Shown piece after piece: positions 1 to 64,000 of a DNA stretch of 64,000 bases. The notes under the pieces are model-generated. The model saw nothing but the letters and a program-made list of their open reading frames with translations. It was not told the DNA's origin and did no database searches. The position numbers were made by a program, and so were the translations under genes. Within the stretch, counting starts at the first letter, position 1; every line of letters starts with the position of its first letter. Source of the DNA: a virus (Duplodnaviria; Caudoviricetes); the IMG/VR virus record IMGVR_UViG_3300025016_000004. One strand, written 5' to 3'.

Positions 1-1
1 T

Positions 2-454
2 ATGTCATTCTCTGAAGAAGGTTATGTTGTAGTTGATGCTAATTTCAATAGAATCAAGTTAAAAAACCCAGCTTATGTTGCAATGCATTATACTAAAAGT
101 AAATTAGGTAATCACCATATATTAGAGGTGTTAAAAACTAATGAAGTTGATGAATGGATTGCAACGTTCCCAGAAAGGTCTGAAGAAATAATTCAACTTA
201 AAGAAGGGTTAGTAAAATTGACTGATGATTTGGAAAATGCTTGGGTAGAATTAATACCATATAAACCTAAAAACATAACTAAACAAGAACAAAAGAGGTT
301 TGCGATGAAAGTATTTGAAGTATCTAATAAACACTTCAAAAATACTCGTCACACTGGATTGTTTTTTGGGTTAAAAGATGGTAAAATTAACACGATTAGA
401 GAATATATAATCAATATGAATAATAAAGATTTATATGAAATATTAACAAAATAA
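2..454 (+). CDS. RNA ligase (T4 Rnl1/RnlA-like), C-terminal part; 5' end outside window
   Basis: EGYVVVD..NRIKLKNPAY matches nucleotidyltransferase motifs IV/V of phage RNA ligases. Confidence 0.7.
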   Translation: MSFSEEGYVVVDANFNRIKLKNPAYVAMHYTKSKLGNHHILEVLKTNEVDEWIATFPERSEEIIQLKEGLVKLTDDLENAWVELIPYKPKNITKQEQKRFAMKVFEVSNKHFKNTRHTGLFFGLKDGKINTIREYIINMNNKDLYEILTK

Positions 455-477
455 AAGGCCCTCATGGGGCCTTTTTT
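453..477. terminator. Bidirectional intrinsic terminator between convergent genes
   Basis: AAAAGGCCC-TCATG-GGGCCTTTT with A/T tracts on both sides. Confidence 0.85.
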
Positions 478-910
478 ATCCAATTTCTATTCTTCTATTG
501 GGTGAATCTTTATTATTGCTTTTAGGAATGGATATTTTAAGGATTCCATCAACATAATCAGCTGAGATTTTATCATGCTCAACGTTTTTTGGTAAAGAAA
601 AGCTTCTTTTAAACGATGAATAAGAAAATTCTCTTTTCTTATAATTTAAATCATCTTGATTATTTTCCATTGATGATTCAGCTGACACTTCTAATTTATC
701 ACCATTAATCTCAATATTAAAATTGGATTTGTTAAAACCTGGGGTTGCCACATCAATAAGATAAGCTCCCTCATTTTCAATAACATTAACCGAAGGGGTT
801 GTTATTAATCTACTGTCAAAAAGATTATCAAACCAAGGGTCTAATTTTGGAAATTCAAATAAGCTTGGTGATAACTGACCGTTTTTTTTAATTGGTACTA
901 AAGTTTTCAT
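476..910 (-). CDS. hsp20: Small heat-shock protein (Hsp20/alpha-crystallin)
   Basis: PSVNVIE..TPGF..FSYSSFKRSFSLP..A.Y.DGILKISIPK. Confidence 0.95.
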   Translation of the reverse strand: MKTLVPIKKNGQLSPSLFEFPKLDPWFDNLFDSRLITTPSVNVIENEGAYLIDVATPGFNKSNFNIEINGDKLEVSAESSMENNQDDLNYKKREFSYSSFKRSFSLPKNVEHDKISADYVDGILKISIPKSNNKDSPNRRIEIG

Positions 911-1048
911 AAGTTCTAAAAATTTTTATTTGTTATTATTTGTTTGTATGTAGACAAATTATATACCATTAGAAAAAACCTGAAAAAATGTCAGTTTATT
1001 TGTTTATCTTAAATATTATTCGTATATTTGCGTATTAAACACAGTATT

Positions 1049-1351
1049 ATGAAAAAACTAGAGATATATAGAAGGGTGTTATTTTATAAAGTAAGGAGTT
1101 ATCAAGGTGGTGAATATGACATGTTTACAAATTATGAAACAATTTTTTATGTATACAAGGGTATTGAAAAAAGAAAGAAATTTTGGCTATTTGGGTCTGA
1201 ATATGATTATGAAATTTATGAAGAAGTTTTTACTCTAGGTTTTAATATCGAAAGCAAACACTTCTCAAAGAAAGAGGTTAGAGATAAAATTTACGAACAA
1301 GTAAAGTTGTTAGAAAGACAAGAAGAAATCAAAAAAGGAGAATTAATATAA
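1049..1351 (+). CDS. Hypothetical protein
   Basis: ORF behind TATATTTG promoter at 1023-1030; ATG at 1049 preferred over TTG at 1028. Confidence 0.7.
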   Translation: MKKLEIYRRVLFYKVRSYQGGEYDMFTNYETIFYVYKGIEKRKKFWLFGSEYDYEIYEEVFTLGFNIESKHFSKKEVRDKIYEQVKLLERQEEIKKGELI

Positions 1352-1417
1352 CTTACATAGGAAAAAGATTATAGAGAAGCGAGAATGGTGTCGGTAAAAA
1401 CCAAAAGGGTAAATAAA

Positions 1418-1450
1418 GTTTGTTTATTTAAAATAAATTACGTATATTTG
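1418..1450 (+). promoter_or_regulatory. Bacteroidota housekeeping-type promoter (TTTG -33 / TAnnTTTG -7), representative of ~25 copies
   Basis: GTTTGTTT..N..CGTATATTTG; other -7 boxes include 1023, 8730, 13862, 16572, 19653, 29579, 30878, 32501, 49833, 55686. Confidence 0.85.
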
Positions 1451-1454
1451 CATT

Positions 1455-2069
1455 ATGAAATTAACATTAGATACAATTTTAAGTGAATTGAAGATAACTG
1501 GAGAAGTTCTAGCGGTTTTTGGGTACGGCTCTCAAATATATGGTACAGCGACTGAAACTTCTGACCATGATTTTATTATAGTCATGAAAGGTGCTATGTT
1601 AGATAATGGTGCATTTAAGAATAATGCAATTTCTAATGAAGATTATTCAATTCAAGGTACAGTATACTCAAGAGGTGGATTCTTAGACGCTATTAATAGG
1701 TATGATATAATCGCATTGGAGTGTTTATCATTGGATGATTCTCAAGTGGTATTCAAGAAATGGCCCTTTAAGGTAACCAATTGGAATACCAAAGAAATGA
1801 TTAAACAAGTTATCAGAAAGGCATCTGATAGTCGTCACTATGCTAATATGGCATCAAAGAATGGTGATGGTGAACATGCAATAAAGAGTATGTTCCATGC
1901 TTTGAGGATATTACAATTTGGATTACAATTAAAAGAGCATAAAAAGATTATTGATTTTCAAGCATGCAATAATTTATATGCGGATTTTAAAAAAATACTT
2001 CCAGAAAATTTTGATTCTAGAAATTATTTTCGTATCTTTGACAAACTAATGAATAATTTAAAAGAATAA
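1455..2069 (+). CDS. Nucleotidyltransferase (Pol beta superfamily)
   Basis: YGSQIYGTATETSDHDFII = GS..DxD motif. Confidence 0.85.
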   Translation: MKLTLDTILSELKITGEVLAVFGYGSQIYGTATETSDHDFIIVMKGAMLDNGAFKNNAISNEDYSIQGTVYSRGGFLDAINRYDIIALECLSLDDSQVVFKKWPFKVTNWNTKEMIKQVIRKASDSRHYANMASKNGDGEHAIKSMFHALRILQFGLQLKEHKKIIDFQACNNLYADFKKILPENFDSRNYFRIFDKLMNNLKE

Positions 2070-2070
2070 T

Positions 2071-3489
2071 ATGACAATTAAAGCAATATTTGATGAAATA
2101 AGTAACACAGCTGGTGATAATGCCAAAATGGATGTATTACGCAAGTATAAAGACAACGACTTACTTAAAGAAGTTTTGTATCGAATAAAATCTAAAAGAG
2201 TGAAGTTTTTTATTAAACAAATACCTGAATATATTTCATTAAATAGTTCAATCCCAGCTTCATTAGAGTGGGGTTTAAATAATCTTGATGAAATTTCTGA
2301 CAGAAAAATTAGTGGACAAGCGGCTATAAATCATTTAAAATTCATATTAGAAAGTGTATCACCAGATGATGCTTATATCATTGAGAGAATTATTGATAAA
2401 GACCCTAAGAATGGTTTAGGTAGAACCTACATTAATAAAGTCTATGGTGATTTGATTGAGAAAACGCCATATCAAGGTGCTAAATCATATGATGAAAAAT
2501 TAGCTAAAGATATTTTTAAGAAATATGGTTACGCTTATAGTGACGTTAAAATGGATGGTAGGTATGCTAACGCAATCATTCAAGGTGGTGAAGTTGAGTT
2601 AGAGTCTAGACAAGGTGAAACAACTCATATTCCAAGTGACTCATTATTATTTGAGGAATTATCAAAATTCCCTGATGGTGTATTAAATGGTGAGCTTACA
2701 ATGGAGAATTTAGACCGATACACAAGTAACGGTATTATAGCTTCAATTGTCGATATTGAGGGTCGTGGTAAAATGGGTGATAGAAGTGATGAAGAAACCG
2801 CTAAAAAATTAGTGGCATTCGAGAAAAAGCATGGTAGTTTTAAAGAAGCTGTTGATAAAATCAGATATACTGTATGGGATTCAATTACATTAGATGATTA
2901 TTTTAATAAGAAATCTGATATTGAATATAGACATAGATTGGATTTCTTATTTAAAAAGACTCCAGTTTTAGAATGTGATAGAGTATCAGTAGTTGAACGT
3001 AAGAAAGTATATTCTTATGATGAAGCAATGAGTCACTTCCAAGAGATTTTAAATAGAGGTGAAGAAGGTACCATCCTTAAAGCACCAACAGCTGGATGGT
3101 TTGATGGTAAGAAAAATCACCAAATAAAAATGAAATTAGAAATGAATATTGACCTTAGAGTTATAGGGTTTGAATATGGTGAAAAAAGAAGTAAAAATGA
3201 AAATGTTTATTCAACAATAAACCTTGAATCATCATGTGGTAAATTAAGAACCAATGCTTCTGGTATGACTGAGAAGATGATGAAAGATATTACTGAAAGA
3301 GGTGATGAACTTATGGGGACAATAGTAGAAATACGTTGTTGTGGTTTATCTCAAAACTCTAATGGTGATTGGTCAACTTTACATCCTTCAGTTGTTGAAT
3401 TGAGAGATGATAAAGATACTTGTGATTCATTAGAGTCATGTCAAGAGATTGAAGCAATGGCTAAAGGATTAGGTAAAGAAGTGGGATAA
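2071..3489 (+). CDS. ATP-dependent DNA ligase
   Basis: KMDGRY motif I, NGEL, EEGTILK, C-terminal OB fold, T4 gp30-like N-terminal domain. Confidence 0.93.
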   Translation: MTIKAIFDEISNTAGDNAKMDVLRKYKDNDLLKEVLYRIKSKRVKFFIKQIPEYISLNSSIPASLEWGLNNLDEISDRKISGQAAINHLKFILESVSPDDAYIIERIIDKDPKNGLGRTYINKVYGDLIEKTPYQGAKSYDEKLAKDIFKKYGYAYSDVKMDGRYANAIIQGGEVELESRQGETTHIPSDSLLFEELSKFPDGVLNGELTMENLDRYTSNGIIASIVDIEGRGKMGDRSDEETAKKLVAFEKKHGSFKEAVDKIRYTVWDSITLDDYFNKKSDIEYRHRLDFLFKKTPVLECDRVSVVERKKVYSYDEAMSHFQEILNRGEEGTILKAPTAGWFDGKKNHQIKMKLEMNIDLRVIGFEYGEKRSKNENVYSTINLESSCGKLRTNASGMTEKMMKDITERGDELMGTIVEIRCCGLSQNSNGDWSTLHPSVVELRDDKDTCDSLESCQEIEAMAKGLGKEVG

Positions 3490-3779
3490 TGGGAAAGTTA
3501 TTTATAATTATTACAATAATTTTGGTTTACGTTATTGGGTATGTAATATCATTAATTACATTGAAGAGGTGTGCTAAACAACTTGGGTTAGACCATTACG
3601 ATGATAATGATAGAGGGTATGTAATGATGGATGATTATGAATCAAATGAATCAGCTTGGATATCTTTTAGTTTTGTTTGGCCAGTGTTCTGGTTTATAAT
3701 TGGAATCATTGGATTCTTCAAATTCATTTCAAATCAAAGTGAAAAATTTTTAAATAAATTAAATAATGAAAAAACATAG
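3489..3779 (+). CDS. Small membrane protein
   Basis: Two hydrophobic segments. Confidence 0.7.
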   Translation: MGKLFIIITIILVYVIGYVISLITLKRCAKQLGLDHYDDNDRGYVMMDDYESNESAWISFSFVWPVFWFIIGIIGFFKFISNQSEKFLNKLNNEKT

Positions 3780-4230
3780 TGCATTCCCGAAAATCGGGCA
3801 ATATAGACAAGTAGTAAAAGAAGCTAGAGATAGAGCCGCATACATAGGTAAAGATGAGAATGGTGATGCAATTTTTGACTATTCTAAAGTTGCACCAACC
3901 ATTAAATTTAAAGGTACTGTGAAACTTCATGGGTGTTTTGATAAAAACTCTTTAGTTACTTTAAGTAATGGTGAAGAAATACCAATTAGTGAAATTAATG
4001 TTGGTGATTCTATTTTGAGTTATGATTTTGAATTTAATAGGTTTGTGGATAAAAAGGTTGTAAATACTGAAAACTTTAAATCAAATAAAAATTGGGTTGA
4101 GCTAGTATTTGATAATAATTCTTCAATAAAATGTACTGAAGACCATAAAATTTACACAAAAAATAGAGGGTGGGTTGAAGCCATTAACTTAACTGAAGAA
4201 GATGTTTTTTTAGAAAATGACCAAAATTAA
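3766..4230 (+). CDS. RNA ligase (Rnl2-like) N-extein (56 aa) fused to split intein N-half
   Basis: TVKLHG|CFDKNSLV (intein block A, C at 3934), TEDHKIYT..GWVEA (block B), stop at 4228-4230. Confidence 0.9.
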   Translation: MKKHSAFPKIGQYRQVVKEARDRAAYIGKDENGDAIFDYSKVAPTIKFKGTVKLHGCFDKNSLVTLSNGEEIPISEINVGDSILSYDFEFNRFVDKKVVNTENFKSNKNWVELVFDNNSSIKCTEDHKIYTKNRGWVEAINLTEEDVFLENDQN

Positions 4231-4274
4231 AGTTAGTTTCATGAAACGCTACATATTTATATTAAAAAGTAAAT

Positions 4275-5102
4275 ATGGTAATTACAACATGGTGTGAATT
4301 AGTAAATGGTAGGTGGGGTTACTCAAAACACCTATCTAAGATAAAATTTCCGATTAATATGGTTAAATGTGATGATTGTAATCACATATATAATGAAAGG
4401 TTTGATAAAACAAATAAAAGGTTTGAAAAAAATGAAAAAGATTTGTGTAAAAATTGTGTTAAAGAGAAAGAAGCTAAAAGACTTTCAGAGGTAGGTAAAA
4501 AAGCTTTAAGTAAAATATCAAAAAAAGATAGAACCAAAAATGCTAAATTGGGTGGTGAAGCATCATCTTTGAATCATAACAATTCTGGTAGATTTTCAAC
4601 GGAAAGGTGGGAGTCTATGAGTAAAAAAGAGCAAAATAAACAAGTAACAAGAGCAAATAAGGCATTACACGATAAATTAAATTCAGATGAAGAATTTAGA
4701 TTAAAACATTATTTAAAGATTTTTAAAAATTCTAAAATTGGTTTTACATCTAAAGGTCATAATGAATTACATGATTTTTTAAAAGAATATGGATTTAAAC
4801 AGCACCATGTAATAGATAAACTTGAGGTTGATGAATGTAATGTTAATAGAAAAATCGTTGTGGAATATAATGGGGATTTATATCATTGTAATCCTAGAAA
4901 ATATGATGGTGATTACTACAACACAGCAATTAAAATGATTTGCTCTGATAAATGGGAAAAGGATAGAAAAAGAACTTGGTTATTAAAAAGAAAGGGATAT
5001 AAAGTTTTTGTTGTTTGGGAAGATGATTGGTATAAAAATAGGGAAAAAATTAAAAATAGATTAAATAAATTTATTAATAATGAAATTAAAAAAGATAAAT
5101 AA
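4275..5102 (+). CDS. Free-standing Vsr/DUF559-like putative homing endonuclease
   Basis: VVEYNGDLYHCNP..KWEKD..R..LLKRKGYKVFVVWEDDW; lies between the intein halves. Confidence 0.85.
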   Translation: MVITTWCELVNGRWGYSKHLSKIKFPINMVKCDDCNHIYNERFDKTNKRFEKNEKDLCKNCVKEKEAKRLSEVGKKALSKISKKDRTKNAKLGGEASSLNHNNSGRFSTERWESMSKKEQNKQVTRANKALHDKLNSDEEFRLKHYLKIFKNSKIGFTSKGHNELHDFLKEYGFKQHHVIDKLEVDECNVNRKIVVEYNGDLYHCNPRKYDGDYYNTAIKMICSDKWEKDRKRTWLLKRKGYKVFVVWEDDWYKNREKIKNRLNKFINNEIKKDK

Positions 5103-6039
5103 AATAAAAGAAAGAAGGTCATTTGACCTTACGATACAAGACACAAATTGTTTTTTTGTAAATGACATTTTGGTGCATAATTCAAATGCGGGTATTGGAC
5201 ATACTGAAAATGATGGTATTTGGGCACAATCTAGAAGTAATATTATAACTCCTGAAAATGATAATATGGGGTTTGCAAGGTATGTTGAAGATAATAAACA
5301 AGCATTCCTTGAATTGGTTGAACATGTTAGATATGTAAACCATAAGATTAACCCAAACGATACTGTTATTGTATTCGGTGAATGGGCTGGTAAAGGCATC
5401 CAAAAAGGAGTTGCAATATCTCAAATAGAAAAGTCATTTTTCATATTTGACGTAAAAGTTGTACCTGAAGATAGTACTAAACCATATCATTTAGCTTCTC
5501 ACTATTTAAGAGATATTGACCATAGAATTTATAATGTTGAAGATTTCTTATCTTATGAAATCGAAATTGATTTTAATAGACCTGATTTGGCTCAAAATGA
5601 ATTAAGTGAGATTACCATTGCAGTTGAAGAATTATGCCCCGTAGGTAAAGCTTTTGGTATTGAAGGAATTGGTGAGGGTGTGGTTTGGTGTGCAACGGTT
5701 GATGGTCATGATTACCGTTTCAAAGTGAAGGGTGAACGACATAGCGCATCTAAAGTTAAGACTTTAGCTAAAGTTGATACTGAGAAAATAAATTCTATCC
5801 ATGAATTTGTTGGTTACGCTGTAACTCAAAATAGATTTGAACAAGGTATGGGCATTATTTTCCCTAACGGAGATATTGACATTAAAAAAATGGGTGATAT
5901 CATTAGATGGGTTGTGAATGATATTATGGCCGAAGAAAAGGATGTTTTAGAAGATAATAACCTCCAATCAAAAGATGTCAACAAATACATTTCAACAAAG
6001 GTTCGAGAACTCTTTTTAGAGGAATATAATAAACTTTGA
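5080..6039 (+). CDS. Split intein C-half (34 aa) fused to RNA ligase C-extein
   Basis: FDLTIQDTNCFFVNDILVHN|SNAG (blocks F/G); ligase motifs FGEWAG, EGVVW, FKVK. Confidence 0.9.
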   Translation: MKLKKINKIKERRSFDLTIQDTNCFFVNDILVHNSNAGIGHTENDGIWAQSRSNIITPENDNMGFARYVEDNKQAFLELVEHVRYVNHKINPNDTVIVFGEWAGKGIQKGVAISQIEKSFFIFDVKVVPEDSTKPYHLASHYLRDIDHRIYNVEDFLSYEIEIDFNRPDLAQNELSEITIAVEELCPVGKAFGIEGIGEGVVWCATVDGHDYRFKVKGERHSASKVKTLAKVDTEKINSIHEFVGYAVTQNRFEQGMGIIFPNGDIDIKKMGDIIRWVVNDIMAEEKDVLEDNNLQSKDVNKYISTKVRELFLEEYNKL

Positions 6040-6043
6040 TAAT

Positions 6044-6071
6044 AAAACCACCGAAAAGTGGTTTTTTTTTT
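6044..6071 (+). terminator. Intrinsic terminator
   Basis: AAAACCAC-CGAAAA-GTGGTTTT plus long T run. Confidence 0.8.
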
Positions 6072-6130
6072 TGCTAAAAACTTGTTTTTTTCCTTTTTTT
6101 GTAGTTACATTGCACAAAGATTATAAAATT

Positions 6131-6340
6131 ATGAAAAACATACAAAACGGAGTTTTTAGATTAACAAAAGATTCAAGCCCAATGGAAGGTGTCGAATTTA
6201 AAGCTGGTCAAGAATTTGAACTTATTGGTGGTGTTATTTACATGGGTGGATTCCCATTACAACTTAATTTCCAAAATTTAATAAAAACGTGGATGGATAA
6301 AAACCCAACATTATTTGAAAATGATACAAGAGACTTTTAA
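6131..6340 (+). CDS. Hypothetical protein
   Basis: ATG after A-rich leader and promoter-like box. Confidence 0.65.
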   Translation: MKNIQNGVFRLTKDSSPMEGVEFKAGQEFELIGGVIYMGGFPLQLNFQNLIKTWMDKNPTLFENDTRDF

Positions 6341-7055
6341 GAATATGGAAACCGAACATACATTATATGAGTGGTGTTTAGTTAATAATATTAGAATTTT
6401 AGATTTAGAAGAGAGTGAGTATGATGAATATATGTTGGATAAACTTAGTCTTGAGAGATTTAAATCTGTTATAGAAGAGTATAAAGTAGTTTATAATTCT
6501 ACACCAGGAAAACCTGAAAAATTCTTAGAATTAAGAATGTACGGTTTAGTACCATATAACCTTTCACCAATTCAACAAGGAATTCAATTTAATCACGCAA
6601 ATGATGTTTATAGTCTTGAATGGGGAACGAATAACGAAAAATATGATTGGTTCAGAACTGAATGGATGACCAATATTTTATTGAATGGCGGTACATCTAA
6701 TGAAGGTCATGAGGTAAGACATGGATTTAAAACTGAGTTATATGTTGGCACAATGCAACAACATTTAGCTGATTTAACATTAAATGGCATCAAGGTTTCA
6801 AGATTTTATGAACCTGATTTAAACTCTATGTTAACAGCGATAGTATTTCTTGTTGACGAAAGAGTGTTTAATAAAAATTTATACCCTGATTTTTCACCAA
6901 TGCCAGCATTAGATTACGTTGGGGATGTTAGTGATGACCAAATAGCTTCATGGGTTAGAGTTAATGATGAGCAATATAATAAATGGGTTGAAAAAGTTGG
7001 TGGCCCTAAGAATGTCTTTTTAAGAGAATTCTTAAAAGATAAAAAATTAGCATAA
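6315..7055 (+). CDS. Pth2-like (peptidyl-tRNA hydrolase II fold) protein
   Basis: LSPIQQGIQFNHA..ILLNGG..FYEPDLNSMLTAI resembles phage Pth2-like family. Confidence 0.6.
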   Translation: MKMIQETFKNMETEHTLYEWCLVNNIRILDLEESEYDEYMLDKLSLERFKSVIEEYKVVYNSTPGKPEKFLELRMYGLVPYNLSPIQQGIQFNHANDVYSLEWGTNNEKYDWFRTEWMTNILLNGGTSNEGHEVRHGFKTELYVGTMQQHLADLTLNGIKVSRFYEPDLNSMLTAIVFLVDERVFNKNLYPDFSPMPALDYVGDVSDDQIASWVRVNDEQYNKWVEKVGGPKNVFLREFLKDKKLA

Positions 7056-8690
7056 ATGAGTAAAGATAAAACAAACAAAGTTAAATTTAAAGATTTAACA
7101 GACGAGAATAAGGACTATATTAGAATGACTTATTATGATGAGGAATTAACCCATAAAGAAAAAATGGAAATTCTCACAAATAAATTTGGTGTTGAAGGTA
7201 GGACGATAAGAAAATGGTGGTTAGAAAAAATGGACTTACAAAAAGTCTCATCAAAATTACCACCACAATTATTAGAAGCTCGTGATAGAAATCTACCATT
7301 AAATACAAAAGTTTTAATGGTAACATCAGCTCAAAATGAAACTCCAATTAACCACAAGCAATTAGCTTCAATGTTAATTTATAAGGATTTTATTACCAAT
7401 AAGTTAAATAAGGAGACCAATATTGTGGTTATACCAGTTAGGTACCGTAATCCAACAACACCAACGGAAGACCAGAATAAGAAAAAAGACATGTGGTGGG
7501 TTGATGAAATAAAGGATAATATCTATTATAATAAAGTTGAATTTGGTGATACTACCATAGCAGCTGACACACATATTTCACCAACAGCTAAAATGCCATT
7601 AACTGGATTAGATGCATTGAGTGATGATGGTCATTTGATTTTAGGTGCATTTAGAATTCATTTTAAAACTCAAGCTAGGCTTAGAAATACACCATTAAGA
7701 ACTATGAGTACGACTGGTGCGATTACTAGGAAGAATTACTCTAGAAGTAAAGCTGGTGACACTGCCGCTATACATCATTCATATGGTTTTAGTATCATTG
7801 AGTTGAGAGAAGATGGTACATGCCATATTCCTAGAAATATCTATGTAACTGATGATGGTGAATTTACTGATTTATGTTATAAGGTAACCCCTGAAGGTGT
7901 AACTAAAGTTAAAAATGTTGAAGCTATTGTTTGGGGTGATATCCATAATGAAGTTATTGATGAAGCGATATATGAGAAAACCAAAGAGTTGTGTGATATT
8001 TTAAAACCTAAAGTTCACGTATTGCATGATTTATTAGATGGGGCCAGATTTAACCCACATGAAAGGTTAGATATGTTTAGCTTACGAAGAAAAATCGTTA
8101 ATGGTAAATACCTTATTGAAGATGAAGTAGATGAAGCTGTTAAATTTCCTAAAAAGGTATTAAAAGAATGTGGTGGTGATAAAGTGTATGTGGTTCAATC
8201 AAACCATGATGAATTCTTAGATAGACATATCAACGATATGAATTGGAAAAGAGATTTACATAATTCACCAGCTTATTTGAAATATGCAATGATTCATCAA
8301 ACTATTGATTTAGAGCTTTATGGAAATATATTTGGTTATTTACTAACCGAAAAATATGGTAAAAAGAAAAAAGTTAAATATCTTAAATTCGGTGACCACT
8401 TAACTATCAAAGGTTTTAACCTAGCTATGCATGGTGACCATGGTACAAATGGTTCTAGAGGTAATATAACGCAATATAAGCGTATGAACTTTAAAATGAT
8501 ACACGGACATAACCACTCACCTATAATAATGGATGGTGTGACTTCTGTGGGTCTTACAGGGCATGTTAAACAGTTCTACACTAGAAAGGGTGTTAGCACT
8601 CACGCATACGGACATTGTTTGGTTCATGAGAATGGAAAACGTCAATTATTGGTGTTTGATGATAATGGAGAAATAACAGATTTAATATGA
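7056..8690 (+). CDS. N-terminal HTH plus calcineurin-like metallophosphoesterase
   Basis: GDIH, HDLLDG, SNHD, HGDHG, HGHNH motifs. Confidence 0.75.
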   Translation: MSKDKTNKVKFKDLTDENKDYIRMTYYDEELTHKEKMEILTNKFGVEGRTIRKWWLEKMDLQKVSSKLPPQLLEARDRNLPLNTKVLMVTSAQNETPINHKQLASMLIYKDFITNKLNKETNIVVIPVRYRNPTTPTEDQNKKKDMWWVDEIKDNIYYNKVEFGDTTIAADTHISPTAKMPLTGLDALSDDGHLILGAFRIHFKTQARLRNTPLRTMSTTGAITRKNYSRSKAGDTAAIHHSYGFSIIELREDGTCHIPRNIYVTDDGEFTDLCYKVTPEGVTKVKNVEAIVWGDIHNEVIDEAIYEKTKELCDILKPKVHVLHDLLDGARFNPHERLDMFSLRRKIVNGKYLIEDEVDEAVKFPKKVLKECGGDKVYVVQSNHDEFLDRHINDMNWKRDLHNSPAYLKYAMIHQTIDLELYGNIFGYLLTEKYGKKKKVKYLKFGDHLTIKGFNLAMHGDHGTNGSRGNITQYKRMNFKMIHGHNHSPIIMDGVTSVGLTGHVKQFYTRKGVSTHAYGHCLVHENGKRQLLVFDDNGEITDLI

Positions 8691-8741
8691 AAGCTAAAAT
8701 AAAAATTTGATTTTTTAAAAAAATTATTGTATCTTTGTATT

Positions 8742-9284
8742 GTGAATACAACATTTAAAATAAAAGGTAAGATAGTTTTTGACCCACCAGACATCACTTC
8801 TAAACATAAGAAGCAAGCTGATTGGAAGAAAGTCGCATTTGTAGAATTTGATGGTGACATCAAAGCTTACTACAGATGGTTTGTGAAAAAAAGATATAAT
8901 CTTATTTTAGGAGAATCAATTAGAAAGGCTCATGTAACATTTATAAACGACAGTCATAGAGATATGGGTGATAATGTTAAGAAATGGGATGATGTTAAGA
9001 AGAAATGGGATGGAAAATCAATTGAAGTTAACTTATCAGTTGATGTTAGGTCCGATGGTATCAATTGGTGGTTGGTTGTACCAGAAGAAGGTAGGGAAGA
9101 GTTACATGCGATTAGAGCTGAATTAGGGTTAGGTAGACCTTATTTTGGTTTACATATGACATTTGGTATCGCTAGAGATGCCAAAGATGATGATTTTGAA
9201 GGTAACGGTGTGAGAGCTGTTAGACAAAATGAAGAACATTCAAGATACATTCTTGGATTAATAGATAAAGGATTGATAACATGA
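8742..9284 (+). CDS. 2H phosphoesterase family protein
   Basis: Two HxT motifs (AHVTF, LHMTF); GTG start 5 nt after TATCTTTG. Confidence 0.65.
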   Translation: MNTTFKIKGKIVFDPPDITSKHKKQADWKKVAFVEFDGDIKAYYRWFVKKRYNLILGESIRKAHVTFINDSHRDMGDNVKKWDDVKKKWDGKSIEVNLSVDVRSDGINWWLVVPEEGREELHAIRAELGLGRPYFGLHMTFGIARDAKDDDFEGNGVRAVRQNEEHSRYILGLIDKGLIT

Positions 9285-9372
9285 AAAGATTTAGATGGAA
9301 TTTAGGGGTACTTATTTTAAAAATAGGTTATTGGATTAGACAAGAAATCCCACAAAAACCTTATTTTAAGAA

Positions 9373-9624
9373 ATGAGAATAAAGGCGATATATAAGAAAA
9401 ACCTTAAAATGCCTGAAGGTAAGGTTGCAGCGCAAATAGCACATGCAGTTAAGAATCTAGGTATAACACCACTTGATTCAGATATAGTTGTTTTAAGAGT
9501 TTCTGATAAGAAATTTGATGAATTAGTGGTTGAGCATCCAGATTGTTATGTACAAGTCGATAAAGGGCTTACAGTAGTTGAAAAAGGTACTGCAACAGCT
9601 GCCGCTTGGATAGAAAGTAAGTAA
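9373..9624 (+). CDS. pth2: Peptidyl-tRNA hydrolase, Pth2 type (minimal)
   Basis: KMPEGKVAAQIAHA and DKGLT signature motifs. Confidence 0.85.
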   Translation: MRIKAIYKKNLKMPEGKVAAQIAHAVKNLGITPLDSDIVVLRVSDKKFDELVVEHPDCYVQVDKGLTVVEKGTATAAAWIESK

Positions 9625-9675
9625 AAATACCCCATTTGTTGTGTGGGGTATTTTGTGTTTTAGGGTAATTATCTC

Positions 9676-9864
9676 TTATTTAATCTTTTGGATTAACTCT
9701 TTGATGACTGCATAGTTGAAATATACGAATAATCCCGCACAAGCTCCCGCTAAGAAAGTCCCAAGACCACCTCCAATAAAAATAAAAGAACCAGCACAAG
9801 CTCCCGCCCATCCTAGATTTCCTAATCCTGTGGCTTTAATCCACTCTTTAATTTTGTTTACCAT
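9676..9864 (-). CDS. Small membrane protein
   Basis: Gly-rich hydrophobic hairpin; ATATTTATA motif upstream on minus strand. Confidence 0.65.
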   Translation of the reverse strand: MVNKIKEWIKATGLGNLGWAGACAGSFIFIGGGLGTFLAGACAGLFVYFNYAVIKELIQKIK

Positions 9865-10185
9865 AATATATTTGTTTTTTATATATATAAATATGCCGAA
9901 AATTTGGAAAATCAGACAAAATGTAGTATAATTGCGTTAAGAAACAATTAAATTACAACAAATTAAAAAAAAAGTGGGGATTTCATTTGGTAATCCCAGA
10001 TTTTATTTTTATGGTTGTACCAACACCTCATGATAAAATATTAGAAAATAGTAGAAAAGATTGTAGTTGTAGTAATGTTAAGACCGAAAGGTTTATGTAT
10101 ATAGATGCAATTAAATATTAAAAATTATTTAGTTATTTAAAATAATTTACATACCTTTGAAGAGTTAATATAAAATTTTTTGAAA

Positions 10186-11469
10186 ATGATTACTAAAGAA
10201 AATGGTTTAAGGTATGCAAAATTAGTCCATGTATCAGTTGATAATGGGTTAACATCTCAAAGTAATAAGGTGTATATAATGGAAGAACAACCTGATGGTA
10301 GAATCAAATGTGATTATGGTCGAGTTGGTAAAGATTTAGTGACTGTCTACAAGCGGTCACACGAATGGAATAAAGTTCTTCAAAGTAAAACAAACCCTAG
10401 AAAGGGTTATCAAGATGTTACAGACCTTATTGCTGAAACCACAACAACCTCTTCAAATAGTACATCATCAAAAACAGCTGATATTAAAGATAATCAAGTA
10501 AAACAATTATTTGATGATTTAATGGCTTATGCAAATAAATCAATCCAAAGAAACTATAAGGTTACACAAGATGCTGTAACTCAAGCACAAATTGATGCCG
10601 CTCAAGAAGTTTTAACAAAAGCTTCAGGATTGGCTAAAGTTGGTGTTAATGTTAAAGAAATCAACGACTTATTAATAAGACTGTACACCATCATTCCAAG
10701 AAAAATGAAAGATGTTCGTGATTATTTGATTGATGCTGCGGATGATAAAGATGATTTAGATAAGATAAAAAACTTCTTAGCTAACGAACAAGATACATTA
10801 GATACAATGGCTGGTCAGGTAAAACTTATTAGTCAACAAAAGGGTTCAACCATTGATGATGATTTAGATGGTGATGGGGAAATTACCTTATTAGAACAAA
10901 TGGGGTTAGAGGTGTCTGTTGAAACTGACCCTAAACAATTAGAATTGATAGATAGATTGGTTGGACCAACTAAAGATAGACTTAAAAAGGTTTATAAATG
11001 TGTTAATAAGAAAACACAAGCTGTATTCGATAAACATTACGGTAATGCTAGATTTAAAGACAGAAAATTATTCTGGCATGGGTCTAGAAATGAAAATATT
11101 TTTAATATAATCCAATCAGGATTATTAATTAGACCTTCAGGTGCAGTTCATACGGGGTCAATGTTTGGTGATGGAATATATTATGCTAATAAGGCTCAAA
11201 AATCATTAGGTTATACTTCAGTAAGAGGTTCTTATTGGGTAAATGGTAGTTCTAATAAGGGTTATTTATTGTTATATGATGTTTATCATGGAAAACAAAA
11301 AGATATTTATAAACATGATTCTAGTTGTTACTCATTATCTCAAAAAGTAATGGATGATGAAGGTTATGATTCAGTTTATGCACATGGTGGAGCGGATTTA
11401 AGAAATGATGAATTCATTATTTATAACCCAAAACAGTGCACTATTAAATATATAATTGAGATAGTCTAA
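10186..11469 (+). CDS. PARP-like ADP-ribosyltransferase (WGR-like, regulatory and catalytic domains)
   Basis: FWHGSR, GSMFGDGIYYAN..KSLGY, NDEFIIYN (H-Y-E triad). Confidence 0.92.
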   Translation: MITKENGLRYAKLVHVSVDNGLTSQSNKVYIMEEQPDGRIKCDYGRVGKDLVTVYKRSHEWNKVLQSKTNPRKGYQDVTDLIAETTTTSSNSTSSKTADIKDNQVKQLFDDLMAYANKSIQRNYKVTQDAVTQAQIDAAQEVLTKASGLAKVGVNVKEINDLLIRLYTIIPRKMKDVRDYLIDAADDKDDLDKIKNFLANEQDTLDTMAGQVKLISQQKGSTIDDDLDGDGEITLLEQMGLEVSVETDPKQLELIDRLVGPTKDRLKKVYKCVNKKTQAVFDKHYGNARFKDRKLFWHGSRNENIFNIIQSGLLIRPSGAVHTGSMFGDGIYYANKAQKSLGYTSVRGSYWVNGSSNKGYLLLYDVYHGKQKDIYKHDSSCYSLSQKVMDDEGYDSVYAHGGADLRNDEFIIYNPKQCTIKYIIEIV

Positions 11470-11494
11470 ATTATTTTACGCTCCTTTTTATAAA

Positions 11495-11940
11495 AATTTT
11501 AATAGAGATGTTAAGAATGTTTATTCTATTGATAAAATTATCAAAAAATATATCCCCAAAGAAGAAGAAAATGAAATAAAATTTAAGATAAAATCAAATA
11601 ATAGTAAAAATAGGCGTGAGACTGAAGAAAGTAAAATTAATCGCTCTAAAGGTCAGGTAGGTAAAACACTTTCTGAAGAAACTAAAGAAAAAATAAGGTT
11701 AAGTAAATTAGGTAGTAAACATACAATTGATTCTAAAAATAAAGTAAAAAAAAATAATAAACGAACTATTAAATTTAGTAGGATAGAAATAAAATTTATT
11801 TTAAAATCAATTAAAAATAAAAATAGTAAGAGAAATACAATATCTATTTTAAACGATAAATTTGGTTATAATATAAATTTATCTAGTACTAGTGTTATTG
11901 ATAGAGTAATTAAAGATTTTACTAAAAAATTTGGTAGTTA
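11495..11940 (+). pseudogene. 5'-truncated NUMOD3 homing endonuclease remnant
   Basis: Open frame GKTLSEETKEKIRLSKLGSKHT with no start codon; IS left-end remnant TTTTACGCTCC just upstream. Confidence 0.6.
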
Positions 11941-11977
11941 ATTTTATTTTACGTATCTTTGTAGAAAATATAATAAA

Positions 11978-12244
11978 ATGAAAAGAGAATTATCGGATTT
12001 AGAAAGAAATGAAATCGATATCAATGTAGTTGGTTATTCAGCTACAGGTAAAAGCACAATTCAATATTTAATTTAATAAGTTTTAAAAGACTATGGTTTT
12101 AATGTTGTAGTTCGTAGTAATGACCATGAATGGATTATATCCCAACCATATAGGGAATTAGAAAAAAGGATGGATATTGTAATAAAAAGTAATAGAGTTA
12201 TTAATATCAACGAAGTACAAGCCGTTAAAAATATTAAACAATAA
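11978..12244 (+). pseudogene. Small P-loop-like gene interrupted by in-frame TAA TAA at 12074-12079
   Basis: GYSATGKST, and the frame continues to a stop abutting the next gene. Confidence 0.55.
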
Positions 12245-12456
12245 TGGATGGATTAAGTGATTGTGTAGAAATTAAAGAACCAGTAACTGTTGGTCAAGAA
12301 TTTATTGAATGGGCTGAGAAGTATTGGTTATTAGATAAATTAACAAAAATCGACACTCCTGATAATTTTGCTGGTGAGGTTTGTGATTATCAGTATATGC
12401 GTAAAATTTTCATTGAAAAAATAAATGGTATTATCAATACTAGATTAAGAAATTAA
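12244..12456 (+). CDS. Hypothetical protein
   Basis: ORF coupled to the upstream frame end. Confidence 0.6.
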   Translation: MDGLSDCVEIKEPVTVGQEFIEWAEKYWLLDKLTKIDTPDNFAGEVCDYQYMRKIFIEKINGIINTRLRN

Positions 12457-12476
12457 TAATTTAAAACTTAGAAATC

Positions 12477-13484
12477 ATAGGAGGTAGAGCACTTAAAAAC
12501 ACCTTTACAAGAAGGTACGAAAGACAAGAATTTGAAGATATCAAGAATGAAATTTTTGATGTTCTTTCAAAAACATTCTTAAGATACGACATACCACGAT
12601 TCTTCGCTAAGAAAGAAACGTTTGGTGATATCGATATCATTATATCAATGGATGGTTTTTATGGTAACATGAATGACTATATTGATGCAACATTTAAACC
12701 AAATGAAATTTTTCATAATGGTAACGCATGGTCATTTGACTATAAGGAGCTTCAAGTGGATTTCATTACATGTGCCGATGAGGATTATGATTCTAATTAT
12801 CACTACTTAGCGTTTAACGATTTAGGAAATTTTCTGGGAAGATTAGCCCAATCAATTGGATTTAAAAGTGGTCAAGAAGGGTTATGGTATAATTATTTTA
12901 GTGATGCTAATACCAAAACTAAAATTATGGTATCAAAAGACTACCCTAAGATTTTTCAATTTTTAGGTTTAGATTACCAAAAATGGTTAGATGGGTTTGA
13001 CACGCTTGAAGATATATTTGAATATACAATGACATCATCATTATTCAACCCTGAAATGTTTCAATTAAGTCAATTAAATAAGATTAACCGTGAGAGAAAT
13101 CTTAAACGAGCATCTTATATGGCTTTCTTAGATTACATTGAAGATAAACCAGCACATCCTGAGTATAATGAGAATGTGGTTAAATATGCTAAGAATAATA
13201 TTATTGAGGTTATTAGAAGTTGGTTTCCAGAGGCTAATATTGATATAAGATTAGCTGAAATTGAATATAAAGCTGCCAAGAAAAAGCTGGTTAATATGAA
13301 GTTCAACGGTAAAACCGTAATGGAGAGATATGGTCTTCAAGGTAAAGAATTAGGTGAAGCTATATATACTTTTAAAGATTATGTATGTACTGTGTATTAT
13401 GGTAATGATTTTGATGATATTATAGTTGATAGTGATGTAGAATATATCTATGCTTTATTCGAACAAGCCAACAATATTAAATAA
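12477..13484 (+). CDS. PolX/Pol beta-like nucleotidyltransferase, probable non-ATG (ATA) start
   Basis: Frame is open upstream of ATG 12648 through IGGRALK..FGDIDII (catalytic DxD). Confidence 0.7.
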   Translation: MGGRALKNTFTRRYERQEFEDIKNEIFDVLSKTFLRYDIPRFFAKKETFGDIDIIISMDGFYGNMNDYIDATFKPNEIFHNGNAWSFDYKELQVDFITCADEDYDSNYHYLAFNDLGNFLGRLAQSIGFKSGQEGLWYNYFSDANTKTKIMVSKDYPKIFQFLGLDYQKWLDGFDTLEDIFEYTMTSSLFNPEMFQLSQLNKINRERNLKRASYMAFLDYIEDKPAHPEYNENVVKYAKNNIIEVIRSWFPEANIDIRLAEIEYKAAKKKLVNMKFNGKTVMERYGLQGKELGEAIYTFKDYVCTVYYGNDFDDIIVDSDVEYIYALFEQANNIK

Positions 13485-13785
13485 AAGGATTGCCTGATTG
13501 CTCCAAAAACTCGAAATTGTTATGTAAAGATTGACATTCAGAAATAAAATTCTGGATGTCTTTTTTTTCTAATACAAACCATTCACCCTTCAATCGCTTG
13601 GTTCCATAACGCTTATGCAACGCACCTTCAATTTTATTATTGTATTTAGATTCAAATTCAGCCACAACATCAATCACATCACCATTTCCTGTCTGCAAAT
13701 TCTTGATTCTCTTTTTACCGTTATATTTGGTAATACCAATCTTATATTGGTCATTGTTGTTCGTTAATAAATAAATTACTCCCAT
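13477..13785 (-). CDS. GIY-YIG family (T5orf172/Mug113-like) nuclease
   Basis: GVIYLL..YKIGIT..RIKNLQTGN..E..LH..GEWF. Confidence 0.85.
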   Translation of the reverse strand: MGVIYLLTNNNDQYKIGITKYNGKKRIKNLQTGNGDVIDVVAEFESKYNNKIEGALHKRYGTKRLKGEWFVLEKKDIQNFISECQSLHNNFEFLEQSGNPFI

Positions 13786-13873
13786 ATTTTAATTTTATGG
13801 AAATATGGAAAAAATAATCCATTAAGTAAAGGTAAAACTTTGATTTATCATTAATTTTTAGTATATTTGTACT

Positions 13874-14305
13874 ATGAATAGAATGTTTGCTACATTTGAT
13901 AGATTCATCAACTATCAAACCGTAAGTCGGAGATTGGTTTTTAATAATTTAGTTAATGAATTGGGTGAAAAAATCGATGGTGAAGTTTATATTGATAACC
14001 AAATGGTTATTGCATATATGAAGTTGAAATTTGGTGATAGGTACTTCATTAAATTTGGCGATATCCAAGATGGGGTTCTGATTAATATTAGTGAAACCAA
14101 ACATATTAATAAAAAGGTTAAATGCGACATTTTCAGACGTTTTAAGGACGAAATGCATTTTATTGGTGGCAAACATCAAGGAAAGAAAGATAGTGACTTA
14201 GATGAAGCTGAATTGAGTAATTATTGCATCTGGTTGGCCAGACAGTCATATAACGAAGCAACAATAAAGAATTGTTTAATAATATTAAAAAAATTACATG
14301 GATAA
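13874..14305 (+). CDS. Hypothetical protein
   Basis: ORF directly after TATATTTG. Confidence 0.65.
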   Translation: MNRMFATFDRFINYQTVSRRLVFNNLVNELGEKIDGEVYIDNQMVIAYMKLKFGDRYFIKFGDIQDGVLINISETKHINKKVKCDIFRRFKDEMHFIGGKHQGKKDSDLDEAELSNYCIWLARQSYNEATIKNCLIILKKLHG

Positions 14306-14522
14306 GCATTTAAAAGAGTATTTAGACGAAAAATTAGACCTAGAGGAAAGATTAAGAATGTTAAATGTTATTATAGAAGGCATTCAAGATAGATGTAATT
14401 ATGACCAACATAAGGATAAGGATGGTAATGGTTATATGACACTCCAATTTAATACAGATGATAGGCGTTTTATAAAATGGAGCGTAAAACCCATCCATCG
14501 CTTTTGCGTGGATGGGATGTAA
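14298..14522 (+). CDS. Hypothetical protein, 3' end replaced by IS left-end sequence
   Basis: Frame runs into GGAGCGTAAAACCC hairpin. Confidence 0.5.
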   Translation: MDKHLKEYLDEKLDLEERLRMLNVIIEGIQDRCNYDQHKDKDGNGYMTLQFNTDDRRFIKWSVKPIHRFCVDGM

Positions 14523-14530
14523 GCGACAAA
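14474..14530 (+). mobile_element. IS200/IS605 left-end remnant
   Basis: TTTAT|AAAATGGAGCGTAAAACCCATCCA..TGGATGGGATGTAAGCGAC. Confidence 0.8.
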
Positions 14531-14650
14531 GGCTAACCTTGGAACAACAATATGGTATGAAAAAGGTTGATGACGCTTTCTTGTATGACCAAGCATGTAA
14601 TTCTGTAGGTTCCAGTTGGGAATGCAGAGATTGTATAATAAAATAAAGTT

Positions 14651-15532
14651 ATGAAAGGAATTATATTAGCTGGCGGTGCTGGAACAAGGTTGCACCCACT
14701 CACAATTAGCGTTAGTAAACAACTAATGCCAATATACGATAAACCAATGATTTATTACCCATTATCAACGCTTATGTTGGCTGGAATTAATGAAATACTT
14801 ATAATTACAACCCCAGAGGACCAACACTTATTTAAAAAATTATTGGGTGATGGAACTCATTTAGGTTGTAGATTTGAGTATGCTGTTCAAGAACAGCCCA
14901 ATGGGTTAGCTGAAGCATTTATTATAGGTGAAGAATTTATTGGAAGTGATAGTGTAGCATTGATATTAGGTGATAATATATTTTATAGTGGTGGTTTATC
15001 TAAAATTTTACAGCAATGCGTTGAAGATATTGATACTGGTTTTGAAGCTGGAATTATTTTTGGGTACCACGTAAAAGACCCTGAAAGATTTGGTGTTGTG
15101 GAATTTGATTCTGAAGGTAGCGTAATATCAATTGAAGAAAAACCTGAAACCCCTAAATCTGGATATGCAATACCAGGTTTATATTTTTACCCTAATAGTG
15201 TGATTAATATAGCTAAAACTATACAACCTAGTGATAGAGGTGAATTAGAAATATCTTCAATTAATCAAGTATACTTAGAAAATAATTCTTTAGCCGTTGT
15301 TAAATTAAATAGAGGTACTGCTTGGTTAGATACTGGGACATTTGATTCATTGAATGAAGCTAGTGATTTTGTCAAAGCAACCCAAAATCTTCAAAACCTT
15401 AAAATAGGTTGTATTGAAGAAGTTGCTTGGAGAATGCGATATATTGATTCACAACAACTCGTTGAACTGTCACATTCGTTGGGTAAAAGTGGATACGGTC
15501 AATATTTAACAGATATTATCAAAGAATATTGA
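14651..15532 (+). CDS. rfbA: Glucose-1-phosphate thymidylyltransferase
   Basis: [40 protein letters not shown]. Confidence 0.97.
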
Positions 15533-15584
15533 TATTTATTTGTGTAAGACTTAATAAATTCATATATTTGTACTATAAAAATTA

Positions 15585-16166
15585 ATGATGGAAGACGAGC
15601 AATTTGAGAAAGCTAAAAGATTTTTAAATGAGAAAAAAATTCCCATATCTGAGGAAATTTTAAACTTATTTTTTAATGGTATTGAAAATGTGACAATAAT
15701 CACTGAGGAAGACCTTAAAACAATTGATTTTAAAACTCTAGGTGATGCTGATGATATTAAAACAATATCAGGTACTGAGTGGGTAGCTTCTAGATTAATC
15801 TGGAATACCCTTGATGGACCAATATGTAGCGTTAATTTAATTAAAATAGGCCAATTTAACCTTAAAAACCCCTTTGATATTATGAATGGATTATATTCCA
15901 ATAAACCAAATTACCCATACGGTAAAGAAAATGTTATAGATATTGATTACGAAGATATATTACCTTTACCATTTACAGAACAGTTAGCACTTGCAATAGA
16001 AGTTGAAGATTTTGAAGAAGCGGCAAGATTGAGAGACTGGGATACTGGTCTTAAAAATTTATTATTAAAATTAAAACCCCTAATACTAGACGCACTTAAA
16101 AAAGAAGATGTTACAAAATTAGACGATTATTTAACTCAAATTAGGGATTACCGAAAAACATTATAA
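15585..16166 (+). CDS. Hypothetical protein with UVR-like motif
   Basis: LALAIEVEDFEEAARLRD. Confidence 0.6.
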   Translation: MMEDEQFEKAKRFLNEKKIPISEEILNLFFNGIENVTIITEEDLKTIDFKTLGDADDIKTISGTEWVASRLIWNTLDGPICSVNLIKIGQFNLKNPFDIMNGLYSNKPNYPYGKENVIDIDYEDILPLPFTEQLALAIEVEDFEEAARLRDWDTGLKNLLLKLKPLILDALKKEDVTKLDDYLTQIRDYRKTL

Positions 16167-16525
16167 TGAAAGTTAGTTTTGATTTTGATAGTACGCTATC
16201 AACACCTTTAATTCAAAGGTTGGCTAAACGTCATATTAAATATGGTGACGAAGTTCATATTACCACCACTAGGCAACATGAAGATGATAGTCTAGGGTTT
16301 ACAAATGAGTATTTATATAAAGTGGCCAATAGATTAGGGATTAAAAAAGAAAATATACACTTTACCAAATTTCAAGATAAAGTTCATTTTCTTAAAACAT
16401 TCGATATGCATTATGATGATGATGAGCATGAAATCGATTTAATCACAAGGTCAGACCTACCATGCTTAGGTATTCTTATAAATTATAAGAATTATTACCT
16501 TGATAATGAGGAAGTTAAAAAATAA
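16166..16525 (+). CDS. HAD-superfamily phosphatase-like protein
   Basis: SFDFDSTL motif I, HYDDD motif IV. Confidence 0.75.
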   Translation: MKVSFDFDSTLSTPLIQRLAKRHIKYGDEVHITTTRQHEDDSLGFTNEYLYKVANRLGIKKENIHFTKFQDKVHFLKTFDMHYDDDEHEIDLITRSDLPCLGILINYKNYYLDNEEVKK

Positions 16526-16666
16526 TTTAAAAAAAAGTATAAAAAAACTTGTTTTTTATTTAAACAATTACTATATTTGCACATATATATTAACAAGAGA
16601 TAGGATAATACATCTGGACAAACCCAAATGGGAAAGGATTGAATCTGAACAGTCTCTTAAATAAAA

Positions 16667-16750
16667 ATGAAAATGAAAACTTTAGTAACTTTATTATCTT
16701 TATGTCTGTTGGTCGTGTGTACTGACACATCGAGTTATGTAATTACTTAA
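16667..16750 (+). promoter_or_regulatory. Leader peptide A (MKMKTLVTLLSLCLLVVCTDTSSYVIT) of tRNA-operon attenuator
   Basis: Leu/Val/Cys-rich uORF between promoter (16572) and terminator; CATCGAG in the uORF is complementary to the terminator 5' arm. Confidence 0.85.
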
Positions 16751-16782
16751 AGGATTTATTTATATATTTTTTAAATTGTTAT

Positions 16783-16814
16783 AAAAGCTCGATGTTAACG
16801 CATCGAGCTTTTTT
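16783..16814 (+). terminator. Attenuator terminator A
   Basis: AAAAGCTCGATG-TTAACG-CATCGAGCTTTTTT, 2 nt before tRNA-Cys. Confidence 0.9.
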
Positions 16815-16816
16815 AT

Positions 16817-16901
16817 GCACTAGTGCTCCGAGTGGTCGAAGGGGGTGGTCTGCAAAACCGCCAGAGAAATCTCAACGTTGGTTCGAATCCAACCTAGTGC
16901 T
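16817..16901 (+). tRNA. tRNA-Cys(GCA), extended variable arm
   Basis: GCACTAG/CTAGTGC acceptor, loop CTGCAAA, U73. Confidence 0.9.
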
Positions 16902-16913
16902 CAAAATAAAAAT

Positions 16914-16999
16914 GCGGCCATAGTTCAGTAGGTCAAGAGCACCACCCTTACAAGGTGGGGGCGAATAGTATAACGGGGGTTCGAATCCCTCTGGCCGCA
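16914..16999 (+). tRNA. tRNA-Val(TAC), extended variable region
   Basis: GCGGCCA/TGGCCGC, loop CTTACAA, TTCGAAT. Confidence 0.88.
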
Positions 17000-17051
17000 C
17001 AACAATTGTGAGGCCATCTGTTATGTTGCAACATAAAATGATGGTCTGAAT

Positions 17052-17198
17052 ATCTAAATGAGCGTATGGTGAAATTGGTAGCCACGGGGACCTAACCGTC
17101 TTAATGACTAGCCGCAGACTTGCCATCTGGGTTGAAGGGTGAACCCTCTGTTATAGGCATATACGTATAGGTTCGAATCCTATTGCAGTTATTTAGAT
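17052..17198 (+). ncRNA. tRNA-like RNA with expanded central domain
   Basis: Leu-type D arm and T arm (ATAGG-TTCGAAT-CCTAT) flank ~85 nt of hairpins; closing ATCTAAAT/ATTTAGAT. Confidence 0.5.
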
Positions 17199-17204
17199 GA
17201 TAAT

Positions 17205-17290
17205 GGGGATGTGGTGGAATTGGTAGACACGCTGGTTTTAAGCATCAGTGCCTCGAAAGGGGCGTGTGGGTTCGACTCCCACCATCCCCA
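17205..17290 (+). tRNA. tRNA-Leu(TAA)
   Basis: GGGGATG/CATCCCC, loop TTTAAGC, long variable arm. Confidence 0.93.
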
Positions 17291-17295
17291 CAATT

Positions 17296-17369
17296 GGCCC
17301 CATAGCTCAGTGGTTTAGAGCGTCTCTTTTACACGGAGAAGGTCTTAGGTTCGATTCCTAATGGGGCTA
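17296..17369 (+). tRNA. tRNA-Val(TAC)
   Basis: GGCCCCA/TGGGGCT, loop TTTACAC. Confidence 0.92.
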
Positions 17370-17533
17370 CATGAAAAATTGGAATAAAATAATAGCACCA
17401 AAAGTTGAAATGTCTATGAATGAATTGGTTAAAACAAAGTCATCAAATATAGAAGGTTATTTTGAAATAATAGAAAAATTAACATGTAGTAAAATAATAA
17501 AAAACGATAATAATATATCAATTTTTATGTAAG

Positions 17534-17610
17534 CACCCCCATGGTGCACGTTGGAATGCACAACAGGTTTAAGCCCTGTCGTTTCGTGGGTTCGATTCCC
17601 ACTGGGGTAC
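17534..17610 (+). tRNA. Atypical tRNA-Leu(TAA) with short variable loop and imperfect acceptor
   Basis: ACAGG-TTTAAGC-CCTGT; GTGGG-TTCGATT-CCCAC. Confidence 0.6.
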
Positions 17611-17622
17611 AAAATTAAAATT

Positions 17623-17823
17623 ATGGAAATTAGAATAACAAAAACTCCGTATTCAATATTTAAAGATGTTCCAAAAATTAACTATTTTTGGGTATATAGA
17701 AAATATAAATATGTGAAAGGGTTTCGTTTTAGGTTTTTTGGTTATAATTTTAACGTAACTGAAAATTTTGCAACATATAAATTAATCAATAAGTTTAAAA
17801 ACAATGAAAACGCATACAATTGA
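17623..17823 (+). CDS. Hypothetical protein
   Basis: ATG downstream of the tRNA; upstream part of the listed ORF overlaps the tRNA. Confidence 0.55.
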   Translation: MEIRITKTPYSIFKDVPKINYFWVYRKYKYVKGFRFRFFGYNFNVTENFATYKLINKFKNNENAYN

Positions 17824-17950
17824 AGTTTCGGAAGTTGACATGAAAGGTTCTAAATATGAAATTAGTGAATGGCATAAACGAGTTGATGTTGTTAGGTGGG
17901 AACATGACTATGAAGATAAAATATATAGAATTACAATTAGAATAAAATAA

Positions 17951-18228
17951 CCCTCTATGCTGTACGTTGGAATTCAGCGTGGCTTTTATTATTATTAAAC
18001 TGCCCTTATGAGCAAAATGGCAAAGCTTGCTGGTTTAGACCCAGTGGAAAACATAAGAAACGTTCTCAGTTCGACTCTGAGTAAGGGTACAATCCGAAGT
18101 ATTAATTTTAAAGTAAAAATAATTTAATTTTTCCTAACTGTTACGGATAACGCAATTAGAAAATGGATTAAAAGTTCTTTAAGTAAGTAGACCCCACGAT
18201 TTCGTCAGTTCGATTCTGACTAGAGGGA
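17951..18228 (+). pseudogene. Split tRNA-Leu(TAG): 5' half 17951-17985, 3' half 18188-18228
   Basis: CCCTCTA/TAGAGGG acceptor and GTGG/CCAC anticodon stem reunite across a ~200-nt insert. Confidence 0.75.
18002..18089 (+). tRNA. tRNA-Leu(TAG)
   Basis: GCCCTTA/TAAGGGT, loop TTTAGAC, long variable arm. Confidence 0.88.
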
Positions 18229-18261
18229 CTTTGGAACTTTTGTACCTTTCTACATATTTAT

Positions 18262-18308
18262 ATTTTGGAGCGTAAAACCCATTGGTCTTTAGCTAATGGG
18301 TAGTTCAC
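18262..18308 (+). mobile_element. 47-bp minimal IS605-derived element
   Basis: TTTAT|ATTTTGGAGCGTAAAACCCATT..AATGGGTAGTTCAC: left and right ends share one hairpin. Confidence 0.75.
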
Positions 18309-18578
18309 TGAAAATCTACACGCAATGGCCAAAGATTTAAACATCAAACGATGTTGATTCCATAAGAATCACTATGATATACCAAAAAAACGTATTGAAG
18401 AAATTACCAAATAATGCACATTGGTATCCCCTAGAGATATTCATAAAATAATACATAATCTATAATACTGGTATTTAGTCGAATAAGTTTTGTAGCTAAA
18501 ATAATAACAATTATTTTAGCTAAACTATTGATTAATACTATTTATTGAATATATTAGGTATATAAAATAATTAATATT

Positions 18579-18773
18579 ATGACACAAACAGAAAAAGCTG
18601 AAAGATTTGAAAGCTTAACAAGAGAAAGTGATGTTATCCAAAGGGAGATATCAAAATTACAATCAGCAAATGCTGGTATTAACACAACATCCGAAGAATA
18701 CGATAATAAACTTAATCATTTAAGACATAGGTTATCAATTTTAGAACAAGAGATGGTAAAATTATTTATATGA
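18579..18773 (+). CDS. Hypothetical coiled-coil protein
   Basis: ORF track. Confidence 0.65.
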   Translation: MTQTEKAERFESLTRESDVIQREISKLQSANAGINTTSEEYDNKLNHLRHRLSILEQEMVKLFI

Positions 18774-19084
18774 ATCTAAATGAAAATTTAAACGAAGAAT
18801 TAGTTGAAGCATTAAAAAATATCTACCCAATTAGAGAAAATCTAAGGAAGGAGTTGTTAAAAACTTATGATGAAGAATTATTAGATAAATTAAATGCTTT
18901 GAATAAAATGATTGAGAATGCTGAAATTTTAATCAACAAATCTCAAGATGTTAAAAAGTTTTATGCTGAACAATACCCTGATTATGTCGATGAAAACAAT
19001 CATATCAACGAAATAGGTATAAATAGAATAAGCATTTTGAAAAAAAAATGGAAAAAATTAGGCTATCTAAAAAAGAATTCATAA
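18770..19084 (+). CDS. Hypothetical protein
   Basis: ATGA overlap with the upstream gene. Confidence 0.65.
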   Translation: MNLNENLNEELVEALKNIYPIRENLRKELLKTYDEELLDKLNALNKMIENAEILINKSQDVKKFYAEQYPDYVDENNHINEIGINRISILKKKWKKLGYLKKNS

Positions 19085-19110
19085 ATTAGCCGAATTAAAA
19101 TTAGAAAAAC

Positions 19111-19560
19111 ATGAAAAAAACAGCCCTACTTGTATTATTAATGTTGACATTAACCTTTAGTTTTGGACAAACCAATGGGTCAGTAATTATGAACGATTCA
19201 CTTATTGTTCAATATCTTGAGGAATTCGTTGACGAAGCCGCCCAAAATGGCTACGATATTCAAGAACAATTATTAAGTAAAGTTAGTTATATACTAATAG
19301 CAAAAGAGGATAAGCAAATTGAAGGTTTATCTGAAATTGATTTGAATAACAAATTAATCTTATTGGACCCCAAAGTTCGTTTAGATAGATTAATATTAAA
19401 AGCAAGGCTATATAGAGAGTTATGTCACGCTTTAGGTGTACCATATGACACTGGTAGTGTTATGATGGATAGGGTTAAAGAAAAAGGTTTTTCTTATGTG
19501 GCATTTGATGATTCTGAAATACTTAGCATTGAATTAGGTAAAGTTCTGAAATTAATTTAA
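19111..19560 (+). CDS. Secreted protein with degenerate zincin-like motif
   Basis: Signal peptide MKKTALLVLL..; RELCHALG in place of HExxH. Confidence 0.6.
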   Translation: MKKTALLVLLMLTLTFSFGQTNGSVIMNDSLIVQYLEEFVDEAAQNGYDIQEQLLSKVSYILIAKEDKQIEGLSEIDLNNKLILLDPKVRLDRLILKARLYRELCHALGVPYDTGSVMMDRVKEKGFSYVAFDDSEILSIELGKVLKLI

Positions 19561-19708
19561 AAAATCAAGGTTTTAATTAATTGAAAATCAAATAATTTAA
19601 AAATAATTTAAAAATAATTGCAAAAAAATTTGTTTTATATTGAAACATTTACTATATTTGCACTATATATTAATAACGGTATTAATAAAGTACCACAAAA
19701 TAAAAGTA

Positions 19709-19804
19709 ATGAGAAACTTAATTAACATATTTGAAAACGAATTTTTCGCAGCCGAGGCAGATTTTAGCTTGGGTAGGATGAGAATTGTCAAAAATGAAAG
19801 TTAA
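19709..19804 (+). promoter_or_regulatory. Leader peptide B (MRNLINIFENEFFAAEADFSLGRMRIVKNES) of tRNA-operon attenuator
   Basis: F/E/A/D block; GGATGAGA (19776-19783) is complementary to the terminator 5' arm; promoter at 19653. Confidence 0.88.
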
Positions 19805-19835
19805 GTTATTTAAAAAATAATAAAAACAATAAGAC

Positions 19836-19869
19836 AAAATCTCATCCAAATCGGATGAGATTTTTTTTT
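19836..19869 (+). terminator. Attenuator terminator B
   Basis: AAAATCTCATCC-AAATC-GGATGAGATTTTTTTTT, 9 nt before tRNA-Asp. Confidence 0.9.
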
Positions 19870-19878
19870 GTTATAAAC

Positions 19879-19951
19879 GGATGTGAGGTGTTGTAGGTAA
19901 CATGCTTGACTGTCACTCAAGCGATTGCGGGTTCGACCCCCGTGACATCCG
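19879..19951 (+). tRNA. tRNA-Asp(GTC)
   Basis: CTTGA-CTGTCAC-TCAAG, G73. Confidence 0.9.
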
Positions 19952-20036
19952 CAAAATTAAATTTGATTATCATGGGATAAATAAAGAAGTGATTAAGAAT
20001 TTCCTACTTAATCGAGATGAAACTGGAAGAGAGATA

Positions 20037-20294
20037 ATGTTCTATCCAGAAACAGGAAAAAAGTATTATATTGAATGGATAGGTGATGGTTATAGTAAAT
20101 GGGGAGATTTCGACCCAGTAACTAAAAAATTCACTGGTAATTATGGAACTAAATATAGAGGTTCAGTAACACCTAAAGAATCTGTAATCACTAAAGAGAA
20201 TGGATTCAATGATATTCATGAAGGTAAAGGTTCAGCGTATGAACACGTAAATTGGTTGCATAACCAATGGAAAAAAGAAAATGGTTATGGGTAA
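20037..20294 (+). CDS. Hypothetical protein (start uncertain)
   Basis: The upstream part of the listed ORF overlaps tRNA-Asp. Confidence 0.5.
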   Translation: MFYPETGKKYYIEWIGDGYSKWGDFDPVTKKFTGNYGTKYRGSVTPKESVITKENGFNDIHEGKGSAYEHVNWLHNQWKKENGYG

Positions 20295-20457
20295 GATTGA
20301 TAAAAAGAGAAATAGATTAATTGAGAGAATCAAAATGTTAGAAGATGAATTAACTTTATCTTTAACTAAAAAAACCTCTAATACTGTGGAAATTAATGTA
20401 CCACTTCAACAAAGAAAGATTCAGGAGTTGAAAGAACAATTAAGAGGGTTAATGTAA
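20287..20457 (+). CDS. Small hypothetical protein
   Basis: MGKIDKKRNRLIERIKMLEDEL.. read from sequence. Confidence 0.55.
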   Translation: MGKIDKKRNRLIERIKMLEDELTLSLTKKTSNTVEINVPLQQRKIQELKEQLRGLM

Positions 20458-20463
20458 CCCTCA

Positions 20464-20554
20464 AACAGTACCAGCGCATAACGGTTGGTGTACCTGACTG
20501 TCACTCAGGTTTGGTTTATCCATGTAGCGGGTTCGACTCCCGTTGTAGTTGCCA
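20464..20554 (+). tRNA. tRNA-Asp(GTC), long variable region, weak acceptor, encoded CCA
   Basis: CCTGA-CTGTCAC-TCAGG; GCGGG-TTCGACT-CCCGT. Confidence 0.7.
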
Positions 20555-20615
20555 AAAATAAAACAAAGAATCATTGTTTTAACCCTTGTCGGGGAGGTTT
20601 TTAAATGGTTCATAA

Positions 20616-20686
20616 GGGGACTTCGAATAATGGTAGTTCGTATGGTTGAAGCCCATAAGGTAAGAGTTCGACTCTCTTAGTTCCCA
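20616..20686 (+). tRNA. tRNA-Phe(GAA)
   Basis: GGGGACT/AGTTCCC, loop TTGAAGC. Confidence 0.85.
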
Positions 20687-20693
20687 CAAATTT

Positions 20694-20767
20694 GCTGCCG
20701 TAGTATAGCGGTCAAGTACACAAGGCTTTCAACCTTGCAGACGCCAGTTCGAATCTGGTCGGCAGTA
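20694..20767 (+). tRNA. tRNA-Glu(TTC)
   Basis: GCTGCCG/CGGCAGT, loop CTTTCAA. Confidence 0.92.
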
Positions 20768-20870
20768 CAAATAATAATGGTCGGGTAGAGCATAATAAGT
20801 TATTTGACATTTTGGTAGAATTTATTTTTTAAAAAATGTGTCTTTTAATAAAAACTTCATATTTATTAAT

Positions 20871-21362
20871 ATGAGTAGAGACGAAAAGATTATAGAAATG
20901 TATAACGCTGGTGAAACAGCCACAGTTATATCAAAAGAATTAAAAATAGGTAGGAAAACAGTTTATAGAACTTTAGATAAGTTTAATATAACATTACATA
21001 AAAATAAACCTAATAATTGTCTAGTGTGTGGTAAGACATCTAAAAAGAAGTTATGTGGTACGTGTAACACTAATCTAAGGAGATATAGAGTCAAGAAATT
21101 AGCTGTTGAATATCTAGGTGGTGAATGTAAAAGATGTGGTTGGGAGGGTGATGTATCAGGATTTGATTTTCATCATAAAGACCCAAATCAAAAAGATTTT
21201 AATCCAAGTGGTTTAAACTTGGCTAATAAATCTTGGGAAAGGGGTAAAGAAGAATTGGATAAGTGTGAATTATTATGTGCACTGTGTCACAGATTAGAAC
21301 ATAGCACTTATGGGATTTTAGAAAAAATAAATTTAGAGTATAAAGGTAAAACCTTTCTATAA
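20871..21362 (+). CDS. HTH plus HNH endonuclease
   Basis: C..C zinc fingers, FDFHH..KCELLCALCHRLEH; stop abuts tRNA-Phe. Confidence 0.88.
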   Translation: MSRDEKIIEMYNAGETATVISKELKIGRKTVYRTLDKFNITLHKNKPNNCLVCGKTSKKKLCGTCNTNLRRYRVKKLAVEYLGGECKRCGWEGDVSGFDFHHKDPNQKDFNPSGLNLANKSWERGKEELDKCELLCALCHRLEHSTYGILEKINLEYKGKTFL

Positions 21363-21435
21363 GGCTTGGTAACTCAGTTGGTAGAGTAGTGGACTGAAAA
21401 TCCATATGTCACTGGTTCGATTCCAGTTCAAGCCA
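21363..21435 (+). tRNA. tRNA-Phe(GAA)
   Basis: GGCTTGG/TCAAGCC, loop CTGAAAA. Confidence 0.93.
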
Positions 21436-21585
21436 CTATACCAAAAAGTTATTGAAGAACCATGTGTCGTTGGTTCGATTCCAACTCCGACCACAAATTG
21501 TGATAGTTAATCCTCTTATCTATGAAGTCTTAGGTAATGAAACTAGTCTCGGTAGACAATGTGCACATTGATTCTACCCAAATAT

Positions 21586-21657
21586 GGCCCATTCGTCTAA
21601 TGGTTAGGACGACAGGTTTTCGACCTGTAAACGAGAGTTCGACTCTCTCATGGGCTA
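21586..21657 (+). tRNA. tRNA-Glu(TTC)
   Basis: GGCCCAT/ATGGGCT, loop TTTTCGA. Confidence 0.92.
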
Positions 21658-21689
21658 CAAGTTTGCAAACTAAGGTTATTAATTTCCTT

Positions 21690-21755
21690 GGGGGTATCGT
21701 CTAACTGGTTAGGATAGCTATTGGTAAGATATGGGTTCGAGTCCCATTGTTTCCA
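21690..21755 (+). pseudogene. Degenerate tRNA lacking anticodon arm
   Basis: D arm GTCTAACTGGTTAGGAT and T arm ATGGG-TTCGAGT-CCCAT present. Confidence 0.5.
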
Positions 21756-21767
21756 AAAAATTAATAT

Positions 21768-21842
21768 GGTTTATCGTCTAAATGGCAAAAGATACTGTGC
21801 GTGTCAGTACAGAGATGGAGGTTCGAGCCCTCCGAAAACCGC
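21768..21842 (+). tRNA. tRNA-like gene, identity uncertain (8-nt anticodon loop containing GTC/GTG)
   Basis: GGAGG-TTCGAGC-CCTCC T arm; GGTTT/AAACC acceptor. Confidence 0.45.
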
Positions 21843-21931
21843 AATATGGGGGGCACATGTACCAAGGCAAGGCGTTGGACATTTACCTAAACTTATGTGG
21901 TCGTTTCGATTATTTTGTGATATTTATTAAT

Positions 21932-22573
21932 ATGAAAGAATGTCCAAAGTGTGGTAATAACCACCATAAAAAGGGTAAGTTTTGTTCTAGGTCTTGTGCT
22001 AATAGTAGAACTTGGTCCAAAGAAGATAAAAGTAAAAAATCTGAAATCGCTAAAAAATCTGAAAAAGTTTTATTGGCCAATCGTGACCCTGAAAGAAGAA
22101 AGAATCTCTCAATATCAGCAAAAGCCCAAGCAAAAGTTGGTAACATTAATTGGAGTAAATTACATACTAAAGATGTTATTAACAAGGCCTTAAAAACTAA
22201 AAAGCTTAAAAGGGAACTATGGTTAGATTCATTTGATAGGAGTGATAAAATTGAATACCGTAAAGCTTGTAAATTTAAATTTAGTCTTAATTCATACCCA
22301 GATAAATTTGATTTTTGGTTGATTGAAGAGTATGGCTGGTATAAAGCTAAAAATATGGGTGACAATCCAAATGGGATAAGTAGAGACCATATGTACTCAA
22401 TTAGTGAAGGATTTAAAAATGGTGTTGACCCGTATTATATTAGTCACCCAGCCAATTGTAAATTAATGAGGCATGGTGAAAATAATAAAAAAGATGGTAA
22501 AAGTAGTATTAATCTAGAAGATTTAATAAAAAAAGTTAATAAATGGGATAATAAATATGGGCCGTTAGCATAA
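21932..22573 (+). CDS. Zn-finger plus HNH endonuclease
   Basis: CPKC..FCSRSC; SRDH..HPANC..H.EN; 3' end overlaps tRNA-Ala. Confidence 0.82.
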   Translation: MKECPKCGNNHHKKGKFCSRSCANSRTWSKEDKSKKSEIAKKSEKVLLANRDPERRKNLSISAKAQAKVGNINWSKLHTKDVINKALKTKKLKRELWLDSFDRSDKIEYRKACKFKFSLNSYPDKFDFWLIEEYGWYKAKNMGDNPNGISRDHMYSISEGFKNGVDPYYISHPANCKLMRHGENNKKDGKSSINLEDLIKKVNKWDNKYGPLA

Positions 22574-22631
22574 ATGGCAAATGCTCTTCATTTGCAATGA
22601 GGAAGATTGGGTTCGAATCCCAGCGTGTCCA
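22559..22631 (+). tRNA. tRNA-Ala(TGC)
   Basis: CTTCA-TTTGCAA-TGAGG; G3-U70; bulged acceptor. Confidence 0.82.
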
Positions 22632-22805
22632 CAATGTCCGAGAGAAGGATTCGATTTCCTTTGTCTCCACAAACATTCTTTACTTATGAATATAATTTAT
22701 TATATTATATTTATGAGTAAGGATTATCGAAAATTATACGAAACTACCCACGGTGAACTACCCACACACTAAAAAGATGTGTGGGCTTCCTGCACAACGC
22801 ACAGC

Positions 22806-23924
22806 CTAATGGCTCACGTTAGCGTACAAAGGGTTGTCCCTAACCCCGAAATTCTTTATGTTATATGCAGCGTTTACATCTCTATCAATTGAATTACCGC
22901 ACTTATCACAATCATAAGTTCTATCTAAAAGTTTTAAATCTTTCTTGTGGTTTCCACAGTTAGAACATACTTTACTGCTTGGTTCAAACCTTCCAATTAC
23001 AACAAGATTTTTACCTTGCCATTCAGTCTTATATTCAAGCATTGTTCTTAATTGTCGCCAACCCATATCAGATATTGCTTTAGCTAAATTATGGTTCTTA
23101 ACCATATTACTAACAGACAAATCTTCCAATACAATTGTATTATAAGATTTAACTAATTCAGTAGATATTTTGTGCAAGTAATCAGTCCTTTGGTTACGAA
23201 TTTTTTCTTGCAGTAATGCTACTTTTAATTTTTGTTTTTCTCTATTTATTGAGTCTTTCTGTTTTCTTGCAAGGCTTCTTTGTTCAACTCTTAATCTTCT
23301 TTGTTGTGATTTAAAGAAGTTTTTATTTTCATATACTACACCATCAGAAGTAATAGCTAAATCTTTAATTCCAAAATCAATACCAACAGATGTTTCAGTT
23401 TTAATTGATTTTTTCTTTGGTTTTTCGGTTTGAGTATCAACCAATATTGAAACAAAATATTTACCAGTTACTGTTTTAGTTAATGTAACTCTTTTAGGTA
23501 AACCTTTAAATTCTCTGTGGTAATCAATAGCAACTTCTTTTAATTTAGGTAGCTTTAGTATTCCCTCTTTAAACGATATTTCAAATCCTTGTGGAAACGT
23601 AATTGACTGTTTGGAATACTTATTTTTAAATTTAGGAAATTGACCTTTACCCTTAAAAAAGTTTTGATATGCTGTATCTAAATTGATTATGCTATGTTGT
23701 AATACTTGACTTGGACATTCTTTAATGTAGTCAAATTCTTTTCTCAATTCTGGAAGTTGTTTTATTAAATCATATTTAGATATTGATTTTTTATTTGAGG
23801 CATACGCAACAGTCTTGGTTTCCAACCCCAAATTATAGACAAGTCTATTTACACCAAAATACCTTTGTAGTTGGTCTTTTTGGTCATCTGTTGGAAATAT
23901 TCTGTATTTGTATCCTTTAAGCAT
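22806..23924 (-). CDS. tnpB: IS605 TnpB RNA-guided nuclease
   Basis: HTH YKYRIFP, GIDFG (RuvC I), LEDL, SKVCSNCG Zn finger, DRDVNAA. Confidence 0.95.
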   Translation of the reverse strand: MLKGYKYRIFPTDDQKDQLQRYFGVNRLVYNLGLETKTVAYASNKKSISKYDLIKQLPELRKEFDYIKECPSQVLQHSIINLDTAYQNFFKGKGQFPKFKNKYSKQSITFPQGFEISFKEGILKLPKLKEVAIDYHREFKGLPKRVTLTKTVTGKYFVSILVDTQTEKPKKKSIKTETSVGIDFGIKDLAITSDGVVYENKNFFKSQQRRLRVEQRSLARKQKDSINREKQKLKVALLQEKIRNQRTDYLHKISTELVKSYNTIVLEDLSVSNMVKNHNLAKAISDMGWRQLRTMLEYKTEWQGKNLVVIGRFEPSSKVCSNCGNHKKDLKLLDRTYDCDKCGNSIDRDVNAAYNIKNFGVRDNPLYANVSH

Positions 23925-24070
23925 ATATTATTAAATAGTCTAAACTTTTGTAAAAGTACAATATTTTTATCTAAATCACAAACTTTGGTTAAAATTAATT
24001 TATTTCATACCGTATTTTGTTTAAATCATTCCGTCTTTGGTTGTAAATAATTTAAACAAAATACTACATT

Positions 24071-24475
24071 ATGCAATCAAATTACATTTCTACAAACCAT
24101 TCAAAACATTATCTTAAAGCACATATTATATTGGTTACAAAATATCGTAAACCATTATTAGTTAATCAACTTAAAGAAGATATGTATGTAATATTCAACA
24201 ACATCATAGATAATTCAGATTTTAATGTAGAGGTATTTCAAAGTGATATAGACCACATACATTTCTTAATTAGGTACATACCTCGTTTGTCTATATCTCA
24301 AATTGTACGTAGGTTAAAACAACAATCTACATATCATATTTGGCAATTACATTCAACATTGCTTCGTAGGGAGTATTGGTACAAAAGTATGTTTTGGTCA
24401 GCAGGGTATTTCGTTTGCTCTATTGGTGAAGCAAGTCCAGATACTATTCGTCAATATATTTTAAGTCAAGGTTAA
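24071..24475 (+). CDS. tnpA: IS200 Y1 transposase
   Basis: DHIHFLI HUH motif, W..GYF..SIG, IRQYI. Confidence 0.95.
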   Translation: MQSNYISTNHSKHYLKAHIILVTKYRKPLLVNQLKEDMYVIFNNIIDNSDFNVEVFQSDIDHIHFLIRYIPRLSISQIVRRLKQQSTYHIWQLHSTLLRREYWYKSMFWSAGYFVCSIGEASPDTIRQYILSQG

Positions 24476-24575
24476 TTACTACATTTGTCGCTTACATTTT
24501 GTGAATTTAAACAAATATTTGGTTTTGTCAAAATAATATTGTATTTTTGCAAAAGTTTAGACTATTTAATAATAT

Positions 24576-25743
24576 ATGCTTAAAGGATTTAAATATAGAT
24601 TATACCCAACAAACTCACAAAAAGAGTTGATTGCCAAACATATTGGTAGTAGTCGTTTTGTGTATAACCTTGCATTAGAAACAAAAATACAGCGTATTTA
24701 GGTTCTAAACATAATTTTTCTCCTTTTGACTTAATCAAACAACTACCAGAACTTAAAAAAGAATGTGAGTGGTTAAAAGAAGTCAACAGCCAATCATTAC
24801 AACAATCTATACAAAATATGGATATTGCATTTAAGAAATTCTTTAAAGGTGCAGGTTTTCCAAAATTCAAATCTAAACATAAAGGAAAACAATCTTTTTC
24901 AATTCCACAAAACGTAATAGTTGAAAATGACCTTTTGATTATTCCTAAATTCAAAGAAGGAATTAATATAGTTTTGCATAGAGAAATTAAAGGAACAATT
25001 AAAAGTGCTACCATAAGTGTTACCCCAACAGGTAAATATTTTGTTTCAGTATTGGTTGATACTAATACTGAAATGCCTATTAAAGCACCTATTAAAGAAA
25101 ACACAACATTGACTTGGGTATTAAAGATTTTGCAATTACATCTGATGGTGAAGTATTTGAAAATCCAAAGAACTTACGAAAAGCACAAAGTAAACTAAAA
25201 TATGTACAACGTAAATATTCAAAAAACAAAGGTAAACACACTAAACACCGTCTTGCCTTACTACACGAAAAAGTAGTAAACAAACGTAAAGATTTTCTGC
25301 ATAAAACATCCACTAAATTAATTCGTGAGAACCAAACAATTTGTTTAGAGGATTTGGCAGTAAGTAATATGGTCAAAAACCACAATTTAGCACAAGCAAT
25401 AAATGATGTAAGCTGGTCAACTTTTGTAACTATGTTGGAATACAAGGCTGAATGGTATGGTAAAAACATTCTACGTATAGGACGTTTTGCACCATCATCC
25501 AAGACTTGCAACTGTTGTGGATACATAAATAAAGAACTGACACTAAAAGATAGGTCTTGGACTTGCCAAAAGTGTAATTCTGTTCTTGATAGAGATGTAA
25601 ACGCTGCCATAAATATTAAATTATTTGCATTAAAAAATATTTTGAGTGGGGAACACACTCTTAAAAATCATGATGAACTGCCCACATTAGTGAGAGTGCT
25701 GACTCATGAAGCCCATCCCATCGGCTCTGCCGTGGGTGGGTAG
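24576..25743 (+). pseudogene. tnpB: tnpB with two frameshifts (~24690, ~25110)
   Basis: TnpB motifs spread over three frames. Confidence 0.88.
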
Positions 25744-25995
25744 TTCACGTTTTCCACATGATGGTTATATGGTAAATTTTGATAAATATCAATTATTAAT
25801 GAAATAAATGGATAGCGAATCTTTAATAGAAGAGTTAAAATTTAACGATAAATGGCTTACTGATGAATATAAGCAAAGTGCGTATTATCGGGAATATTTG
25901 CATTTAATCTTTAAAAAGTTAGAAAATTTATATAAATAATTTGTTTATGTAAATTTTTTTTTGTATCATTGCTTAAATATTAAAAATAACAAATT

Positions 25996-26664
25996 ATGAA
26001 AAACAAAAACATTATTTATGCAATCGGAGTCATATTGTTAATAGCGCAAATAGGCTTCATGGTAACCAAATGTCAACCAGATAACTGTACTAAAACAGTT
26101 TATAAACAAAAAGTAACAGCTGGAATGACACTTAAATCTTCATCCAGTAAAGCATATACAGCTGAAGGATTCATTCCTAGTACAAAAGAAACACCAGTTT
26201 GGATGGATTGGGAAAGTAGAAATATTGATATTAATAACCTTAGTGGGAGATATTTTTCGGGGATGATTAAAAATGACATAGACCAAACTTATTCTGTAGG
26301 CCCATGGATTGGATTCCAAAGTTCAATTACAATACCTGAAGGTAAAGAACTTCATATGAGGTCAGTAAATTGTATAATTAAAGGTGATATAAATGGAAGC
26401 GGTACGTTAATATTTGAAAGCTATCAAGAAGATAAAGCTTATAACACTCCAGTTGGTGCCAAATTGATAGTTGAAGGTACTGTTGCGAGTTCAATAAATC
26501 TAGTATTAAATGCCAATGCAACAGTTGAAACTGGAATTACATTAAGTGATAATGATACTGGAATAAGTAATAAAATTAAAGTAGACGTACCATGTGATTG
26601 GCCTATGAATGAGCCAATTAAAGATGAGAATGGTGTGTTATGGATATATACTGAATATAAATAA
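25996..26664 (+). CDS. Predicted exported or membrane-anchored protein
   Basis: N-terminal signal or TM segment. Confidence 0.7.
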   Translation: MKNKNIIYAIGVILLIAQIGFMVTKCQPDNCTKTVYKQKVTAGMTLKSSSSKAYTAEGFIPSTKETPVWMDWESRNIDINNLSGRYFSGMIKNDIDQTYSVGPWIGFQSSITIPEGKELHMRSVNCIIKGDINGSGTLIFESYQEDKAYNTPVGAKLIVEGTVASSINLVLNANATVETGITLSDNDTGISNKIKVDVPCDWPMNEPIKDENGVLWIYTEYK

Positions 26665-26793
26665 ATATGAGAATAGGGCCGTTATATATCTATACAGGTA
26701 ATGGCATATTCTGGTTTCGAATATGGGGTAAAGGGTTAGCTTTTAGAAATAAAAACCATAAAAACTTTTATGGTAAATTTTCGGAAAGAATGG

Positions 26794-26824
26794 GCAAGTC
26801 TAAATATTTAGACTTGCTTTCTTT
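26794..26824 (+). terminator. Palindromic hairpin, possible terminator
   Basis: GCAAGTCTAAAT-ATTTAGACTTGC followed by T-rich tract. Confidence 0.55.
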
Positions 26825-26845
26825 TCGTATAACATTATTAAAATA

Positions 26846-27298
26846 ATGGAAGATAAATTTAGAGTTATAATTGCTGGTGGTAGGGACTTCGATGATTTTA
26901 GAACGTTATCTGAATTCTGTATGCACATACTTCAAAATAAACAAAATGTTGAAGTGGTTTCTGGTAAAGCAAATGGGGCTGATAAATTAGGTGAACAATT
27001 TGCTAGATTTATGGGTTATCCAATAAAAGAATTTCCAGCAAATTGGGACAGTGTTGAAGATAAACCAGAAAGTCAAATTGGGTGTGATAAATCAGGCAAA
27101 CCTTATTGGAAAATCGCTGGAATGGTGCGTAATAAAGAAATGGCTGAATATGCTGATGCGTTGATTGCTTTCTGGGATAAATCATCTAAAGGCACAGCCC
27201 ACATGATAGATTTAGCAAAAAAAATGAATTTAAAGGTTAGAATATACAAATACGAACAACCAATAAAAGAAGAAGATATACCTTGGTGGAAACAATAA
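26846..27298 (+). CDS. SLOG/YspA (DUF2493-like) protein
   Basis: VIIAGGRDF, VVSGKANGAD, AGMVRNKEMAEYADALIAFWD..KGT. Confidence 0.88.
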   Translation: MEDKFRVIIAGGRDFDDFRTLSEFCMHILQNKQNVEVVSGKANGADKLGEQFARFMGYPIKEFPANWDSVEDKPESQIGCDKSGKPYWKIAGMVRNKEMAEYADALIAFWDKSSKGTAHMIDLAKKMNLKVRIYKYEQPIKEEDIPWWKQ

Positions 27299-27299
27299 T

Positions 27300-27764
27300 A
27301 TGGAGATAACAAATGGTGCGTTTATAATAGATAGTTTAGGGAAGATATTGGTTACTCATGCAATGGGTCATACATTAGCTGTATGGTCAGTACCTAAAGG
27401 ATTATACGAAGAAGGTGAAACTTCAAAAGAAGCTGCAATCAGAGAAGCTTTAGAAGAAACTAATTTAGATTTGAAACTTTATGAGAATATTACATTTTAT
27501 AAAGATTTAGGAATAGAATCATATTCTAGTAAGAATAAAAAGATACAAGGTCACTTGTTTTTAGTCGATTTCCCGCTGTCTGAATTGAATTTAGACTTGA
27601 CATGCGTTAGCATGTTTGAATGCACCTATACGGGCATGCAATTACCTGAGAACGATATTACTATATGGGAGACGTTAGACTTCGCAGAAAGGTTATTACA
27701 TGAGTCTCAAAAAAAGTTTTTAAAAAAAATAACAAAATTATTTGTTAGTAAACAATTAAAATAG
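27300..27764 (+). CDS. Nudix hydrolase
   Basis: PKG.YEEGETSKEAAIREALEETNL Nudix box. Confidence 0.9.
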   Translation: MEITNGAFIIDSLGKILVTHAMGHTLAVWSVPKGLYEEGETSKEAAIREALEETNLDLKLYENITFYKDLGIESYSSKNKKIQGHLFLVDFPLSELNLDLTCVSMFECTYTGMQLPENDITIWETLDFAERLLHESQKKFLKKITKLFVSKQLK

Positions 27765-27790
27765 TATATTTGCTTAAATAAAAAGAAACG

Positions 27791-28000
27791 ATGGCGAACA
27801 AAAAAATTAAATTGAGTAAGCCTAGCAAATCTTGTGCTGGGTTAAATTTTAAGGTTAGGTTTAAATTTGATAACAAAAATGGTTATTTTATTGTAACTAA
27901 CAGTAAGGGAAAACAAATAGATAGTAAACAATTTAACAACCATGATGAAGCATTAGTGTTCGCTAAGGGGTTAAATGATAAAACAATTAATGATGAGTAG
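27791..28000 (+). CDS. Hypothetical protein
   Basis: ORF after TATATTTG promoter. Confidence 0.6.
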   Translation: MANKKIKLSKPSKSCAGLNFKVRFKFDNKNGYFIVTNSKGKQIDSKQFNNHDEALVFAKGLNDKTINDE

Positions 28001-29330
28001 AAAAATAACGTCAAATAAAGATTTCGAAGGTTGGGATGAAGAGGTCAACGAAGCAACTGCTATAGATATGGGTGAAGATTTTTATTATGATGAAGAGGTC
28101 ACTTCAAGAAATAATTATAAATCGAAGGTTAGTTTTTATGATGAAGTAAATAAACCAATCATGGCGATATTTTTTAACTTCTTTAATCTGTTAAGTCATA
28201 AACGAACTAATGAAGGAGTCGAATCTTATGAAGGTGTTAAATTTAAAGGTATCTTAAATATAGATAATAACTATATTGATTATTTACCTGATTATCCACC
28301 TGTGGTGTTTGAATATACTGTTTTAATTAGTATTAATGGTAATAATATGACTTTTGTTTTATTAGCGTTTAGAGAAGGTGGTCAAGTTAGAAATTTAGTT
28401 AGATTAAGTAGCTTAGATGATGATGATATTAAATCTCATGTAGTATATGATAAGTTATTTAAATTAGCTGTTGATAGTTCCAACTTAAAAGGTAGTTATT
28501 TAACAATCGCTGATGAGTTTTTAGAGTGGAAAATACGTGACCTTAAAGAATTATCTTTTGATAATGTATTCTTACCTGAAGATTTGATGGATGATTTAAA
28601 TATGTACATTAAGTTATTCGAGAAGAAAGGGGTGCTACCTAGATACATGTTTAGTGGTGCGCCAGGAACGGGTAAAACCGAGTCAACTAGGGCGATTAGT
28701 AAACTTTTGAATAATCAAAATGTTACAATCATTAAAACAAATATCTGTAAAATCATTAAAGACAAATTTGAATTGGCTAAAATTTTAGCACCTTGTGTGT
28801 TGATATTAGATGATATTGATTTATATCTAGGTGATAGGAATCATGGTTCATATAGCCCATTATTAGGTGCTTTCTTAGATATATTAGATGGTGTTGACAA
28901 ATTACCTGATAATGTAGGTGTTATTGCAAGTACAAATGCGCCACATTTAATTGATTTAGCCGCACAGAGGCCAGGCCGTTTCCATAAATTATTATTCTTT
29001 GATGAATTGACAAATGAAAATGTTAAGTCGATAATTATTAAATCATTAGAAAATTTAGATAAAAAATATAATTCAGTAAGTGAAGAGGATATAAAAATAT
29101 TAACTGATGAAATGTTGGTTAATTTCTTTAAATCAGAAGGGTTTACTGGCGCATTTATTTATGAAGCAATTCAAGATTTTAAAAATAAATCTGAAATTTT
29201 AGAAACTCCGTTAGACTTAGCTAAAATTATAGCTGAAATCAGTAAAAAGAATACGACGTTAGAAAATAAATTAAAGAGTGCTACCATCGATAGTAAACTT
29301 AAAAAAAGTAGTAAAAAACTAGGTTATTAA
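27975..29330 (+). CDS. AAA+ ATPase
   Basis: GAPGTGKT, ILDDID, RPGRF. Confidence 0.9.
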   Translation: MIKQLMMSRKITSNKDFEGWDEEVNEATAIDMGEDFYYDEEVTSRNNYKSKVSFYDEVNKPIMAIFFNFFNLLSHKRTNEGVESYEGVKFKGILNIDNNYIDYLPDYPPVVFEYTVLISINGNNMTFVLLAFREGGQVRNLVRLSSLDDDDIKSHVVYDKLFKLAVDSSNLKGSYLTIADEFLEWKIRDLKELSFDNVFLPEDLMDDLNMYIKLFEKKGVLPRYMFSGAPGTGKTESTRAISKLLNNQNVTIIKTNICKIIKDKFELAKILAPCVLILDDIDLYLGDRNHGSYSPLLGAFLDILDGVDKLPDNVGVIASTNAPHLIDLAAQRPGRFHKLLFFDELTNENVKSIIIKSLENLDKKYNSVSEEDIKILTDEMLVNFFKSEGFTGAFIYEAIQDFKNKSEILETPLDLAKIIAEISKKNTTLENKLKSATIDSKLKKSSKKLGY

Positions 29331-29496
29331 AAAAAGTTAAAAAATATTTGGTAGTTTAAAATATTATTCATATCGTTGCGACATCAATAACATTAAAAAT
29401 TTTAAAATGACAAAATCAAAAGGATTATTCGGCAAGTTAATGGCCTTGGTGTACCAATTAGTTTTAGACAAGCTTTAAGCCCAACAAGTAATTTAT

Positions 29497-38190: not shown

Positions 38191-38490
38191 ATGGGTAAGA
38201 AATATTGTGATTGCGGTAAGCCAGCGAAATGGTTATACATGCCAGGTTATAGTGATAGTGATAATGATTTTTCATGTGATGATTGTGTTCCAAGAGGTTG
38301 CTCTTGTAATTCACACCATTTATTTAATAAATGGGAAAGTGCACCAACCGACAAAGATGGGGTTGAAGGTAAAGATTGGAAGTGGCTTGAGAAAGACGTT
38401 GAATGGACTCCATTAGATAGTAAGGGTAGAGAATACCCATGTTGTGAATTTGAATATGATACAGACGAAGATACTTTTAGTGATTTATAG
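38191..38490 (+). CDS. Cys-rich small protein
   Basis: CDC, CDDC, CSC, CC clusters. Confidence 0.7.
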   Translation: MGKKYCDCGKPAKWLYMPGYSDSDNDFSCDDCVPRGCSCNSHHLFNKWESAPTDKDGVEGKDWKWLEKDVEWTPLDSKGREYPCCEFEYDTDEDTFSDL

Positions 38491-38533
38491 GTAAAAAATT
38501 TGTTTATTCATTTTTTTATAGTATAATTGCGTC

Positions 38534-38965
38534 ATGATAGAATCGTTTAAAGGTCAATATGCTTGGTTAAGCAACATGACACCAGTTAAAATAATGTATG
38601 ATGGAATTGAATATCCATCAGTCGAACACGCTTATATGTCGGCCAAATCGCATAATATGGAATGGAAATCTAGATGTGCCGATGGTCAAATATCAGCAAG
38701 ACAAATAAAAGCTGAAAGTAAAGGTATCTTCTTAATTGAGGGTTGGCATGATTTCAAACTTGATGTAATGAGAGAATGTATTAACCAGAAGTTTTCTCAA
38801 GAACCATATAAAACCCAATTGGATGAAACGGGTAACATGTATATTCAAGAAGGCAACTGGTGGAATGATACTTTTTGGGGTGTTGTTATCAAAACTGGTA
38901 TAGGTGAAAACAATTTAGGTAAATTAATAATGGAAAAAAGGGATGAAAACAGAAAAAATAAATGA
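38534..38965 (+). CDS. NADAR (YbiA-like) family protein
   Basis: WLSNM..YPSVEHAYMSAK..KFSQ..EGNWWNDTFWG..GENNLGKLIM. Confidence 0.92.
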   Translation: MIESFKGQYAWLSNMTPVKIMYDGIEYPSVEHAYMSAKSHNMEWKSRCADGQISARQIKAESKGIFLIEGWHDFKLDVMRECINQKFSQEPYKTQLDETGNMYIQEGNWWNDTFWGVVIKTGIGENNLGKLIMEKRDENRKNK

Positions 38966-39311
38966 ACTAATTGCTGAATTTATGGGTTATTCCAAACACC
39001 CCGATTACAATGGATATGAAATTGATGGTGACCCATATCATGCTAGTCAATTAAGATATCATGAAAAATGGGATAAATTAATGTTGGTGGTTGAAAAAAT
39101 CGAATCAATCAAAGATGAGCATCATGGCTATTTCGCTGTATATATTGGTGCTAACGGGTGTACCATTCAAGGTACTAAATTAAGGCTTGATAAACCAATT
39201 GCTAATCCACCAATATATTTTAATAATGTTGTATTAAGTACAAAGTTAGAAGCAACATATCAGGCGGTACTTAATTTCATTAAATGGTATAATAAACAAA
39301 TAAAAAAATAA
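38943..39311 (+). CDS. Hypothetical phage protein
   Basis: ORF track. Confidence 0.65.
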   Translation: MKTEKINELIAEFMGYSKHPDYNGYEIDGDPYHASQLRYHEKWDKLMLVVEKIESIKDEHHGYFAVYIGANGCTIQGTKLRLDKPIANPPIYFNNVVLSTKLEATYQAVLNFIKWYNKQIKK

Positions 39312-39313
39312 TT

Positions 39314-39568
39314 ATGTTAGAACAAATTTTAGAAAATTATGAAGATGAGTAAATCTTCATAGCTGATGGTTTTGATAAAGCTGTTATTGGTATTGCAACT
39401 GATTTTACAGACCCAAGATTAATATACTCTGTAAGTAAATGTATTGCAATATTAATGGAACGAGATGAAATGTCGTATGAAGAAGCATATGAATATTTTA
39501 CATATAACGTTTCTGGCGGTTACATAGAAAATGGACCGATTTGGTGTTGGGATGATTTTGAGTGGTAA
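39314..39568 (+). pseudogene. Small phage gene with in-frame TAA at 39350
   Basis: Frame continues IFIADGFDKAVIG..EEAYEYF.YNV to a stop at 39566. Confidence 0.65.
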
Positions 39569-39621
39569 AAATTTATTATTTTCAAATAAATTTAGTATAT
39601 TTGCAACACAAAATATAAATT

Positions 39622-40218
39622 ATGATAATACAATTAGTAGATAGAAATAAAGAAATGTGCGATGCATGGGCAAAAGAATTCGTGGATTGTGACGATGTTA
39701 TTACATTTTGTGGCGACTTTTTCACACCAGAAACTGACTGCATAGTATCACCAGCAAATTCATTTGGGTTTATGGATGGCGGCTTAGATGGTGTGATTAC
39801 TAAACGTTTAGGTTCACAAGTTGAGAAAAATATTCAAGACCGAATTAAAGAAACTGATATAAAAGAATTATTGGTTGGTCAAGCAATAATGGTTCCAACT
39901 GAAAACAAAGAAATACCATTTTGTATTTCAGCACCAACAATGAGAGTCTCCATGAATATTGAGAATACAGTTAATGTCTATTTAGCGGCCAAAGCTATTT
40001 TTAGTCAATTAAAAGGTGAAACTAGAATTAATAAAGTTACAATTAGTGGTTTAGGAACTGGTGTGGGTAATGTATCACCTGAAATATGTGCCGCACAGAT
40101 GAAACAAGCTTATGATGAAATTTGGTTAGGTAAATCAAAATTCCCGAATTCTTTAAAAGATGCTTTTTTATTAAACATAAAATATATTAATGAATCCATT
40201 AGAAAAAATAGAAAATGA
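39622..40218 (+). CDS. Macrodomain (ADP-ribose-binding/hydrolase) protein
   Basis: GD..IVSPANSFGFMDGGLD..APTM..GLGTGVG. Confidence 0.92.
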   Translation: MIIQLVDRNKEMCDAWAKEFVDCDDVITFCGDFFTPETDCIVSPANSFGFMDGGLDGVITKRLGSQVEKNIQDRIKETDIKELLVGQAIMVPTENKEIPFCISAPTMRVSMNIENTVNVYLAAKAIFSQLKGETRINKVTISGLGTGVGNVSPEICAAQMKQAYDEIWLGKSKFPNSLKDAFLLNIKYINESIRKNRK

Positions 40219-40477
40219 CCCTAGATTGCAGACCATACTACATGGTTTAACCCAAATGTGGCACTATCCTGAAGAATTTTTAGCGTTAGTTGTATATCAT
40301 ACTGATGATTTTGATTTAGCTAATGAAAGTATTGAAATGTTTTCTGAACATGATATTGATTTGGAAGAAGTATTCATTCAAATAATGGATATTACTGATT
40401 TTAAAGAAAGGTGTTTGAATAGTGAATATTTAAACCGAGAACGTTGCAAAGAAGTATATGATGAAAGAACTTTATGA
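40190..40477 (+). CDS. Hypothetical protein
   Basis: ORF track. Confidence 0.6.
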   Translation: MNPLEKIENDPRLQTILHGLTQMWHYPEEFLALVVYHTDDFDLANESIEMFSEHDIDLEEVFIQIMDITDFKERCLNSEYLNRERCKEVYDERTL

Positions 40478-40590
40478 GTTTATAAATAAAAGAATTGAAC
40501 ATATTGAGAATTCAGCAACATCTTCAATGGGGTTAGGTAGAATTTTAGAGTTAAATATTATAAAGTTTAAAGTAGAATAATTACTGAAAG

Positions 40591-40851
40591 ATGGATAGAG
40601 ATGTAAAATTAAAACAATTACGTTATAAATTTCCAAAATTGATAAGTGAAGGTAAAGTTAAAATTTCTACTAGAAGAAGTGAAAATTCAAATAACCGCAT
40701 GATAAATTTCTTAATACCCGCTGAAATAGTAGTTTATTTAGAGACTTCATGTTACTTTGAAGATGGTAAAGTTGGAAGGGATAAAGTTACTAGTTGGTTA
40801 AGACGTAATAATTATAGATATTCACCATTGTTTGATTCATATCTATATTAA
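40591..40851 (+). CDS. Hypothetical protein
   Basis: ORF track. Confidence 0.6.
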   Translation: MDRDVKLKQLRYKFPKLISEGKVKISTRRSENSNNRMINFLIPAEIVVYLETSCYFEDGKVGRDKVTSWLRRNNYRYSPLFDSYLY

Positions 40852-40862
40852 TAAATTAAAAA

Positions 40863-41396
40863 ATGAAAAATAATAGTAAATTTTTAAGTTTGGTTTTAAG
40901 ACATAAACCTGAAACCATTAAAATAAAATTGGATAAAAATGGATGGGTTGAGGTTGATGAATTATTAGCTAAATTAAAACAGCATAATAAAGAGATTCCT
41001 TTAATGGAATTAAAGGAAATTGTTTATTTTAATGATAAAAAACGTTTCGAATTTAACGAAGATGAAACCAAAATTAGAGCGGCTCAAGGTCATAGTGTAA
41101 AGGTTGATTTACAACTTAAAGCTCAACGACCACCAATGGAGTTATACCATGGAACTGTATCTAAATTTCTGGATGCAATCAAAAAAGATGGTCTAAAGAA
41201 AATGAATCGCCATGCAGTCAATTTAAGCCATGATTTATCTACTGCGACTAAAGTTGGTAGTAGAAGAGGTGAGGCAATCATATTGGTTGTTAATAGTGGT
41301 GCTATGTATGCTGATAAATTCAAGTTCTTTCAATCAAAGAATGGTGTTTGGTTAGTGGATGAAGTTCCACCAAAATATATAAAAGTTAAAGAATAA
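40863..41396 (+). CDS. kptA: RNA 2'-phosphotransferase (Tpt1/KptA)
   Basis: SKFLSLVLRH, DKKRF, IRAAQGHS, LYHGT, NGVWL. Confidence 0.95.
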   Translation: MKNNSKFLSLVLRHKPETIKIKLDKNGWVEVDELLAKLKQHNKEIPLMELKEIVYFNDKKRFEFNEDETKIRAAQGHSVKVDLQLKAQRPPMELYHGTVSKFLDAIKKDGLKKMNRHAVNLSHDLSTATKVGSRRGEAIILVVNSGAMYADKFKFFQSKNGVWLVDEVPPKYIKVKE

Positions 41397-41791
41397 TGTA
41401 TAAAAAAATAATTGAAATTGAAATTAACGATATTAGGTATGAGGCTGAAATATTATTACCTGAATATGATGAATCATTAAATCGTAACCCAAATAATTAT
41501 AAAGTTGTTATTGAAAATGCCGATGAAGATTTGATTCTATATCTTAATGACCGTTTGGTTAATACAGAATATCATAATTCAAAACCAATAGCGTCTTCAT
41601 ATAAAATTGATTGTAAGATTTTTTATAAAAAACTTCATGTTGGTACATTAAAGGGTGTATTTCCTACTATAATAGACGCTAATTTTGAACACATTGTACT
41701 TAAATCAGATATATTTGAACTAGAAGTATTTAAACTGTTAGAAGGGACAAAAACCTTAAATGGTACTAAAATTTATAAACTAGGAGAATGA
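41396..41791 (+). CDS. Hypothetical protein
   Basis: ORF track. Confidence 0.6.
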   Translation: MYKKIIEIEINDIRYEAEILLPEYDESLNRNPNNYKVVIENADEDLILYLNDRLVNTEYHNSKPIASSYKIDCKIFYKKLHVGTLKGVFPTIIDANFEHIVLKSDIFELEVFKLLEGTKTLNGTKIYKLGE

Positions 41792-41945
41792 TAATAGAAG
41801 AAACAGAAAATGGTGATTTAAAGTTTGGAACGAATAATTTTGATGGTTTGAATAAGGGAATAGTGATTTTCCCTGAAAATTTGAGTGATATCAAAAAATT
41901 AGAACAAATTAAATTATTTTTAGAAAATATATTAAAAAAAGATTA

Positions 41946-42449
41946 ATGGGTGATATTAAATATTGGTTTAAAAGAAAATTTTGGCAAATACGTAACGTAT
42001 TTAGATGGTTACCTATCATTTGGAATCAATTCGATTTTGATTATAGATATGCCATTGATGTATTTAAATTTCAATTACAAAAAACTTCAGATTATTTAAA
42101 TTCAGATAAAGCAATGACTTTATCAGCTAAAGATAATCATAAACGTTTACAGATGATAATTAATTTAATGGATAAAGTTTATGATGAAGAATATGGAGGT
42201 GAATATTATGATAAACTAATTGAACTATATGGTGAAGATATATTAAAGCATAAATTTATTCCATGTGAAGACAATCAAGGTTATAGTGAGTTGAAATATT
42301 CATATGAATTAACTGAAACCCCTGAGCGGATTAAAGAGATTAATGAAACTAGATTAAGGTTGTTAAAAGAAAGCCATGAAAAACAACTTAGAGCGCATAA
42401 ACTTTTATGGGAATTAGTGGAACATAACATTCAAAAAATGTGGGATTAA
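41946..42449 (+). CDS. Hypothetical phage protein
   Basis: ORF track. Confidence 0.65.
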   Translation: MGDIKYWFKRKFWQIRNVFRWLPIIWNQFDFDYRYAIDVFKFQLQKTSDYLNSDKAMTLSAKDNHKRLQMIINLMDKVYDEEYGGEYYDKLIELYGEDILKHKFIPCEDNQGYSELKYSYELTETPERIKEINETRLRLLKESHEKQLRAHKLLWELVEHNIQKMWD

Positions 42450-43378
42450 TGTTTGAAATATATAAAATATATGGGTGTATAAGTGCTATATCTGAGCGTT
42501 GTAGAAATAAAATAAAAAATATAAAGGTTATATTTGGAATTTTAAAAATTAATAAAATTAAAGATAATTTAGAAATAAAAAATACAAATAAAAAGGGGCG
42601 ACGCTTCATCTTGGGCGACATACATGGCGCATATTTAGCACTTTTACAAGTTTTAGAACGTTGTGGATTTGACTATGATAATGATGAGCTTATAACCATT
42701 GGTGATATTGTTGATGGATGGGGCGATTCATTCATGGTGGTTGAAGAGTTGCTTAAGATTAAGAATAGAATTGATATTCGTGGGAATCATGACTTTTGGT
42801 TTCAAGAGTTTTTAGACACTACCGTTCATTCAGAACGATGGGGGATGGGTGCTTTATCTACAGCTAAATCATACGCAAAAGCTGCTGGGATTGAATTATT
42901 GATTCAAAAGTTACCAAGTAAAGATGATGAATTTTTTAGAGATAATGGATATATTTTGAATTTTAATTCAGGTGATGTACCAGATAGTCATAAAGCTTTC
43001 TTCAGAAAACAAAACAATTATTATAAAGACCACCTTAATAATTTATTTGTTCATGGTGGGTTTAATCTAGGTATTCCGATAAAACAAACTTTACCTTACA
43101 TATTCATGTGGGATAGACATTTATGGAAAAGAGCGTTAGAGATTAAAGATTCAGGAATGATGTTGATTTATCCTGAACAATTCAACCAAATATTCATTGG
43201 ACATACAGCGGTAAGAGGTACTGAACCTATAAAAGCTGATAAGATTTGGAATGTTGATACTGGTGCTGGTGGGGGTGGTAAATTAACTATAATGGATATT
43301 GATACCAACGAATATTGGCAGTCAGATAACGTACCCGATTTATATCCTGATGATGAACATAATAAAAACAATTGGTAA
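42440..43378 (+). CDS. PPP-type (lambda-like Ser/Thr) metallophosphoesterase; true start probably downstream
   Basis: GDIHG, GDIVDG, RGNHD, FVHGG, IGHT, DTG. Confidence 0.88.
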   Translation: MGLMFEIYKIYGCISAISERCRNKIKNIKVIFGILKINKIKDNLEIKNTNKKGRRFILGDIHGAYLALLQVLERCGFDYDNDELITIGDIVDGWGDSFMVVEELLKIKNRIDIRGNHDFWFQEFLDTTVHSERWGMGALSTAKSYAKAAGIELLIQKLPSKDDEFFRDNGYILNFNSGDVPDSHKAFFRKQNNYYKDHLNNLFVHGGFNLGIPIKQTLPYIFMWDRHLWKRALEIKDSGMMLIYPEQFNQIFIGHTAVRGTEPIKADKIWNVDTGAGGGGKLTIMDIDTNEYWQSDNVPDLYPDDEHNKNNW

Positions 43379-43953
43379 TGAAATATAAAATTAAAGAAGA
43401 ATTAAGAAGAGGTTTATTAGAAAAGAAAGGTGACACTTATGATTATGGGTGTGTTATGCTTTATTTTAATATAAAGAAAAGTGATTGGGATAGGATTCAA
43501 TCATTAATAGCTGATGAGGACCTTTATGAAGAAGAAGGTGACCAGACATATGGCCGTGAAAATGACCCACATGTAACCGTATTATATGGTTTGCATGCGG
43601 ATGTTCCAGATTCTAAAATTGAAGAATTGGTTGATGGACTTAAACCAACGGAATTGATATTGAAAAAGATTTCAATCTTCGAGAATAATGATAAATATGA
43701 CGTTGTTAAATTCGATATCACTGGGGTTAGTAAAGGTAAGTTAAGTGATATGAATACTAAATTTGTAAAATTACCTCATACAAGCGATTACCCCGATTAT
43801 TATCCACATGCAACGATAGCATATGTTAAAGCTGGAACTGGTAAGAAATATGTACAAACGTTATCTACTAAAGATGCGATTACTGTAGAAGCAAAAGATT
43901 TTAGATATAGTAAGGCTGATGGGACTGAAAACAAATATAAATTAAAATGGTAG
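43378..43953 (+). CDS. 2H phosphodiesterase, Acb1/gp57B-like
   Basis: PHVTVLYG and PHATIAY HxT motifs. Confidence 0.8.
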   Translation: MKYKIKEELRRGLLEKKGDTYDYGCVMLYFNIKKSDWDRIQSLIADEDLYEEEGDQTYGRENDPHVTVLYGLHADVPDSKIEELVDGLKPTELILKKISIFENNDKYDVVKFDITGVSKGKLSDMNTKFVKLPHTSDYPDYYPHATIAYVKAGTGKKYVQTLSTKDAITVEAKDFRYSKADGTENKYKLKW

Positions 43954-44330
43954 AACAAATTAAAAAAGACATGGTACAAGCCATGAAAGAAGGTGATACA
44001 CTTAAAAGAGATGTGTTACGAGTATTACGAGGTGAATTACAAAGAGGTTTCTTAACTGAAGATGCTGATGTAATTAGAACAGTTAAAAAAATGATTGAAA
44101 ATATCAAAGAAAACGGTGGTAATGATGCTGAAGTTGAAGTGTTGGAAAAATATTTACCCCAACAAATAACTGAATCTCAAATGAGATATTTGGTTAAAGA
44201 AGTTATCAACAAAGATGATATCGAATCAATGAGTGGTATGGGGCTTATTATGGCTCATTTCAAAAGTAAATATGATGGGACATACGATGGTAGGGTGTTA
44301 AGTACAATAGTTAGAGACGAATTATCATGA
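43947..44330 (+). CDS. GatB/YqeY domain protein
   Basis: IKKDMVQAMK..LEKYLPQQ..MGLIM..DGRVLSTIV. Confidence 0.88.
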   Translation: MVEQIKKDMVQAMKEGDTLKRDVLRVLRGELQRGFLTEDADVIRTVKKMIENIKENGGNDAEVEVLEKYLPQQITESQMRYLVKEVINKDDIESMSGMGLIMAHFKSKYDGTYDGRVLSTIVRDELS

Positions 44331-44337
44331 GCATATA

Positions 44338-44655
44338 ATGAAAGCGTATAAATTAGTACGAGAATTGAAAAATGGCGAAATCACTTCCTTATTCATCAAC
44401 AAGCAAGAGCGATATGATTTTGGGATTTGGTATGAGGCGCAAAACCATCCAACAAACGGTTTTGCGGAAAGACCATTTTTTCATTGTACAGCTAAGATGT
44501 CAGCACCACATTTGAAAACGCAACTTAAAACTGGTGAAAATCGAATTTGGGTTGAATTGGAAATCGATGGGTTTACTGAAATGAAACGCCCCGAAAATCA
44601 AGGTGGTGTATGGTATCTAGCAGAAAAAATTAAATTCATTAAAAAAATACTTTAA
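44338..44655 (+). CDS. Hypothetical phage protein
   Basis: ORF track. Confidence 0.65.
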   Translation: MKAYKLVRELKNGEITSLFINKQERYDFGIWYEAQNHPTNGFAERPFFHCTAKMSAPHLKTQLKTGENRIWVELEIDGFTEMKRPENQGGVWYLAEKIKFIKKIL

Positions 44656-44665
44656 ATAATAAGCT

Positions 44666-45169
44666 ATGACAATATTTTTTATGATAACAACCATTATGTT
44701 TTTAACTTTATGGTTAAATACTTTCTGGATTACAAAAACACCTGATATCATTAAATCAATTGAGCGTGAATATCAAAATATGCGTGATAGAGGTTGGGAT
44801 AGAATATTCTTGATGTTTGATTTGCATGGGACTATCATAAAACCTAATAGGGCTGTCGGAAATACTGACCTTGTTTATTATCCTTACGCTAAAGAAACAC
44901 TTCAATTACTTAGTAAACAGAGTGATTTAGATTTAAATATCTACACATGTTCACATGAAGATGAGATTATTGAATATCAAGCAAAGTTCAAAGAAGATGG
45001 AATAATCTTCAAATATGTGAATGAAAACCCTGATGTTCAAACAAGTGGGTATGGAAATTATGATAAGAAGCCATACATGAATATCTTATTTGAAGATAAA
45101 AGCGGTTTTGACCCAACAAAATGGAAGCTTATTTACGATTATTTTAAGGAAAAATATAAAGATTCTTGA
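44666..45169 (+). CDS. HAD-like protein with N-terminal TM segment
   Basis: FDLHGT, YTCS, FEDK. Confidence 0.7.
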   Translation: MTIFFMITTIMFLTLWLNTFWITKTPDIIKSIEREYQNMRDRGWDRIFLMFDLHGTIIKPNRAVGNTDLVYYPYAKETLQLLSKQSDLDLNIYTCSHEDEIIEYQAKFKEDGIIFKYVNENPDVQTSGYGNYDKKPYMNILFEDKSGFDPTKWKLIYDYFKEKYKDS

Positions 45170-45214
45170 CTTTTCTAATAAATTGTAATATTTATATGTA
45201 TAAGTATTACAATT

Positions 45215-45367
45215 ATGAAAAGAAAAAAAATTAAAAAAACATTTACATTAGATGAAGAAATTTATAATAACTTCTGTGAATTAGCTGATTCATTAGCAAT
45301 TAATAAGTCAAAATTTGTTGATAATAAATTGAAAGAATTCATAAAACTTAATAGTGATGAAAAATAA
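45215..45367 (+). CDS. Small ribbon-helix-helix-like protein
   Basis: KKTFTLDEEIYNNF..INKSKFVDNKLKEFI; ATATTTATA upstream. Confidence 0.6.
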   Translation: MKRKKIKKTFTLDEEIYNNFCELADSLAINKSKFVDNKLKEFIKLNSDEK

Positions 45368-45369
45368 GT

Positions 45370-45543
45370 TTTATATTACGTTTAGGGTGGTCACCAACTA
45401 AATACGATAAAAGTAATAATATTATAACTAAAGATAGGGCTATTAAAATGTTCTTATCTGATGGTAAAATGAGAGCACCAAATTGTAAAGTCGATATTGT
45501 AAAATTAGATTGGTTTAATAAGAAATATAATAATGGTCTTTAA
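45370..45543 (+). pseudogene. Possible remnant of a glutamyl-tRNA synthetase-like gene
   Basis: Startless frame ILRLGWSP..IITKDRAIKMF..KLDWFNKKY resembles the GluRS segment after KMSK. Confidence 0.45.
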
Positions 45544-45596
45544 TTACTTGGTTAATTAGAAAAAATTGTGTATATTTGCATTAAATAAAATTAGTT

Positions 45597-46010
45597 ATGA
45601 GTGAAATGGTAGATAAGTTAAAAGCCATACTTGAAAGTGAAGAGGGTAAAAAGGCAACTGAAGAATATTTCGGTAGGCTTGCTCGTGCTGATAAACGACA
45701 AAAAAAGAGAGTTAAAAATCTTAATAAATACGTTCAAACATTAACTAATGAGTGTTTACATAGTTTAGTAGTTAGATATTGTAAATGGGAAGAAAAGATT
45801 CAGGATAGATTATATTATCGTGGGATTGATGGTAGTAGTACGTTGATGGGCGTAGTGTTTGATTTTTTTCAAGAATATGGAACTGAATTAGAGAGTGAAG
45901 ATATGTTTCAAACAGCTCGTTATCAATTTAGAAACTATGAAATGAGCCTTTATCAAGGTCAAGGTTGCTTTTTTAAAATAGAATACATAGAAAAAACAAG
46001 ATTAATATAA
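45597..46010 (+). CDS. Hypothetical protein
   Basis: ORF after promoter. Confidence 0.65.
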   Translation: MSEMVDKLKAILESEEGKKATEEYFGRLARADKRQKKRVKNLNKYVQTLTNECLHSLVVRYCKWEEKIQDRLYYRGIDGSSTLMGVVFDFFQEYGTELESEDMFQTARYQFRNYEMSLYQGQGCFFKIEYIEKTRLI

Positions 46011-46366
46011 TGGTATTAGTAAAATTTGAAATAGAAGAGTATCACTTAATTTTAATTAAGCATTTGGGTTGGGAAATAATCAAAGACAGTAATAAAATAT
46101 CAAGCTTTATCGAAGAAGGTGCTGAAACACCTTTTGGTGGTTTTCACATTATTGAAGACATTGGTATTATGTTATTTGGTAAACCAGAAGATGATTTTGA
46201 CCCATTAAGCCCATATGGACCACAATACACTGATGAACAAAAAGAAATCATAAAACGTGTATGGTATACATTACCAAAAGCGTTAGAAATTTGCTGTTAT
46301 GTACAGAAATTTGAAGCTGGAGTTTATCGCACAAAATATAATCTTAAAAACTGGAAAAAGATATAA
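46010..46366 (+). CDS. Hypothetical protein
   Basis: ORF track. Confidence 0.65.
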   Translation: MVLVKFEIEEYHLILIKHLGWEIIKDSNKISSFIEEGAETPFGGFHIIEDIGIMLFGKPEDDFDPLSPYGPQYTDEQKEIIKRVWYTLPKALEICCYVQKFEAGVYRTKYNLKNWKKI

Positions 46367-47317
46367 ATGGAATCAGTAATATTTAATCTAAATGAAACTA
46401 ATAGTTTATTCAATGGAATAATTGATTCCAGTTGGCACGCAATTGTTTTGGGTGAAGTTGCAATTCCAATCTTTAAAGATGGTGAAACATGCCCACATTT
46501 TAAAACAAGTGTTAGAGGTAAAAGAGTGTATCTTCTTACATCACCAAATTCATCATTAAAAATCATGCAACTAATGTTAGCAATAGATGCCCTTAAACGA
46601 GCTAGTGCTGCTGAAATAATACCCATAATACCTTATTTTCCTTATGCTAGACAAGATAAACGTGACCAACGAAGAGGCCCAATTGGTGCTAGAGTTATGG
46701 TTGAAATGATTGAAGGTAGAGGGGCAACGTCTATTATTACATTAGACTTGCATTCAGACCAAATTGAAGGGTTTTTTAGAATACCCGTAATTCATTTAAG
46801 AGGTAAATATCTATTCCATGATTATATAGTTAAAACAAGCTCTTCTAAGACCGTTTTATGCTCACCTGACGCTGGTGGATTAAAACGTGTTAAAATGATA
46901 AGAGACCTTATATATAAGCGTAATGAAAGTATTAAATTATCATTCGTATCAATAGATAAAACTAGGTCGGAAGCTAACAATGTTGATAGTATGGAAGTGT
47001 TGGGTAATGTTGAAGGTAAAGATGTTTTGGTAATAGATGATATGTGTGATACTGGTAATACATTGGTTAAAGGAGCCAATGCATTATTAGCCGCTGGGGC
47101 ATTAACCGTTAGAGTGTTGGTAACGCATGCGGTTATGAGTGGTAATGCTTATGAGATGATTGAAAGTTCTATTATTGATGAATTTATTTGTTCAAATTCA
47201 TTAGAACAAGAAGAAGAAATATATAATATGGGTGGTAAATTGACCGTCATTTCAGTGGCAAATGAAATAGCAAATGCAATAATTAATATTAATAACAGTG
47301 GAAGTATTCACAGATAA
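46367..47317 (+). CDS. prs: Ribose-phosphate pyrophosphokinase-family protein
   Basis: PYFPYARQDK, TLDLHSDQIEGFF, SPDAGG, IDDMCDTGNT. Confidence 0.9.
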   Translation: MESVIFNLNETNSLFNGIIDSSWHAIVLGEVAIPIFKDGETCPHFKTSVRGKRVYLLTSPNSSLKIMQLMLAIDALKRASAAEIIPIIPYFPYARQDKRDQRRGPIGARVMVEMIEGRGATSIITLDLHSDQIEGFFRIPVIHLRGKYLFHDYIVKTSSSKTVLCSPDAGGLKRVKMIRDLIYKRNESIKLSFVSIDKTRSEANNVDSMEVLGNVEGKDVLVIDDMCDTGNTLVKGANALLAAGALTVRVLVTHAVMSGNAYEMIESSIIDEFICSNSLEQEEEIYNMGGKLTVISVANEIANAIININNSGSIHR

Positions 47318-47324
47318 GATTATA

Positions 47325-47552
47325 ATGGATGAATTAGAATTATTAATGTCGCAATGTGAGATATACTTAGACGTACCAAAAGAGCGTGTAGGTGGTCAAG
47401 TAGCTGGCATGCAGTATTACCCTACAGTTGTTGAACATAAAGACTTAGGAATTAAGATAACTATAAACTCTAGTAAATCACAATATAAGAATAAAGAACT
47501 TGCTAAAACCCTTATGGAATTAGCCATTTTAGATTTAATTAAATTAAAATAA
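47325..47552 (+). CDS. Minimal GGQ (release-factor catalytic domain-like) protein
   Basis: VGGQ..VEHKDLGIKI..SKSQYKNKELA parallels RF GGQ..H.PTGI..RSQHKNK..A. Confidence 0.72.
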   Translation: MDELELLMSQCEIYLDVPKERVGGQVAGMQYYPTVVEHKDLGIKITINSSKSQYKNKELAKTLMELAILDLIKLK

Positions 47553-47809
47553 TGAAGATTACGTGGAATTTTAGAGTGTTGGTCACAGAACATAAACATG
47601 CTGATGGTGAAGTGGAAACTTGGTTGGCTATTCATGAAGTTTATAGTGATGACAAAAGTAACCCCCATAGTTATACAGAAAACTCAGTTGATATTTCTGG
47701 AAATACAAAAAAAGAGTTGAAGTAGCGTATTAAAAATGAAGGAATGTTTAAACAAACCTTATTTATGGGGTGATGATAGATTCCCACAAGAATATAAAAA
47801 AGGTGAGTA
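47552..47809 (+). pseudogene. Small phage gene interrupted by TAG at 47723
   Basis: WNFRVL..IHEVY..YTEN then LWGDDRFPQEY after the stop. Confidence 0.5.
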
Positions 47810-48030
47810 GTTTTACAGACCCAATTATTAAGCAACTTAGAAAATCTATTCCTGAATCTGAAGCAAGACTTAGACAGCTTAAGAAAGAGATAATACCTGA
47901 ATTCATTAAACCATATCACGTTAGGATATGTGAATTGATGGAAGGTAATCTTGAAGCTAATATAAGGTTTCTTAAAAAGATGGAAGCGTTTAAAAATGAA
48001 GAAATGACATCGAAATTTAAAAAGAAAAAA

Positions 48031-49377
48031 ATGAATAATTTAATTGGTGTTAGTGGGGGCATTAAAGCTGGTAAAGACCTTGTAGGGCAGATGATTCAAT
48101 ATATTGGTGATGAAATTGCTGAACCAACATTTGAAGGCTTTCAAGAGTTTCAAGTTACATTTACATTTACATTATATACCAAATATCAAATAAAGAAATT
48201 CGCTGATAAACTTAAAGATTGCCTATGCCTTATTTTAGGTTGTACTAGGGAACAACTTGAAGATAGAGATTATAAGAATACTGAATTAAGTGAAGATTGG
48301 TGGTATTATAAAGGAAATACTGGAATTTATCTTTATAATACTCCTTATAAAAGTAATAAGAAATTACCTCTTATTAAATTAACTCCTAGACTTTTACTTC
48401 AATTATTAGGTACTGAATGTGGTAGAAATATTATTCATCCAAATATTTGGTGCAACTCGCTTTTTTCTGACTACACAGGAGATATTGAAACTTGGAAAAA
48501 TATTAAAAGTTATGAAGGATTATACCAAATCTCTTCTTTTGGTAATGTAAAAAGTTTGGATAGAAAAATAACTTATGGTAATCATAAAGGAGAATACCAC
48601 ACTAGAAAAGGACAATTATTAAAACCTACTTTAAGTGGTGGATATGCAACAGTATCGTTAAGTGGAATTACTTACACTGTACATAGTTTAGTGGCTAGAC
48701 ATTTTTTGAAACAACCTGAAGGTAAAGATTATGTGATTAATCATATTGATTACAATAAAGAAAATAACTTTTATAAAAATCTTGAGTGGGTTAAACAAGC
48801 AGATAATGTAAGATATAATTATAAAGTAGGTAAAGCTAATATAGGAGAAAAGCAAAAAGATGCTAAACTTACAGATACTATTGTTTTACAAATTAAAGAC
48901 TGGTTATTTTCTGGAAAATATACCAATACTGAAATAGCAAGAAGAGTTAATGTATCACCTACAACTATTACAGATATAAAAAAAGGAAGGAAATGGAAGC
49001 ATGTAGGTAAAGAAATAGAAGAAATTCAACCAATATTACCTGAACCTACCTCTAACTGGATTATAACTGACGTTAGATTTCCTGAAAATGAAGGTAAAGC
49101 TGTTAGTGATAGAGGCGGTTTATTGATTGGCGTTAGACGAAAATTTGGGTTAAGATTTCCAGAGTATGCATTTCGTGAAATGCCTGATGACCCATATGCC
49201 ATACCATCAATGCTACAGAATGATGACGAAAAGTTATTTGATACTTTAACTCATGAGTCCGAGGTAAATATGGGTGACCATTCATGGTGTGATGTAGTAA
49301 TAGAAAACAACGGAACGGTTGAAGAGTTATTCAATGAAGTTTTGAAAGCTGTTTATTATAAAAAAGAATTAGTATGA
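48031..49377 (+). CDS. dNMP kinase-like protein with in-frame NUMOD4-HNH-HTH insertion (frame open from 47770)
   Basis: GVSGGIKAGKD, LQLLGTECGR..IW, WIITDVRF; insert WKNIKSYEGLYQISSFG..VHSLVA..NHID..NLEW. Confidence 0.85.
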   Translation: MNNLIGVSGGIKAGKDLVGQMIQYIGDEIAEPTFEGFQEFQVTFTFTLYTKYQIKKFADKLKDCLCLILGCTREQLEDRDYKNTELSEDWWYYKGNTGIYLYNTPYKSNKKLPLIKLTPRLLLQLLGTECGRNIIHPNIWCNSLFSDYTGDIETWKNIKSYEGLYQISSFGNVKSLDRKITYGNHKGEYHTRKGQLLKPTLSGGYATVSLSGITYTVHSLVARHFLKQPEGKDYVINHIDYNKENNFYKNLEWVKQADNVRYNYKVGKANIGEKQKDAKLTDTIVLQIKDWLFSGKYTNTEIARRVNVSPTTITDIKKGRKWKHVGKEIEEIQPILPEPTSNWIITDVRFPENEGKAVSDRGGLLIGVRRKFGLRFPEYAFREMPDDPYAIPSMLQNDDEKLFDTLTHESEVNMGDHSWCDVVIENNGTVEELFNEVLKAVYYKKELV

Positions 49378-49521
49378 GTTTATTTAGTGTAGCTTTTAGA
49401 GATAAATTAGGTCTATATATTAAGCTATAATCATAGAGAAAAACAATCAAAATTAGGTGACTTTTATCACTTTTTTTGATATTTATAGTATAGGGAATTT
49501 TACAAAAAACGTTTTAAAAAT

Positions 49522-49791
49522 ATGCAAATATTAGTTAGTATTGATGGCGATGGACACTTCATGGCCGCATATCCAAGTGATAGAAAATCAGTGATAAAAT
49601 TATTAGAAAGTATCAATGATGGTGATTATTATTATGACATTATAAATGATAATGGAATAAAATTACCTTCTGATATATCAACTATGTGCTGTCAAGATTG
49701 GGATGATTTTATCCAAAATTTTACCCAAAGAGGTATGTTAGAATATGTAGAAATTCCTAATATAATTCCTAAAGCTTGTGAGTGTGTATAA
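49522..49791 (+). CDS. Hypothetical protein
   Basis: ORF after ATATTTATA. Confidence 0.6.
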   Translation: MQILVSIDGDGHFMAAYPSDRKSVIKLLESINDGDYYYDIINDNGIKLPSDISTMCCQDWDDFIQNFTQRGMLEYVEIPNIIPKACECV

Positions 49792-49871
49792 AAATAAATC
49801 ACAAAAAACGGGGTTTATATACCTAAAAAGCGTACATTTGCTTTAATTAACAAAAAAATTTATTATATTGT

Positions 49872-50402
49872 ATGGATGTAACCAAGATTACAAAAGTCTC
49901 TGTCTTCGATTTTGACGGTACGTTAATAGACACTACGATGCCTGATGAGGGTAAAAAATTATGGAAAGAGAAAACTGGTGAAGACTTCCCACACAAAGGT
50001 TGGTGGAGTAAAAGAGAGTCACTTGATTTAAACATTTTCCCTAATAACGCCTTTGATGATATGGAAAGTGAATTTAATAAAGCCAAATCACAACCTGATA
50101 CTTTTGTAGCATTATGCACTGGTAGAATCACACCATTAACAAATCAAGTTAAAGCTATTTTAAAGAAACATGGTTTTAAGTTTGATGACGTTGTTTTAAC
50201 TGGTGATAAGAGATTTAACAACGGAGCTAATAACACATTATCATTTAAAATAAACTATCTAAATTCATTACAAAAACAATTTCCAAATTTAAAAGAAATT
50301 ACTTTTTTTGATGACCGTAAAATACATACCGATGCATTTTTAGAATGGGGAAAAACACAAAAAATTACATTTAACCATCATTTAGTTGAACGTGGGGAGT
50401 AA
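49872..50402 (+). CDS. HAD phosphatase, RNA-repair (Swiss-army-knife-like) type
   Basis: VFDFDGTL, WWS, LCTGR, FFDDR. Confidence 0.78.
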   Translation: MDVTKITKVSVFDFDGTLIDTTMPDEGKKLWKEKTGEDFPHKGWWSKRESLDLNIFPNNAFDDMESEFNKAKSQPDTFVALCTGRITPLTNQVKAILKKHGFKFDDVVLTGDKRFNNGANNTLSFKINYLNSLQKQFPNLKEITFFDDRKIHTDAFLEWGKTQKITFNHHLVERGE

Positions 50403-50486
50403 TACACCACGTAAAAAGACAAGAAAATCATTACGACACCAACATGTAAAACACTAAATAATTATAAATTTTAACCTAATTAAATA

Positions 50487-51341
50487 ATGAAATCAGTCGA
50501 AATTAAACAATCTATCACAAATCGTGACTCTCATGCCTTGAAGTCATACTTCCAAGAACTTGCAAAAATAAAAGTTTTAAAACATGACGAAGAATACGAG
50601 ATAGCTTACTTAGCCTTTAATGGTAATGAAAAAGCTAAAGAATTATTAGTAAAACATAACCTAAGATTTGTTATAAGTGTTGCAAAACAATACGAAAAAT
50701 CTCAGCTTAGACTTGAAGATTTAATCAATGAGGGTAATATAGGATTGGTTATCGCTTCATCTAAATTTGACCCATCAAGAGGTTTTAAATTCTTATCATA
50801 TGCAGTATACTGGATTAGACGTTATATTTTATCTTTTATTGCTGAAAATGGTAAAACAATTAGATTACCAAATAACAAAATTAACGTTATTACCAAGATA
50901 AAAGAAGAATTTAATATTCTTGAACAAAAATTACAAAGGTCACCATGTTATGATGAAGTTGTACATGCATTAGATGGTGTTTTTTGTGAAGAAGATGTGG
51001 CATTTTATTTTGATTCAATTGATACTCATACAATCTCTTTAGATGCTGAAATGGGTCATGAAGGTTCAACAACAGCCTTGTATAATCTTATTCAAGAAAC
51101 CAATAACATTGATGCATCACACTATCTAGATGAAGAAGATACTAAAAAACGTCAAAACGCCATTTTAAATCTTTTAGATAAAGATATTGAGCGTGAAGTT
51201 GTTAAATTAATCTACGGTTTGGATGGGCAAGAACCTATACCGCTTAAGACAATAGGCTTCTTATTAGGTATTACAGCTGAGAGAGTTAGACAAATCAGAG
51301 ATGAGTCTTTGGAGAAATTAAAATTAAATTTAGTAAAATAA
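50487..51341 (+). CDS. Sigma70 factor, Bacteroidota RpoD-like (paralog 2)
   Basis: NLRFVISVAKQY, RGFKFLSYAVYWIRR. Confidence 0.93.
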   Translation: MKSVEIKQSITNRDSHALKSYFQELAKIKVLKHDEEYEIAYLAFNGNEKAKELLVKHNLRFVISVAKQYEKSQLRLEDLINEGNIGLVIASSKFDPSRGFKFLSYAVYWIRRYILSFIAENGKTIRLPNNKINVITKIKEEFNILEQKLQRSPCYDEVVHALDGVFCEEDVAFYFDSIDTHTISLDAEMGHEGSTTALYNLIQETNNIDASHYLDEEDTKKRQNAILNLLDKDIEREVVKLIYGLDGQEPIPLKTIGFLLGITAERVRQIRDESLEKLKLNLVK

Positions 51342-51365
51342 TTTTGTATTTTAATTAATTTTTAT

Positions 51366-51665
51366 AAAAGGGAGCGTAAAACCCACAGGTCTTTAGCCTG
51401 TGGGATGTAAGCGACTAACCTTGTGAAAGGATATACTCACGAATGGTATCAGGAGAAGCCTCACCGATTGAGCAAACGAAATAACCATCTGACCAAAAAG
51501 TATGTTCTTTCCAAAAATGTTTAAATAAGAATGACCTGTGAGATGAACGCCAAATGTGATAAGTAATTTCGGGGTTAGGGACAACCCTTTGTACGCTAAC
51601 GTGAGCCATTAGGCTATGCGTTGTGCAAGAAGCCCACACATCTTTTTAGTGTGTGGGTAGTTCAC
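51366..51665 (+). mobile_element. 300-bp internally deleted IS605 derivative (tnpA tail plus tnpB/omegaRNA tail)
   Basis: Right ~100 bp nearly identical to the 3' end of tnpB 22806-23924; TTTAT| left flank. Confidence 0.88.
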
Positions 51666-51847
51666 TACATAACATAGGGGTCAATTGGTATAATGGTCAG
51701 GGTAAATTATATAAAGAGTTTGGATATCCACCTTTCTGGAATGAACCTGAAAACCTAGAATTAATATAATATTTTACGTCTTTTTATTACTTTTCAGTAT
51801 ATTTATAGTATAACTGTAATAAGTTTGATGTGTAAAGTTATAATATA

Positions 51848-52228
51848 ATGGAAAAAAATAAGATTAAAAAAATATTGCGAGAAATAAGTGTTGGGCTATC
51901 TGAAGCTCCCAACCCACATATTCAGCATGCTGTTAAGCCTAAATCTAACGATGAAGCGGCTAAAGATAACGATTATGAAAAAGTTGTCAAGTTATTAGAT
52001 AATGACCTTATCAATCATGCAGCAATTGTTCGTAGAATGAAAGGTGAAGAATGGTCTAATAATAGTGAAGCTACCAACAGGTCTAAATTCAGAAAGAAAG
52101 TTAAGAAAATGCAAAATGATGAAGGTGGTACTTACATGTTTGATGAAGATGAATTAGGACAAATTCAAAAAGTTCTTATGAATTTTTCTTCAACAATAAA
52201 TCATTCATTAGGTAGGCAAGGAAGATAA
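51848..52228 (+). CDS. Hypothetical protein with KIKKILRE-type N-terminus
   Basis: ATATTTATA upstream. Confidence 0.7.
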   Translation: MEKNKIKKILREISVGLSEAPNPHIQHAVKPKSNDEAAKDNDYEKVVKLLDNDLINHAAIVRRMKGEEWSNNSEATNRSKFRKKVKKMQNDEGGTYMFDEDELGQIQKVLMNFSSTINHSLGRQGR

Positions 52229-52229
52229 T

Positions 52230-52595
52230 TTGAGTAAAAAAGTAGACACTAATGACATTAAAAGTCTAATCGATAACATTCATGAGACTTTTGACCAATT
52301 ACTATCATTAAGAGAACAAGCTAAAAAAGAATTATCTGAATTAGATAAAGACTTATCAAATCAATATCATAATATTGAAGGTACTGAAATTGACCATATG
52401 TGTGATTCACATTTTATGGTCATGAAACTAAAAGATATTCTATATCAACGAAGAACAGCTAAAATTAATCATACGTTATTGGAATCATTTATCACTGCCC
52501 TAGATTTAAATATGAGGAAAACTAAAAAACGGACCGCTGAGATAGTTAAACGACATGACGAAGTAATACAAGAAATTATAAATAGAGCCAAGTGA
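52230..52595 (+). CDS. Hypothetical coiled-coil protein
   Basis: Stop supplied by IS right end; the empty site would read RAK-TAA. Confidence 0.65.
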   Translation: MSKKVDTNDIKSLIDNIHETFDQLLSLREQAKKELSELDKDLSNQYHNIEGTEIDHMCDSHFMVMKLKDILYQRRTAKINHTLLESFITALDLNMRKTKKRTAEIVKRHDEVIQEIINRAK

Positions 52596-52596
52596 A

Positions 52597-53793
52597 CTAC
52601 CCACCCACAGCATAGCTGATGGGATGGGCTTCTGGTTTCATAGAGTGTGCTTTGTTGCCAAAGTCTGATTTACTCTCCACCTTTGTAATCGCAAGTTCCT
52701 CACGATATATTTTTAACCCTTCATTTAAGATATTGGTGCTTGCATTTAAATCACGGTCTAATTTATGACCATTATTGCAAGTCCACTCTCTATCTGAAAG
52801 ATTTAAGTCTTGATTTATATATCCACAAACACTACAAGTCTTACTTGAGGGATACCAACGATTGATTTTAACAACAGTTTTATCATTCCAATTTGCTTTG
52901 TACTCAACAAATCTAACAAACGTACCCCAACTTGCATCAGAGATATGTTTGGATAATTTTCTGTTTTTAACCATTCCTTTAATATTTAAATCTTCAAGGC
53001 ATATTACATCATAATTATTTACAATTTCATTACTTACTTTATGTAATACATCTTGCCTTGTGTTTGTGATTTTCTCGTGAATTAAGGCAACTTTGAGTTT
53101 TTGTTTTTCAAACCCATTACTACCATTCTGTTTACGAGAAAGATGTTGTTGTGCTTTCTTTAATTTTCTTTCATATCTTTTTGTGTATCTATTATTTTTA
53201 TACTTTATTCCATCAGAAGTGATAGCAAAGTCTTTTAAACCTAAATCTATTCCAACCGATTTATAAGTTTTTTTACTTGGATGATATTCTTGTTCAGTGA
53301 AAATTGAAACAAAATACTTCCCAGTTGGAGTTTTAGATATTGTGAATTTACCCACCTCACCTTTAATTTCTCTATGAATATTCACCTTAATACCACCTTT
53401 AAATTTAGGTGCGTATATTCTGCCATCCATAACTTTAGTATGTTGTGGTACTGTAAATGTATTTTTATTCTTTTTTGATTTAAATCTTGGGAACTTAGCG
53501 TTACCTCTAAAGAAGTTCACATAAGCGGTGTCTAAAGAGCGTAAAGCAAATTGAAGTGTTTGGCTATTCACTTCTTTCAACCAAATGGTGTCTTCTTGTT
53601 TTTTTAATTCAGTTAATGTTTTGGCTTGTCCGTAATAGTTATCGGTTTTTTTATCTGCTTGATACTGTTCCTTACGTTCATTTAAAAAGTGATTGTAAAT
53701 ATACCTAACACAACCAAAGTGCTTATCCAATAAGGTTTTCTGCTCCTTATTAGGTAATAATTCAAATTTATATGTTCTGTGTATATTCTTCAC
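52597..53793 (-). CDS. tnpB: IS605 TnpB
   Basis: GIDLGL, CLEDL, SKTCSVCG, DRDLNAS. Confidence 0.95.
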   Translation of the reverse strand: MKNIHRTYKFELLPNKEQKTLLDKHFGCVRYIYNHFLNERKEQYQADKKTDNYYGQAKTLTELKKQEDTIWLKEVNSQTLQFALRSLDTAYVNFFRGNAKFPRFKSKKNKNTFTVPQHTKVMDGRIYAPKFKGGIKVNIHREIKGEVGKFTISKTPTGKYFVSIFTEQEYHPSKKTYKSVGIDLGLKDFAITSDGIKYKNNRYTKRYERKLKKAQQHLSRKQNGSNGFEKQKLKVALIHEKITNTRQDVLHKVSNEIVNNYDVICLEDLNIKGMVKNRKLSKHISDASWGTFVRFVEYKANWNDKTVVKINRWYPSSKTCSVCGYINQDLNLSDREWTCNNGHKLDRDLNASTNILNEGLKIYREELAITKVESKSDFGNKAHSMKPEAHPISYAVGG

Positions 53794-53940
53794 TCTATTA
53801 TTAAATAGTCTAAACTTTTGTAAAAGTACAATATTTTATACGATTTGTTAAGTTTTTTGTAAATTTATTTCATTTGATGCCATATTTTGTTTAAATCATT
53901 TCGTCTTTGGTTGTAAATAATTTAAACAAAATACTACATT

Positions 53941-54345
53941 ATGCAATCAAATTACATTTCTACAAATCATTCAAAACATTATCTAAAAGCACATATCATA
54001 TTGGTTACAAAGTATCGTAAACCATTATTAGTTAATCAACTAAAGGAAGATATGTACTTAATATTCAACAATATCATAGATAATTCAGATTTTAGTGTAG
54101 AGGTCTTCGAGTCAGATATAGACCATATACATTTCCTTATCCGTTACATACCACGTCTTTCAATATCACAAATAGTCCGTAGGTTAAAACAAGAATCTAC
54201 ATATCGCATTTGGCAATTATACCCAACCTTACTTCGTAGAGAATACTGGTACAAAGATATGTTCTGGTCAGCAGGTTATTTCGTTTGTTCAATAGGTGAA
54301 GCAAGTCCAGAAACCATACGTCAATATATCTTATCACAAGGTTAG
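53941..54345 (+). CDS. tnpA: IS200 Y1 transposase
   Basis: DHIHFLI; near-identical protein to 24071-24475. Confidence 0.95.
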   Translation: MQSNYISTNHSKHYLKAHIILVTKYRKPLLVNQLKEDMYLIFNNIIDNSDFSVEVFESDIDHIHFLIRYIPRLSISQIVRRLKQESTYRIWQLYPTLLRREYWYKDMFWSAGYFVCSIGEASPETIRQYILSQG

Positions 54346-54694
54346 TGTGTCGCTTACATCCCATTGGTGAAACGACCAATGGGTTTTACGCTCCGTTTCG
54401 TATAAATTAAAAATTATTTGGTTTTTTCGTTTTTATAGCACCTGAAACAATCAGCCCGTTTTATGGCAATATTCGTATTCCCAGAAAATTAAAGAAAAAA
54501 GTTAAAGCCTTTGTCGGCACCTCATGGAGTAATAATGATAATGCTAGTAGATTATGGTATTACATGGAAAAAAGTAATCCAAATTATAAGCGATTTTTAA
54601 TAAAACAAATCTGTGAAGAAAAAAAACCAAGATTTTATTAGGATATATCAAACATTCTTTTTATCTTTGTATCATAATAATTAAAAACTACATC

Positions 54695-55180
54695 ATGGAA
54701 ATTACAAAAACATTAGAATTCAATTCAATTAAAACAATTAGATTAATCAACAAAGACCCTTTACTTCAAAGAGTGCACATCGACAAAACTGGTACATATG
54801 GTTTTAATACCTTATTAGAATCCGCTGAAAATGGTACGTTAACACCTAAAGAAGTTGAATCTCTTGAAACTATTCACCAAGATGTGATATTGGTTTCTGA
54901 TAGGCATAAACAACTTTATCAAGAAATTAAAATTAAACCTGACACACCTAGACGTTACGGTAAGAAACAAGTCTTGGTCGAAGTTAAAAAGCAAGGTGGT
55001 AAAGCAACTTCACAACAAGAAACGGCATTAGAAATAGCCGATTTAAAGGCTATAGCTGCTACTTTTAATAGTAGAGTTACATCTGATAGATATAAAGGCA
55101 CTAACAAGCTTACAGATGAGAAACAACGTATTATCAAAGCGGCCATTAGAGACCTTAAAAAGAAATTAAAAGCAATATAA
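54695..55180 (+). CDS. Hypothetical protein
   Basis: ORF after TATCTTTG. Confidence 0.65.
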   Translation: MEITKTLEFNSIKTIRLINKDPLLQRVHIDKTGTYGFNTLLESAENGTLTPKEVESLETIHQDVILVSDRHKQLYQEIKIKPDTPRRYGKKQVLVEVKKQGGKATSQQETALEIADLKAIAATFNSRVTSDRYKGTNKLTDEKQRIIKAAIRDLKKKLKAI

Positions 55181-55439
55181 TAAGATAAATACAAAAATGA
55201 AAAGTAACACAGGACAATTGATTAGATGTAGAAAATATAATATTAACAACAGCAATAGTAAAAACATCTAACAGTTATTGCTTATACAATTTGTTAGCCC
55301 AGTACGCTTTATTAGTAGAATTTTAAATTTGGAATATTTATATATAAAATAAAGGACAAATGGAATTGAGAAAATTTATAAAAACAATAATCAAAGAATA
55401 CTTAATGTCTGGTGCGGATTTTAAACAAAAAACTTTGAT

Positions 55440-57185
55440 ATGAAAAACGAACGTAGTAATAATATTTTTTTGAGCGAGGGCATTAACGTACTGTCTTTAT
55501 TTGATGGCATTAGTTGTGGACAAGTAGCTTTAGAACGTGCAGGAATTAAAGTAAATAAATACTTTGCTTCCGAGATTGACAAACACGCAATTAAGGTAAC
55601 TCAAAGCAACCACCCAAATACAAAACAGATTGGTGATGTAACCAAAGTAAAAGTAAAATTACTTTACTTATCGGAGGTTTATTCGTATATTTGCAATTAT
55701 GATAACAATTTACAAAGCAAAATTTCCGAATGGGAAATATTATATTGGCTTGACAAGAAATACGCTATGTCAACGAAAGTCGGAACACAAAAGTCGAATG
55801 AAGGACAAGAAGTACAAGAATTTACCACTTTACAATGCATTGAGGAAATACGGTTTTCAAACAATAGTATGGGAAGTATTACTAAAGGTAGGAACAATAC
55901 AGGAAGCAGAAAGAATGGAGATGAAAATGATTGTAGAAAACCCTTTAAACTACAATGTAGCAGCTGGGGGTATGACTATGAGTTTCACACCCGAAATTTG
56001 CAAGAAAATATTAGAGAGTCAAAAGGGAGTGCCAAAGACAGATATTCAGAAAAAGAGAATATCACAAACATTGAAGAAAAGATTTCAAGACAAAAAGGAG
56101 AGGGATTTAATTTCAAAGAAAACCAAAGAAGCGATGCGGACTCCAGAAGTGAGAAAGAAATACTTGGAGAGTCGGATGAAGATAGATTACGAAGAGAGGT
56201 CAAGAAAAAAGAAAGAGACCGAAAAGAAGAAGAGATTAATTCTATTGAAGAAATTATCAAAGAATTACAAAGATGGGATGAAGTTGACAAAATTGAAAAG
56301 AATTACTGGGATTTCTTACGACTTCATAAGGAGGAACAAGTCACGGTGGTTGAGTATGAGGGAGGATTAAACGTATTTAAAGGAAGAATAGACCTTTTAT
56401 GTGGTGGTTCTCCTTGCCAAGGATTTAGTTTTAGTGGTAAGCAATTGAACTTTGAAGACCCACGAAGTAAACTATTCTTTGAATTTGTTCGGTTGCTTAA
56501 TGAAGTGAAGCCTAAATACTGGCTACTTGAAAATGTGGTAATGAAGCAAGAATACCAAGACGTAATAAGCCAACATTTGGGTGTTGAGCCAGTAAAATTG
56601 AATAGTTCTTTAACTTCTGCTCAAAACCGTGTGAGATTGTATTGGGCAAACTTCGATATTACTGAACCAACCGACAAAGGAATAGGACTTGAAGATATTT
56701 TGGAAGATACTGAAATGATTGGCCCAAGTGCGATACGTGGCAGAAGATTGAATAAAGCCACTATTTTAGGGCGTAGATTAGATGAACTAGGTAAACGACA
56801 AGATTATGACAAAACCATACCAATTACGCAATGCCTTGAAGTAAGAGCAACTAATCGAGATAAAAGTAATTGCCTTACTACCGTAGCAAAAGACACGGTT
56901 TTAACGACAATGGAAATAGGGCGACACCCTGACGCTTTTAATAGGAAATTACCATTTAGGAACTACAATAAAATTGAAAGGTGTAGGTTGATGAATTTGC
57001 CTGACAATTATTGTGATGAGATAAGTGATAACCAAACAGTAAAAGCGACTGGTAATGGTTGGGAAGTTGGAATGATTACTCACATATTTAACCAAATGGC
57101 TGCCCAAGCAGACAAAGAGCGTGGGGAAGAAAAAAATATTATTACGGCTTATATGCACGAACCATCATTGAAAACGGGAACGTAG
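55440..57185 (+). CDS. DNA (cytosine-5) methyltransferase with ~245-aa insert before motif IV
   Basis: FDGISCG, GGSPCQ, ENV, QNRVRLYW, GNGW. Confidence 0.9.
   Translation: MKNERSNNIFLSEGINVLSLFDGISCGQVALERAGIKVNKYFASEIDKHAIKVTQSNHPNTKQIGDVTKVKVKLLYLSEVYSYICNYDNNLQSKISEWEILYWLDKKYAMSTKVGTQKSNEGQEVQEFTTLQCIEEIRFSNNSMGSITKGRNNTGSRKNGDENDCRKPFKLQCSSWGYDYEFHTRNLQENIRESKGSAKDRYSEKENITNIEEKISRQKGEGFNFKENQRSDADSRSEKEILGESDEDRLRREVKKKERDRKEEEINSIEEIIKELQRWDEVDKIEKNYWDFLRLHKEEQVTVVEYEGGLNVFKGRIDLLCGGSPCQGFSFSGKQLNFEDPRSKLFFEFVRLLNEVKPKYWLLENVVMKQEYQDVISQHLGVEPVKLNSSLTSAQNRVRLYWANFDITEPTDKGIGLEDILEDTEMIGPSAIRGRRLNKATILGRRLDELGKRQDYDKTIPITQCLEVRATNRDKSNCLTTVAKDTVLTTMEIGRHPDAFNRKLPFRNYNKIERCRLMNLPDNYCDEISDNQTVKATGNGWEVGMITHIFNQMAAQADKERGEEKNIITAYMHEPSLKTGT
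55699..56370 (+). CDS. GIY-YIG/NUMOD3-like homing endonuclease overprinted in the +1 frame of the methylase
   Basis: TIYK..KYYIGLT..R..EH..LYNALRKYG..YNV..GG; own TATATTTG promoter at 55686. Confidence 0.88.
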   Translation: MITIYKAKFPNGKYYIGLTRNTLCQRKSEHKSRMKDKKYKNLPLYNALRKYGFQTIVWEVLLKVGTIQEAERMEMKMIVENPLNYNVAAGGMTMSFTPEICKKILESQKGVPKTDIQKKRISQTLKKRFQDKKERDLISKKTKEAMRTPEVRKKYLESRMKIDYEERSRKKKETEKKKRLILLKKLSKNYKDGMKLTKLKRITGISYDFIRRNKSRWLSMRED

Positions 57186-57271
57186 CACTTGCAGCTAACG
57201 GTTGTGTGTATGAAACGTAGCCATAGTAAACAGTTGATATAAACCACAGACCTTGATTGGGTATGTTTTAT

Positions 57272-57454
57272 AAAGGAGCGTAAAACCCATTCATCGCTTT
57301 AGCGTGAATGGGATGTAAGCGACAAAATTTTTATTAACTCTGGTTGTGGTATGCAGTCGGAGTATAAACAAAAACGGGATGAGGCGTTACCATTAGGTGA
57401 GTCTGTGACCCCCGAAGCCCAACCCATCGCCTCTGGCGTGGGTGGGTAGTTCAC
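57272..57454 (+). mobile_element. 183-bp non-autonomous IS605 derivative (promoter deleted)
   Basis: Same ends and tail as the 37952 copy. Confidence 0.88.
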
Positions 57455-57560
57455 GTTACATTTAAACCAAATCAAATTAAATCGGTTGATAATGATGGAA
57501 CTTGGGATATTGGGGATAATAACATTTTTTCTTAAATTTGTGTGGTGGGAGAAAAAATAA

Positions 57561-57594
57561 AACAATGAAAGATTTGAAACAATGAAAGATTTGA
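57561..57594 (+). repeat. 17-bp tandem duplication spanning a start codon
   Basis: AACAATGAAAGATTTGA x2. Confidence 0.9.
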
Positions 57595-58142
57595 AACAAT
57601 TTATAAAAACAACGATGCGAGAATTTTTGAATGAGAATAGAGTTTATCATTTATCCGATAATCCAAATTTAAAAATTGATAAAAACTATAACCCGAAACA
57701 AGGACAATTGGGTAAAGGTTTTTATGTAACAAAAAATATTGATGATTGGGGTATAGAATCTATTGGAAAACGTGATTATATATATGTAATAGAAAATTTT
57801 GAGGAATTAAGAATAGCCAAACCAAATGAACAACCAAATAGGGAACAACTCGTTGATTTTGGAATTAAAAATGGGTTTTATGAAATGGATAAGGTAATTA
57901 AACCTAATGGTGATGTTGTTAAGAATTTAGATGGGAATGATTTAATTAGACCTATTGAAACTGATAAATATAAAAAATATGCAACATATATAGACCCGAT
58001 GACTGGTAGTAGTATTGATTTTTTAGAACAAGAATATTTAAAATCAAAAGGCTTTGATGGCAAAGAACCATATTATAGCAGAGATGGTCATCAAATAATT
58101 ATATGGAATTATGATAAAATCAAATTAAAAAGAATTAAATAA
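57582..58142 (+). CDS. Protein with FIKTTMREFLNE leader and possible ART-like domain
   Basis: RVYH..GQLGKGFYVT. Confidence 0.6.
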   Translation: MKDLKQFIKTTMREFLNENRVYHLSDNPNLKIDKNYNPKQGQLGKGFYVTKNIDDWGIESIGKRDYIYVIENFEELRIAKPNEQPNREQLVDFGIKNGFYEMDKVIKPNGDVVKNLDGNDLIRPIETDKYKKYATYIDPMTGSSIDFLEQEYLKSKGFDGKEPYYSRDGHQIIIWNYDKIKLKRIK

Positions 58143-58364
58143 AGTGGGTGGGATTTTCTTTTAAATTTTTCAACCGAAATGTTGGTTAGAACGATGAACT
58201 GAACACTTACACATAACGTTTTGCGTGTATATGCCAGGTGGCGATTAGAAGCACTTACCTTTCAATTACACAGAATGTTTGATAGAAGAACGAATGTTGA
58301 ATAAACAACAGAACTCCCACTTGCATATATACCTTGTTATAACACGTTTTTAAAAATTAAAATT

Positions 58365-58691
58365 ATGAAAAGAAATATAACCGAAACCCCTGAAAAGTGG
58401 GTAATATTAAAACTATCAAACAATTATTATAAAGTTTTTGGAACTTGGAGTGGTGATTATTTAAATGGTGACAGGTGGAAGTTAAATTCTGGAATTGAAA
58501 AAGTTGAACAAGATGCTGATTTCTATTATTTTATCGGTTTTAGCGGTAGTTGCTACAAATGTCATAAAAAGAGTTATGGAACTGCAACTTCTTATGGATT
58601 AGGTATGTTGAATAAAATAATAGAAGATAGTAATAGTCAGATTGAATTAGTTGAAGATGAGGATATTGATGATTGGTCAAATGGGTGCTAA
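58365..58691 (+). CDS. Hypothetical cassette protein
   Basis: Stop lies in the next TAAC site. Confidence 0.7.
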   Translation: MKRNITETPEKWVILKLSNNYYKVFGTWSGDYLNGDRWKLNSGIEKVEQDADFYYFIGFSGSCYKCHKKSYGTATSYGLGMLNKIIEDSNSQIELVEDEDIDDWSNGC

Positions 58692-58752
58692 CGTTTAGTG
58701 TATGGCAAGTAAGCCACGCACGAAACTATCAAATTACTAATAACTTAATAGA

Positions 58753-59025
58753 ATGAACGAAACTTTAAATAACGCAGAAACCCACCATGTTTTATACACG
58801 GTGTTAGGCACAGTTTTATATCAAATTTGTGCAAAAGGAAAATATGCTTCATTTGATGGAAAAACCAAATATTATAGTAAAAACGCTTACATTAACAAAC
58901 CATCACAAGATGAAATAGATTCTTTTATTGATAAGTGCTGTAACAGTAAACATCCTAAGAATTTATATGATTTGGAAAAGGAAACAGTTGAAATATTTAT
59001 TGTTGAATTGAAACTTGCTCGTTAA
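58753..59025 (+). CDS. Hypothetical cassette protein
   Basis: Starts inside a palindrome (..LYTVLGTV). Confidence 0.6.
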   Translation: MNETLNNAETHHVLYTVLGTVLYQICAKGKYASFDGKTKYYSKNAYINKPSQDEIDSFIDKCCNSKHPKNLYDLEKETVEIFIVELKLAR

Positions 59026-59101
59026 ATAGTGTATAACGGGTTGCATATAACCTAAGTAGCGGACTTTAAAACCAAATGTTGAATATAAAAATAAACTTGA
59101 T

Positions 59102-59314
59102 ATGAAAGAAAAATGGACAATTAACATACCTAACCCGCTATTTTGGTTATATGCTGTTATGTATCGTTTTCATAAGTGTAAATTTGAAAATAAATTGTAT
59201 GATATACCTATGGAAAACAATACAAATTTTCTAGTAACACAATGCAGATGTGGAAAAACTAATATGGTAAGAGCACACAGGGAAAGTGAAATGTATAAGG
59301 ATTGGATTAAATGA
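59102..59314 (+). CDS. Hypothetical cassette protein
   Basis: Starts inside a palindrome. Confidence 0.55.
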   Translation: MKEKWTINIPNPLFWLYAVMYRFHKCKFENKLYDIPMENNTNFLVTQCRCGKTNMVRAHRESEMYKDWIK

Positions 59315-59520
59315 TACATACCAAGTAGAACAAAATGGGCACTGCGTGTATCAAGGAACTGAAAGTGATTGTAATGAATGGCTTAAATGTCAGTTAGGGT
59401 ATTGTGGCTCTCGTGCCGAATTATTAAGCACAAAACTTAATTTGGAACAATAAAGAAAAACAAAAAGAATTTTAGGGTGGAAATTTTAATTTGGAATATT
59501 TATATATATAAAGAAAATAC

Positions 59521-60109
59521 TATGAGTGAGATGAAAAACCATATTAAAACTACCTTAAAAGAATTTGTTGCTAAAATTATTAAAGAAGAACTTGAAAATG
59601 ACACATATGCTTCATTTAAAGGTGTAAAGCCATATAAAGAAAGATTATTAGATTTTAAAAATTCAATAAAAACATTCCACGATTTAGATGATGATAAAAT
59701 ATTGAAATGTATTGATTTTTTTGGGTGGGAAGGATTTGAAGATGAAGAAGAAGCTTTTAAAGAATTAAAAGAAAGGGTGGAATTTTATAAAAAATTACCA
59801 AATCCTTCAATAATGTATAGAGCAGTTGGTGTTAAAAATAAAAAACTGATAGACATTGAAAATATTGGGGAACACGTTACACCATATAAATGGGCTATTG
59901 ATGGAGATATGCTTTTAATGATTGGTAGTGAGAACTGGGATAATGATGTAGTGCCTTATATAATGGAACTTAGTGTTCCTTTATCTGAAATAGATATTAT
60001 TCAAACAATAATTCAGAATTTATCATTTCCAAATGAACATGAAATAAATTTGAAAAATAAAGGAAAAGGTGCTAAATTTGTAAAAGCATATAAATTAAAA
60101 GGTTTTTAA
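59521..60109 (+). CDS. Protein with HIKTTLKEF leader
   Basis: ATATTTATA upstream; ATG at 59521. Confidence 0.7.
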
Positions 60110-60233
60110 AAGTGCGTTGGGAAAATTCTTTTTGTTTTTCATCACAAATGTTAAATAGAAGGACTGAACTAAGGCATGGAGCATAACGGCTGCAAATATA
60201 TTGTCGTTTTAATGCAATATATTTGTTGTTAGC

Positions 60234-60856
60234 ACCAGTACGGTAATTTAAGATAAAACTTGATTAAATGGATAATAATTAGTATATTTGTAAAAAAAAT
60301 AAATTTATGGAAAAACAATGGAACTGGTTTGAAAAAACCAATAAAAAAGATGCAATTAAAAATGAGTTACAACCATTAATTACTGAAATGATTAGTGATG
60401 ATGTACAGTGTTTATTTATTAGCCCACAAGTTGGCGTAATTTTAGAAGAGTGTGACAATGTGTTTATAATACCTAATGATGAAATAATCCATCATAACGA
60501 AAATTTAACCGTAGAACATTTTTTTAATTTTTATAAAAATGATGAGCCGATAAGGGTTTACATTGATAGAAACAAAGAAGATGTTGAAATTATTGATTTT
60601 CGTGGACATAAAGAAATTGTTAATACTTTAAGAATTGGTAGTGATGGATTTTTTACAAAATATAGCAATAAACTTTAAATCGAAGCACTTTCGTAGTATT
60701 GGTGCTAACGGTTGGGTGTATGAGAAGGTTTGCTTGTATAAACTTTCAAATTACCACACTGTTAATAGCAAACTTTCTTATACACCTTGTTATAACCAGT
60801 ACGGTAATTTAAGATAAAACTTGATTAATTGGAAAATAATTAGTATATTTGTAAAA
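60234..60856 (+). repeat. ~62-bp direct repeat carrying a promoter (60234-60296, 60795-60856)
   Basis: ACCAGTACGGTAATTTAAGATAAAACTTGATTAA..AATAATTAGTATATTTGTAAAA after two attC-like sites. Confidence 0.85.
60307..60678 (+). CDS. Hypothetical cassette protein
   Basis: ORF track. Confidence 0.65.
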   Translation: MEKQWNWFEKTNKKDAIKNELQPLITEMISDDVQCLFISPQVGVILEECDNVFIIPNDEIIHHNENLTVEHFFNFYKNDEPIRVYIDRNKEDVEIIDFRGHKEIVNTLRIGSDGFFTKYSNKL

Positions 60857-61015
60857 TAATGAATTATGGAGAATAGAAGAATTATTAAAGTAGAAGTTCC
60901 AAAAGAAATTTGGGATGCACATATGTCTATTTTTAATTTTAGAAAAGATATATTAGGTGCTTGGATGGAAAGCGTTAGAAAAGTAATTAACGAAATGACA
61001 TTAACAAATTAATTT

Positions 61016-61345
61016 ATGGATAATAGTTTATTAATATTTGGTAATGAAAAACAAAATTACACTTCAGATATATTTTATATTGAAAATGATAATGTTTATT
61101 TTACCGAAGTAAATGTTTTTAAATTAAACGGAAACATCTACGCAATAGATGATACTTGTAAAGTAGATAGAAATGATATAGTTGATGGAATTAACAATGG
61201 TGATGATGTTATAATTAAGATAGATAGTTCTTTTTTAGTTGCAGTTATAATACCAAGGAGTTTAGAAACCAAACTAAAAAACGCAATTGATAATGAAGAT
61301 TATGAATTAGCAAAAATAATAAATGATAAAATTAAAAACAAGTAA
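61016..61345 (+). CDS. Hypothetical protein with C-terminal UVR-like motif
   Basis: LKNAIDNEDYELAKIIND. Confidence 0.6.
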   Translation: MDNSLLIFGNEKQNYTSDIFYIENDNVYFTEVNVFKLNGNIYAIDDTCKVDRNDIVDGINNGDDVIIKIDSSFLVAVIIPRSLETKLKNAIDNEDYELAKIINDKIKNK

Positions 61346-61828
61346 AATGGAAAATTTAACAATTAAAATCACTATTAGTGATGATGAAAAAGAAATCAAA
61401 GCTACAAACATCAATGTGGGTGATTATAAAAAAACTAAAGACTTACATGGTATCTCTTTGGTTGATGAAATGGTTAATGAATTATTATCTACAATCGAAG
61501 CGGATAAGTAGTATTGGTTATAACGTATCGGTTGTATGGTTAGTGCGATTTAATAATAATAAACTTTAATGAAATGACAGAAGCAGAGTAAATATTCGAA
61601 AAACACATTGGGTTAAATACTGAATTAGGTTATTTGCCTTTTGAAAGACGAACCTTTTAATTATTAACCGCCCTTTTTCTTTTATTTTTTTTGAGCGTGG
61701 GCAAATGCTTGTAAAAGCAATTATTTACAAAATAATTAAAATATTTTGCTTTTTTCTTTGGTAGTTACAAAATAAGTTATATATTTGTAGTGTAATAATT
61801 AATTAATAACAATTTAAAACACAAAATT

Positions 61829-62014
61829 ATGAAAACTTTACATTACATCTTAAACACAAAAACAGACGAAAGCTTTGATACAATAGAAATGAAATTTTAT
61901 CCTAATAATTGGGAACCTGAAATGGAAGAGGATAAAGATTATTTACAAAGCTTAATTGACGAAGACCCAGAAAAATTTAAAAACTGTATAATCGAAACAA
62001 GAACTTTTGAATAA
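61829..62014 (+). CDS. Hypothetical protein
   Basis: ORF after promoter. Confidence 0.6.
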   Translation: MKTLHYILNTKTDESFDTIEMKFYPNNWEPEMEEDKDYLQSLIDEDPEKFKNCIIETRTFE

Positions 62015-62423
62015 TGGCTTACTGGTTTTTAAATAAGCAAACAAAAGAGCCGAGAATATTCTCGACTCTTTGCCTGTTATGTGTGAAGAAATTACTGAAC
62101 TTGATAAGCAAAGTTTAGAGTACCATTTTAGCAGACTGAAAAAAGAAGAATTTGAAAACGATAATTACAGAATTGTTAAGCGTAATCTTGAGAGGGGTGG
62201 AAAAAAATAAAAGAAAAAGATTAGAAGCACTAAACGTTGATACAGCACGGAATTAGGCATAAACTATATACCGTGTTGTGCAATCGTTTTAATGTTGCAC
62301 AACGTTTTTCGGCTTGGTGTCTGTTATTTTGCCTTGCAGACATTTCAAGTTTTAGATAAATTTAATAGGTAAAATAATAGCACCAAACCGCTGTTAGTGG
62401 CTGGTGCGGTAAATTAAACGAAA

Positions 62424-62675
62424 ATGAAATTTCATAAAACAAAAGATGGTAAAAAAATTAAGTTGACTGATTTAGAAACGAATCACTTGAAAAATATCAT
62501 TAAATGGATTGAACGGAAAGCAAAGGAAGGATTAACGGTAGGAATGGGCGGTGGCTCGTGTGCTGAAGATATGTGGTATGATGAGGAAACTTATTATGGC
62601 AAAGAAGCTAAAAGCCAACTTAATTTTTCAGACTACAAAGCTGAATTGAAGCGGAGAGTTAGCACTTGCCACTAA
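62424..62675 (+). CDS. Hypothetical cassette protein
   Basis: Stop TAA coincides with a TAAC site. Confidence 0.65.
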   Translation: MKFHKTKDGKKIKLTDLETNHLKNIIKWIERKAKEGLTVGMGGGSCAEDMWYDEETYYGKEAKSQLNFSDYKAELKRRVSTCH

Positions 62676-62727
62676 CGTAGATAGGCTATGAATAGTAAGG
62701 CGATTTTAAAACACAAAACTTTGAATT

Positions 62728-62916
62728 ATGAAATGGATTAAATTAAAAGACCGAAAGCCATCTTGCGAGATTGATGGTGAAAAGATGTTGGTTTACAGAA
62801 TAATGAATGAAAGCCAAGCGAGTATGGCAATAAGCATCCTTGATACGAAGATGATTAAATACAGTAATGAGGATGAAACTTGGTGGATGGCTTTACCTGA
62901 TGAACCACGAACCTAA
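62728..62916 (+). CDS. Small protein (DUF551-like WIKLKDRKP..WMALPDEP) inside an attC-like loop
   Basis: N- and C-terminal motifs; flanked by complementary arms. Confidence 0.6.
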   Translation: MKWIKLKDRKPSCEIDGEKMLVYRIMNESQASMAISILDTKMIKYSNEDETWWMALPDEPRT

Positions 62917-63120
62917 GCCTTATTATTTATAGCCTTTGTTGTAAAATCGTTTTAATGTTTTACAACGATTTGCAGCTAACCGAAGTTGGCGATTACGAAG
63001 CACAAAACTTGAATTTAAAAAAAATGTATAATCGAAGCATAAACGTTGATATAACCACTGAACCGCCAATTTTGGTTAGGTGCTGTTATAAGCCGTTTTT
63101 CTTCACAAATTTTAAATAAA

Positions 63121-63327
63121 ATGTATAATAAAATACCAGATAACAAAGTAAAAGAAGCTATAAAGGATTATAGTATTACCAAATTGAAATTATTTATAGA
63201 TGCAATGGATATAGCTAATGAAAAAGCAGAAAGAGGTTCAGATGTTCGTTTCCAAACTTATGATGCTAAACAAGTAGCTATCGACTTGCTTTATGAAAAG
63301 ACGTGTAGTTTCTTAAATGGCTTATAA
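63121..63327 (+). CDS. Hypothetical cassette protein
   Basis: Stop coincides with a TAAC site. Confidence 0.6.
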   Translation: MYNKIPDNKVKEAIKDYSITKLKLFIDAMDIANEKAERGSDVRFQTYDAKQVAIDLLYEKTCSFLNGL

Positions 63328-64000
63328 CGGAAAAATGTAAAAAATCGTTGCGATATGAATGAAGAACTATTTGGAAAACTGCACGAACAAGAAGAATATG
63401 GATTGTTTGGGAAGGAACACGAACGCCAGCAATGTTTTTTACATAGTGTTAGCACCAGTGCCTACACGAAATTAAATATTAAAACTTAAATAAAAATACA
63501 ATGGCAAAAACAGTAAAATTACCCGATAACATTTCCGAAGAAGAATTAGTAAGGCTTTCTAAAATGAAAGAACTTTATATGACATACACCAATGAAGGAT
63601 TAAAAGATGATGAGTATGAACAAATGAGGCAATTAGCAGAAGAATTATCTTACTGTTTTGCTGTCGATACGAAGGTCTGATGGCATTGGTGCTAACGGTT
63701 TGCAGATAGGCGATGTGGCGGATTTTGGAACGCTGAACTATCTGTAAGCACTTAACTTGATTTGAAACACTAAACTTAATATTAACCGAGAAACCCGCCA
63801 TAGTGCTGTTATGTGCTGGCCTTCTCAAAAACTCAAATAGAATGATAAACAAAATAATTGAAATCGCATTTAGTGGCTTTTGGCCATTTGTAGGAATGAT
63901 GATATTACTAAACGGAGCGGCCTATTTTGCTGTAAACGGTTTGGTAAAAATGTGGAGCAGGTTTATGAGAATGTTAATGGTTAGGAAACATGGTTGGCCG

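Follow-up and report, generated by a model that had tools for sequence, protein, structure and literature searches.

The fractured-gene layout was already described in 2009 (Dassa, London, Stoddard, Schueler-Furman and Pietrokovski, PMC2677866). The hosts reported in that study are gp41, IMPDH, DnaE, NrdA, NrdJ, DNA ligase, terminase and one unknown protein; an RNA ligase is not among them. In the gp41-1, NrdJ-1, IMPDH-1, DnaE and DNA ligase loci, which are of phage origin, two adjacent open reading frames (ORFs) lie on the same strand and are arranged as N-terminal intein half (IntN), free-standing endonuclease gene and C-terminal intein half (IntC). The 3' end of the endonuclease gene overlaps the IntC ORF by 6-69 bp and a hairpin is found at the endonuclease start. 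The prototype of the EDxHD homing endonucleases is I-Bth0305I, which resides in a recA group I intron and carries NUMOD/HTH motifs (Taylor et al. 2011, PMC3239194).

Here we describe a phage locus that is a fractured gene in the sense of Dassa et al. 2009 and has an ATP-dependent RNA ligase as an additional host. The initial annotation of this DNA had stated that fractured genes with split inteins and Vsr-like endonucleases are known for gp41, NrdJ, IMPDH and DnaE, and indeed all four are found in that study (PMC2677866). It had also called an RNA-ligase host unusual. This is true of the literature but not of nature, considering that about 30 protein clusters of such N-halves occur in metagenomes, down to 49% identity. 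No report of an ATP-dependent RNA ligase as fractured-gene host was found in a literature search of incomplete coverage, where absence is no proof, and the search for inteins of Rnl2-type RNA ligases returned only those of RtcB-type and tRNA-splicing ligases in actinobacteriophages. The locus differs from the published ones in its host, an ATP-dependent Rnl2-like RNA ligase outside the eight host types, and in the position of the insertion, which lies inside motif I, two residues past the Lys that is predicted to be adenylylated.

Layout of the locus

The window is a stretch of 64,000 nt (IMG/VR record IMGVR_UViG_3300025016_000004; Duplodnaviria; Caudoviricetes) from a large aquifer/groundwater phage. 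A check of ORFs and frames gave three ORFs on the + strand at the ligase locus, 3766-4230, 4275-5102 and 5080-6039, the second of which is in a different reading frame from the first. The first ORF encodes a 56-aa N-extein ending in KLHG, followed by a 98-aa IntN with Cys as its first residue; the third encodes a 34-aa IntC ending in HN, followed by Ser and a C-extein of 285 aa in all. The ORFs, frames, stops and overlap agree with the coordinates and features in the initial annotation, and the locus is composed as follows:

3766..3933, + strand: RNA ligase N-extein, 56 aa, ending in motif I (K53-L-H-G56), with the N-terminus of the 341-aa homologues
3934..4230, + strand: IntN, the 98-aa N-half of a class-1 split intein, with Cys1, block B C-T-E-D-H and stop TAA at 4228-4230
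4231..4274, + strand: spacer between IntN and the endonuclease gene, with the palindrome GTTTCATGAAAC at 4236-4247 and the arms of a small hairpin at 4252-4260 and 4269-4277
4275..5102, + strand: gene for a free-standing EDxHD / Vsr-like homing endonuclease, 275 aa (Pfam, AlphaFold2, Foldseek)
5080..5181, + strand: IntC, 34 aa, with its own ATG (Pfam Intein_splicing), block F Asp16 and block G ...LVHN
5182..6039, + strand: RNA ligase C-extein, 285 aa plus stop, with Ser+1, motifs III, IIIa, IV and V, then a C-terminal domain
6044..6065, + strand: terminator-like hairpin followed by a T-run that closes the three-gene unit (pattern scan)

IntN starts at the Cys codon 3934-3936 and ends, as had been proposed, at a genuine stop: the TAA at 4228-4230 is followed by further in-frame stops, with a TAG two codons on. 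Likewise, the 34-aa IntC, with HN followed by Ser, indeed has an ATG of its own at 5080, overlapping the endonuclease gene by 23 nt, a length within the published range and compared with 4, 11 and 20 nt in relatives. The pattern scan revealed no terminator-like site between the three ORFs on the + strand, and in the promoter scan sigma-70-like sites were fewer than in shuffles and no usable promoter was found. A single metatranscriptome contig of 161 nt and depth 3, from one RNA library, falls on 5634-5794 within the C-extein and could be DNA carry-over; that library gives no cover elsewhere on the stretch. These data consist of contigs only, mostly from samples that are possibly the source, and are uninformative on the level of expression or the ends of transcripts.

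In the 64,000-nt window, profiles built for each of the three ORFs matched only themselves, and no second, intact copy of the ligase was found there. Among 50,697 phage records, a search at the DNA level gave no cultured relative, the only hit being a 128-nt match of 73% inside a Salmonella phage ligase gene.

The ligase and the split intein

Judged from its sequence, the interrupted enzyme belongs to the Rnl2-like ATP-dependent RNA ligases (PF09414). The N-half starts at the ATG at 3766, and the start of the N-extein agrees residue for residue with that of the uninterrupted 341-aa homologues. The motif I residue Lys53, the predicted adenylylation site, is encoded by 3922-3924, Gly56 ends at 3933 and Ser+1 is the codon 5182-5184. 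The joined exteins (56 + 285) measure 341 aa, which is the length of the uninterrupted homologues P0002, P0003 and P0004. The uninterrupted 341-aa homologues are up to 83% identical and read ...TVKLHG/TNAG... across the junction, where the present allele reads KLHG/SNAG (the slash marks the insertion point). K53, H55 and G56 are invariant among 26 N-halves. The joined exteins show the complete series of ligase motifs: I (KLHGSN), III (FGEWAG), IIIa (FFIFDV), IV (GEGVVW) and V (FKVKG). The catalytic Lys is located on the N-extein, as had been noted before. The C-extein, which carries motifs III, IIIa, IV and V, matches Pfam RNA_ligase PF09414 at 1.2e-8, above the cut-off, and the phrog_548 profile 'RNA ligase' at 5.6e-57 over positions 39-339 of 341.

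A comparison with T4 RNA ligase 2 (PDB 2hvq, 1s68) was in line with this assignment. The KLHGTN of an uninterrupted homologue aligns with K35-IHGTN (K35-N40) of the T4 enzyme, motifs III to V are present in both and PF09414 matches the phage ligase. Nevertheless, the two enzymes are only distantly related, with E 3.5e-6 for an alignment of about 110 residues; the phage ligase has a longer leader, of 52 residues, in front of the Lys, and its C-terminal domain gives a weak match to T4_Rnl2_C (E 0.078, below the Pfam cut-off).

The proposal that a split intein interrupts motif I of the ligase was borne out by Pfam, by the alignment to uninterrupted homologues and by T4 Rnl2. IntN matches Pfam Hint at 4.3e-10 and IntC covers positions 122-155 of the 155 of Pfam Intein_splicing, ending in VHN. 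The residue set of class-1 inteins is complete, with C57 (Cys1), T124 and H127 in the N-half and D16, H33, N34 and Ser+1 (S35) in the C-half. The first three are invariant in 26 N-halves and the last four in 11 C-halves, and this invariance extends down to 49% identity.

A comparison with NrdJ-1 and gp41-1, as suggested in the initial annotation, identified both as the closest solved inteins: the profile of the 26 N-halves matches the NrdJ-1 intein (PDB 8ubs) with E 1e-12, and the solved sequences closest to IntC are gp41-1 (PDB 6qaz, E 5.7e-4) and NrdJ-1. IntN is thus nearest to NrdJ-1 and IntC nearest to gp41-1. Shared with these inteins are the class-1 chemistry, Cys1, the block B T..H, the ...NDIL(V/T)HN end, Ser+1 and a split that falls at the endonuclease insertion point. 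In contrast, the phage ligase intein, with sizes of 98 + 34 aa, is related to them only distantly by sequence, and the block F His of gp41-1 and NrdJ-1 is replaced by Asn23 in the present allele and its closest relatives; the His is found in P0051 and P0067. The replacement could slow the last splicing step. The earlier designation 'candidate new orthogonal split intein' stands as far as it concerns a split intein that interrupts motif I in an RNA ligase, but not in the sense of a new type, since NrdJ-1 and gp41-1 are its relatives.

The charges of the two halves are opposite, with a net charge of -9 for IntN and +6 for the first 15 residues of IntC. A model of IntN-IntC binding scored 0.78, whereas the best of 3 controls scored 0.01; the mark that was used is reached by 58 of 80 solved complexes and by 2 of 110 mismatched pairs. 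The runs shared at least 85% of the contacts, with a partner pLDDT of at least 72. The two halves are accordingly predicted by the model to associate into one Hint fold, where the pass may reflect likeness to already solved split-intein complexes.

Probable trans-splicing and the alternatives

We consider it very probable that the locus is a fractured gene, in which a mobile cassette of IntN, the EDxHD/Vsr-like endonuclease gene and IntC interrupts the Rnl2-like ligase between Gly56 and residue 57 (K-L-H-G / S or T-N), and from which the enzyme would be restored by trans-splicing. The arrangement of the motifs over the two halves implies that the ligase probably has to be joined at the protein level. 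The three ORFs would be transcribed together, and the overlap of the endonuclease gene with the C-half suggests coupled translation. The acidic IntN and the basic N-terminus of IntC would then associate into the Hint fold, after which class-1 splicing would proceed by an acyl shift at Cys1, attack by Ser+1 and cyclisation of Asn34. The outcome would be a 341-aa ligase reading KLHGSN, formed from the 56-aa and 285-aa exteins, and only in this joined protein would the adenylylated Lys53 be on one chain with motifs III to V.

The finding of three short ORFs where relatives have one gene could also be explained by a sequencing or assembly artefact, or by a dead gene that was left as two non-functional fragments after a recent disruptive insertion. 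In addition, the start of the C-half is miscalled by gene callers (P0001 starts VHNSN). We hold this explanation to be extremely improbable, and it is already contradicted by the present data. The identical N-half is found in 128 index blocks of a public collection, and independent assemblies from JGI and ENA contain the same three ORFs. Loci L001-L009, L012, L014 and L015, with diverged copies among them, have this layout, so that the stop at 4228, which had been flagged as a possible assembly error, is genuine. Contigs from three aquifer runs span 3700-6100 with zero differences, although they may be the source data. Moreover, every splicing residue and ligase motif is conserved, and dN/dS is well below 1 in all parts: 0.12-0.27 for the exteins, about 0.3 for IntN and 0.17-0.36 for the endonuclease, with the ratios of distant pairs being rough as dS is near saturation there.

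Two other explanations accept the locus as functional and assign a different role to the intein. The halves might bind without splicing. The intein fold would then keep the two ligase chains together as a non-covalent enzyme, or each half would have a role of its own. The Asn at the position of the block F His in the present allele would fit such a loss of splicing, and intein-free fractured genes with short added peptides do exist, as in the SbcD-like locus (Dassa et al. 2009, PMC2677866). However, Cys1, Ser+1 and the His-Asn pair at the intein end do not vary over about 30 diverged alleles, an invariance that binding alone would not demand. Moreover, going by where motif I lies in T4 Rnl2, a 132-aa intein between Gly56 and Ser57 would occupy the nucleotide-binding pocket beside Lys53. 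Binding without splicing is therefore regarded as quite improbable. Alternatively, splicing might serve as a switch for timed or conditional ligase activity, for instance a redox switch via Cys123 (next to block B) and Cys24 (block F), which would make the cassette more than a parasite. The insertion is two residues from the catalytic Lys, hence activity would depend on splicing in an all-or-none manner; Cys123 is invariant, Cys24 is nearly so and the persisting cassette is under purifying selection. Yet inteins are commonly found in active-site motifs anyway, because the DNA of such sites is conserved, and a selfish homing element would be expected to show just such a patchy distribution, with many sister alleles free of the intein and a near-identical cassette in diverged hosts. 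No regulatory evidence for a splicing switch was found in the present analysis, and we judge it quite improbable. The finding of this fractured ligase leaves the general understanding of inteins and RNA ligases unchanged.

The endonuclease and the spread of the cassette

The claim that a free-standing Vsr-like endonuclease lies between the two halves was upheld. The ORF matches DUF559 and MTES_1575 in Pfam and has an N-terminal part with a CxxC...CxxC motif and helices, followed by a nuclease domain at about residues 175-270. A sequence-only search against solved structures gave weak matches (E 0.02-0.36) to 3hrl, 3r3p and Vsr, and the family was settled by the fold search. The AlphaFold2 model (pLDDT 81.8) has as its best Foldseek match 3r3p, the catalytic domain of I-Bth0305I (E 9.3e-5, TM 0.74 by target), followed by Vsr (1cw0, 1vsr) and 3hrl. 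D186, E197, D201, H204 and D230 are invariant in 21 homologues, and the spacing of D186-E197-H204 equals that of D51-F62-H69 in Vsr (Vsr residues as given by Dassa et al. 2009, PMC2677866). Like I-Bth0305I, the protein has a C-terminal Vsr-fold nuclease domain with conserved acidic and His residues and a DNA-binding part N-terminal to it. Unlike that enzyme, it is free-standing between intein halves and its N-terminus consists of the CxxC...CxxC motif and long helices. A search with Pfam gave no NUMOD-type DNA-binding motif, and the assignment to the EDxHD / Vsr-like group is made on the catalytic domain. The I-Bth0305I target consensus TTxG-x6-CxAA is absent, by eye, from the junction of the empty allele, which is uninformative on the target of the phage endonuclease itself.

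The distribution of the cassette points to mobility. In the empty loci L010 and L011 the DNA and protein of the junction line up with those of the window, and the neighbouring genes are 74-92% identical. Split alleles occur at at least eight places in the extein tree, and in several cases the sister is, with good support, an intein-less allele. Where C-exteins share 49-61% identity, IntC shares 97-100%. The DNA of L001 and L012 is 93-100% identical in the cassette and about 80% in the N-extein, and in the C-extein the identity falls from 88% to about 40%. Moreover, all 11 of the split alleles carry Ser at +1, where 108 of the 109 alleles without an insertion carry Thr. Considering these comparisons of alleles, the cassette is mobile. 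The endonuclease would cut the uninterrupted KLHG/TN alleles of co-infecting relatives, and the subsequent repair would copy in the cassette together with flanking extein sequence. The patchy distribution and the identity gradient, which resembles that left by co-conversion, lend indirect support to a putative homing endonuclease that cuts near the insertion site. The spread has left an unusually clear natural record, made up of empty alleles in synteny, cassettes that are nearly identical although their hosts have diverged, and a gradient decaying into the C-extein.

A related cassette is present at K-x-H-G/ in a T4 Rnl2-type ligase (L015) and in an OB-fold ligase (L014). Inteins have thus landed repeatedly on the active-site motif of ligases, in several families of these enzymes. 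We lean somewhat towards the view that a single intein-endonuclease lineage lands on motif I DNA (K-x-H-G / T or S-N) and has moved among at least three families of ATP-dependent RNA ligases that differ in structure, namely the 341-aa type, the OB-fold PHA02142 type and the type of T4 Rnl2. In that case, no natural split intein would have been described in this enzyme class before, and this one would have been caught while actively spreading, with a visible co-conversion tract; a split intein of the NrdJ-1/gp41-1 clade would also join the pool of candidate orthogonal tools. With its 98 + 34 aa, a Ser+1 junction, many natural variants and the fast inteins NrdJ-1 and gp41-1 as relatives, it can reasonably be put forward as a candidate for the split-intein toolbox.

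The spacer in front of the endonuclease gene contains, by folding, a hairpin of which the 3' arm (4269-4277) includes the endonuclease start codon. It is no better than in shuffles, the folding energies of the spacer being unremarkable (z -0.8, -1.65 and +0.5), and unlike the hairpins of Dassa et al. it is without a clear TATAAATA late-promoter box; it is only consistent with the hairpins that they described upstream of such genes. The palindrome GTTTCATGAAAC and the CATATTTATA motif are also present in L001 and L012, and partly in L005.

Anatomy of the fractured RNA ligase locus

At the level of sequence, a fractured RNA ligase with a split intein and a Vsr-like endonuclease is confirmed in the window, and the first interpretation of the locus is supported. 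The phage DNA is AT-rich (31% GC), and 3766-6039 is occupied by three ORFs, all on one strand. The coordinates given in the initial annotation (the ORFs, the Cys at 3934, the 98-aa IntN and the 34-aa IntC) proved to be correct throughout, and domains, junction and fold all agree with its proposal of a split intein within ligase motif I and a free-standing Vsr-like endonuclease.

Features of the locus and its surroundings in the window
2-454 (+): Rnl1-type RNA ligase gene (3' end); 61% identity with Rnl1 of the intein-less locus L011
2071-3489 (+): ATP-dependent DNA ligase (Pfam)
3766-4230 (+): N-half ORF, 154 aa; start MKKHSAFPKIGQYRQ... as in uninterrupted ligases, N-extein to ...TVKLHG
3934-3936 (Cys codon) to 4228-4230 (TAA) (+): IntN, 98-aa Hint-type sequence directly after KLHG
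4236-4247: palindrome between IntN and endonuclease ORF
4252-4260 with 4269-4277: small hairpin that includes the endonuclease AUG
4275-5102 (+): endonuclease ORF, 275 aa, frame different from that of the N-half
5080-6039 (+): C-half ORF, 319 aa, starting 23 nt before the endonuclease ORF ends
6044-6065: terminator-like hairpin 3' of the C-half

The N-half matches the Pfam families Hint (4.3e-10) and Intein_splicing, and further in-frame stops immediately follow its TAA. The C-half opens with 34 residues to ...DILVHN and continues with SNAGIGHTEND... into the ligase body; it matches Intein_splicing (profile positions 122-155 of 155), RNA_ligase (PF09414) and, in PHROGs, positions 39-339 of a 341-position RNA ligase family (5.6e-57). 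The two exteins likewise add up to 341 aa (56 + 285). The IntC indeed has its own start within the 3' end of the endonuclease gene: the overlap is 23 nt in the window and 4-20 nt in relatives, a layout that matches the 6-69 bp overlaps of the fractured loci described by Dassa et al. 2009 (PMC2677866). The hairpin at 4252-4277 and the palindrome both recur in relatives; the predicted fold of the former is no better than that of shuffled sequence.

Aligning an uninterrupted homologue with T4 RNA ligase 2 puts KLHGTN on K35-IHGTN, the lysine of which is the adenylylated residue of that enzyme. The intein thus lies two residues after the equivalent lysine. Motifs III, IIIa, IV and V are all in the C-extein, so that neither half holds a complete active site. 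The assignment of the catalytic lysine to the N-extein stands, and activity would probably need trans-splicing. The gene sits within a ligase cluster (2-454, 2071-3489), with 20 tRNA genes further along the window, a setting that would fit a role in RNA repair.

The split intein and its endonuclease

In alignments of 26 N-halves and 11 C-halves (identity down to 49%), the invariant residues are K53, H55 and G56 of motif I, Cys1, and Thr124 and His127 of block B in the former, and Asp16 of block F, His33-Asn34 and Ser+1 in the latter. The stop has nearly the same position in all 26 N-halves. The comparison with gp41-1 and NrdJ-1 that had been suggested showed these to be the closest solved relatives: NrdJ-1 (8ubs, E 1e-12, profile search) for IntN, and gp41-1 (6qaz, E 5.7e-4) and NrdJ-1 for IntC (sequence search). 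All three IntC sequences share ...NDIL(V/T)HN, whereas in block F gp41-1 and NrdJ-1 have a His where the window allele has Asn23; two distant alleles, P0051 and P0067, have His here too. The net charge is -9 for IntN and +6 for residues 1-15 of IntC, an acidic and a basic stretch respectively. When IntN (residues 50-154) was modelled in complex with IntC (1-42), the score was 0.78, against 0.01 for the best of three controls; of 80 solved complexes, 58 reach this mark, as do 2 of 110 mismatched pairs. As split-intein complexes have already been solved, this indicates likeness, not binding. At least 85% of contacts agreed between runs, with a partner pLDDT of at least 72.

The middle ORF matches MTES_1575/DUF559 in Pfam, which found no NUMOD motif in its N-terminal part, and by sequence alone gave weak matches to solved structures. 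Its identity as an EDxHD/Vsr-like endonuclease is settled by the predicted fold: the AlphaFold2 model (pLDDT 81.8) best matches the catalytic domain of I-Bth0305I (3r3p, E 9.3e-5, TM 0.74 by target), with Vsr (1cw0, 1vsr) and 3hrl as the next hits. The EDxHD homing endonuclease family, of which I-Bth0305I is the prototype, includes the Vsr-like genes found at fractured loci (PMC3239194). Twenty-one homologues share D186, E197, G200, D201, H204, D230 and W248, as well as a CxxC...CxxC motif near the N-terminus. D186, E197 and H204 are spaced exactly as D51, F62 and H69 of Vsr, to which Dassa et al. 2009 (PMC2677866) draw attention.

Uninterrupted homologues and spread of the cassette

The C-half search yielded 2485 relatives, and most of the 120 top-ranking ones are proteins without an interruption, about 341 aa long and as much as 83% identical, that read ...TVKLHG|TNAG... 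at the junction. At L010 and L011, uninterrupted genes of this kind have the same neighbours as the ligase in the window (HSP20, nucleotidyltransferase, DNA ligase, RNA ligase, then the same downstream genes), with flanking proteins 74-92% identical and junction DNA that corresponds codon for codon. An assembly error at the 4228 stop is ruled out, and the stop that ends IntN is real: the public collection has the identical N-half in 128 index blocks, the same three ORFs recur in separate assemblies from JGI and ENA, and diverged copies from further samples (C-half identity 70%, 60% and 51%) keep the layout. Contigs of three aquifer runs, which may be the source data, span 3700-6100 with zero differences.

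A maximum-likelihood tree was built from 120 C-exteins. Its 11 split alleles are scattered over at least eight places among the 109 uninterrupted ones, and several well-supported sister groups combine both kinds (for example P0005 with P0019; P0028 with P0032; P0036 with P0064 and P0072). The IntC sequences of P0005, P0028 and P0036 are 97-100% identical, whereas their C-exteins share 49-61%. Between the DNA of the split loci L001 and L012, IntN, endonuclease and IntC are 93-100% identical, compared with about 80% for the N-extein and a C-extein that falls from 88% to about 40% along its length. Such a gradient is the pattern expected from homing, in which the cassette would have spread with co-conversion of the flanking extein DNA. 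Estimates of dN/dS were about 0.3 for IntN, 0.17-0.36 for the endonuclease and 0.12-0.27 for the exteins, with dS near saturation in distant pairs. The +1 residue is Ser in all 11 split alleles and Thr in 108 of the 109 uninterrupted ones; the exception, the metagenomic 341-aa ligase P0013, has Ser after KLHG, which may have been left behind when a cassette was lost precisely, or may mark a pre-adapted site. At L001, the gene caller adds 121 residues upstream of the N-half (3319-3681, giving 272 aa), a probably separate or mis-called ORF that has no counterpart in the window or the uninterrupted ligases.

Related cassettes and further observations

A phmmer search with IntN of 1.8 billion representatives gave 2296 relatives. 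The closest include N-halves from a ligase of the T4 Rnl2 type (P0187) and from OB-fold ligases of the PHA02142 type (P0197, P0208, P0222, P0227), all broken at K-x-H-G|; more distant ones belong to N-halves of a helicase, DnaE and RNR.

Related cassette loci
L014, 3001-4927: related intein-endonuclease at K-x-H-G| of an OB-fold (PHA02142) RNA ligase
L015, 3001-5308: related cassette at K-x-H-G| of a T4 Rnl2-type ligase with Rnl2 C-terminal domain

Both loci have the same kind of endonuclease 3' of the N-half, and the next ORF carries an RNA_ligase domain at L015 and on a second contig with P0222. The metagenomic protein P0194 (403 aa) contains a complete mini-intein and, some 35 residues later, a second, near-identical IntN copy at its C-terminus, so that a cis intein is followed in tandem by a trans one.

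The window locus is laid out like the fractured genes described by Dassa et al. 2009 (PMC2677866), the hosts of which are gp41, IMPDH, DnaE, NrdA, NrdJ, DNA ligase, terminase and one unknown protein, and include the four (gp41, NrdJ, IMPDH, DnaE) named beforehand. An RNA ligase had been considered an unusual host, and a literature search, itself incomplete, agreed: it returned no intein in an Rnl2-type ligase, only RtcB-type and tRNA-splicing ligases of actinobacteriophages. The predicted split intein is a candidate tool and a well documented, actively spreading element in a host enzyme for which this literature search showed no earlier description.

Elsewhere in the window, a 535-aa ORF (47770-49377, +) combines in one frame a deoxynucleoside monophosphate kinase (phrog_139, residues 70-236) with NUMOD4 and an HNH endonuclease (about 240-417), and may be a further case of a homing endonuclease that has entered a host gene or become fused with one. 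Two transposase-like paralogues (phrog_506; 22806-23924, E 1e-125, and 52597-53793, E 1e-135; both -) run against the direction of nearly every other gene. A 429-aa protein (10180-11469, +) has the catalytic domain of a poly(ADP-ribose) polymerase (PF00644, 4.8e-24), which is unusual for a phage.

What the first reader, a model, noticed from the sequence alone, without database searches (positions are those of the whole stretch)
16549..16814. Attenuator A: Leu/Val/Cys leader upstream of the Cys-Val-Leu cluster
Promoter -7 box at 16572 and uORF at 16667-16750, with 4 TTA, CTG, TTG, GTA/GTC/GTG and 2 TGT codons. CATCGAG (16728-16734) can pair with CTCGATG of the terminator 5' arm. The terminator ends 2 nt before tRNA-Cys. 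A structured 5' segment (AAGAGA..TCTCTT, 16594-16658) precedes the uORF and has no assigned role.
Basis: partly seen in the sequence, partly recalled or inferred. Interest (0 to 1): 0.8.

Follow-up and report, generated by a model that had tools for sequence, protein, structure and literature searches.

The report
Leader-peptide attenuator gating phage tRNA genes
In this uncultured giant marine phage, a tiny translated test gene rich in leucine, valine and cysteine codons is wired to a switchable transcription stop directly in front of the phage's Cys, Val and Leu tRNA genes. The phage therefore probably makes these tRNAs only when ribosomes read those codons slowly, and I found no paper describing this control for tRNA genes.

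Summary

**Layout.** A Bacteroidetes-type promoter (16549-16579) drives a 5' stem-loop. A 27-codon ORF follows (16667-16750; conserved start 16673). Next comes an intrinsic terminator (16783-16814), which ends 2 nt before tRNA-Cys.

**Codon match.** Twelve of 24 codons are Leu, Val or Cys, against a background of 0.15. This matches the Cys/Val/Leu tRNA cluster behind it.

**Alternative folds.** The Leu/Val/Cys codon run pairs with an in-ORF segment (fold 1:2). That segment also pairs with the terminator's 5' arm (fold 2:3, -19.3 kcal/mol). The terminator itself is -17.3 kcal/mol.

**Conservation.** Eight related metagenomic phages keep the whole unit. One relative swapped the terminator sequence and the in-ORF complement together. 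Indels are in frame, and synonymous change is suppressed (4.7% against 41% in the neighbouring gene).

**Sister units.** Units at 19.6 kb and 32.5 kb of this window match their own tRNA sets.

**Limits.** There is no experimental evidence. The usable RNA data were contigs only.

**Novelty.** I found no paper on such control of tRNA genes. This scan has already noted the same design in this genome and in many others.

**5' stem-loop.** It is real and conserved. Its role is unknown.

The parts
16549..16579 (+). Bacteroidetes-type promoter: TTG (-33), then TATATTTG (-7). The transcription start is inferred near 16586.
   Evidence: One search shows the sequence. Near-identical ~60-nt copies lie at 19630-19660 and 32478-32508, and another copy of the -7 box is at 30878. 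The -7 motif with at most 1 mismatch occurs 12 times against 3.0 expected. It is the only full -33/-7 match between 16500 and 19630 besides site B. Promoter function is inferred, not tested.
16595..16658 (+). 5' structured element. The outer stem is AAGAGAU/GUCUCUU, with a variable interior of two GGAU..AUCU repeats and an apical hairpin. Role unknown.
   Evidence: The self-fold is -10 kcal/mol. The outer stem is kept in 9 of 9 variants, with U.G changing to C-G and A-U to G.U. The apical hairpin changes on both sides (CCC/GGG, GUC/GAC, GUU/AAC). L020 keeps only the stem. Its pairing with the ORF is no better than shuffles.
16667..16750 (+). Leader ORF of 27 codons. The conserved start is the second ATG at 16673. 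The stop is TAA at 16748-16750. An A-rich stretch precedes it.
   Evidence: The frame is open in all 9 variants (25-31 codons), and all indels are multiples of 3. It belongs to no protein family; there are only weak matches to signal-peptide-like stretches.
16682..16720 (+). Regulatory codon run, also called region 1. Eleven of 13 codons are Leu, Val or Cys: TTA GTA . TTA TTA . TTA TGT CTG TTG GTC GTG TGT.
   Evidence: One search gives the composition statistics. Only 4.7% of identical-residue codons differ between variants, against 41% in the neighbouring gene. The rare codons CTG (2% of Leu) and GTC (6% of Val) are kept. The run pairs with 16719-16752 as helix 1:2, -14.9 kcal/mol.
16727..16736 (+). 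Region 2, the 5' strand of the antiterminator (ACATCGAGTT) inside the ORF. It can pair either with region 1 or with the terminator's 5' arm.
   Evidence: The duplex with 16785-16795 is -14.0 kcal/mol, reached by 0 of 1000 shuffles. It sits at the same ORF position in all 9 variants. Three pairs changed on both sides in L009. A modelled ribosome on the Leu/Val/Cys codons leaves this pairing at P about 0.95; a ribosome further on lowers it to 0.16-0.6.
16738..16782 (+). AU-rich spacer with a nested hairpin inside the antiterminator loop.
   Evidence: The sequence is poorly conserved among relatives.
16783..16814 (+). Intrinsic terminator, regions 3 and 4. A 13-bp stem with loop TAAC and a run of six T. 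It ends 2 nt before tRNA-Cys.
   Evidence: The fold is -17.3 kcal/mol. It is present in all 9 variants at -14.6 to -18.6 kcal/mol, and 3 pairs changed on both sides. The simple scan did not list it.
16817..18090 (+). The regulated tRNA cluster: Cys(GCA), Val(UAC), an uncalled element, Leu(UAA), Val(UAC), Leu(UAA), Leu(UAG), with small ORFs between them.
   Evidence: Relatives keep a Cys/Val/Leu cluster here; L011 adds a tRNA-Pro.

Best explanation
This is a ribosome-mediated (leader-peptide) transcription attenuator that gates the phage's Cys-Val-Leu tRNA operon.

Host RNA polymerase starts at the promoter (16549-16579) and transcribes a 5' stem-loop and the leader ORF. What happens next depends on the ribosome:

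- **Ribosome stalls.** If it stalls on the Leu/Val/Cys codon run (16682-16720) because cognate aminoacyl-tRNA is scarce, it masks region 1. Region 2 (16727-16736) is then free to pair with the terminator's 5' arm (16785-16795) as that arm emerges. The terminator cannot form, and the polymerase runs on into tRNA-Cys and the rest of the cluster.
- **Ribosome reads through.** If it reads smoothly, it covers region 2 on its way to the stop codon at 16748. The terminator forms and transcription ends in the U-run, 2 nt before the first tRNA.
- **No ribosome.** The 1:2 hairpin forms first, and that also favours termination.

The result is negative feedback: the phage's own tRNAs relieve the stall and shut the operon down.

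Shown here: the sequence architecture, its statistics, the alternative folds, and their conservation and covariation. Inferred: promoter use, translation of the ORF, termination, and the response to tRNA supply.
For: 1. **Architecture.** The order is promoter, ORF, terminator, tRNA, with only 2 nt between the T-run and tRNA-Cys. No other full promoter lies inside the cluster.
2. **Composition.** Leu/Val/Cys share is 12/24 against 0.15, P = 6e-5, reached by 1 of 304 small ORFs. Eleven of the 12 codons are readable by the downstream anticodons under standard wobble (plus established wobble rules).
3. **Within-window replication.** The units at 19.6 kb and 32.5 kb carry leaders that each match their own tRNA set best, giving a diagonal 3x3 matrix. 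The terminator arms of A and B pair best with their own ORFs.
4. **Folds.** Helix 1:2 is -14.9, 2:3 is -19.3 and 3:4 is -17.3 kcal/mol. The lowest-energy fold of the growing transcript goes from 1:2, to 2:3 at 16796, to 1:2 plus 3:4 at 16812. Ribosome-mask modelling behaves as the model requires.
5. **Conservation.** Nine variants were compared; their neighbouring protein is 59-92% identical to the window's in the six where it was compared. The ORF is always open with in-frame indels. Synonymous differences are 4.7% in the first 15 codons against 41% in the neighbouring gene.
6. **Covariation.** The antiterminator is significant in every variant (P <= 0.016). L009 changed the terminator (CCCAGCT/AGCTGGG) and the in-ORF segment (AGTTGGG) together. 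The terminator itself has three pairs changed on both sides.
7. **Stop codon moves.** The stop position differs between variants (25-31 codons), and the C-terminal residues vary. That is expected for a leader, not for a functional peptide.
8. **A distant phage.** L029 has an Ile/His/Trp-rich leader plus terminator before its Trp, Met, Ile and His tRNAs.
9. **Precedent.** Leader-peptide attenuators are known to respond to tRNA gene dose. The pheA attenuator is derepressed 6-7 fold when one of the two tRNA-Phe genes is lost (PMC3082878).
Against: - There is no experimental evidence of any kind.
- The only RNA-library data were two low-depth contig sets. They cannot show ends or expression levels.
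- Half of the leader codons (Thr, Ser, Lys, Asp, Tyr, Ile) have no cognate tRNA in this cluster.
- L011 has a tRNA-Pro in the cluster but no Pro codon in its leader. L009 has two ATA (Ile) codons but no Ile tRNA was called.
- The peptide looks like a signal peptide, so a Leu/Val-rich composition alone is not unusual.
- The strongest covariation rests on one lineage event, in L009.
- At equilibrium without a ribosome, the window's nascent RNA prefers the antiterminator. Termination in the untranslated state therefore depends on folding kinetics.
- In six relatives the stop codon lies about 30 nt beyond region 2. A ribosome waiting at that stop would not mask region 2.
- The nearest cultured relative, Tenacibaculum phage pT24, has no such unit before its tRNAs.
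Confidence: 0.75

Rival explanations
1. The ORF encodes a functional small hydrophobic or secreted peptide (signal-peptide- or lipoprotein-like). The hairpin is just that gene's ordinary terminator, and the tRNAs are made by leaky readthrough. On this reading the match between Leu/Val/Cys codons and the tRNAs is coincidence.
For: MKTLVTLLSLCLLV resembles a signal peptide. There are weak hits to the N-terminal 19-20 positions of PHROG 22408 and to other signal-like stretches. The N-terminal residues are well conserved.
Against: - Conservation is at the nucleotide and codon level, not just the residue level: 4.7% synonymous differences against 41% in the neighbouring gene.
- The C-terminus and the stop position vary.
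- LSLC is not a canonical lipobox (from my own knowledge of the lipobox consensus).
- The in-ORF segment co-varies with the terminator arm.
- The sister leaders B and C are hydrophilic yet also match their own tRNA sets.
- There is no promoter between the terminator and the tRNAs.
Confidence: 0.07
2. The leader is a structured RNA with a constitutive, partial terminator or a processing or stabilising hairpin. It sets a fixed tRNA level or an RNase entry site. The open frame is a by-product of RNA-structure constraints and is not translated as a sensor.
For: The nucleotide-level conservation and the extensive predicted pairing (helices 1:2, 2:3 and 3:4, plus the 5' element) could by themselves explain the suppressed synonymous change. 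No translation data exist.
Against: - The frame stays open in 9 of 9 variants, and every indel is a multiple of three.
- An ATG with an A-rich upstream stretch is kept in all variants.
- Substitutions within the codon run stay inside the Leu/Val/Cys set: TTA GTG became GTG TGT in the window, and TCT became TGT in L011.
- Three independent units in this window show leader compositions that track their tRNA sets. A pure RNA-structure model does not predict that.
Confidence: 0.1
3. The unit is a working attenuator, but it reports amino-acid starvation or general translation capacity (for example after host shut-off) rather than the supply of specific tRNAs.
For: A stalled ribosome cannot tell a missing amino acid from a missing tRNA. 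Classical attenuators respond to both (PMC3082878). All the tRNA operons share one near-identical promoter, which suggests common control.
Against: Making more tRNA does not relieve amino-acid starvation, so the feedback would serve no purpose. Each unit's leader is written in the amino acids of its own tRNA set, which points to set-specific sensing. The retention of rare codons (CTG, GTC) fits sensing at the level of codon and anticodon.
Confidence: 0.08

Closest known systems
Multivalent leader-peptide attenuators of enterobacterial amino-acid operons (ilvGMEDA/ilvL for Ile-Leu-Val, ilvBN/ivbL for Val-Leu, leuL, thrL; the trpL model)
   Same: A short leader ORF holds a run of regulatory codons for several amino acids. 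The layout has four regions: 1:2, 2:3 and the 3:4 terminator followed by a U-run. The regulatory codons lie in region 1. The terminator sits directly before the regulated genes.
   Different: The regulated genes are tRNAs, not biosynthetic enzymes. The signal that would be relieved is therefore tRNA supply. The unit is phage-borne, has a Bacteroidetes-type promoter and no Shine-Dalgarno sequence, and includes Cys codons. There is no sequence homology: no Rfam leader family matched even at E <= 1.
pheMST attenuator (pheM leader before phenylalanyl-tRNA synthetase), together with the response of the pheA attenuator to tRNA-Phe gene dose
   Same: A leader-peptide attenuator controls, or responds to, a component of the decoding machinery for the same codons. 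Loss of one tRNA-Phe gene derepresses the pheA attenuator 6-7 fold (PMC3082878).
   Different: In those cases the product is a synthetase or a biosynthetic enzyme. Here it is the tRNAs themselves, for three amino acids at once. My knowledge of pheMST comes from memory and was not re-read here.
T-box riboswitches
   Same: They gate a terminator according to tRNA status, upstream of genes of the same amino-acid pathway.
   Different: A T-box binds uncharged tRNA directly through a specifier loop and the T-box sequence, and needs no ORF. No T-box match was found. This unit instead has a conserved translated frame.
Sister units in the same phage (19621-19869 for Phe/Glu/Asp/Ala; 32470-32718 for Tyr/Thr/Lys/Gln/Pro/Gly; one more about 18 kb before the window) and the many units this scan has noted in other phages
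   Same: They share the same promoter copy and the same order: leader ORF, in-ORF copy of the terminator's 3' arm, terminator, tRNA cluster.
   Different: Site A has the long structured 5' element and a hydrophobic leader. B and C have short 5' hairpins and hydrophilic leaders that start MRN.
tRNA clusters of cultured phages, for example Tenacibaculum phage pT24 (the nearest cultured relative) and phage T4
   Same: They carry clustered phage tRNA genes behind a host-type promoter.
   Different: In pT24 the order is gene terminator, then promoter, then tRNA, with no leader ORF and no terminator in between. The T4 comparison rests on memory only. E. coli pheV, which I recalled as possibly attenuated, has no leader ORF upstream.

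Membership tests
Ribosome-mediated (leader-peptide) transcription attenuators | A short ORF in the 5' leader, with clustered codons for the regulated amino acid(s) | tested here: met
   The ORF has 27 codons, and 11 of the 13 codons from 16682 to 20 are Leu, Val or Cys. The share is 12/24 against 0.15, P = 6e-5. It is open in all 9 variants.
Ribosome-mediated (leader-peptide) transcription attenuators | An intrinsic terminator between the leader ORF and the regulated genes | tested here: met
   A 13-bp stem at -17.3 kcal/mol plus a run of six U at 16783-16814. It is conserved, with compensatory changes. Termination activity itself was not tested.
Ribosome-mediated (leader-peptide) transcription attenuators | A mutually exclusive antiterminator that uses the terminator's 5' arm | tested here: met
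   16727-16736 pairs with 16785-16795 at -14.0 kcal/mol for the duplex (-19.3 with the nested hairpin). This was reached by 0 of 1000 shuffles. It co-varies in L009.
Ribosome-mediated (leader-peptide) transcription attenuators | An anti-antiterminator (1:2) whose 5' strand holds the regulatory codons | tested here: met
   16680-16714 pairs with 16719-16752 at -14.9 kcal/mol. It forms first in the growing transcript. 78-89% of cells are paired across the 9 variants. Support is weaker than for 2:3, because most variation is on one side only.
Ribosome-mediated (leader-peptide) transcription attenuators | The regulated genes make or charge the amino acid that is sensed | tested here: not met
   The downstream genes are tRNAs (Cys, Val, Leu), not biosynthetic or synthetase genes. 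This is the respect in which the unit is a new variant.
Ribosome-mediated (leader-peptide) transcription attenuators | Readthrough responds to translation of the leader and to charged-tRNA supply | not testable with these tools
   Only RNA-library contigs were available, and they cannot show ends or levels.
Rfam leader families (Leu_leader, His_leader, Thr_leader, Trp_leader) | A match to the covariance model | tested here: not met
   There was no match at the gathering score, nor at E <= 1, in 16400-22800.
T-box riboswitch | A specifier loop and the T-box sequence (Rfam model) | tested here: not met
   No match.

The most novel reading that the evidence does not exclude
The unit is one channel of a demand sensor for tRNA, not for amino acids. 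The phage's four attenuators divide the codon table among them, so each tRNA block is switched on only when its own codons are read slowly. That could happen when host tRNAs run down after host shut-off, or when host anticodon nucleases cut them. If so, this would be a self-limiting tRNA replacement and counter-defence circuit.
Probability: 0.35. Interest if true: 0.9.

Novelty: new variant of a known kind. Interest (0 to 1): 0.8.

Why it matters
Phage tRNA genes are usually discussed as constitutive cargo that fits codon usage or replaces tRNAs cut by host defences. How their expression is controlled is largely unknown.

A codon-matched leader peptide wired to a terminator would be the first described case of tRNA genes being controlled by the decoding speed of their own codons. 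That is a direct feedback loop between tRNA supply and tRNA synthesis.

It would extend the textbook trp-type mechanism to a new class of target, to phages, and to Bacteroidetes-type hosts. It would also give a simple, portable sensor of the availability of specific tRNAs.

The idea is directly testable with reporter fusions.

Tried and rejected
- **Terminator scan.** It did not list the site-A terminator. The tool extends the stem through the A/T pairs, so too few T remain after the stem for its rule. It did list the equivalent hairpin of site B.
- **IMG/VR DNA pattern scans.** The scans for the promoter and for the 5' element found nothing.
- **Single-protein scans of IMG/VR.** Nothing found.
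- **Profile scan.** It gave 9 distant loci. Only L029 was informative.
- **Other anchor homologues.** P0025, P0028, P0020 and P0011 lie in loci without the tRNA cluster. No DNA was available for P0008.
- **RNA evidence.** Only two RNA-library runs held small shares, and both are kept as contigs.
  - One 151-nt contig from an oligo-dT library covers 16670-16814, from ORF start to T-run, with 3 mismatches and 1 indel.
  - This cannot show an RNA end or an expression level, so it gives no verdict on termination.
- **5' element pairing with the codon run.** I considered a 'region 0' that pairs with the codon run. The pairing is no better than shuffles (P 0.3-0.9 in all variants), so I rejected it.
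- **E. coli pheV.** I recalled that this tRNA-Phe gene might have an attenuator. Its upstream region in MG1655 has no leader ORF or terminator, and it is transcribed with a 3-4 nt leader (PMC7049720). Rejected.
- **Protein families for the peptide.** Only weak matches to signal-peptide-like stretches.
- **Literature.** Six searches found no paper on leader-peptide attenuation of tRNA genes. The library lacks most subscription journals, so this is not proof of absence.

Full report
**What the window is.** The DNA is about 30% G+C and carries 20 or more tRNA genes in three clusters, together with phage genes: an HNH endonuclease, PHROG families and a nucleotidyl transferase. No whole genome is held for it. 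Near-identical copies (99.98%) occur in many marine metagenome assemblies. A related IMG/VR contig is 360 kb long. The nearest cultured relatives are the jumbo Tenacibaculum phages pT24 and PTm1, at about 50% protein identity on one gene. The promoters are of the Bacteroidetes type (TTG, then TAnnTTTG). I recognise that consensus from my own knowledge.

**Check of the observation.**
- The -7 box is at 16572.
- The ORF spans 16667-16750 and holds TTA x4, TTG, CTG, GTA x2, GTC, GTG and TGT x2.
- CATCGAG is at 16728-16734.
- The terminator has arms at 16783-16795 and 16800-16812 and a T-run at 16809-16814.
- tRNA-Cys starts at 16817.
- The 5' segment is closed by AAGAGAU/GUCUCUU (16595-16658).
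- The simple terminator scan missed the hairpin only because its A/T stem extension consumes the T-run.

**More than chance.**
- Twelve of 24 codons are Leu, Val or Cys, against 0.15 in the window's long ORFs. Binomial P is 6e-5, and 1 of 304 small ORFs in all six frames reaches that share.
- The complement to the terminator's 5' arm inside the ORF gives -14.0 kcal/mol, reached by none of 1000 dinucleotide shuffles.
- The promoter is repeated almost letter for letter at 19.6 kb and 32.5 kb.
- There it is again followed by a small ORF, a terminator and a tRNA cluster.
- In a 3x3 comparison each leader matches its own cluster best: A 12/24, B 9/30, C 18/31.
- The terminator arms of A and B pair best with their own ORFs.

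**Folding.** There are three helices.
- Helix 1:2 pairs the Leu/Val/Cys codon run (16680-16714) with 16719-16752, at -14.9 kcal/mol.
- Helix 2:3 pairs 16727-16736 with 16785-16795, at -19.3 kcal/mol including a nested AU hairpin.
- Helix 3:4 is the terminator, at -17.3 kcal/mol.

As the transcript grows, the lowest-energy fold is 1:2 up to 16780. It becomes 2:3 once region 3 is out (16796), and 1:2 plus 3:4 once region 4 is out (16812).

I then masked a 28-nt ribosome footprint. With the ribosome on any Leu/Val/Cys codon up to GTC, the arm pairs with region 2 at P about 0.95. With the ribosome on codon ACT (16721) and onward to the stop, P drops to 0.16-0.6.

One caveat applies. At equilibrium without a ribosome, the window's nascent RNA also prefers 2:3. 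Termination in the untranslated state would therefore depend on 1:2 forming first.

**Relatives.** The neighbouring 119-residue protein has 54 homologues. Loci with conserved gene order, plus two IMG/VR hits, give nine distinct versions of the unit. All nine keep the same order: promoter, 5' stem, A-rich spacer, an ORF beginning MKTLVTLLSLCLLV or close to it, terminator, 2-4 nt, then a Cys/Val/Leu tRNA cluster.
- **Open frame.** The ORF is always open (25-31 codons), and its indels are multiples of three.
- **Synonymous change.** Among codons with the same residue, 41% differ between variants in the neighbouring gene. The figure is 12% in the ORF and 4.7% in its first 15 codons.
- **Rare codons.** CTG (2% of Leu codons) and GTC (6% of Val codons) are retained.
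- **Substitutions.** Those in the codon run stay within the set: Leu-Val became Val-Cys in the window, and Ser became Cys in L011.
- **Antiterminator.** It is significant in every variant and always sits at ORF nucleotides 53-71.
- **Joint change.** L009 has a different terminator (CCCAGCT/AGCTGGG) and, at the same ORF position, AGTTGGG instead of CATCGAG.
- **Pair counts.** On the alignment the antiterminator has 91% of cells paired against 16-35% when slid, with three pairs changed on both sides. The terminator also has three such pairs.
- **A distant phage.** L029 has an Ile/His/Trp-rich leader with its own terminator complement before its Trp, Met, Ile and His tRNAs.
- **A contrast.** pT24 has the promoter directly before its tRNAs.

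**The 5' element.**
- The outer stem is kept in all nine variants, with one-sided changes.
- The apical hairpin changes on both sides: CCC/GGG, GUC/GAC, GUU/AAC, and a longer stem in L017.
- L020 keeps only the stem.
- Sites B and C have short hairpins at the same place.
- Its apparent complementarity to the codon run is no better than shuffles.
- It is a real, conserved 5'-proximal stem-loop. A stabilising or insulating role is only a guess.

**Mechanism.** The best reading is trp-type attenuation with a multivalent leader, applied to tRNA genes. Slow decoding of Leu, Val or Cys codons keeps the ribosome on region 1. Region 2 then captures region 3, and the polymerase reads into the tRNAs. 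Smooth decoding, or no translation, lets the terminator form.

Classical attenuators respond to tRNA gene dose as well as to amino acids (PMC3082878). The regulated products here are the cognate tRNAs. The loop therefore most plausibly balances tRNA supply against demand.

The rivals are less likely but are not excluded without experiments. They are a functional hydrophobic peptide, an untranslated structured leader with a fixed terminator, and a sensor of starvation or general translation.

**Comparison and novelty.** The unit works like ilvL, ivbL or leuL-type attenuators. It is not homologous to them, and it is not a T-box. It also fails the one family feature that concerns the kind of gene regulated.

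Six literature searches found no description of leader-peptide attenuation of tRNA genes. My recollection that E. coli pheV might be so controlled was checked and rejected.

Earlier notes of this scan describe the sister units of this genome and similar units in many other phage genomes. I re-tested sites B and C of this window myself. I did not test the notes on other genomes.

**Verdict.** It is experimentally untested. My confidence is about 0.75.

Noticed in passing
window 16817-16902 and 16914-17000: The first tRNA-Cys(GCA) is 86 nt and the first tRNA-Val(UAC) is 87 nt. Each carries a long extra (variable) arm, which is unusual for Cys and Val tRNAs. The Val insert (GGCGAATAGTATAACG-like) is conserved in relatives L007 and L016. 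A normal-length Val(UAC) lies at 17296-17370.
   Followed up: no
window 17001-17204: An uncalled element lies between tRNA-Val and tRNA-Leu, with a strong hairpin (17011-17047) and a tRNA-like T-loop (GGTTCGAATCC at 17170). A 178-nt contig from an RNA library matches 17005-17196 exactly but skips the 14 nt at 17157-17170, between two TATAGG repeats. This could be a strain indel or removal at the RNA level.
   Followed up: partly
window 30878-31884: A further copy of the promoter's -7 box (30878) is followed by about 1 kb with no long ORF and many GC-rich hairpins with tetraloops, and then by a tRNA (31885-31974). There was no Rfam match even at E <= 1, and the fold z-score is only -1.2. It may be a large non-coding RNA next to tRNAs.
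   Followed up: partly
L007 10591-10607, also L011, L015, L016, L017, L020: Six relatives extend the leader ORF by six codons (five in L017). They place its TGA stop inside a small conserved hairpin (TTTTCA-TTCG-TGAAAA). The window, L009 and L019 stop earlier at TAA and lack that hairpin. The leader therefore comes in two length classes.
   Followed up: partly
L029 3560-3990: A distant phage (anchor protein 32% identical) has a promoter and a leader ORF (MTTFTIHINKIKTHKWFIHLQRFLCIS). GAGGTTC inside the ORF complements the terminator arm GAACCTC, and the terminator lies before the Trp, Met, Ile, Ile and His tRNAs.
   Followed up: partly
window 17371-17532, 17551-17950, 20838-21362: Small ORFs and an HNH endonuclease gene are interleaved with duplicated tRNA genes (Val x2, Leu(UAA) x2, Asp x2, Phe x2, Glu x2). 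This looks like homing-endonuclease traffic within the tRNA clusters.
   Followed up: no
window 16520-16548, 19600-19629, 32445-32477: The three tRNA-operon promoters also share about 30 nt of A/T-rich sequence upstream of the -33 element (AAAAATAATTTAAAAATAATTGCAAAAAAA-like). It could be an UP-like element or a regulator site common to the tRNA operons.
   Followed up: no

What the first reader, a model, noticed from the sequence alone, without database searches (positions are those of the whole stretch)
19630..19869. Attenuator B: Phe/Glu/Ala/Asp leader upstream of the Asp-Phe-Glu-Ala cluster
The uORF at 19709-19804 has 11 of 12 consecutive codons in F/E/A/D. GGATGAGA (19776) duplicates the terminator 3' arm and so competes for TCTCATCC. 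A weak 1:2 helix (AATTTTT/GAGAATT) covers the control codons.
Basis: partly seen in the sequence, partly recalled or inferred. Interest (0 to 1): 0.8.

Follow-up and report, generated by a model that had tools for sequence, protein, structure and literature searches.

The report
Leader-peptide attenuator gating phage tRNAs
An uncultured large phage places a 31-codon "test" gene rich in Phe, Glu, Asp and Ala codons, plus a switchable transcription stop, directly in front of its Asp/Phe/Glu/Ala tRNA genes, so it probably makes these tRNAs only when ribosomes read those codons slowly; this control is classical for amino-acid genes, but I found no description of it for tRNA genes.

Summary
At 19630-19869 a Bacteroidota-type promoter drives a 31-codon ORF. 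Its block FENEFFAAEADF is the best Asp/Phe/Glu/Ala 12-codon window in all six frames of the 64 kb. A 12-bp intrinsic terminator follows, and tRNA-Asp starts 10 nt after its U-tract. No other consensus promoter serves the Asp/Phe/Glu/Ala cluster.

GGATGAGA inside the ORF pairs with the terminator's 5' arm as an antiterminator. It also pairs with the control codons as an anti-antiterminator. I found about 48 related leaders in viral and metagenome contigs. All relatives with enough downstream DNA carry Phe/Glu/Asp/Ala tRNAs. Region 2 covaries with 24 different terminator stems (own -11.1 vs cross -7.2 kcal/mol; 0 of 20,000 permutations). ORF indels are multiples of three. The variable control block stays 81% cognate while its residue order changes.

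Two sister units in the window (Cys/Val/Leu and Pro/Lys/Thr/Tyr/Gln/Gly) have the same design. This scan has already noted the same device for those sister units and in other phage genomes. Five literature searches on the topic found no publication. No RNA or experimental evidence was obtained. Best reading: a trp-type, multivalent leader-peptide attenuator used for tRNA-supply homeostasis (confidence 0.75).

The parts
19616..19675 (+). Promoter block. The -33 TTG is at 19630-19632 and the -7 TATATTTG (TAnnTTTG type) at 19653-19660. About 60 nt are nearly identical to the promoters of sister units A (16549-16579) and C (32478-32508).
   Evidence: The -7 box consensus of Flavobacterium/Bacteroides is quoted in PMC7641319. 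The transcription start is inferred, not mapped.
19678..19694 (+). Small 5'-UTR hairpin (GGTATT / AGTACC).
   Evidence: Role unknown.
19709..19804 (+). Leader ORF of 31 codons, with an A-rich upstream region and no Shine-Dalgarno sequence.
   Evidence: ATG and TAA are kept in all relatives and indels are 3 or 6 nt only. Bacteroidia do not use SD sequences (PMC6847099).
19730..19765 (+). Control block FENEFFAAEADF: 11 of 12 codons are read by the downstream Phe, Glu, Asp and Ala tRNAs.
19738..19749 (+). Region 1: control-codon nucleotides that pair with region 2 in the terminating fold (19743-19748:19779-19784 and 19738-19740:19785-19787).
19751..19774 (+). P1 hairpin (GCC.AGGC / GCTT.GGT) at the apex of the leader hairpin. 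It is a possible RNA polymerase pause hairpin or a stacking partner of the antiterminator.
   Evidence: One pair shows GC 19 / GU 8 / AU 4 with none broken. The stem is kept in 28 versions while the loop and the encoded peptide change. The function is inferred.
19775..19789 (+). Region 2: pairs either with region 1 or with the terminator's 5' arm (19776-19783:19840-19847 plus 19785-19789:19833-19837).
19831..19869 (+). Intrinsic terminator: 5' arm 19836-19847 (region 3), loop 19848-19852, 3' arm 19853-19864 (region 4), U-tract to 19869.
19879..19951 (+). tRNA-Asp(GTC), the first gated gene, starting 10 nt after the U-tract.
   Evidence: 47.8 bits
20464..22631 (+). Rest of the gated cluster: Asp(GTC) 20464-20554 (28.1 bits, odd insertion), Phe(GAA) 20616-20686, Glu(TTC) 20694-20767, HNH endonuclease ORF 20871-21362, Phe(GAA) 21363-21435, Glu(TTC) 21586-21657, tRNA-like 21690-21755 and 21768-21842, ORF 21932-22573 (phrog_23051), and Ala(TGC) 22559-22631. 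No consensus promoter lies inside it.
16549..16815 (+). Sister unit A: the same promoter, leader MKMKTLVTLLSLCLLVVCTDTSSYVIT, an in-ORF copy (ACATCGAG) of the terminator's 3' arm, a terminator, then Cys/Val/Leu tRNAs.
32478..32718 (+). Sister unit C: the same promoter, leader MRNYTTYTKQYQPKGGKSQGQLSIRCSDITEF, an in-ORF copy (TCAACTG) of the terminator's 3' arm, a terminator, then Pro/Lys/Thr/Tyr/Gln/Glu/Thr/Gly tRNAs.

Best explanation
This is a ribosome-mediated (leader-peptide) transcription attenuator of the trp/his/phe type. It is multivalent for four amino acids and gates a phage tRNA gene cluster rather than biosynthetic genes. Transcription starts at the Bacteroidota-type promoter (-7 box at 19653-19660), and a ribosome translates the 31-codon leader.

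If Phe, Glu, Asp and Ala codons are decoded quickly, the ribosome covers region 2 (19775-19789), or sits between regions 2 and 3, while RNA polymerase makes regions 3 and 4. The terminator 19836-19864 then forms and transcription stops 10 nt before tRNA-Asp. If the ribosome stalls in the control block 19730-19765 because cognate aminoacyl-tRNA is scarce, region 1 is masked and region 2 is free. Region 2 then pairs with the terminator's 5' arm (8 + 5 bp), the terminator cannot form, and polymerase reads into the Asp/Phe/Glu/Ala tRNA genes. The outcome is negative feedback on tRNA supply.

What is shown: the anatomy, the alternative pairings and their covariation, the coding signature, the conserved cognate composition, and the linkage to the F/E/D/A tRNA set. 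What is inferred: the transcription start, that the ORF is translated, the stalling, the kinetic race, the direction of the response, and any pause role for the P1 hairpin.
For: (1) Codon match. The control block is the single best D/F/E/A 12-codon window in six frames of 64 kb (binomial P 1e-6). The two sister leaders match their own clusters and not each other's: own-set counts are 12/26, 12/30 and 19/31 against 1-8 for foreign sets.
(2) Alternative folds. Nascent RNA pairs the terminator's 5' arm with 19776-19786 unless a ribosome footprint covers it, which happens with the A site at 19763-19796. Full-length RNA folds the terminator. The two states differ by only 0 to -8 kcal/mol across relatives.
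(3) Significance of the antiterminator against dinucleotide shuffles: P 0.001 (A), 0.001 (B) and 0.04 (C).
(4) Family. There are 32 plus 17 leader sequences from viral and metagenome contigs. Region 2, always just after the conserved Gly codon, matches its own terminator arm across 37 distinct combinations and 24 arm cores: own -11.1 vs cross -7.2 kcal/mol, 0 of 20,000 permutations. An example of a compensatory change is GGATGAGA/TCTCATCC versus GATGAGT/ACTCATC.
(5) The 1:2 pairing is present in every relative's leader fold and is stronger for own than for foreign partners.
(6) Coding signature. ATG and TAA are invariant, ORF indels are 3 or 6 nt, and indels after the stop are of any length.
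(7) Composition is kept rather than sequence. The 19 distinct variable segments lie outside the search pattern and are 81% F/E/D/A, against 23% in the proteome and 3% and 9% in the ORF flanks.
(8) Every relative with enough DNA has Phe/Glu/Asp/Ala tRNAs after the terminator, although tRNA sequences and order have turned over, with 31 different Phe sequences.
(9) In the window, tRNA-Asp begins 10 nt after the U-tract, and no TTG-N17-23-TAnnTTTG promoter lies between 19660 and 24519.
(10) Unit A homologues were fetched without regard to their own sequence, and 11 of 11 have the same design.
Against: There are no transcript, ribosome or reporter data, so termination, readthrough and translation are all inferred.

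In this window the 1:2 duplex is weak (-2.9 kcal/mol as an isolated duplex). At equilibrium the nascent RNA prefers the antiterminator even without a ribosome, so the untranslated default may be readthrough, unlike trp.

The stop codon lies 16 nt beyond region 2, so a ribosome waiting at the stop does not cover region 2. Termination then depends on timing or on steric separation of regions 2 and 3.

In about half of the relatives, one or two consensus promoters lie between the terminator and the first tRNA. There the attenuator cannot be the only route to tRNA expression.

Conserved Asn (AAC) and Ile (ATA) codons in or next to the block are not cognate to this cluster.

The window's tRNA-Ala has three acceptor-stem mismatches.

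Relatives were retrieved by patterns taken from the leader, so part of the conservation is by construction. The sequences are also related, so the permutation counts overstate independence.

Whether transcription and translation are coupled tightly enough in Bacteroidota is not established, as far as I know.
Confidence: 0.75

Rival explanations
1. This is a general translation-capacity sensor rather than a codon-specific one. The same terminator/antiterminator switch is set simply by whether any ribosome follows the polymerase closely, for example after host shut-off or ribosome shortage. In that case the F/E/D/A codons add little specificity.
For: A ribosome anywhere over or beyond region 2 blocks the antiterminator whatever the codon identity. 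The untranslated nascent RNA favours readthrough. The three units share one special promoter class, which suggests common control.
Against: This reading does not explain why each of three leaders is enriched for exactly the amino acids of its own cluster and not the others'. It also does not explain why the variable block keeps 81% F/E/D/A while its order changes and the ORF flanks hold 3-9%.
Confidence: 0.12
2. The element has another or an additional role. The conserved core (AAEAD-x-S-L-G-R) could act as a nascent arrest peptide. The terminated leader RNA could act in trans as a small RNA. The leader RNA could bind tRNA directly, in the manner of a riboswitch.
For: The core is strongly conserved at the nucleotide level, including synonymous sites. 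Attenuator-derived small RNAs with trans functions are known (rnTrpL, PMC6614838, listed).
Against: The conserved synonymous sites are the stem positions of hairpin P1, while loop positions and the encoded residues vary (DFS, DES, DKS, DRS, DCR). C-terminal frameshift variants keep the RNA but not the peptide (L194, L208). No T-box or other Rfam family matches at E up to 1. None of these roles explains the match to the tRNA set.
Confidence: 0.08
3. This is an ordinary small gene with its own terminator that happens to lie before a tRNA cluster. Under this reading the tRNAs are transcribed independently and the codon match is coincidence.
For: In about half of the relatives, consensus promoters follow the terminator. 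Short hydrophobic or acidic ORFs are common in AT-rich phage DNA.
Against: Three units in one window each match their own cluster. Region 2 covaries with the terminator arm, which an ordinary terminator does not need. In the window clade the tRNA starts 6-17 nt after the U-tract with no promoter in between.
Confidence: 0.05

Closest known systems
Leader-peptide attenuators of the E. coli/Salmonella phe operons: pheL-pheA (Rfam Phe_leader) and pheM-pheST (phenylalanyl-tRNA synthetase)
   Same: A short translated leader with a run of Phe codons precedes an intrinsic terminator with a competing antiterminator. pheM-pheST shows that a translation-apparatus gene can be controlled in this way. Sources: PMC3082878, bioRxiv 10.64898/2026.09.09.750475, and the general model in PMC1183508.
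   Different: The regulated genes here are tRNA genes, not an enzyme or a synthetase. The leader counts four amino acids. The host type is Bacteroidota-like (no SD, TAnnTTTG promoter) and the element is phage-borne. There is no sequence or covariance-model similarity.
Multivalent attenuators thr (Thr/Ile), ilvGMEDA (Ile/Leu/Val) and ilvBN (Val/Leu) of enterobacteria
   Same: One leader mixes the codons of several amino acids, so shortage of any of them relieves termination. The operons are listed in PMC1183508. The mixed-codon detail is from my own knowledge.
   Different: Those leaders sense the end products of a shared biosynthetic pathway. Here the mixture mirrors the identities of the tRNA genes immediately downstream, and separate units in one genome carry different mixtures.
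T-box riboswitches
   Same: They also couple the state of a specific tRNA to a terminator/antiterminator choice upstream of translation-related genes (own knowledge).
   Different: T-boxes bind uncharged tRNA directly and need no translation. Here there is a conserved translated ORF and no T-box match.
Unpublished notes from this scan on sister units and other phages (e1-5389538, e1-5389540, e1-5389537; Caulobacter-phage units such as e1-4038560)
   Same: The design is the same: a leader written in the codons of the downstream tRNAs, with an in-ORF copy of the terminator's 3' arm.
   Different: Those are other loci or other genomes. They are AI notes and not independent evidence. Here I re-examined units A and C only as far.

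Membership tests
Ribosome-mediated (leader-peptide) transcription attenuators | Short translated ORF in the leader of the regulated transcript | tested here: met
   The ORF is 19709-19804. ATG and TAA are invariant in relatives, in-ORF indels are 3 or 6 nt only, and indels after the stop are of any length. Translation itself has not been observed.
Ribosome-mediated (leader-peptide) transcription attenuators | Cluster of regulatory codons cognate to what the regulated genes supply | tested here: met
   11 of 12 codons are F/E/D/A before Asp/Phe/Glu/Ala tRNAs, the best such window in the 64 kb. The variable block is 81% cognate in relatives.
Ribosome-mediated (leader-peptide) transcription attenuators | Intrinsic terminator between the leader ORF and the regulated genes | tested here: met
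   A 12-bp stem with a 9-T tract at 19836-19869. A terminator is present in all relatives with enough DNA.
Ribosome-mediated (leader-peptide) transcription attenuators | Antiterminator (2:3) mutually exclusive with the terminator | tested here: met
   The pairing is 19776-19783:19840-19847 plus 19785-19789:19833-19837. Shuffle P is 0.001. Covariation spans 24 arm cores with 0 of 20,000 permutations.
Ribosome-mediated (leader-peptide) transcription attenuators | Anti-antiterminator (1:2) overlapping the regulatory codons | tested here: met
   It is present in the fold of every relative, and own partners are stronger than foreign ones. It is weak in this window (-2.9 kcal/mol as an isolated duplex).
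Ribosome-mediated (leader-peptide) transcription attenuators | Readthrough rises when the cognate charged tRNA is limiting | not testable with these tools
   This needs reporter, Term-seq or in vitro coupled assays.
Ribosome-mediated (leader-peptide) transcription attenuators | Regulated genes are amino-acid biosynthesis or aminoacyl-tRNA synthetase genes (as in all described cases I know) | tested here: not met
   The downstream genes are tRNAs and homing-endonuclease ORFs. This is the point of novelty.
Rfam leader families (Phe_leader, Trp_leader, His_leader, Leu_leader, Thr_leader) and T-box | Match to the family covariance model | tested here: not met
   cmscan of 19560-22800 at E up to 1 lists only tRNAs and one weak tymovirus tRNA-like hit.

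The most novel reading that the evidence does not exclude
Large aquatic phages of Bacteroidota-like hosts run a set of orthogonal, codon-barcoded feedback loops. Each tRNA gene cluster is gated by its own multivalent leader-peptide attenuator. The phage therefore measures the decoding speed of exactly the codons its tRNAs serve, and it switches on the matching cluster when host tRNAs run short, for instance through host shut-off, codon mismatch or anticodon-nuclease defences. This would be a form of tRNA-supply homeostasis not described in cells or viruses.
Probability: 0.6. Interest if true: 0.85.

Novelty: new variant of a known kind. Interest (0 to 1): 0.8.

Why it matters
How phages control their own tRNA genes is largely unknown, and in bacteria tRNA genes are thought to be controlled mainly at promoters. 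A leader-peptide attenuator in front of tRNA genes would close a direct feedback loop in which the product (tRNA) is sensed through its own function (decoding speed). Several such units with different codon sets in one genome would give amino-acid-specific control.

The idea can be tested directly with reporter fusions or defined in vitro translation. It would supply natural, compact, orthogonal sensors of codon-specific translation speed. It also suggests how phages could answer tRNA depletion by host defences. The family is widespread: about 48 leaders came from lake, marine, groundwater and other metagenomes. The phenomenon is therefore not a curiosity of one contig.

Tried and rejected
- No whole genome is held for this window.
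- Megablast and blastn of 18500-21800 against deposited phages found only tRNA or HNH pieces. tblastn of the leader peptide found nothing.
- The 15-nt promoter word alone hit more than 114 unrelated viral contigs and was useless. The 25-nt promoter pattern found none.
- The upstream ORF 19111-19557 has no relatives in viral contigs.
- The back-translated AEADFSLGR pattern also hit about 17 high-GC bacterial contigs. These are the antisense strand of mutL (DVNVHPAKxEVRF), so they are chance matches, and I discarded them.
- The second pattern gave 12 loci with unrelated hits, which I also discarded.
- No hit in 185,579 bacterial and archaeal genomes.
- RNAalifold on the MAFFT alignment recovered only hairpin P1, because the terminators are out of register. 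I therefore tested the antiterminator with alignment-free own-versus-cross duplex energies.
- RNA evidence: runs marked as RNA hold only 0.04-0.16 of the sampled words.
- Using phage tRNA words to fetch relatives without bias was dropped because the tRNA sequences are too diverse.
- L169 is a deletion variant without a matching region 2 and was left out of the later statistics.
- Five literature searches on the topic found no paper on leader-peptide attenuation of tRNA genes.

Full report
**Setting.** The window is AT-rich (about 30% G+C). It is phage DNA: it encodes an ATP-dependent DNA ligase, a phrog_1745 'DNA transfer protein', a dNMP kinase interrupted by an HNH endonuclease, and other phage proteins. 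It has no close relative among deposited phages, and no whole genome is held for it. The same DNA occurs in groundwater and aquifer metagenome runs. The window carries three tRNA clusters on the + strand: Cys/Val/Leu from 16817, Asp/Phe/Glu/Ala from 19879, and Pro/Lys/Thr/Tyr/Gln/Glu/Thr/Gly from 32777.

**The observation.**
- The ORF at 19709-19804 encodes MRNLINIFENEFFAAEADFSLGRMRIVKNES.
- In codons 19730-19765 (FENEFFAAEADF), 11 of 12 are F/E/A/D.
- GGATGAGA at 19776-19783 repeats 19853-19860 of the terminator's 3' arm.
- The terminator is a 12-bp stem (19836-19847 / 19853-19864) with a nine-T tract.
- tRNA-Asp starts at 19879, ten bases after the tract.
- The cluster holds Asp x2, Phe x2, Glu x2 and one Ala(TGC). 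The Ala tRNA keeps G3:U70 but has three acceptor-stem mismatches. The cluster is interspersed with an HNH endonuclease and other small ORFs.

The block is the only 12-codon window with at least 11 D/F/E/A residues in all six frames of the 64 kb. At the window's own proteome frequency of these residues (0.233), the binomial probability is 1e-6.

**Promoter and transcription unit.** TTG at 19630-19632 and TATATTTG at 19653-19660 fit the TTG/TAnnTTTG promoter of Flavobacterium and Bacteroides (PMC7641319). There are 33 such motifs on the + strand. None lies between 19660 and 24519, so this promoter is the only evident one for the whole Asp/Phe/Glu/Ala cluster. The ATG has an A-rich upstream region and no Shine-Dalgarno sequence, as expected for Bacteroidia (PMC6847099). 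About 60 nt of the promoter are nearly identical in three places, at 16549, 19630 and 32478. Each copy precedes a short ORF, a terminator and a tRNA cluster.

**Sister units.**
- Unit A encodes MKMKTLVTLLSLCLLVVCTDTSSYVIT before Cys/Val/Leu tRNAs.
- Unit C encodes MRNYTTYTKQYQPKGGKSQGQLSIRCSDITEF before Pro/Lys/Thr/Tyr/Gln/Glu/Thr/Gly tRNAs. Its 17-of-18 window is again unique in the 64 kb.
- Each leader matches its own cluster (12/26, 12/30 and 19/31 residues) and not the others' (1 to 8).
- Each ORF contains a copy of its own terminator's 3' arm.
- Against dinucleotide shuffles of the leader, the antiterminator duplex has P 0.001 (A), 0.001 (B) and 0.04 (C).

**Alternative folds in the window.** The full RNA (19672-19869) folds at -46.1 kcal/mol, with z -6.5 against shuffles. 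The fold has three parts.
- A 5'-UTR hairpin.
- One long leader hairpin spanning 19710-19812. In it the control codons pair with region 2 (19743-19748:19779-19784 and 19738-19740:19785-19787), and the apex is hairpin P1 (19751-19774).
- The terminator.

RNA ending just after the terminator's 5' arm instead pairs that arm with region 2 (19776-19783:19840-19847 plus 19785-19789:19833-19837). I then masked a 30-nt ribosome footprint at each codon in turn. The antiterminator forms with the A site at any codon up to 19760. It is blocked with the A site at 19763-19796. The geometry therefore fits the classical race described for trp in PMC1183508. A ribosome stalled in the control block leaves region 2 free for region 3. 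A ribosome that has moved on covers region 2.

There are two departures from trp. The isolated 1:2 duplex is weak here (-2.9 kcal/mol). A ribosome at the stop codon no longer covers region 2.

**Relatives.** The ORF that follows tRNA-Asp has a 74%-identical homologue on a 187-kb viral contig. Upstream of that homologue lies a homologous leader with a different terminator and a matching, different region 2. I then ran two pattern scans.
- A pattern back-translated from AEADFSLGR found 14 viral and about 37 metagenome leaders.
- A looser pattern tied only to the N-terminal part and the start of P1 found 17 more, with different C-terminal cores.

Chance hits were recognised and dropped. The main group was the antisense strand of mutL. 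None of the leaders lies in the 185,579 bacterial and archaeal genomes.

**What the family shows.**
1. Linkage. Every relative with enough downstream DNA has Phe, Glu, Asp and Ala tRNAs after the terminator and the Cys/Val/Leu cluster upstream. This holds although tRNA order differs and the tRNA sequences have turned over, with 31 distinct Phe sequences.
2. Antiterminator covariation. Region 2 always lies right after the conserved Gly codon, and it changes together with the terminator's 5' arm. Over 37 distinct combinations and 24 arm cores, own duplexes average -11.1 kcal/mol against -7.2 for foreign arms, and no one of 20,000 permutations reaches this. One deletion variant (L169) is an exception.
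3. The 1:2 pairing. In every relative the leader folds into the same long hairpin, with region 2 paired to the control codons. Own partners are stronger than foreign ones.
4. Hairpin P1. It is kept in 28 distinct versions. One pair shows GC 19 / GU 8 / AU 4 with none broken. Its loop, and hence the peptide (DFS, DES, DKS, DRS, DCR), changes freely. This explains the nucleotide-level conservation of the core, including G or C at synonymous sites in an AT-rich genome.
5. Coding signature. ATG and TAA are invariant. Indels inside the ORFs are 3 or 6 nt, and those after the stop are of any length. The ten 1-nt gaps lie in one alignment column near the stop codons; I read them as an alignment artefact. 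Two relatives have a frameshifted C-terminus with the RNA kept, so the part after the control block is selected as RNA.
6. Composition rather than sequence. The 19 distinct variable segments lie outside the search patterns (for example FENEFFA, FEADFFA, FDFEAFA, FDFAIEA). They are 81% F/E/D/A (108/133), against 3% and 9% in the ORF flanks.
7. Unit A. Its homologues on these loci were fetched without regard to their own sequence, and 11 of 11 have an L/V/C leader and a terminator.

**Caveats.**
- The relatives are phylogenetically related and were found through leader-derived patterns. Permutation counts therefore overstate independence, and part of the conservation is by construction.
- In about half of the relatives, one or two consensus promoters lie between the terminator and the first tRNA. 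In the window's clade, and in some others, the tRNA begins 6-17 nt after the U-tract. The attenuator is therefore the apparent sole gate here but not everywhere.
- Conserved AAC and ATA codons at the start of the block are not cognate to this cluster. They form an outer helix of the leader hairpin.
- No RNA data could be obtained.

**Interpretation.** The best-supported reading is a multivalent leader-peptide attenuator. It lets transcription enter the Asp/Phe/Glu/Ala tRNA genes when ribosomes are slow on exactly those codons, which amounts to negative feedback on tRNA supply (confidence 0.75). A purely general translation sensor (0.12) does not explain the unit-specific codon sets. A peptide or trans-RNA function (0.08) does not explain the link to the tRNA set, and it is weakened by the P1 analysis and the frameshift variants. 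Coincidence (0.05) is hard to hold against three matched units and the covariation.

**Comparison with the known.** The device works like the pheL-pheA and pheM-pheST attenuators and like the multivalent thr and ilv attenuators (PMC3082878; bioRxiv 10.64898/2026.09.09.750475; PMC1183508). It meets the structural criteria of that class. It matches no Rfam leader or T-box model, and its regulated genes are tRNAs. Five full-text searches on the topic found no description of leader-peptide attenuation of tRNA genes.

Earlier AI notes of this scan reached the same reading for the sister units of this genome and for other phages, including Caulobacter phages. They served as leads, not as evidence. 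I checked units A and C here only in part. I class the finding as a new variant of a known kind.

Noticed in passing
window 31310-31744 (+): This stretch matches the Rfam GOLLD RNA model (RF02032) over its full length at 59.5 bits (E 1.5e-14), far below the gathering score of 150. A tRNA-like gene follows at 31885-31974. It lies just upstream of tRNA unit C.
   Followed up: no
window 19879-22680: The gated cluster holds paired tRNA copies (Asp x2, Phe x2, Glu x2), one of each looking less canonical. It also holds tRNA fragments (about 21440-21495 and 22632-22672), an HNH endonuclease ORF (20871-21362) and a phrog_23051 ORF (21932-22573). This picture suggests homing-endonuclease cassettes that bring replacement tRNAs.
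   Followed up: partly
window 16535-16594, 19616-19675, 32464-32523: The three tRNA units share about 60 nt of nearly identical promoter sequence, including the exact word TTACTATATTTGCAC. The other roughly 30 promoter-like motifs of the window do not share it. This points to a separate promoter class for tRNA units.
   Followed up: partly
L116, L117, L119, L120, L125, L127, L149, L165, L166, L115 (spacer after the leader's terminator): In these relatives, one or two consensus TTG/TAnnTTTG promoters lie between the attenuator's terminator and the first tRNA. The tRNAs there would have both a gated and an ungated route of expression.
   Followed up: partly
L194, L208: These leaders lack one base after the Gly codon. 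The C-terminal peptide is therefore different while the RNA (GGTCAACTATTGTC) is kept. The 3' part of the ORF is thus conserved as RNA and not as protein.
   Followed up: partly
L130, L132, L142, L153, L161, L162, L170, L177, L178 and others: The back-translated AEADFSLGR pattern also matches the antisense strand of the mutL motif DVNVHPAKxEVRF in high-GC bacterial contigs. This is a chance look-alike, worth knowing for anyone who repeats the scan.
   Followed up: yes
window 10180-11469 (+) and 47770-49377 (+): There is a 429-aa protein with a PARP catalytic domain (E 4.8e-24). There is also a dNMP-kinase-like gene carrying a NUMOD4/HNH endonuclease in its middle.
   Followed up: no

What the first reader, a model, noticed from the sequence alone, without database searches (positions are those of the whole stretch)
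21849..22669. tRNA-Ala split at its anticodon by a cassette of HNH plus a replacement tRNA-Ala
The halves rejoin cleanly (acceptor GGGGGCA/TGTCTCC with G3-U70; GGACA-TTT|CAA-TGTCC). The ~750-nt insert holds an HNH gene whose 3' end overlaps a divergent intact tRNA-Ala(TGC). Inference: the endonuclease homes into tRNA anticodon loops and pays for the damage by delivering a cleavage-resistant isoacceptor. Alternatively the halves could be rejoined, since the phage encodes ligases, Tpt1, 2H enzymes and RNase P.
Basis: partly seen in the sequence, partly recalled or inferred. Interest (0 to 1): 0.78.

Follow-up and report, generated by a model that had tools for sequence, protein, structure and literature searches.

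The report
Endonuclease cassette with spare tRNA splits tRNA-Ala
In this groundwater giant phage, a selfish cassette made of a nuclease-like gene and its own alanine tRNA sits inside another alanine tRNA gene just after the anticodon, so it replaces the gene it breaks, which may explain the puzzling "tRNA inside a tRNA intron" reported in other huge phages.

Summary
Pieces 21849-21886 and 22633-22669 are two parts of one tRNA gene, separated by a 746-bp insert (21887-22632).

- **Split gene.** It belongs to a widespread phage tRNA-Ala family. I found 70 uninterrupted copies in viral contigs; 65 of the 66 that ARAGORN called carry Ala anticodons. Seven further contigs keep the anticodon arm intact, one matching a relative's halves over 31 nt across the junction.
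- **Break point.** It lies after the anticodon, between nt 36 and 37. The window's copy reads TAC; its two closest relatives read TGC.
- **Insert.** It holds a 17-nt fragment of another tRNA-Ala's T-arm, a 213-aa ORF under purifying selection, and a conserved tRNA-Ala(UGC) overlapping the ORF by 15 nt. The ORF has an invariant D-H...N...N motif but only weak HNH fold matches.
- **Relatives.** Two (75% protein identity) share the whole architecture in different tRNA-Ala alleles, with non-homologous outer flanks. Others keep only decayed pieces.
- **Not a known intron.** There is no group I core, no U before the junction and no terminal G. No joined form was seen.

Best reading (0.62): a homing-type cassette that brings a replacement tRNA, leaving dead halves. 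RNA-level rejoining or a structural role for the paired ends is not excluded. Other notes of this scan record similar Phe and Leu cases in this window.

The parts
21849..21886 (+). 5' piece (nt 1-36) of the interrupted phage-family tRNA-Ala gene. It holds the acceptor 5' strand GGGGGCA, the unusual D region, the anticodon-stem 5' strand GGACA and the loop TTTAC, so the whole anticodon is here (TAC in this window).
   Evidence: The 19-nt family motif occurs once in the window against 0 expected. L090/L091 carry homologous pieces ending CTTGC. Uninterrupted relatives appear.
21887..22632 (+). The 746-bp insert (cassette). Its last base, C22632, is a 1-nt linker; the linker is TAA in L091 and CAAA in L090.
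   Evidence: W, L090 and L091 are homologous only from G1 of the 5' piece to A73 of the 3' piece. Outer flanks are 34-47% identical, which means not homologous.
21896..21912 (+). T-arm-derived box TGTGGTCGTTTCGATTA in the ORF's 5' leader. It is a fragment of another tRNA-Ala allele (variable loop, T stem 5' strand and T loop) that travels with the cassette.
   Evidence: It matches positions 47-63 of the uninterrupted tRNA-Ala in L151 exactly over 17 nt; shuffled controls averaged 7.6 and reached at most 12. The box is visible upstream of the ORF in L007, L008, L010, L011, L090-L093. The leader is 98% identical between W and L090, against 64% at third codon positions.
21932..22573 (+). 213-aa ORF (P0002): an N-terminal zinc ribbon (CPKC...CSRSC) and a C-terminal nuclease-like domain with invariant D152-H153, N175 and N184. 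It is the putative homing endonuclease. The 263-aa ORF called from 21782 is read-through of the 5' piece.
   Evidence: ORF. PHROG 23051, E 5.9e-36, function unknown. No Pfam family. 365 homologues. Invariant motif. AF2 pLDDT 85.6. The best solved-structure matches to the C-terminal domain are HNH nucleases but weak, Z 3.5-3.7. Identity by codon position is 0.81/0.89/0.64, which indicates purifying selection.
22559..22631 (+). Cassette-borne tRNA-Ala(UGC) with G3.U70 and A73. Its acceptor stem closes only if one U in the 3' strand is bulged. It overlaps the last 15 nt of the ORF.
   Evidence: Rfam RF00005 scores 37.7 bits against a gathering score of 29. ARAGORN calls it Ala(tgc) at lowered threshold here and at default in L090. 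It is 93-96% identical among W, L090 and L091. Pair 4-69 covaries, C-G versus T-A in L090. It is 87-88% identical to the 'tRNA-OTHER' of Vibrio phage phi-ST2, with a compensated T-stem pair.
22633..22669 (+). 3' piece (nt 37-73) of the interrupted tRNA-Ala: AA, the anticodon-stem 3' strand TGTCC, the variable loop, T arm AAGGA/TTCGATT/TCCTT, the acceptor 3' strand TGTCTCC and A73.
   Evidence: The T arm and acceptor are identical to the uninterrupted tRNA-Ala of L130. L090/L091 carry the homologous piece with pair-preserving changes.

Best explanation
A mobile, homing-type cassette has been copied into a phage tRNA-Ala(UGC) gene between nt 36 and 37, just 3' of the anticodon.

**What the cassette contains.** It holds a short leader that still carries a T-arm fragment of an earlier tRNA-Ala target. 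It also holds a 213-aa zinc-ribbon plus HNH-like nuclease gene, and its own divergent tRNA-Ala(UGC), whose first 15 nt are the ORF's last codons.

**Inferred mechanism.**
1. The nuclease cuts cassette-free alleles of this tRNA-Ala family in or near the anticodon arm.
2. Repair from a cassette-bearing genome copies the whole unit in.
3. The tRNA gene is thereby destroyed, but the cassette supplies a tRNA of the same identity and anticodon. This tRNA differs from the target everywhere except TTGCAATG, so the phage loses no decoding capacity and the new allele is no longer a target.
4. The two flanking pieces are then relics. They have decayed or been deleted in more distant relatives, and the window's copy has lost its Ala anticodon (TGC to TAC).

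**Shown:** the anatomy; family membership of the split gene; the existence of uninterrupted alleles; the same cassette at the same site in different alleles; selection on the ORF, the leader and the internal tRNA.

**Inferred:** nuclease activity and its cleavage site; resistance of the cassette tRNA; non-function of the halves.
For: 1. **Family membership.** The split gene belongs to a phage tRNA-Ala family. I found 70 uninterrupted copies in IMG/VR; ARAGORN calls TGC in 63, CGC in 1 and GGC in 1.
2. **Empty target sites.** Seven contigs have the uninterrupted anticodon arm. In L097 it is identical to L090's halves over 31 nt across the junction.
3. **Same site, different alleles.** The architecture and junction are the same in L090 and L091, whose ORFs are 75% identical in protein. 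Homology ends exactly at the tRNA's ends. W's halves are as close to the uninterrupted L130 (81%) as to L090's halves (79%). L090/L091's halves are 89% identical to the uninterrupted L101. The cassette therefore sits at one site in different natural alleles.
4. **Cassette conserved.** The ORF stop overlaps tRNA-Ala(UGC) in W, L007, L008, L010, L090-L092. Across 80 family loci, 33 ORFs overlap a tRNA 5' end and 12 more lie within 20 nt; Ala-TGC is the commonest partner, at 15.
5. **Selection.** Between W and L090, identity is 98% in the leader and 93% in the internal tRNA. In the ORF it is 0.81/0.89/0.64 by codon position.
6. **Earlier target carried along.** The leader holds a 17-nt exact fragment of another tRNA-Ala allele's T arm.
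7. **Decay series.** L092 keeps only acceptor/D and T-arm/acceptor pieces. L007 keeps a decayed 5' piece and no 3' piece. L008/L010 keep remnants only. The window's copy is the only one of more than 70 with a non-Ala anticodon.
8. **Nuclease candidate.** D-H...N...N is invariant. The top solved-structure matches to the C-terminal domain are all HNH or beta-beta-alpha-metal nucleases.
9. **Not a known intron.** No Rfam intron or ribozyme at E<=1. Exon 1 ends in C, and the insert ends in C or A.
10. **Precedent.** T4 SegB spreads itself and the neighbouring tRNA genes and recognises the tRNA T-psi-C motif (PMC2330249).
Against: - **HNH membership is not established.** No Pfam HNH hit even at E<=1, nothing against PDB sequences, and fold Z of only 3.5-3.7.
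- **No cleavage data.** The cut site is inferred only from where the 3' piece begins.
- **Stem changes all preserve pairing.** This holds for every substitution in the halves' stems among W, L090 and L091: 7-66 A-T/G-C; 27-43 G-C/G.T/A-T; T stem with two double changes. Pure relics would not be expected to do this, unless each homing event captures a fresh functional allele.
- **Precursor folding.** The ends of the 821-nt precursor are predicted to pair (P 0.6 in W, 0.96-0.99 for pairs 1-6 in L090/L091). This is compatible with an RNA-level role.
- **No empty-site variant of this same phage** was seen in the contigs laid.
- **Origin unexplained.** How the first '5' piece - cassette - 3' piece' arrangement arose is not explained by ordinary two-sided homologous repair.
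Confidence: 0.62

Rival explanations
1. The interrupted tRNA is still made. The 746-nt insert is removed from the operon transcript and the two pieces are ligated by proteins. For example, cuts in the anticodon loop and at the 3' end of the nested tRNA could be sealed by the phage's RNA ligases. This would give a mature tRNA with Ala identity, making the insert a protein-dependent tRNA intron that carries an mRNA and a tRNA.
For: - The stems of the two pieces stay fully paired in W, L090 and L091, and every stem substitution preserves pairing, including cross-piece pairs 7-66 and 27-43.
- The joined L090 sequence has a cloverleaf as its minimum-energy fold and is called tRNA-Ala at ARAGORN's default threshold.
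- The precursor ends are predicted to pair.
- The nested tRNA ends 1-4 nt before exon 2, so its 3' processing would cut close to the junction.
- Earlier notes report RNA ligase genes in this phage (e1-5389558, e1-5389533; not tested here).
- Lak megaphage authors reported conserved tRNA 'introns', one of which encodes a tRNA (10.1101/356790).
Against: - No group I core was found.
- Position -1 is C rather than U, and there is no terminal G.
- The junction is 36|37, not the canonical 37|38.
- I saw no 4-bp helix for a bulge-helix-bulge motif by inspection.
- The linker after the nested tRNA varies (C, TAA, CAAA), so that cut would not be at a fixed place.
- The window's copy would pair Ala identity (G3.U70) with a Val anticodon, giving a mistranslating tRNA.
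- The halves are truncated in L092 and lost in L007/L008/L010.
- No joined RNA was seen, although the only RNA run covers just 182 nt of the ORF.
Confidence: 0.12
2. The pieces are not rejoined but are kept as a tRNA-like clamp. In the polycistronic tRNA transcript they pair across the insert (acceptor stem plus T arm). RNase P and the 3' tRNA-processing enzymes would then excise the cassette RNA as a unit with protected, paired ends, which sets the level of the nuclease mRNA.
For: - In L092 the anticodon arm is deleted on both sides, yet the acceptor strands and a perfect T arm are retained.
- The acceptor pairs in the minimum-energy fold of all three full precursors.
- The anticodon itself is free to vary (TAC in W), while the stems stay paired.
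- The cassette lies inside a tRNA operon. Family-wide, the ORF stop overlaps a tRNA 5' end, so tRNA processing and nuclease expression are physically coupled.
Against: - L007, L008 and L010 do without the 3' piece.
- The same conservation pattern follows from repeated homing into fresh alleles.
- There is no direct evidence of processing at these ends.
- Acceptor sequences are conserved family-wide, so pairing of the outer ends is partly expected by descent.
Confidence: 0.12
3. No nuclease-driven homing is involved. The arrangement arose once, by illegitimate recombination or duplication among tandem tRNA-Ala genes in a tRNA array, and was then inherited vertically. The ORF is merely a passenger of unknown function that lives next to tRNA genes.
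For: - HNH membership is unproven.
- ORF divergence (78%) is similar to divergence of the halves (76-79%) between W and L090, as co-divergence predicts.
- No empty site was found in this phage's own population.
Against: - The outer flanks of W and L090/L091 are unrelated, while the unit between G1 and A73 is conserved.
- The halves match different standing alleles.
- The leader carries a fragment of a third allele.
- Two more nested tRNA arrangements occur in the same window, one with an unrelated Pfam-HNH gene.
- Across 80 loci from many environments, the ORF family is consistently placed at tRNA 5' ends or just behind tRNA-Ala.
Confidence: 0.08

Closest known systems
T4 SegB, a free-standing GIY-YIG homing endonuclease in the T4 tRNA gene cluster (Brok-Volchanskaya et al. 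2008, PMC2330249)
   Same: A selfish nuclease gene embedded in a phage tRNA cluster that spreads together with neighbouring tRNA genes. SegB's recognition site contains the conserved T-psi-C stem-loop motif. Here the cassette's leader carries a T-arm fragment and its target is a tRNA gene.
   Different: SegB lies between intact tRNA genes. Here the cassette sits inside a tRNA gene, leaves two matching halves and brings a tRNA of the same identity. The nuclease family is also different: an uncharacterised HNH-like family, PHROG 23051, with DUF7487-annotated proteins among its structural matches.
Homing endonuclease cassettes that carry a replacement for the gene part they displace (T4 MobA/gene 60 type; also earlier notes on this genome, e1-5389471 and e1-5389459)
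   Same: The logic is the same. The element inserts into a useful gene and avoids the cost by bringing a substitute, leaving the old part as a stub.
   Different: The substitute here is a whole RNA gene (a tRNA) rather than a protein N-terminus, and the broken gene is left as two halves that still pair.
Group I introns in bacterial tRNA anticodon loops, some with a homing endonuclease (own knowledge: the Synechocystis tRNA-fMet intron with I-Ssp6803I; see also 10.1101/2020.01.27.920355)
   Same: An endonuclease-bearing insert interrupts a tRNA gene in the anticodon loop. Interrupted and uninterrupted alleles coexist.
   Different: There is no ribozyme core, no U at -1 and no terminal G. The insert contains a complete second tRNA. 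Nothing here indicates self-splicing.
'Enigmatic' tRNA introns of Lak megaphages, including a tRNA-Thr intron predicted to encode a tRNA (Devoto et al., bioRxiv 10.1101/356790)
   Same: A tRNA nested inside another tRNA gene of a huge phage, with intron-plus and intron-minus alleles. ORF homologues also occur in Lak phage tRNA regions.
   Different: Those inserts were described without a nuclease gene and without an explanation. Here the nested tRNA comes with an intact nuclease-like ORF and a traceable series of decay states. That suggests the Lak cases may be cassettes that lost their ORF; this is an inference and was not tested.

Membership tests
Phage tRNA-Ala family with 5' GGGGGCRCATGTWCCAAGG (the split gene) | Sequence homology over the whole length to uninterrupted members | tested here: met
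   The joined W pieces are 81% identical to L130 and 80% to L101. The L090/L091 pieces are 89% identical to L101. The motif occurs once in the window against 0 expected.
Phage tRNA-Ala family with 5' GGGGGCRCATGTWCCAAGG (the split gene) | Ala identity elements (G3.U70, A73) and an Ala anticodon | tested here: inconclusive
   G3.U70 and A73 are present. The anticodon is TAC in the window, TGC in L090/L091, and an Ala anticodon in 65 of 66 uninterrupted copies that ARAGORN called.
tRNA (Rfam RF00005), for the cassette's internal gene | Score at or above Rfam's gathering threshold | tested here: met
   37.7 bits against a threshold of 29 at 22559-22631. The homologue in phi-ST2 scores 44.9 bits. 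ARAGORN calls it only at lowered threshold in W but at default in L090.
Free-standing homing endonuclease cassette | Presence/absence polymorphism at one precise site in homologous targets | tested here: met
   Interrupted at 36|37 in W, L090 and L091. The same anticodon arm is uninterrupted in L097-L103.
Free-standing homing endonuclease cassette | The encoded protein cleaves the cassette-free allele near the insertion site | not testable with these tools
   This needs protein expression and an in vitro cleavage assay.
HNH / beta-beta-alpha-metal nucleases | Profile match to an HNH family (Pfam PF01844 and relatives) | tested here: not met
   No HNH family at E<=1 for any of 26 members. No PDB sequence match at E<=10.
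HNH / beta-beta-alpha-metal nucleases | Catalytic His preceded by Asp on strand 1, Asn after strand 2, and Asn/His on the helix | tested here: met
   D152-H153, N175 and N184 are invariant in 26 sequences. The model has strands 149-153 and 176-180 followed by helix 181-185.
HNH / beta-beta-alpha-metal nucleases | Fold similarity to solved HNH domains | tested here: inconclusive
   The best matches to residues 95-211 are Gme HNH (Z 3.6), the BrxU HNH domain (Z 3.5-3.7), GVE2 HNH (Z 3.0) and Cas9 HNH domains. All are below Z 5 and Foldseek E is above 0.2.
Group I intron in a tRNA anticodon loop | Catalytic core detectable by covariance model | tested here: not met
   No Intron_gpI hit or any ribozyme at E<=1 in 16000-36500. 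Only 45 nt lie before the ORF, and after it only the internal tRNA (whose first 15 nt overlap the ORF) plus a 1-nt linker.
Group I intron in a tRNA anticodon loop | U at the last exon-1 position and G as the last intron base | tested here: not met
   Exon 1 ends in C36 in W, L090 and L091. The insert ends ...CCAC...CATAA or ...CACAAA.
Protein-spliced (archaeal/eukaryal type) tRNA intron | Bulge-helix-bulge motif at the junctions; canonical position 37|38 | tested here: inconclusive
   The position is 36|37. By inspection there is no 4-bp helix between the loop's 5' side and the insert's 3' end, which is occupied by the nested tRNA's acceptor strand. No dedicated BHB search was run.
Theta (minimal HDV-like) ribozyme 3' of phage tRNAs (PMC10879173) | A P1 helix starting at the cleavage site, with its complement downstream | tested here: inconclusive
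   No complement to the first 7 nt was found by eye after either junction, and no HDV-like Rfam hit appeared. The published RNArobo descriptor was not available to run.

The most novel reading that the evidence does not exclude
The two pieces are exons. In this reading, this phage lineage makes a working tRNA from a gene interrupted by a 746-nt insert that itself encodes a nuclease mRNA and a second tRNA. Proteins would do the cutting and joining: tRNA-end processing of the nested tRNA, a cut in the anticodon loop, and the phage's own RNA ligases. That would be a protein-dependent tRNA intron in a bacterial virus. In the window's copy it would yield an alanine-accepting tRNA that reads a valine codon.
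Probability: 0.1. Interest if true: 0.9.

Novelty: new variant of a known kind. Interest (0 to 1): 0.62.

Why it matters
**A new way for a selfish nuclease to pay for its damage.** Nuclease genes that bring along a replacement for what they break are known for protein genes. Here the replacement is a complete tRNA gene and the broken gene is a tRNA. That gives the element a very conserved, widely distributed landing site at no decoding cost to the phage.

**A testable explanation for two puzzles of huge-phage genomes.** These are the duplicated or odd tRNA genes in their large tRNA arrays, and the 'tRNA inside a tRNA intron' reported for Lak megaphages. The series from intact cassettes to bare nested tRNAs and orphan halves seen here would produce exactly such objects.

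**A nuclease family with an inferable target.** Relatives of this uncharacterised protein family occur in cultured phages such as GAP32, Acinetobacter phage 133, S16 and CP21. The family is tightly associated with tRNA 5' ends, and its target can now be guessed and assayed.

**If the rarer reading is right.** If the halves are rejoined or act as an RNA clamp, it would be a new kind of RNA processing in a bacterial virus.

Tried and rejected
- **ARAGORN with intron search** (-i0,3000) on 21601-22900 found nothing. It expects the canonical intron position, so this says little.
- **Exact-match scans of IMG/VR** with 23-nt and 34-nt pieces of the two halves found nothing. Degenerate patterns later succeeded.
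- **The search for related loci in viral contigs** with the single protein found only two N-terminal matches.
- **Own genome:** none is held for this window.
- **Sequencing runs.** 23 DNA runs (aquifer, groundwater and one hot-spring record) hold the stretch. The contigs laid show no joint across the insert. The single RNA run covers only 22118-22299 with one 182-nt contig. This is no evidence on transcription or splicing.
- **Domain-only fold** of residues 100-213 gave pLDDT 51.6 and was discarded.
- **Profile against PDB sequences:** no hit.
- **Protein-language-model neighbours** include DUF7487, NUMOD3 and HNH clusters at 0.88-0.91. These are leads only.
- **Specificity test with ARAGORN.** Joining every acceptor-compatible 38-mer of the window to the 3' piece gave about 20 lowered-threshold calls. 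I therefore do not use ARAGORN on the joined halves as the main evidence.
- **Ribozyme at either junction.** No P1 complement and no Rfam hit.
- **UTR box as part of one decayed tRNA with the 5' piece.** Rejected, because the 5' piece's anticodon-stem strand matches the distant 3' piece in all three loci, while the box matches a different allele (L151).
- **L093-L095 as the uninterrupted allele.** Rejected. That copy is itself degenerate: the acceptor is 1 nt short, the T stem is mismatched, and the anticodon is GCA or TCA.
- **Literature:** six literature searches found no description of this arrangement.
Full report
**Setting.** The window comes from a large uncultured phage found in aquifer and groundwater metagenomes. 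Positions 16.8-35.4 kb hold a tRNA array of 20 ARAGORN genes plus several that only Rfam detects. The finding lies at the end of an Asp-Phe-Glu block. An IS200/IS605 element (TnpB 22806-23924) follows directly.

**The observation.** The sequence at 21849-21886 and 22633-22669 forms the two parts of one tRNA.
- The acceptor pairs 7/7 (GGGGGCA with TGTCTCC), including G3.U70, with A73 as discriminator.
- The anticodon stem is GGACA/TGTCC and the T arm is regular, AAGGA-TTCGATT-TCCTT.
Adding the next base on either side gives a 7-nt loop, and ARAGORN then calls tRNA(tac).
- The true junction came from relatives (below). Exon 1 ends after the complete anticodon (...TTTAC, 21886) and exon 2 starts with A37 A38 (22633).
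- ARAGORN on joined pieces is not very specific. About 20 other 38-mers in the window also gave lowered-threshold calls when joined to the 3' piece. I therefore rest the case on homology.

**What the split gene is.**
- The 5' motif GGGGGCRCATGTWCCAAGG occurs once in the window, against 0 expected. It occurs in 71 IMG/VR stretches.
- Seventy of these continue as an uninterrupted tRNA. ARAGORN called 66 of them: TGC in 63, CGC in 1, GGC in 1, and four were not called.
- This is a widespread phage tRNA-Ala family with an unusual D region.
- The joined window pieces are 81% identical to the uninterrupted L130 gene, with an identical T arm and acceptor.
- A degenerate pattern spanning the junction found seven contigs with the anticodon arm intact. 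In L097 it matches L090's two halves over 31 nt, reading GGCGATAGACACTTGC then AATGTCTGTGTGGTG.

**The insert.** It spans 21887-22632 and has three functional parts.
1. *A 45-nt leader.* Its core, TGTGGTCGTTTCGATTA (21896-21912), matches exactly the variable loop, T stem 5' strand and T loop of another family allele, L151. Shuffled controls reached at most 12 nt. The box recurs upstream of every close ORF homologue, including ones not preceded by a 5' piece. The leader is 98% identical between W and L090, although third codon positions are only 64% identical.
2. *ORF 21932-22573.* It encodes 213 aa with a zinc ribbon and a C-terminal domain.
   - D152-H153, N175 and N184 are invariant in 26 homologues.
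   - It matches PHROG 23051, function unknown, and no Pfam family.
   - A confident model (pLDDT 85.6) puts these residues on a strand-strand-helix unit.
   - The best solved-structure matches to that domain are HNH nucleases only (Gme HNH, BrxU, GVE2, Cas9 HNH). They are weak, at Z 3.0-3.7 with Foldseek E>0.2.
   - Relatives occur in cultured phages GAP32, Acinetobacter 133, S16 and CP21, all uncharacterised. Some structural matches are annotated DUF7487.
   - I treat it as a probable HNH-like nuclease whose membership is unproven.
   - Identity by codon position (0.81/0.89/0.64) shows purifying selection.
3. *A tRNA at 22559-22631.* Its anticodon is TGC and it has G3.U70 and A73. It overlaps the ORF's last 15 nt.
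   - Rfam scores it 37.7 bits against a gathering score of 29.
   - Its acceptor stem has three mismatches unless one U is bulged.
   - It is 93-96% conserved among W, L090 and L091, with a covarying 4-69 pair.
   - It is 87-88% identical to the 'tRNA-OTHER' of Vibrio phage phi-ST2, with a compensated T-stem pair.
   - It behaves as a selected RNA gene.

**Relatives with the same architecture.**
- L090 and L091 have ORFs 75% identical in protein. Both carry 5' piece - leader - ORF - same nested tRNA - 3' piece, with the junction at the same place.
- Their 5' pieces end CTTGC, so the anticodon is TGC. This fixes the break at 36|37 and the identity as Ala.
- Homology between W and these loci begins at G1 and ends at A73. 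The outer flanks are unrelated, at 34-47% identity.
- L092 (69%) keeps only the acceptor/D part on the left and the T arm plus acceptor on the right.
- L007 (67%) keeps a decayed 5' piece and no 3' piece.
- L008/L010 (62-64%) keep only remnants.
- In L093-L095 (66%) the order is different. A cassette-type tRNA-Ala comes first, then the leader, then the ORF, whose end overlaps a degenerate, uninterrupted member of the split family.

**The family at large.**
- Across 80 metagenomic loci, 33 ORFs end inside the 5' end of a tRNA gene and 12 more lie within 20 nt. The partners are Ala-TGC in 15 cases and Cys in 11, with many others.
- More distant members sit just downstream of an intact family tRNA-Ala.

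**Relics or exons?**
- *Stem changes.* Among W, L090 and L091, every substitution in the halves' stems preserves pairing. Pair 7-66 is A-T or G-C. Pair 27-43 is G-C, G.T or A-T. The T stem is AAGGA/TCCTT against GTGGG/TCCAC.
- *Why this need not mean function.* The variants coincide with standing alleles of the uninterrupted family. W's T arm and acceptor equal L130's, and L090/L091 resemble L101, L132 and L097. This is what repeated homing into different functional alleles would give, with the distal exon parts retained from each recipient.
- *Evidence for relics.* There is a decay series in L092, L007 and L008. The window's copy is the only one of more than 70 with a non-Ala anticodon.
- *Evidence against a known intron.* No group I core or any ribozyme appears at E<=1. 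Exon 1 ends in C rather than U, and the insert does not end in G. The position is not 37|38. The linker after the nested tRNA varies (C, TAA, CAAA).
- *What I cannot exclude.* An RNA-level role remains possible. The acceptor stem forms in the minimum-energy fold of the full 821-825-nt precursors, with pair probabilities of 0.6 in W and 0.96-0.99 for pairs 1-6 in L090/L091. The RNA data available are uninformative.

**Mechanism proposed.**
- The ORF product cuts cassette-free family tRNA-Ala genes in or near the anticodon arm. This is inferred from where the 3' piece begins. Repair then copies in the leader, the ORF and the spare tRNA.
- The leader's T-arm fragment from a third allele suggests the cassette carries a scrap of an earlier target.
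- The left side has a degenerate stretch plus T-arm box and the right side has a fresh 37-63 region. This duplication would fit a one-sided homologous invasion followed by end joining. That step is speculative.
- The spare tRNA shares only TTGCAATG with the target around the junction, so it need not be recognised. This is also an inference.
- T4 SegB is the nearest studied analogue. It recognises the tRNA T-psi-C motif and drives inheritance of neighbouring tRNA genes (PMC2330249).

**Recurrence and wider meaning.**
- *Phe.* A short 5' piece GGTCGGG... at 20779 is followed by a Pfam-HNH gene (20838-21362), an intact tRNA-Phe (21363-21436), and a 3' piece from the anticodon loop to ...TCCGACCA at about 21495.
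- *Leu.* CCCTCTA at 17951 and TAGAGGGA at about 18221 bracket an intact tRNA-Leu (18002-18090), with no ORF.
- Devoto et al. described conserved 'introns' in Lak megaphage tRNAs, one predicted to encode a tRNA (10.1101/356790). ORF homologues lie in Lak tRNA regions.
- Decayed cassettes of this kind would look exactly like that.
- I found no paper describing the arrangement.

**Verdict.** Nuclease activity, the cut site and the fate of the halves remain open. It is a new variant of a known kind.

Noticed in passing
80 metagenome loci L010-L089; window 22559-22573: In this ORF family the stop codon very often lies inside the first 5-45 nt of a downstream tRNA gene: 33 of 80 loci, with 12 more within 20 nt. 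The conserved C-terminal K-Y-G is coded by ...AAATATGGG, which runs into the tRNA's 5' G run. RNase P cutting at the tRNA 5' end would remove the stop codon from the nuclease mRNA, which could act as a built-in limiter of expression.
   Followed up: partly
window 20779-21495 and 17951-18221: There are two more nested tRNA arrangements. (1) A tRNA-Phe 5' stub, an unrelated Pfam-HNH gene (20838-21362), an intact tRNA-Phe (21363-21436), and a tRNA-Phe 3' piece from the anticodon loop onward. (2) Two tRNA-Leu halves (CCCTCTA / TAGAGGG) around an intact tRNA-Leu(tag), with no ORF.
   Followed up: partly
L094:687-760 versus L093:2628-2701 and L095:830-903: The degenerate family tRNA overlapped by the ORF homologue differs between near-identical contigs. 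Its anticodon loop is TTGCAGA (GCA) in L093/L095 and TTTCAGA (TCA, opal-suppressor-like; ARAGORN calls it 'SeC') in L094. All three keep G3.U70.
   Followed up: no
window 22559-22631; L003:1511-1582 (Vibrio phage phi-ST2): The cassette's tRNA-Ala is 87-88% identical to a gene annotated 'tRNA-OTHER' (pseudo) in about 26 Vibrio schizo-T4 phage records. The identity includes the same three acceptor mismatches, and a T-stem pair is compensated. The shared oddity suggests a functional, horizontally spread tRNA-Ala variant rather than a pseudogene.
   Followed up: partly
IMG/VR loci L097-L172: A large phage tRNA-Ala family has a non-standard D region (GCATGTWCCAAGG...GGCGA), G3.U70 plus G5.U68, and often a 6-7-bp anticodon stem. 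ARAGORN places its start 1-3 nt too far in for most members and misses several.
   Followed up: partly
L091:946-1063 and L090:1-110: Directly upstream of the split tRNA in the two relatives lies a tRNA-like gene (acceptor GTCGTAT.../...ATACGAC, good T arm) carrying an internal insertion of about 45 nt. ARAGORN does not call it.
   Followed up: no
window 21690-21755 and 21770-21845: Two short non-canonical tRNA-like genes lie between tRNA-Glu and the split tRNA. Rfam scores the first 35.3 bits; ARAGORN calls both only at lowered threshold and with poor anticodon arms. Homologues stand at the same place in L091 (about 444-595).
   Followed up: no
window 22680-23924 (and on to the TnpA seen in L006): An IS200/IS605 element (TnpB 372 aa, minus strand, with Y1 TnpA beyond it) abuts the 3' piece. 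The sequence TTAC lies at 22680-22683. In several assemblies contigs break at 22753 and 22853, and depth roughly doubles at 22724-22876, as for a repeated element end.
   Followed up: no
L001:2349-3360 (LR756500.1, uncultured huge phage): An intact tRNA-Ala(tgc) is followed by a frameshifted homologue of the ORF (two ORFs, 2481-3065 and 3062-3310). An orphan T arm plus acceptor 3' strand (GGGATTCGAACCCCTTAGATTCCA) comes directly after the stop. This looks like another decay state of the same kind of cassette.
   Followed up: partly
window 32934-33017: An uncalled tRNA-like element has acceptor strands CGGGAAA / TTTCCCG and a good T arm (GGTCGGTTCGATTCCGAC), but a long, odd middle part. It was found through a 2-mismatch match to the leader box.
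   Followed up: no
window 21782-22573: The gene callers' 263-aa product (P0003) starts inside the upstream tRNA-like gene and reads through the 5' piece. Conservation of M-K-x-C-P-K-C across homologues puts the real start at 21932.
   Followed up: yes
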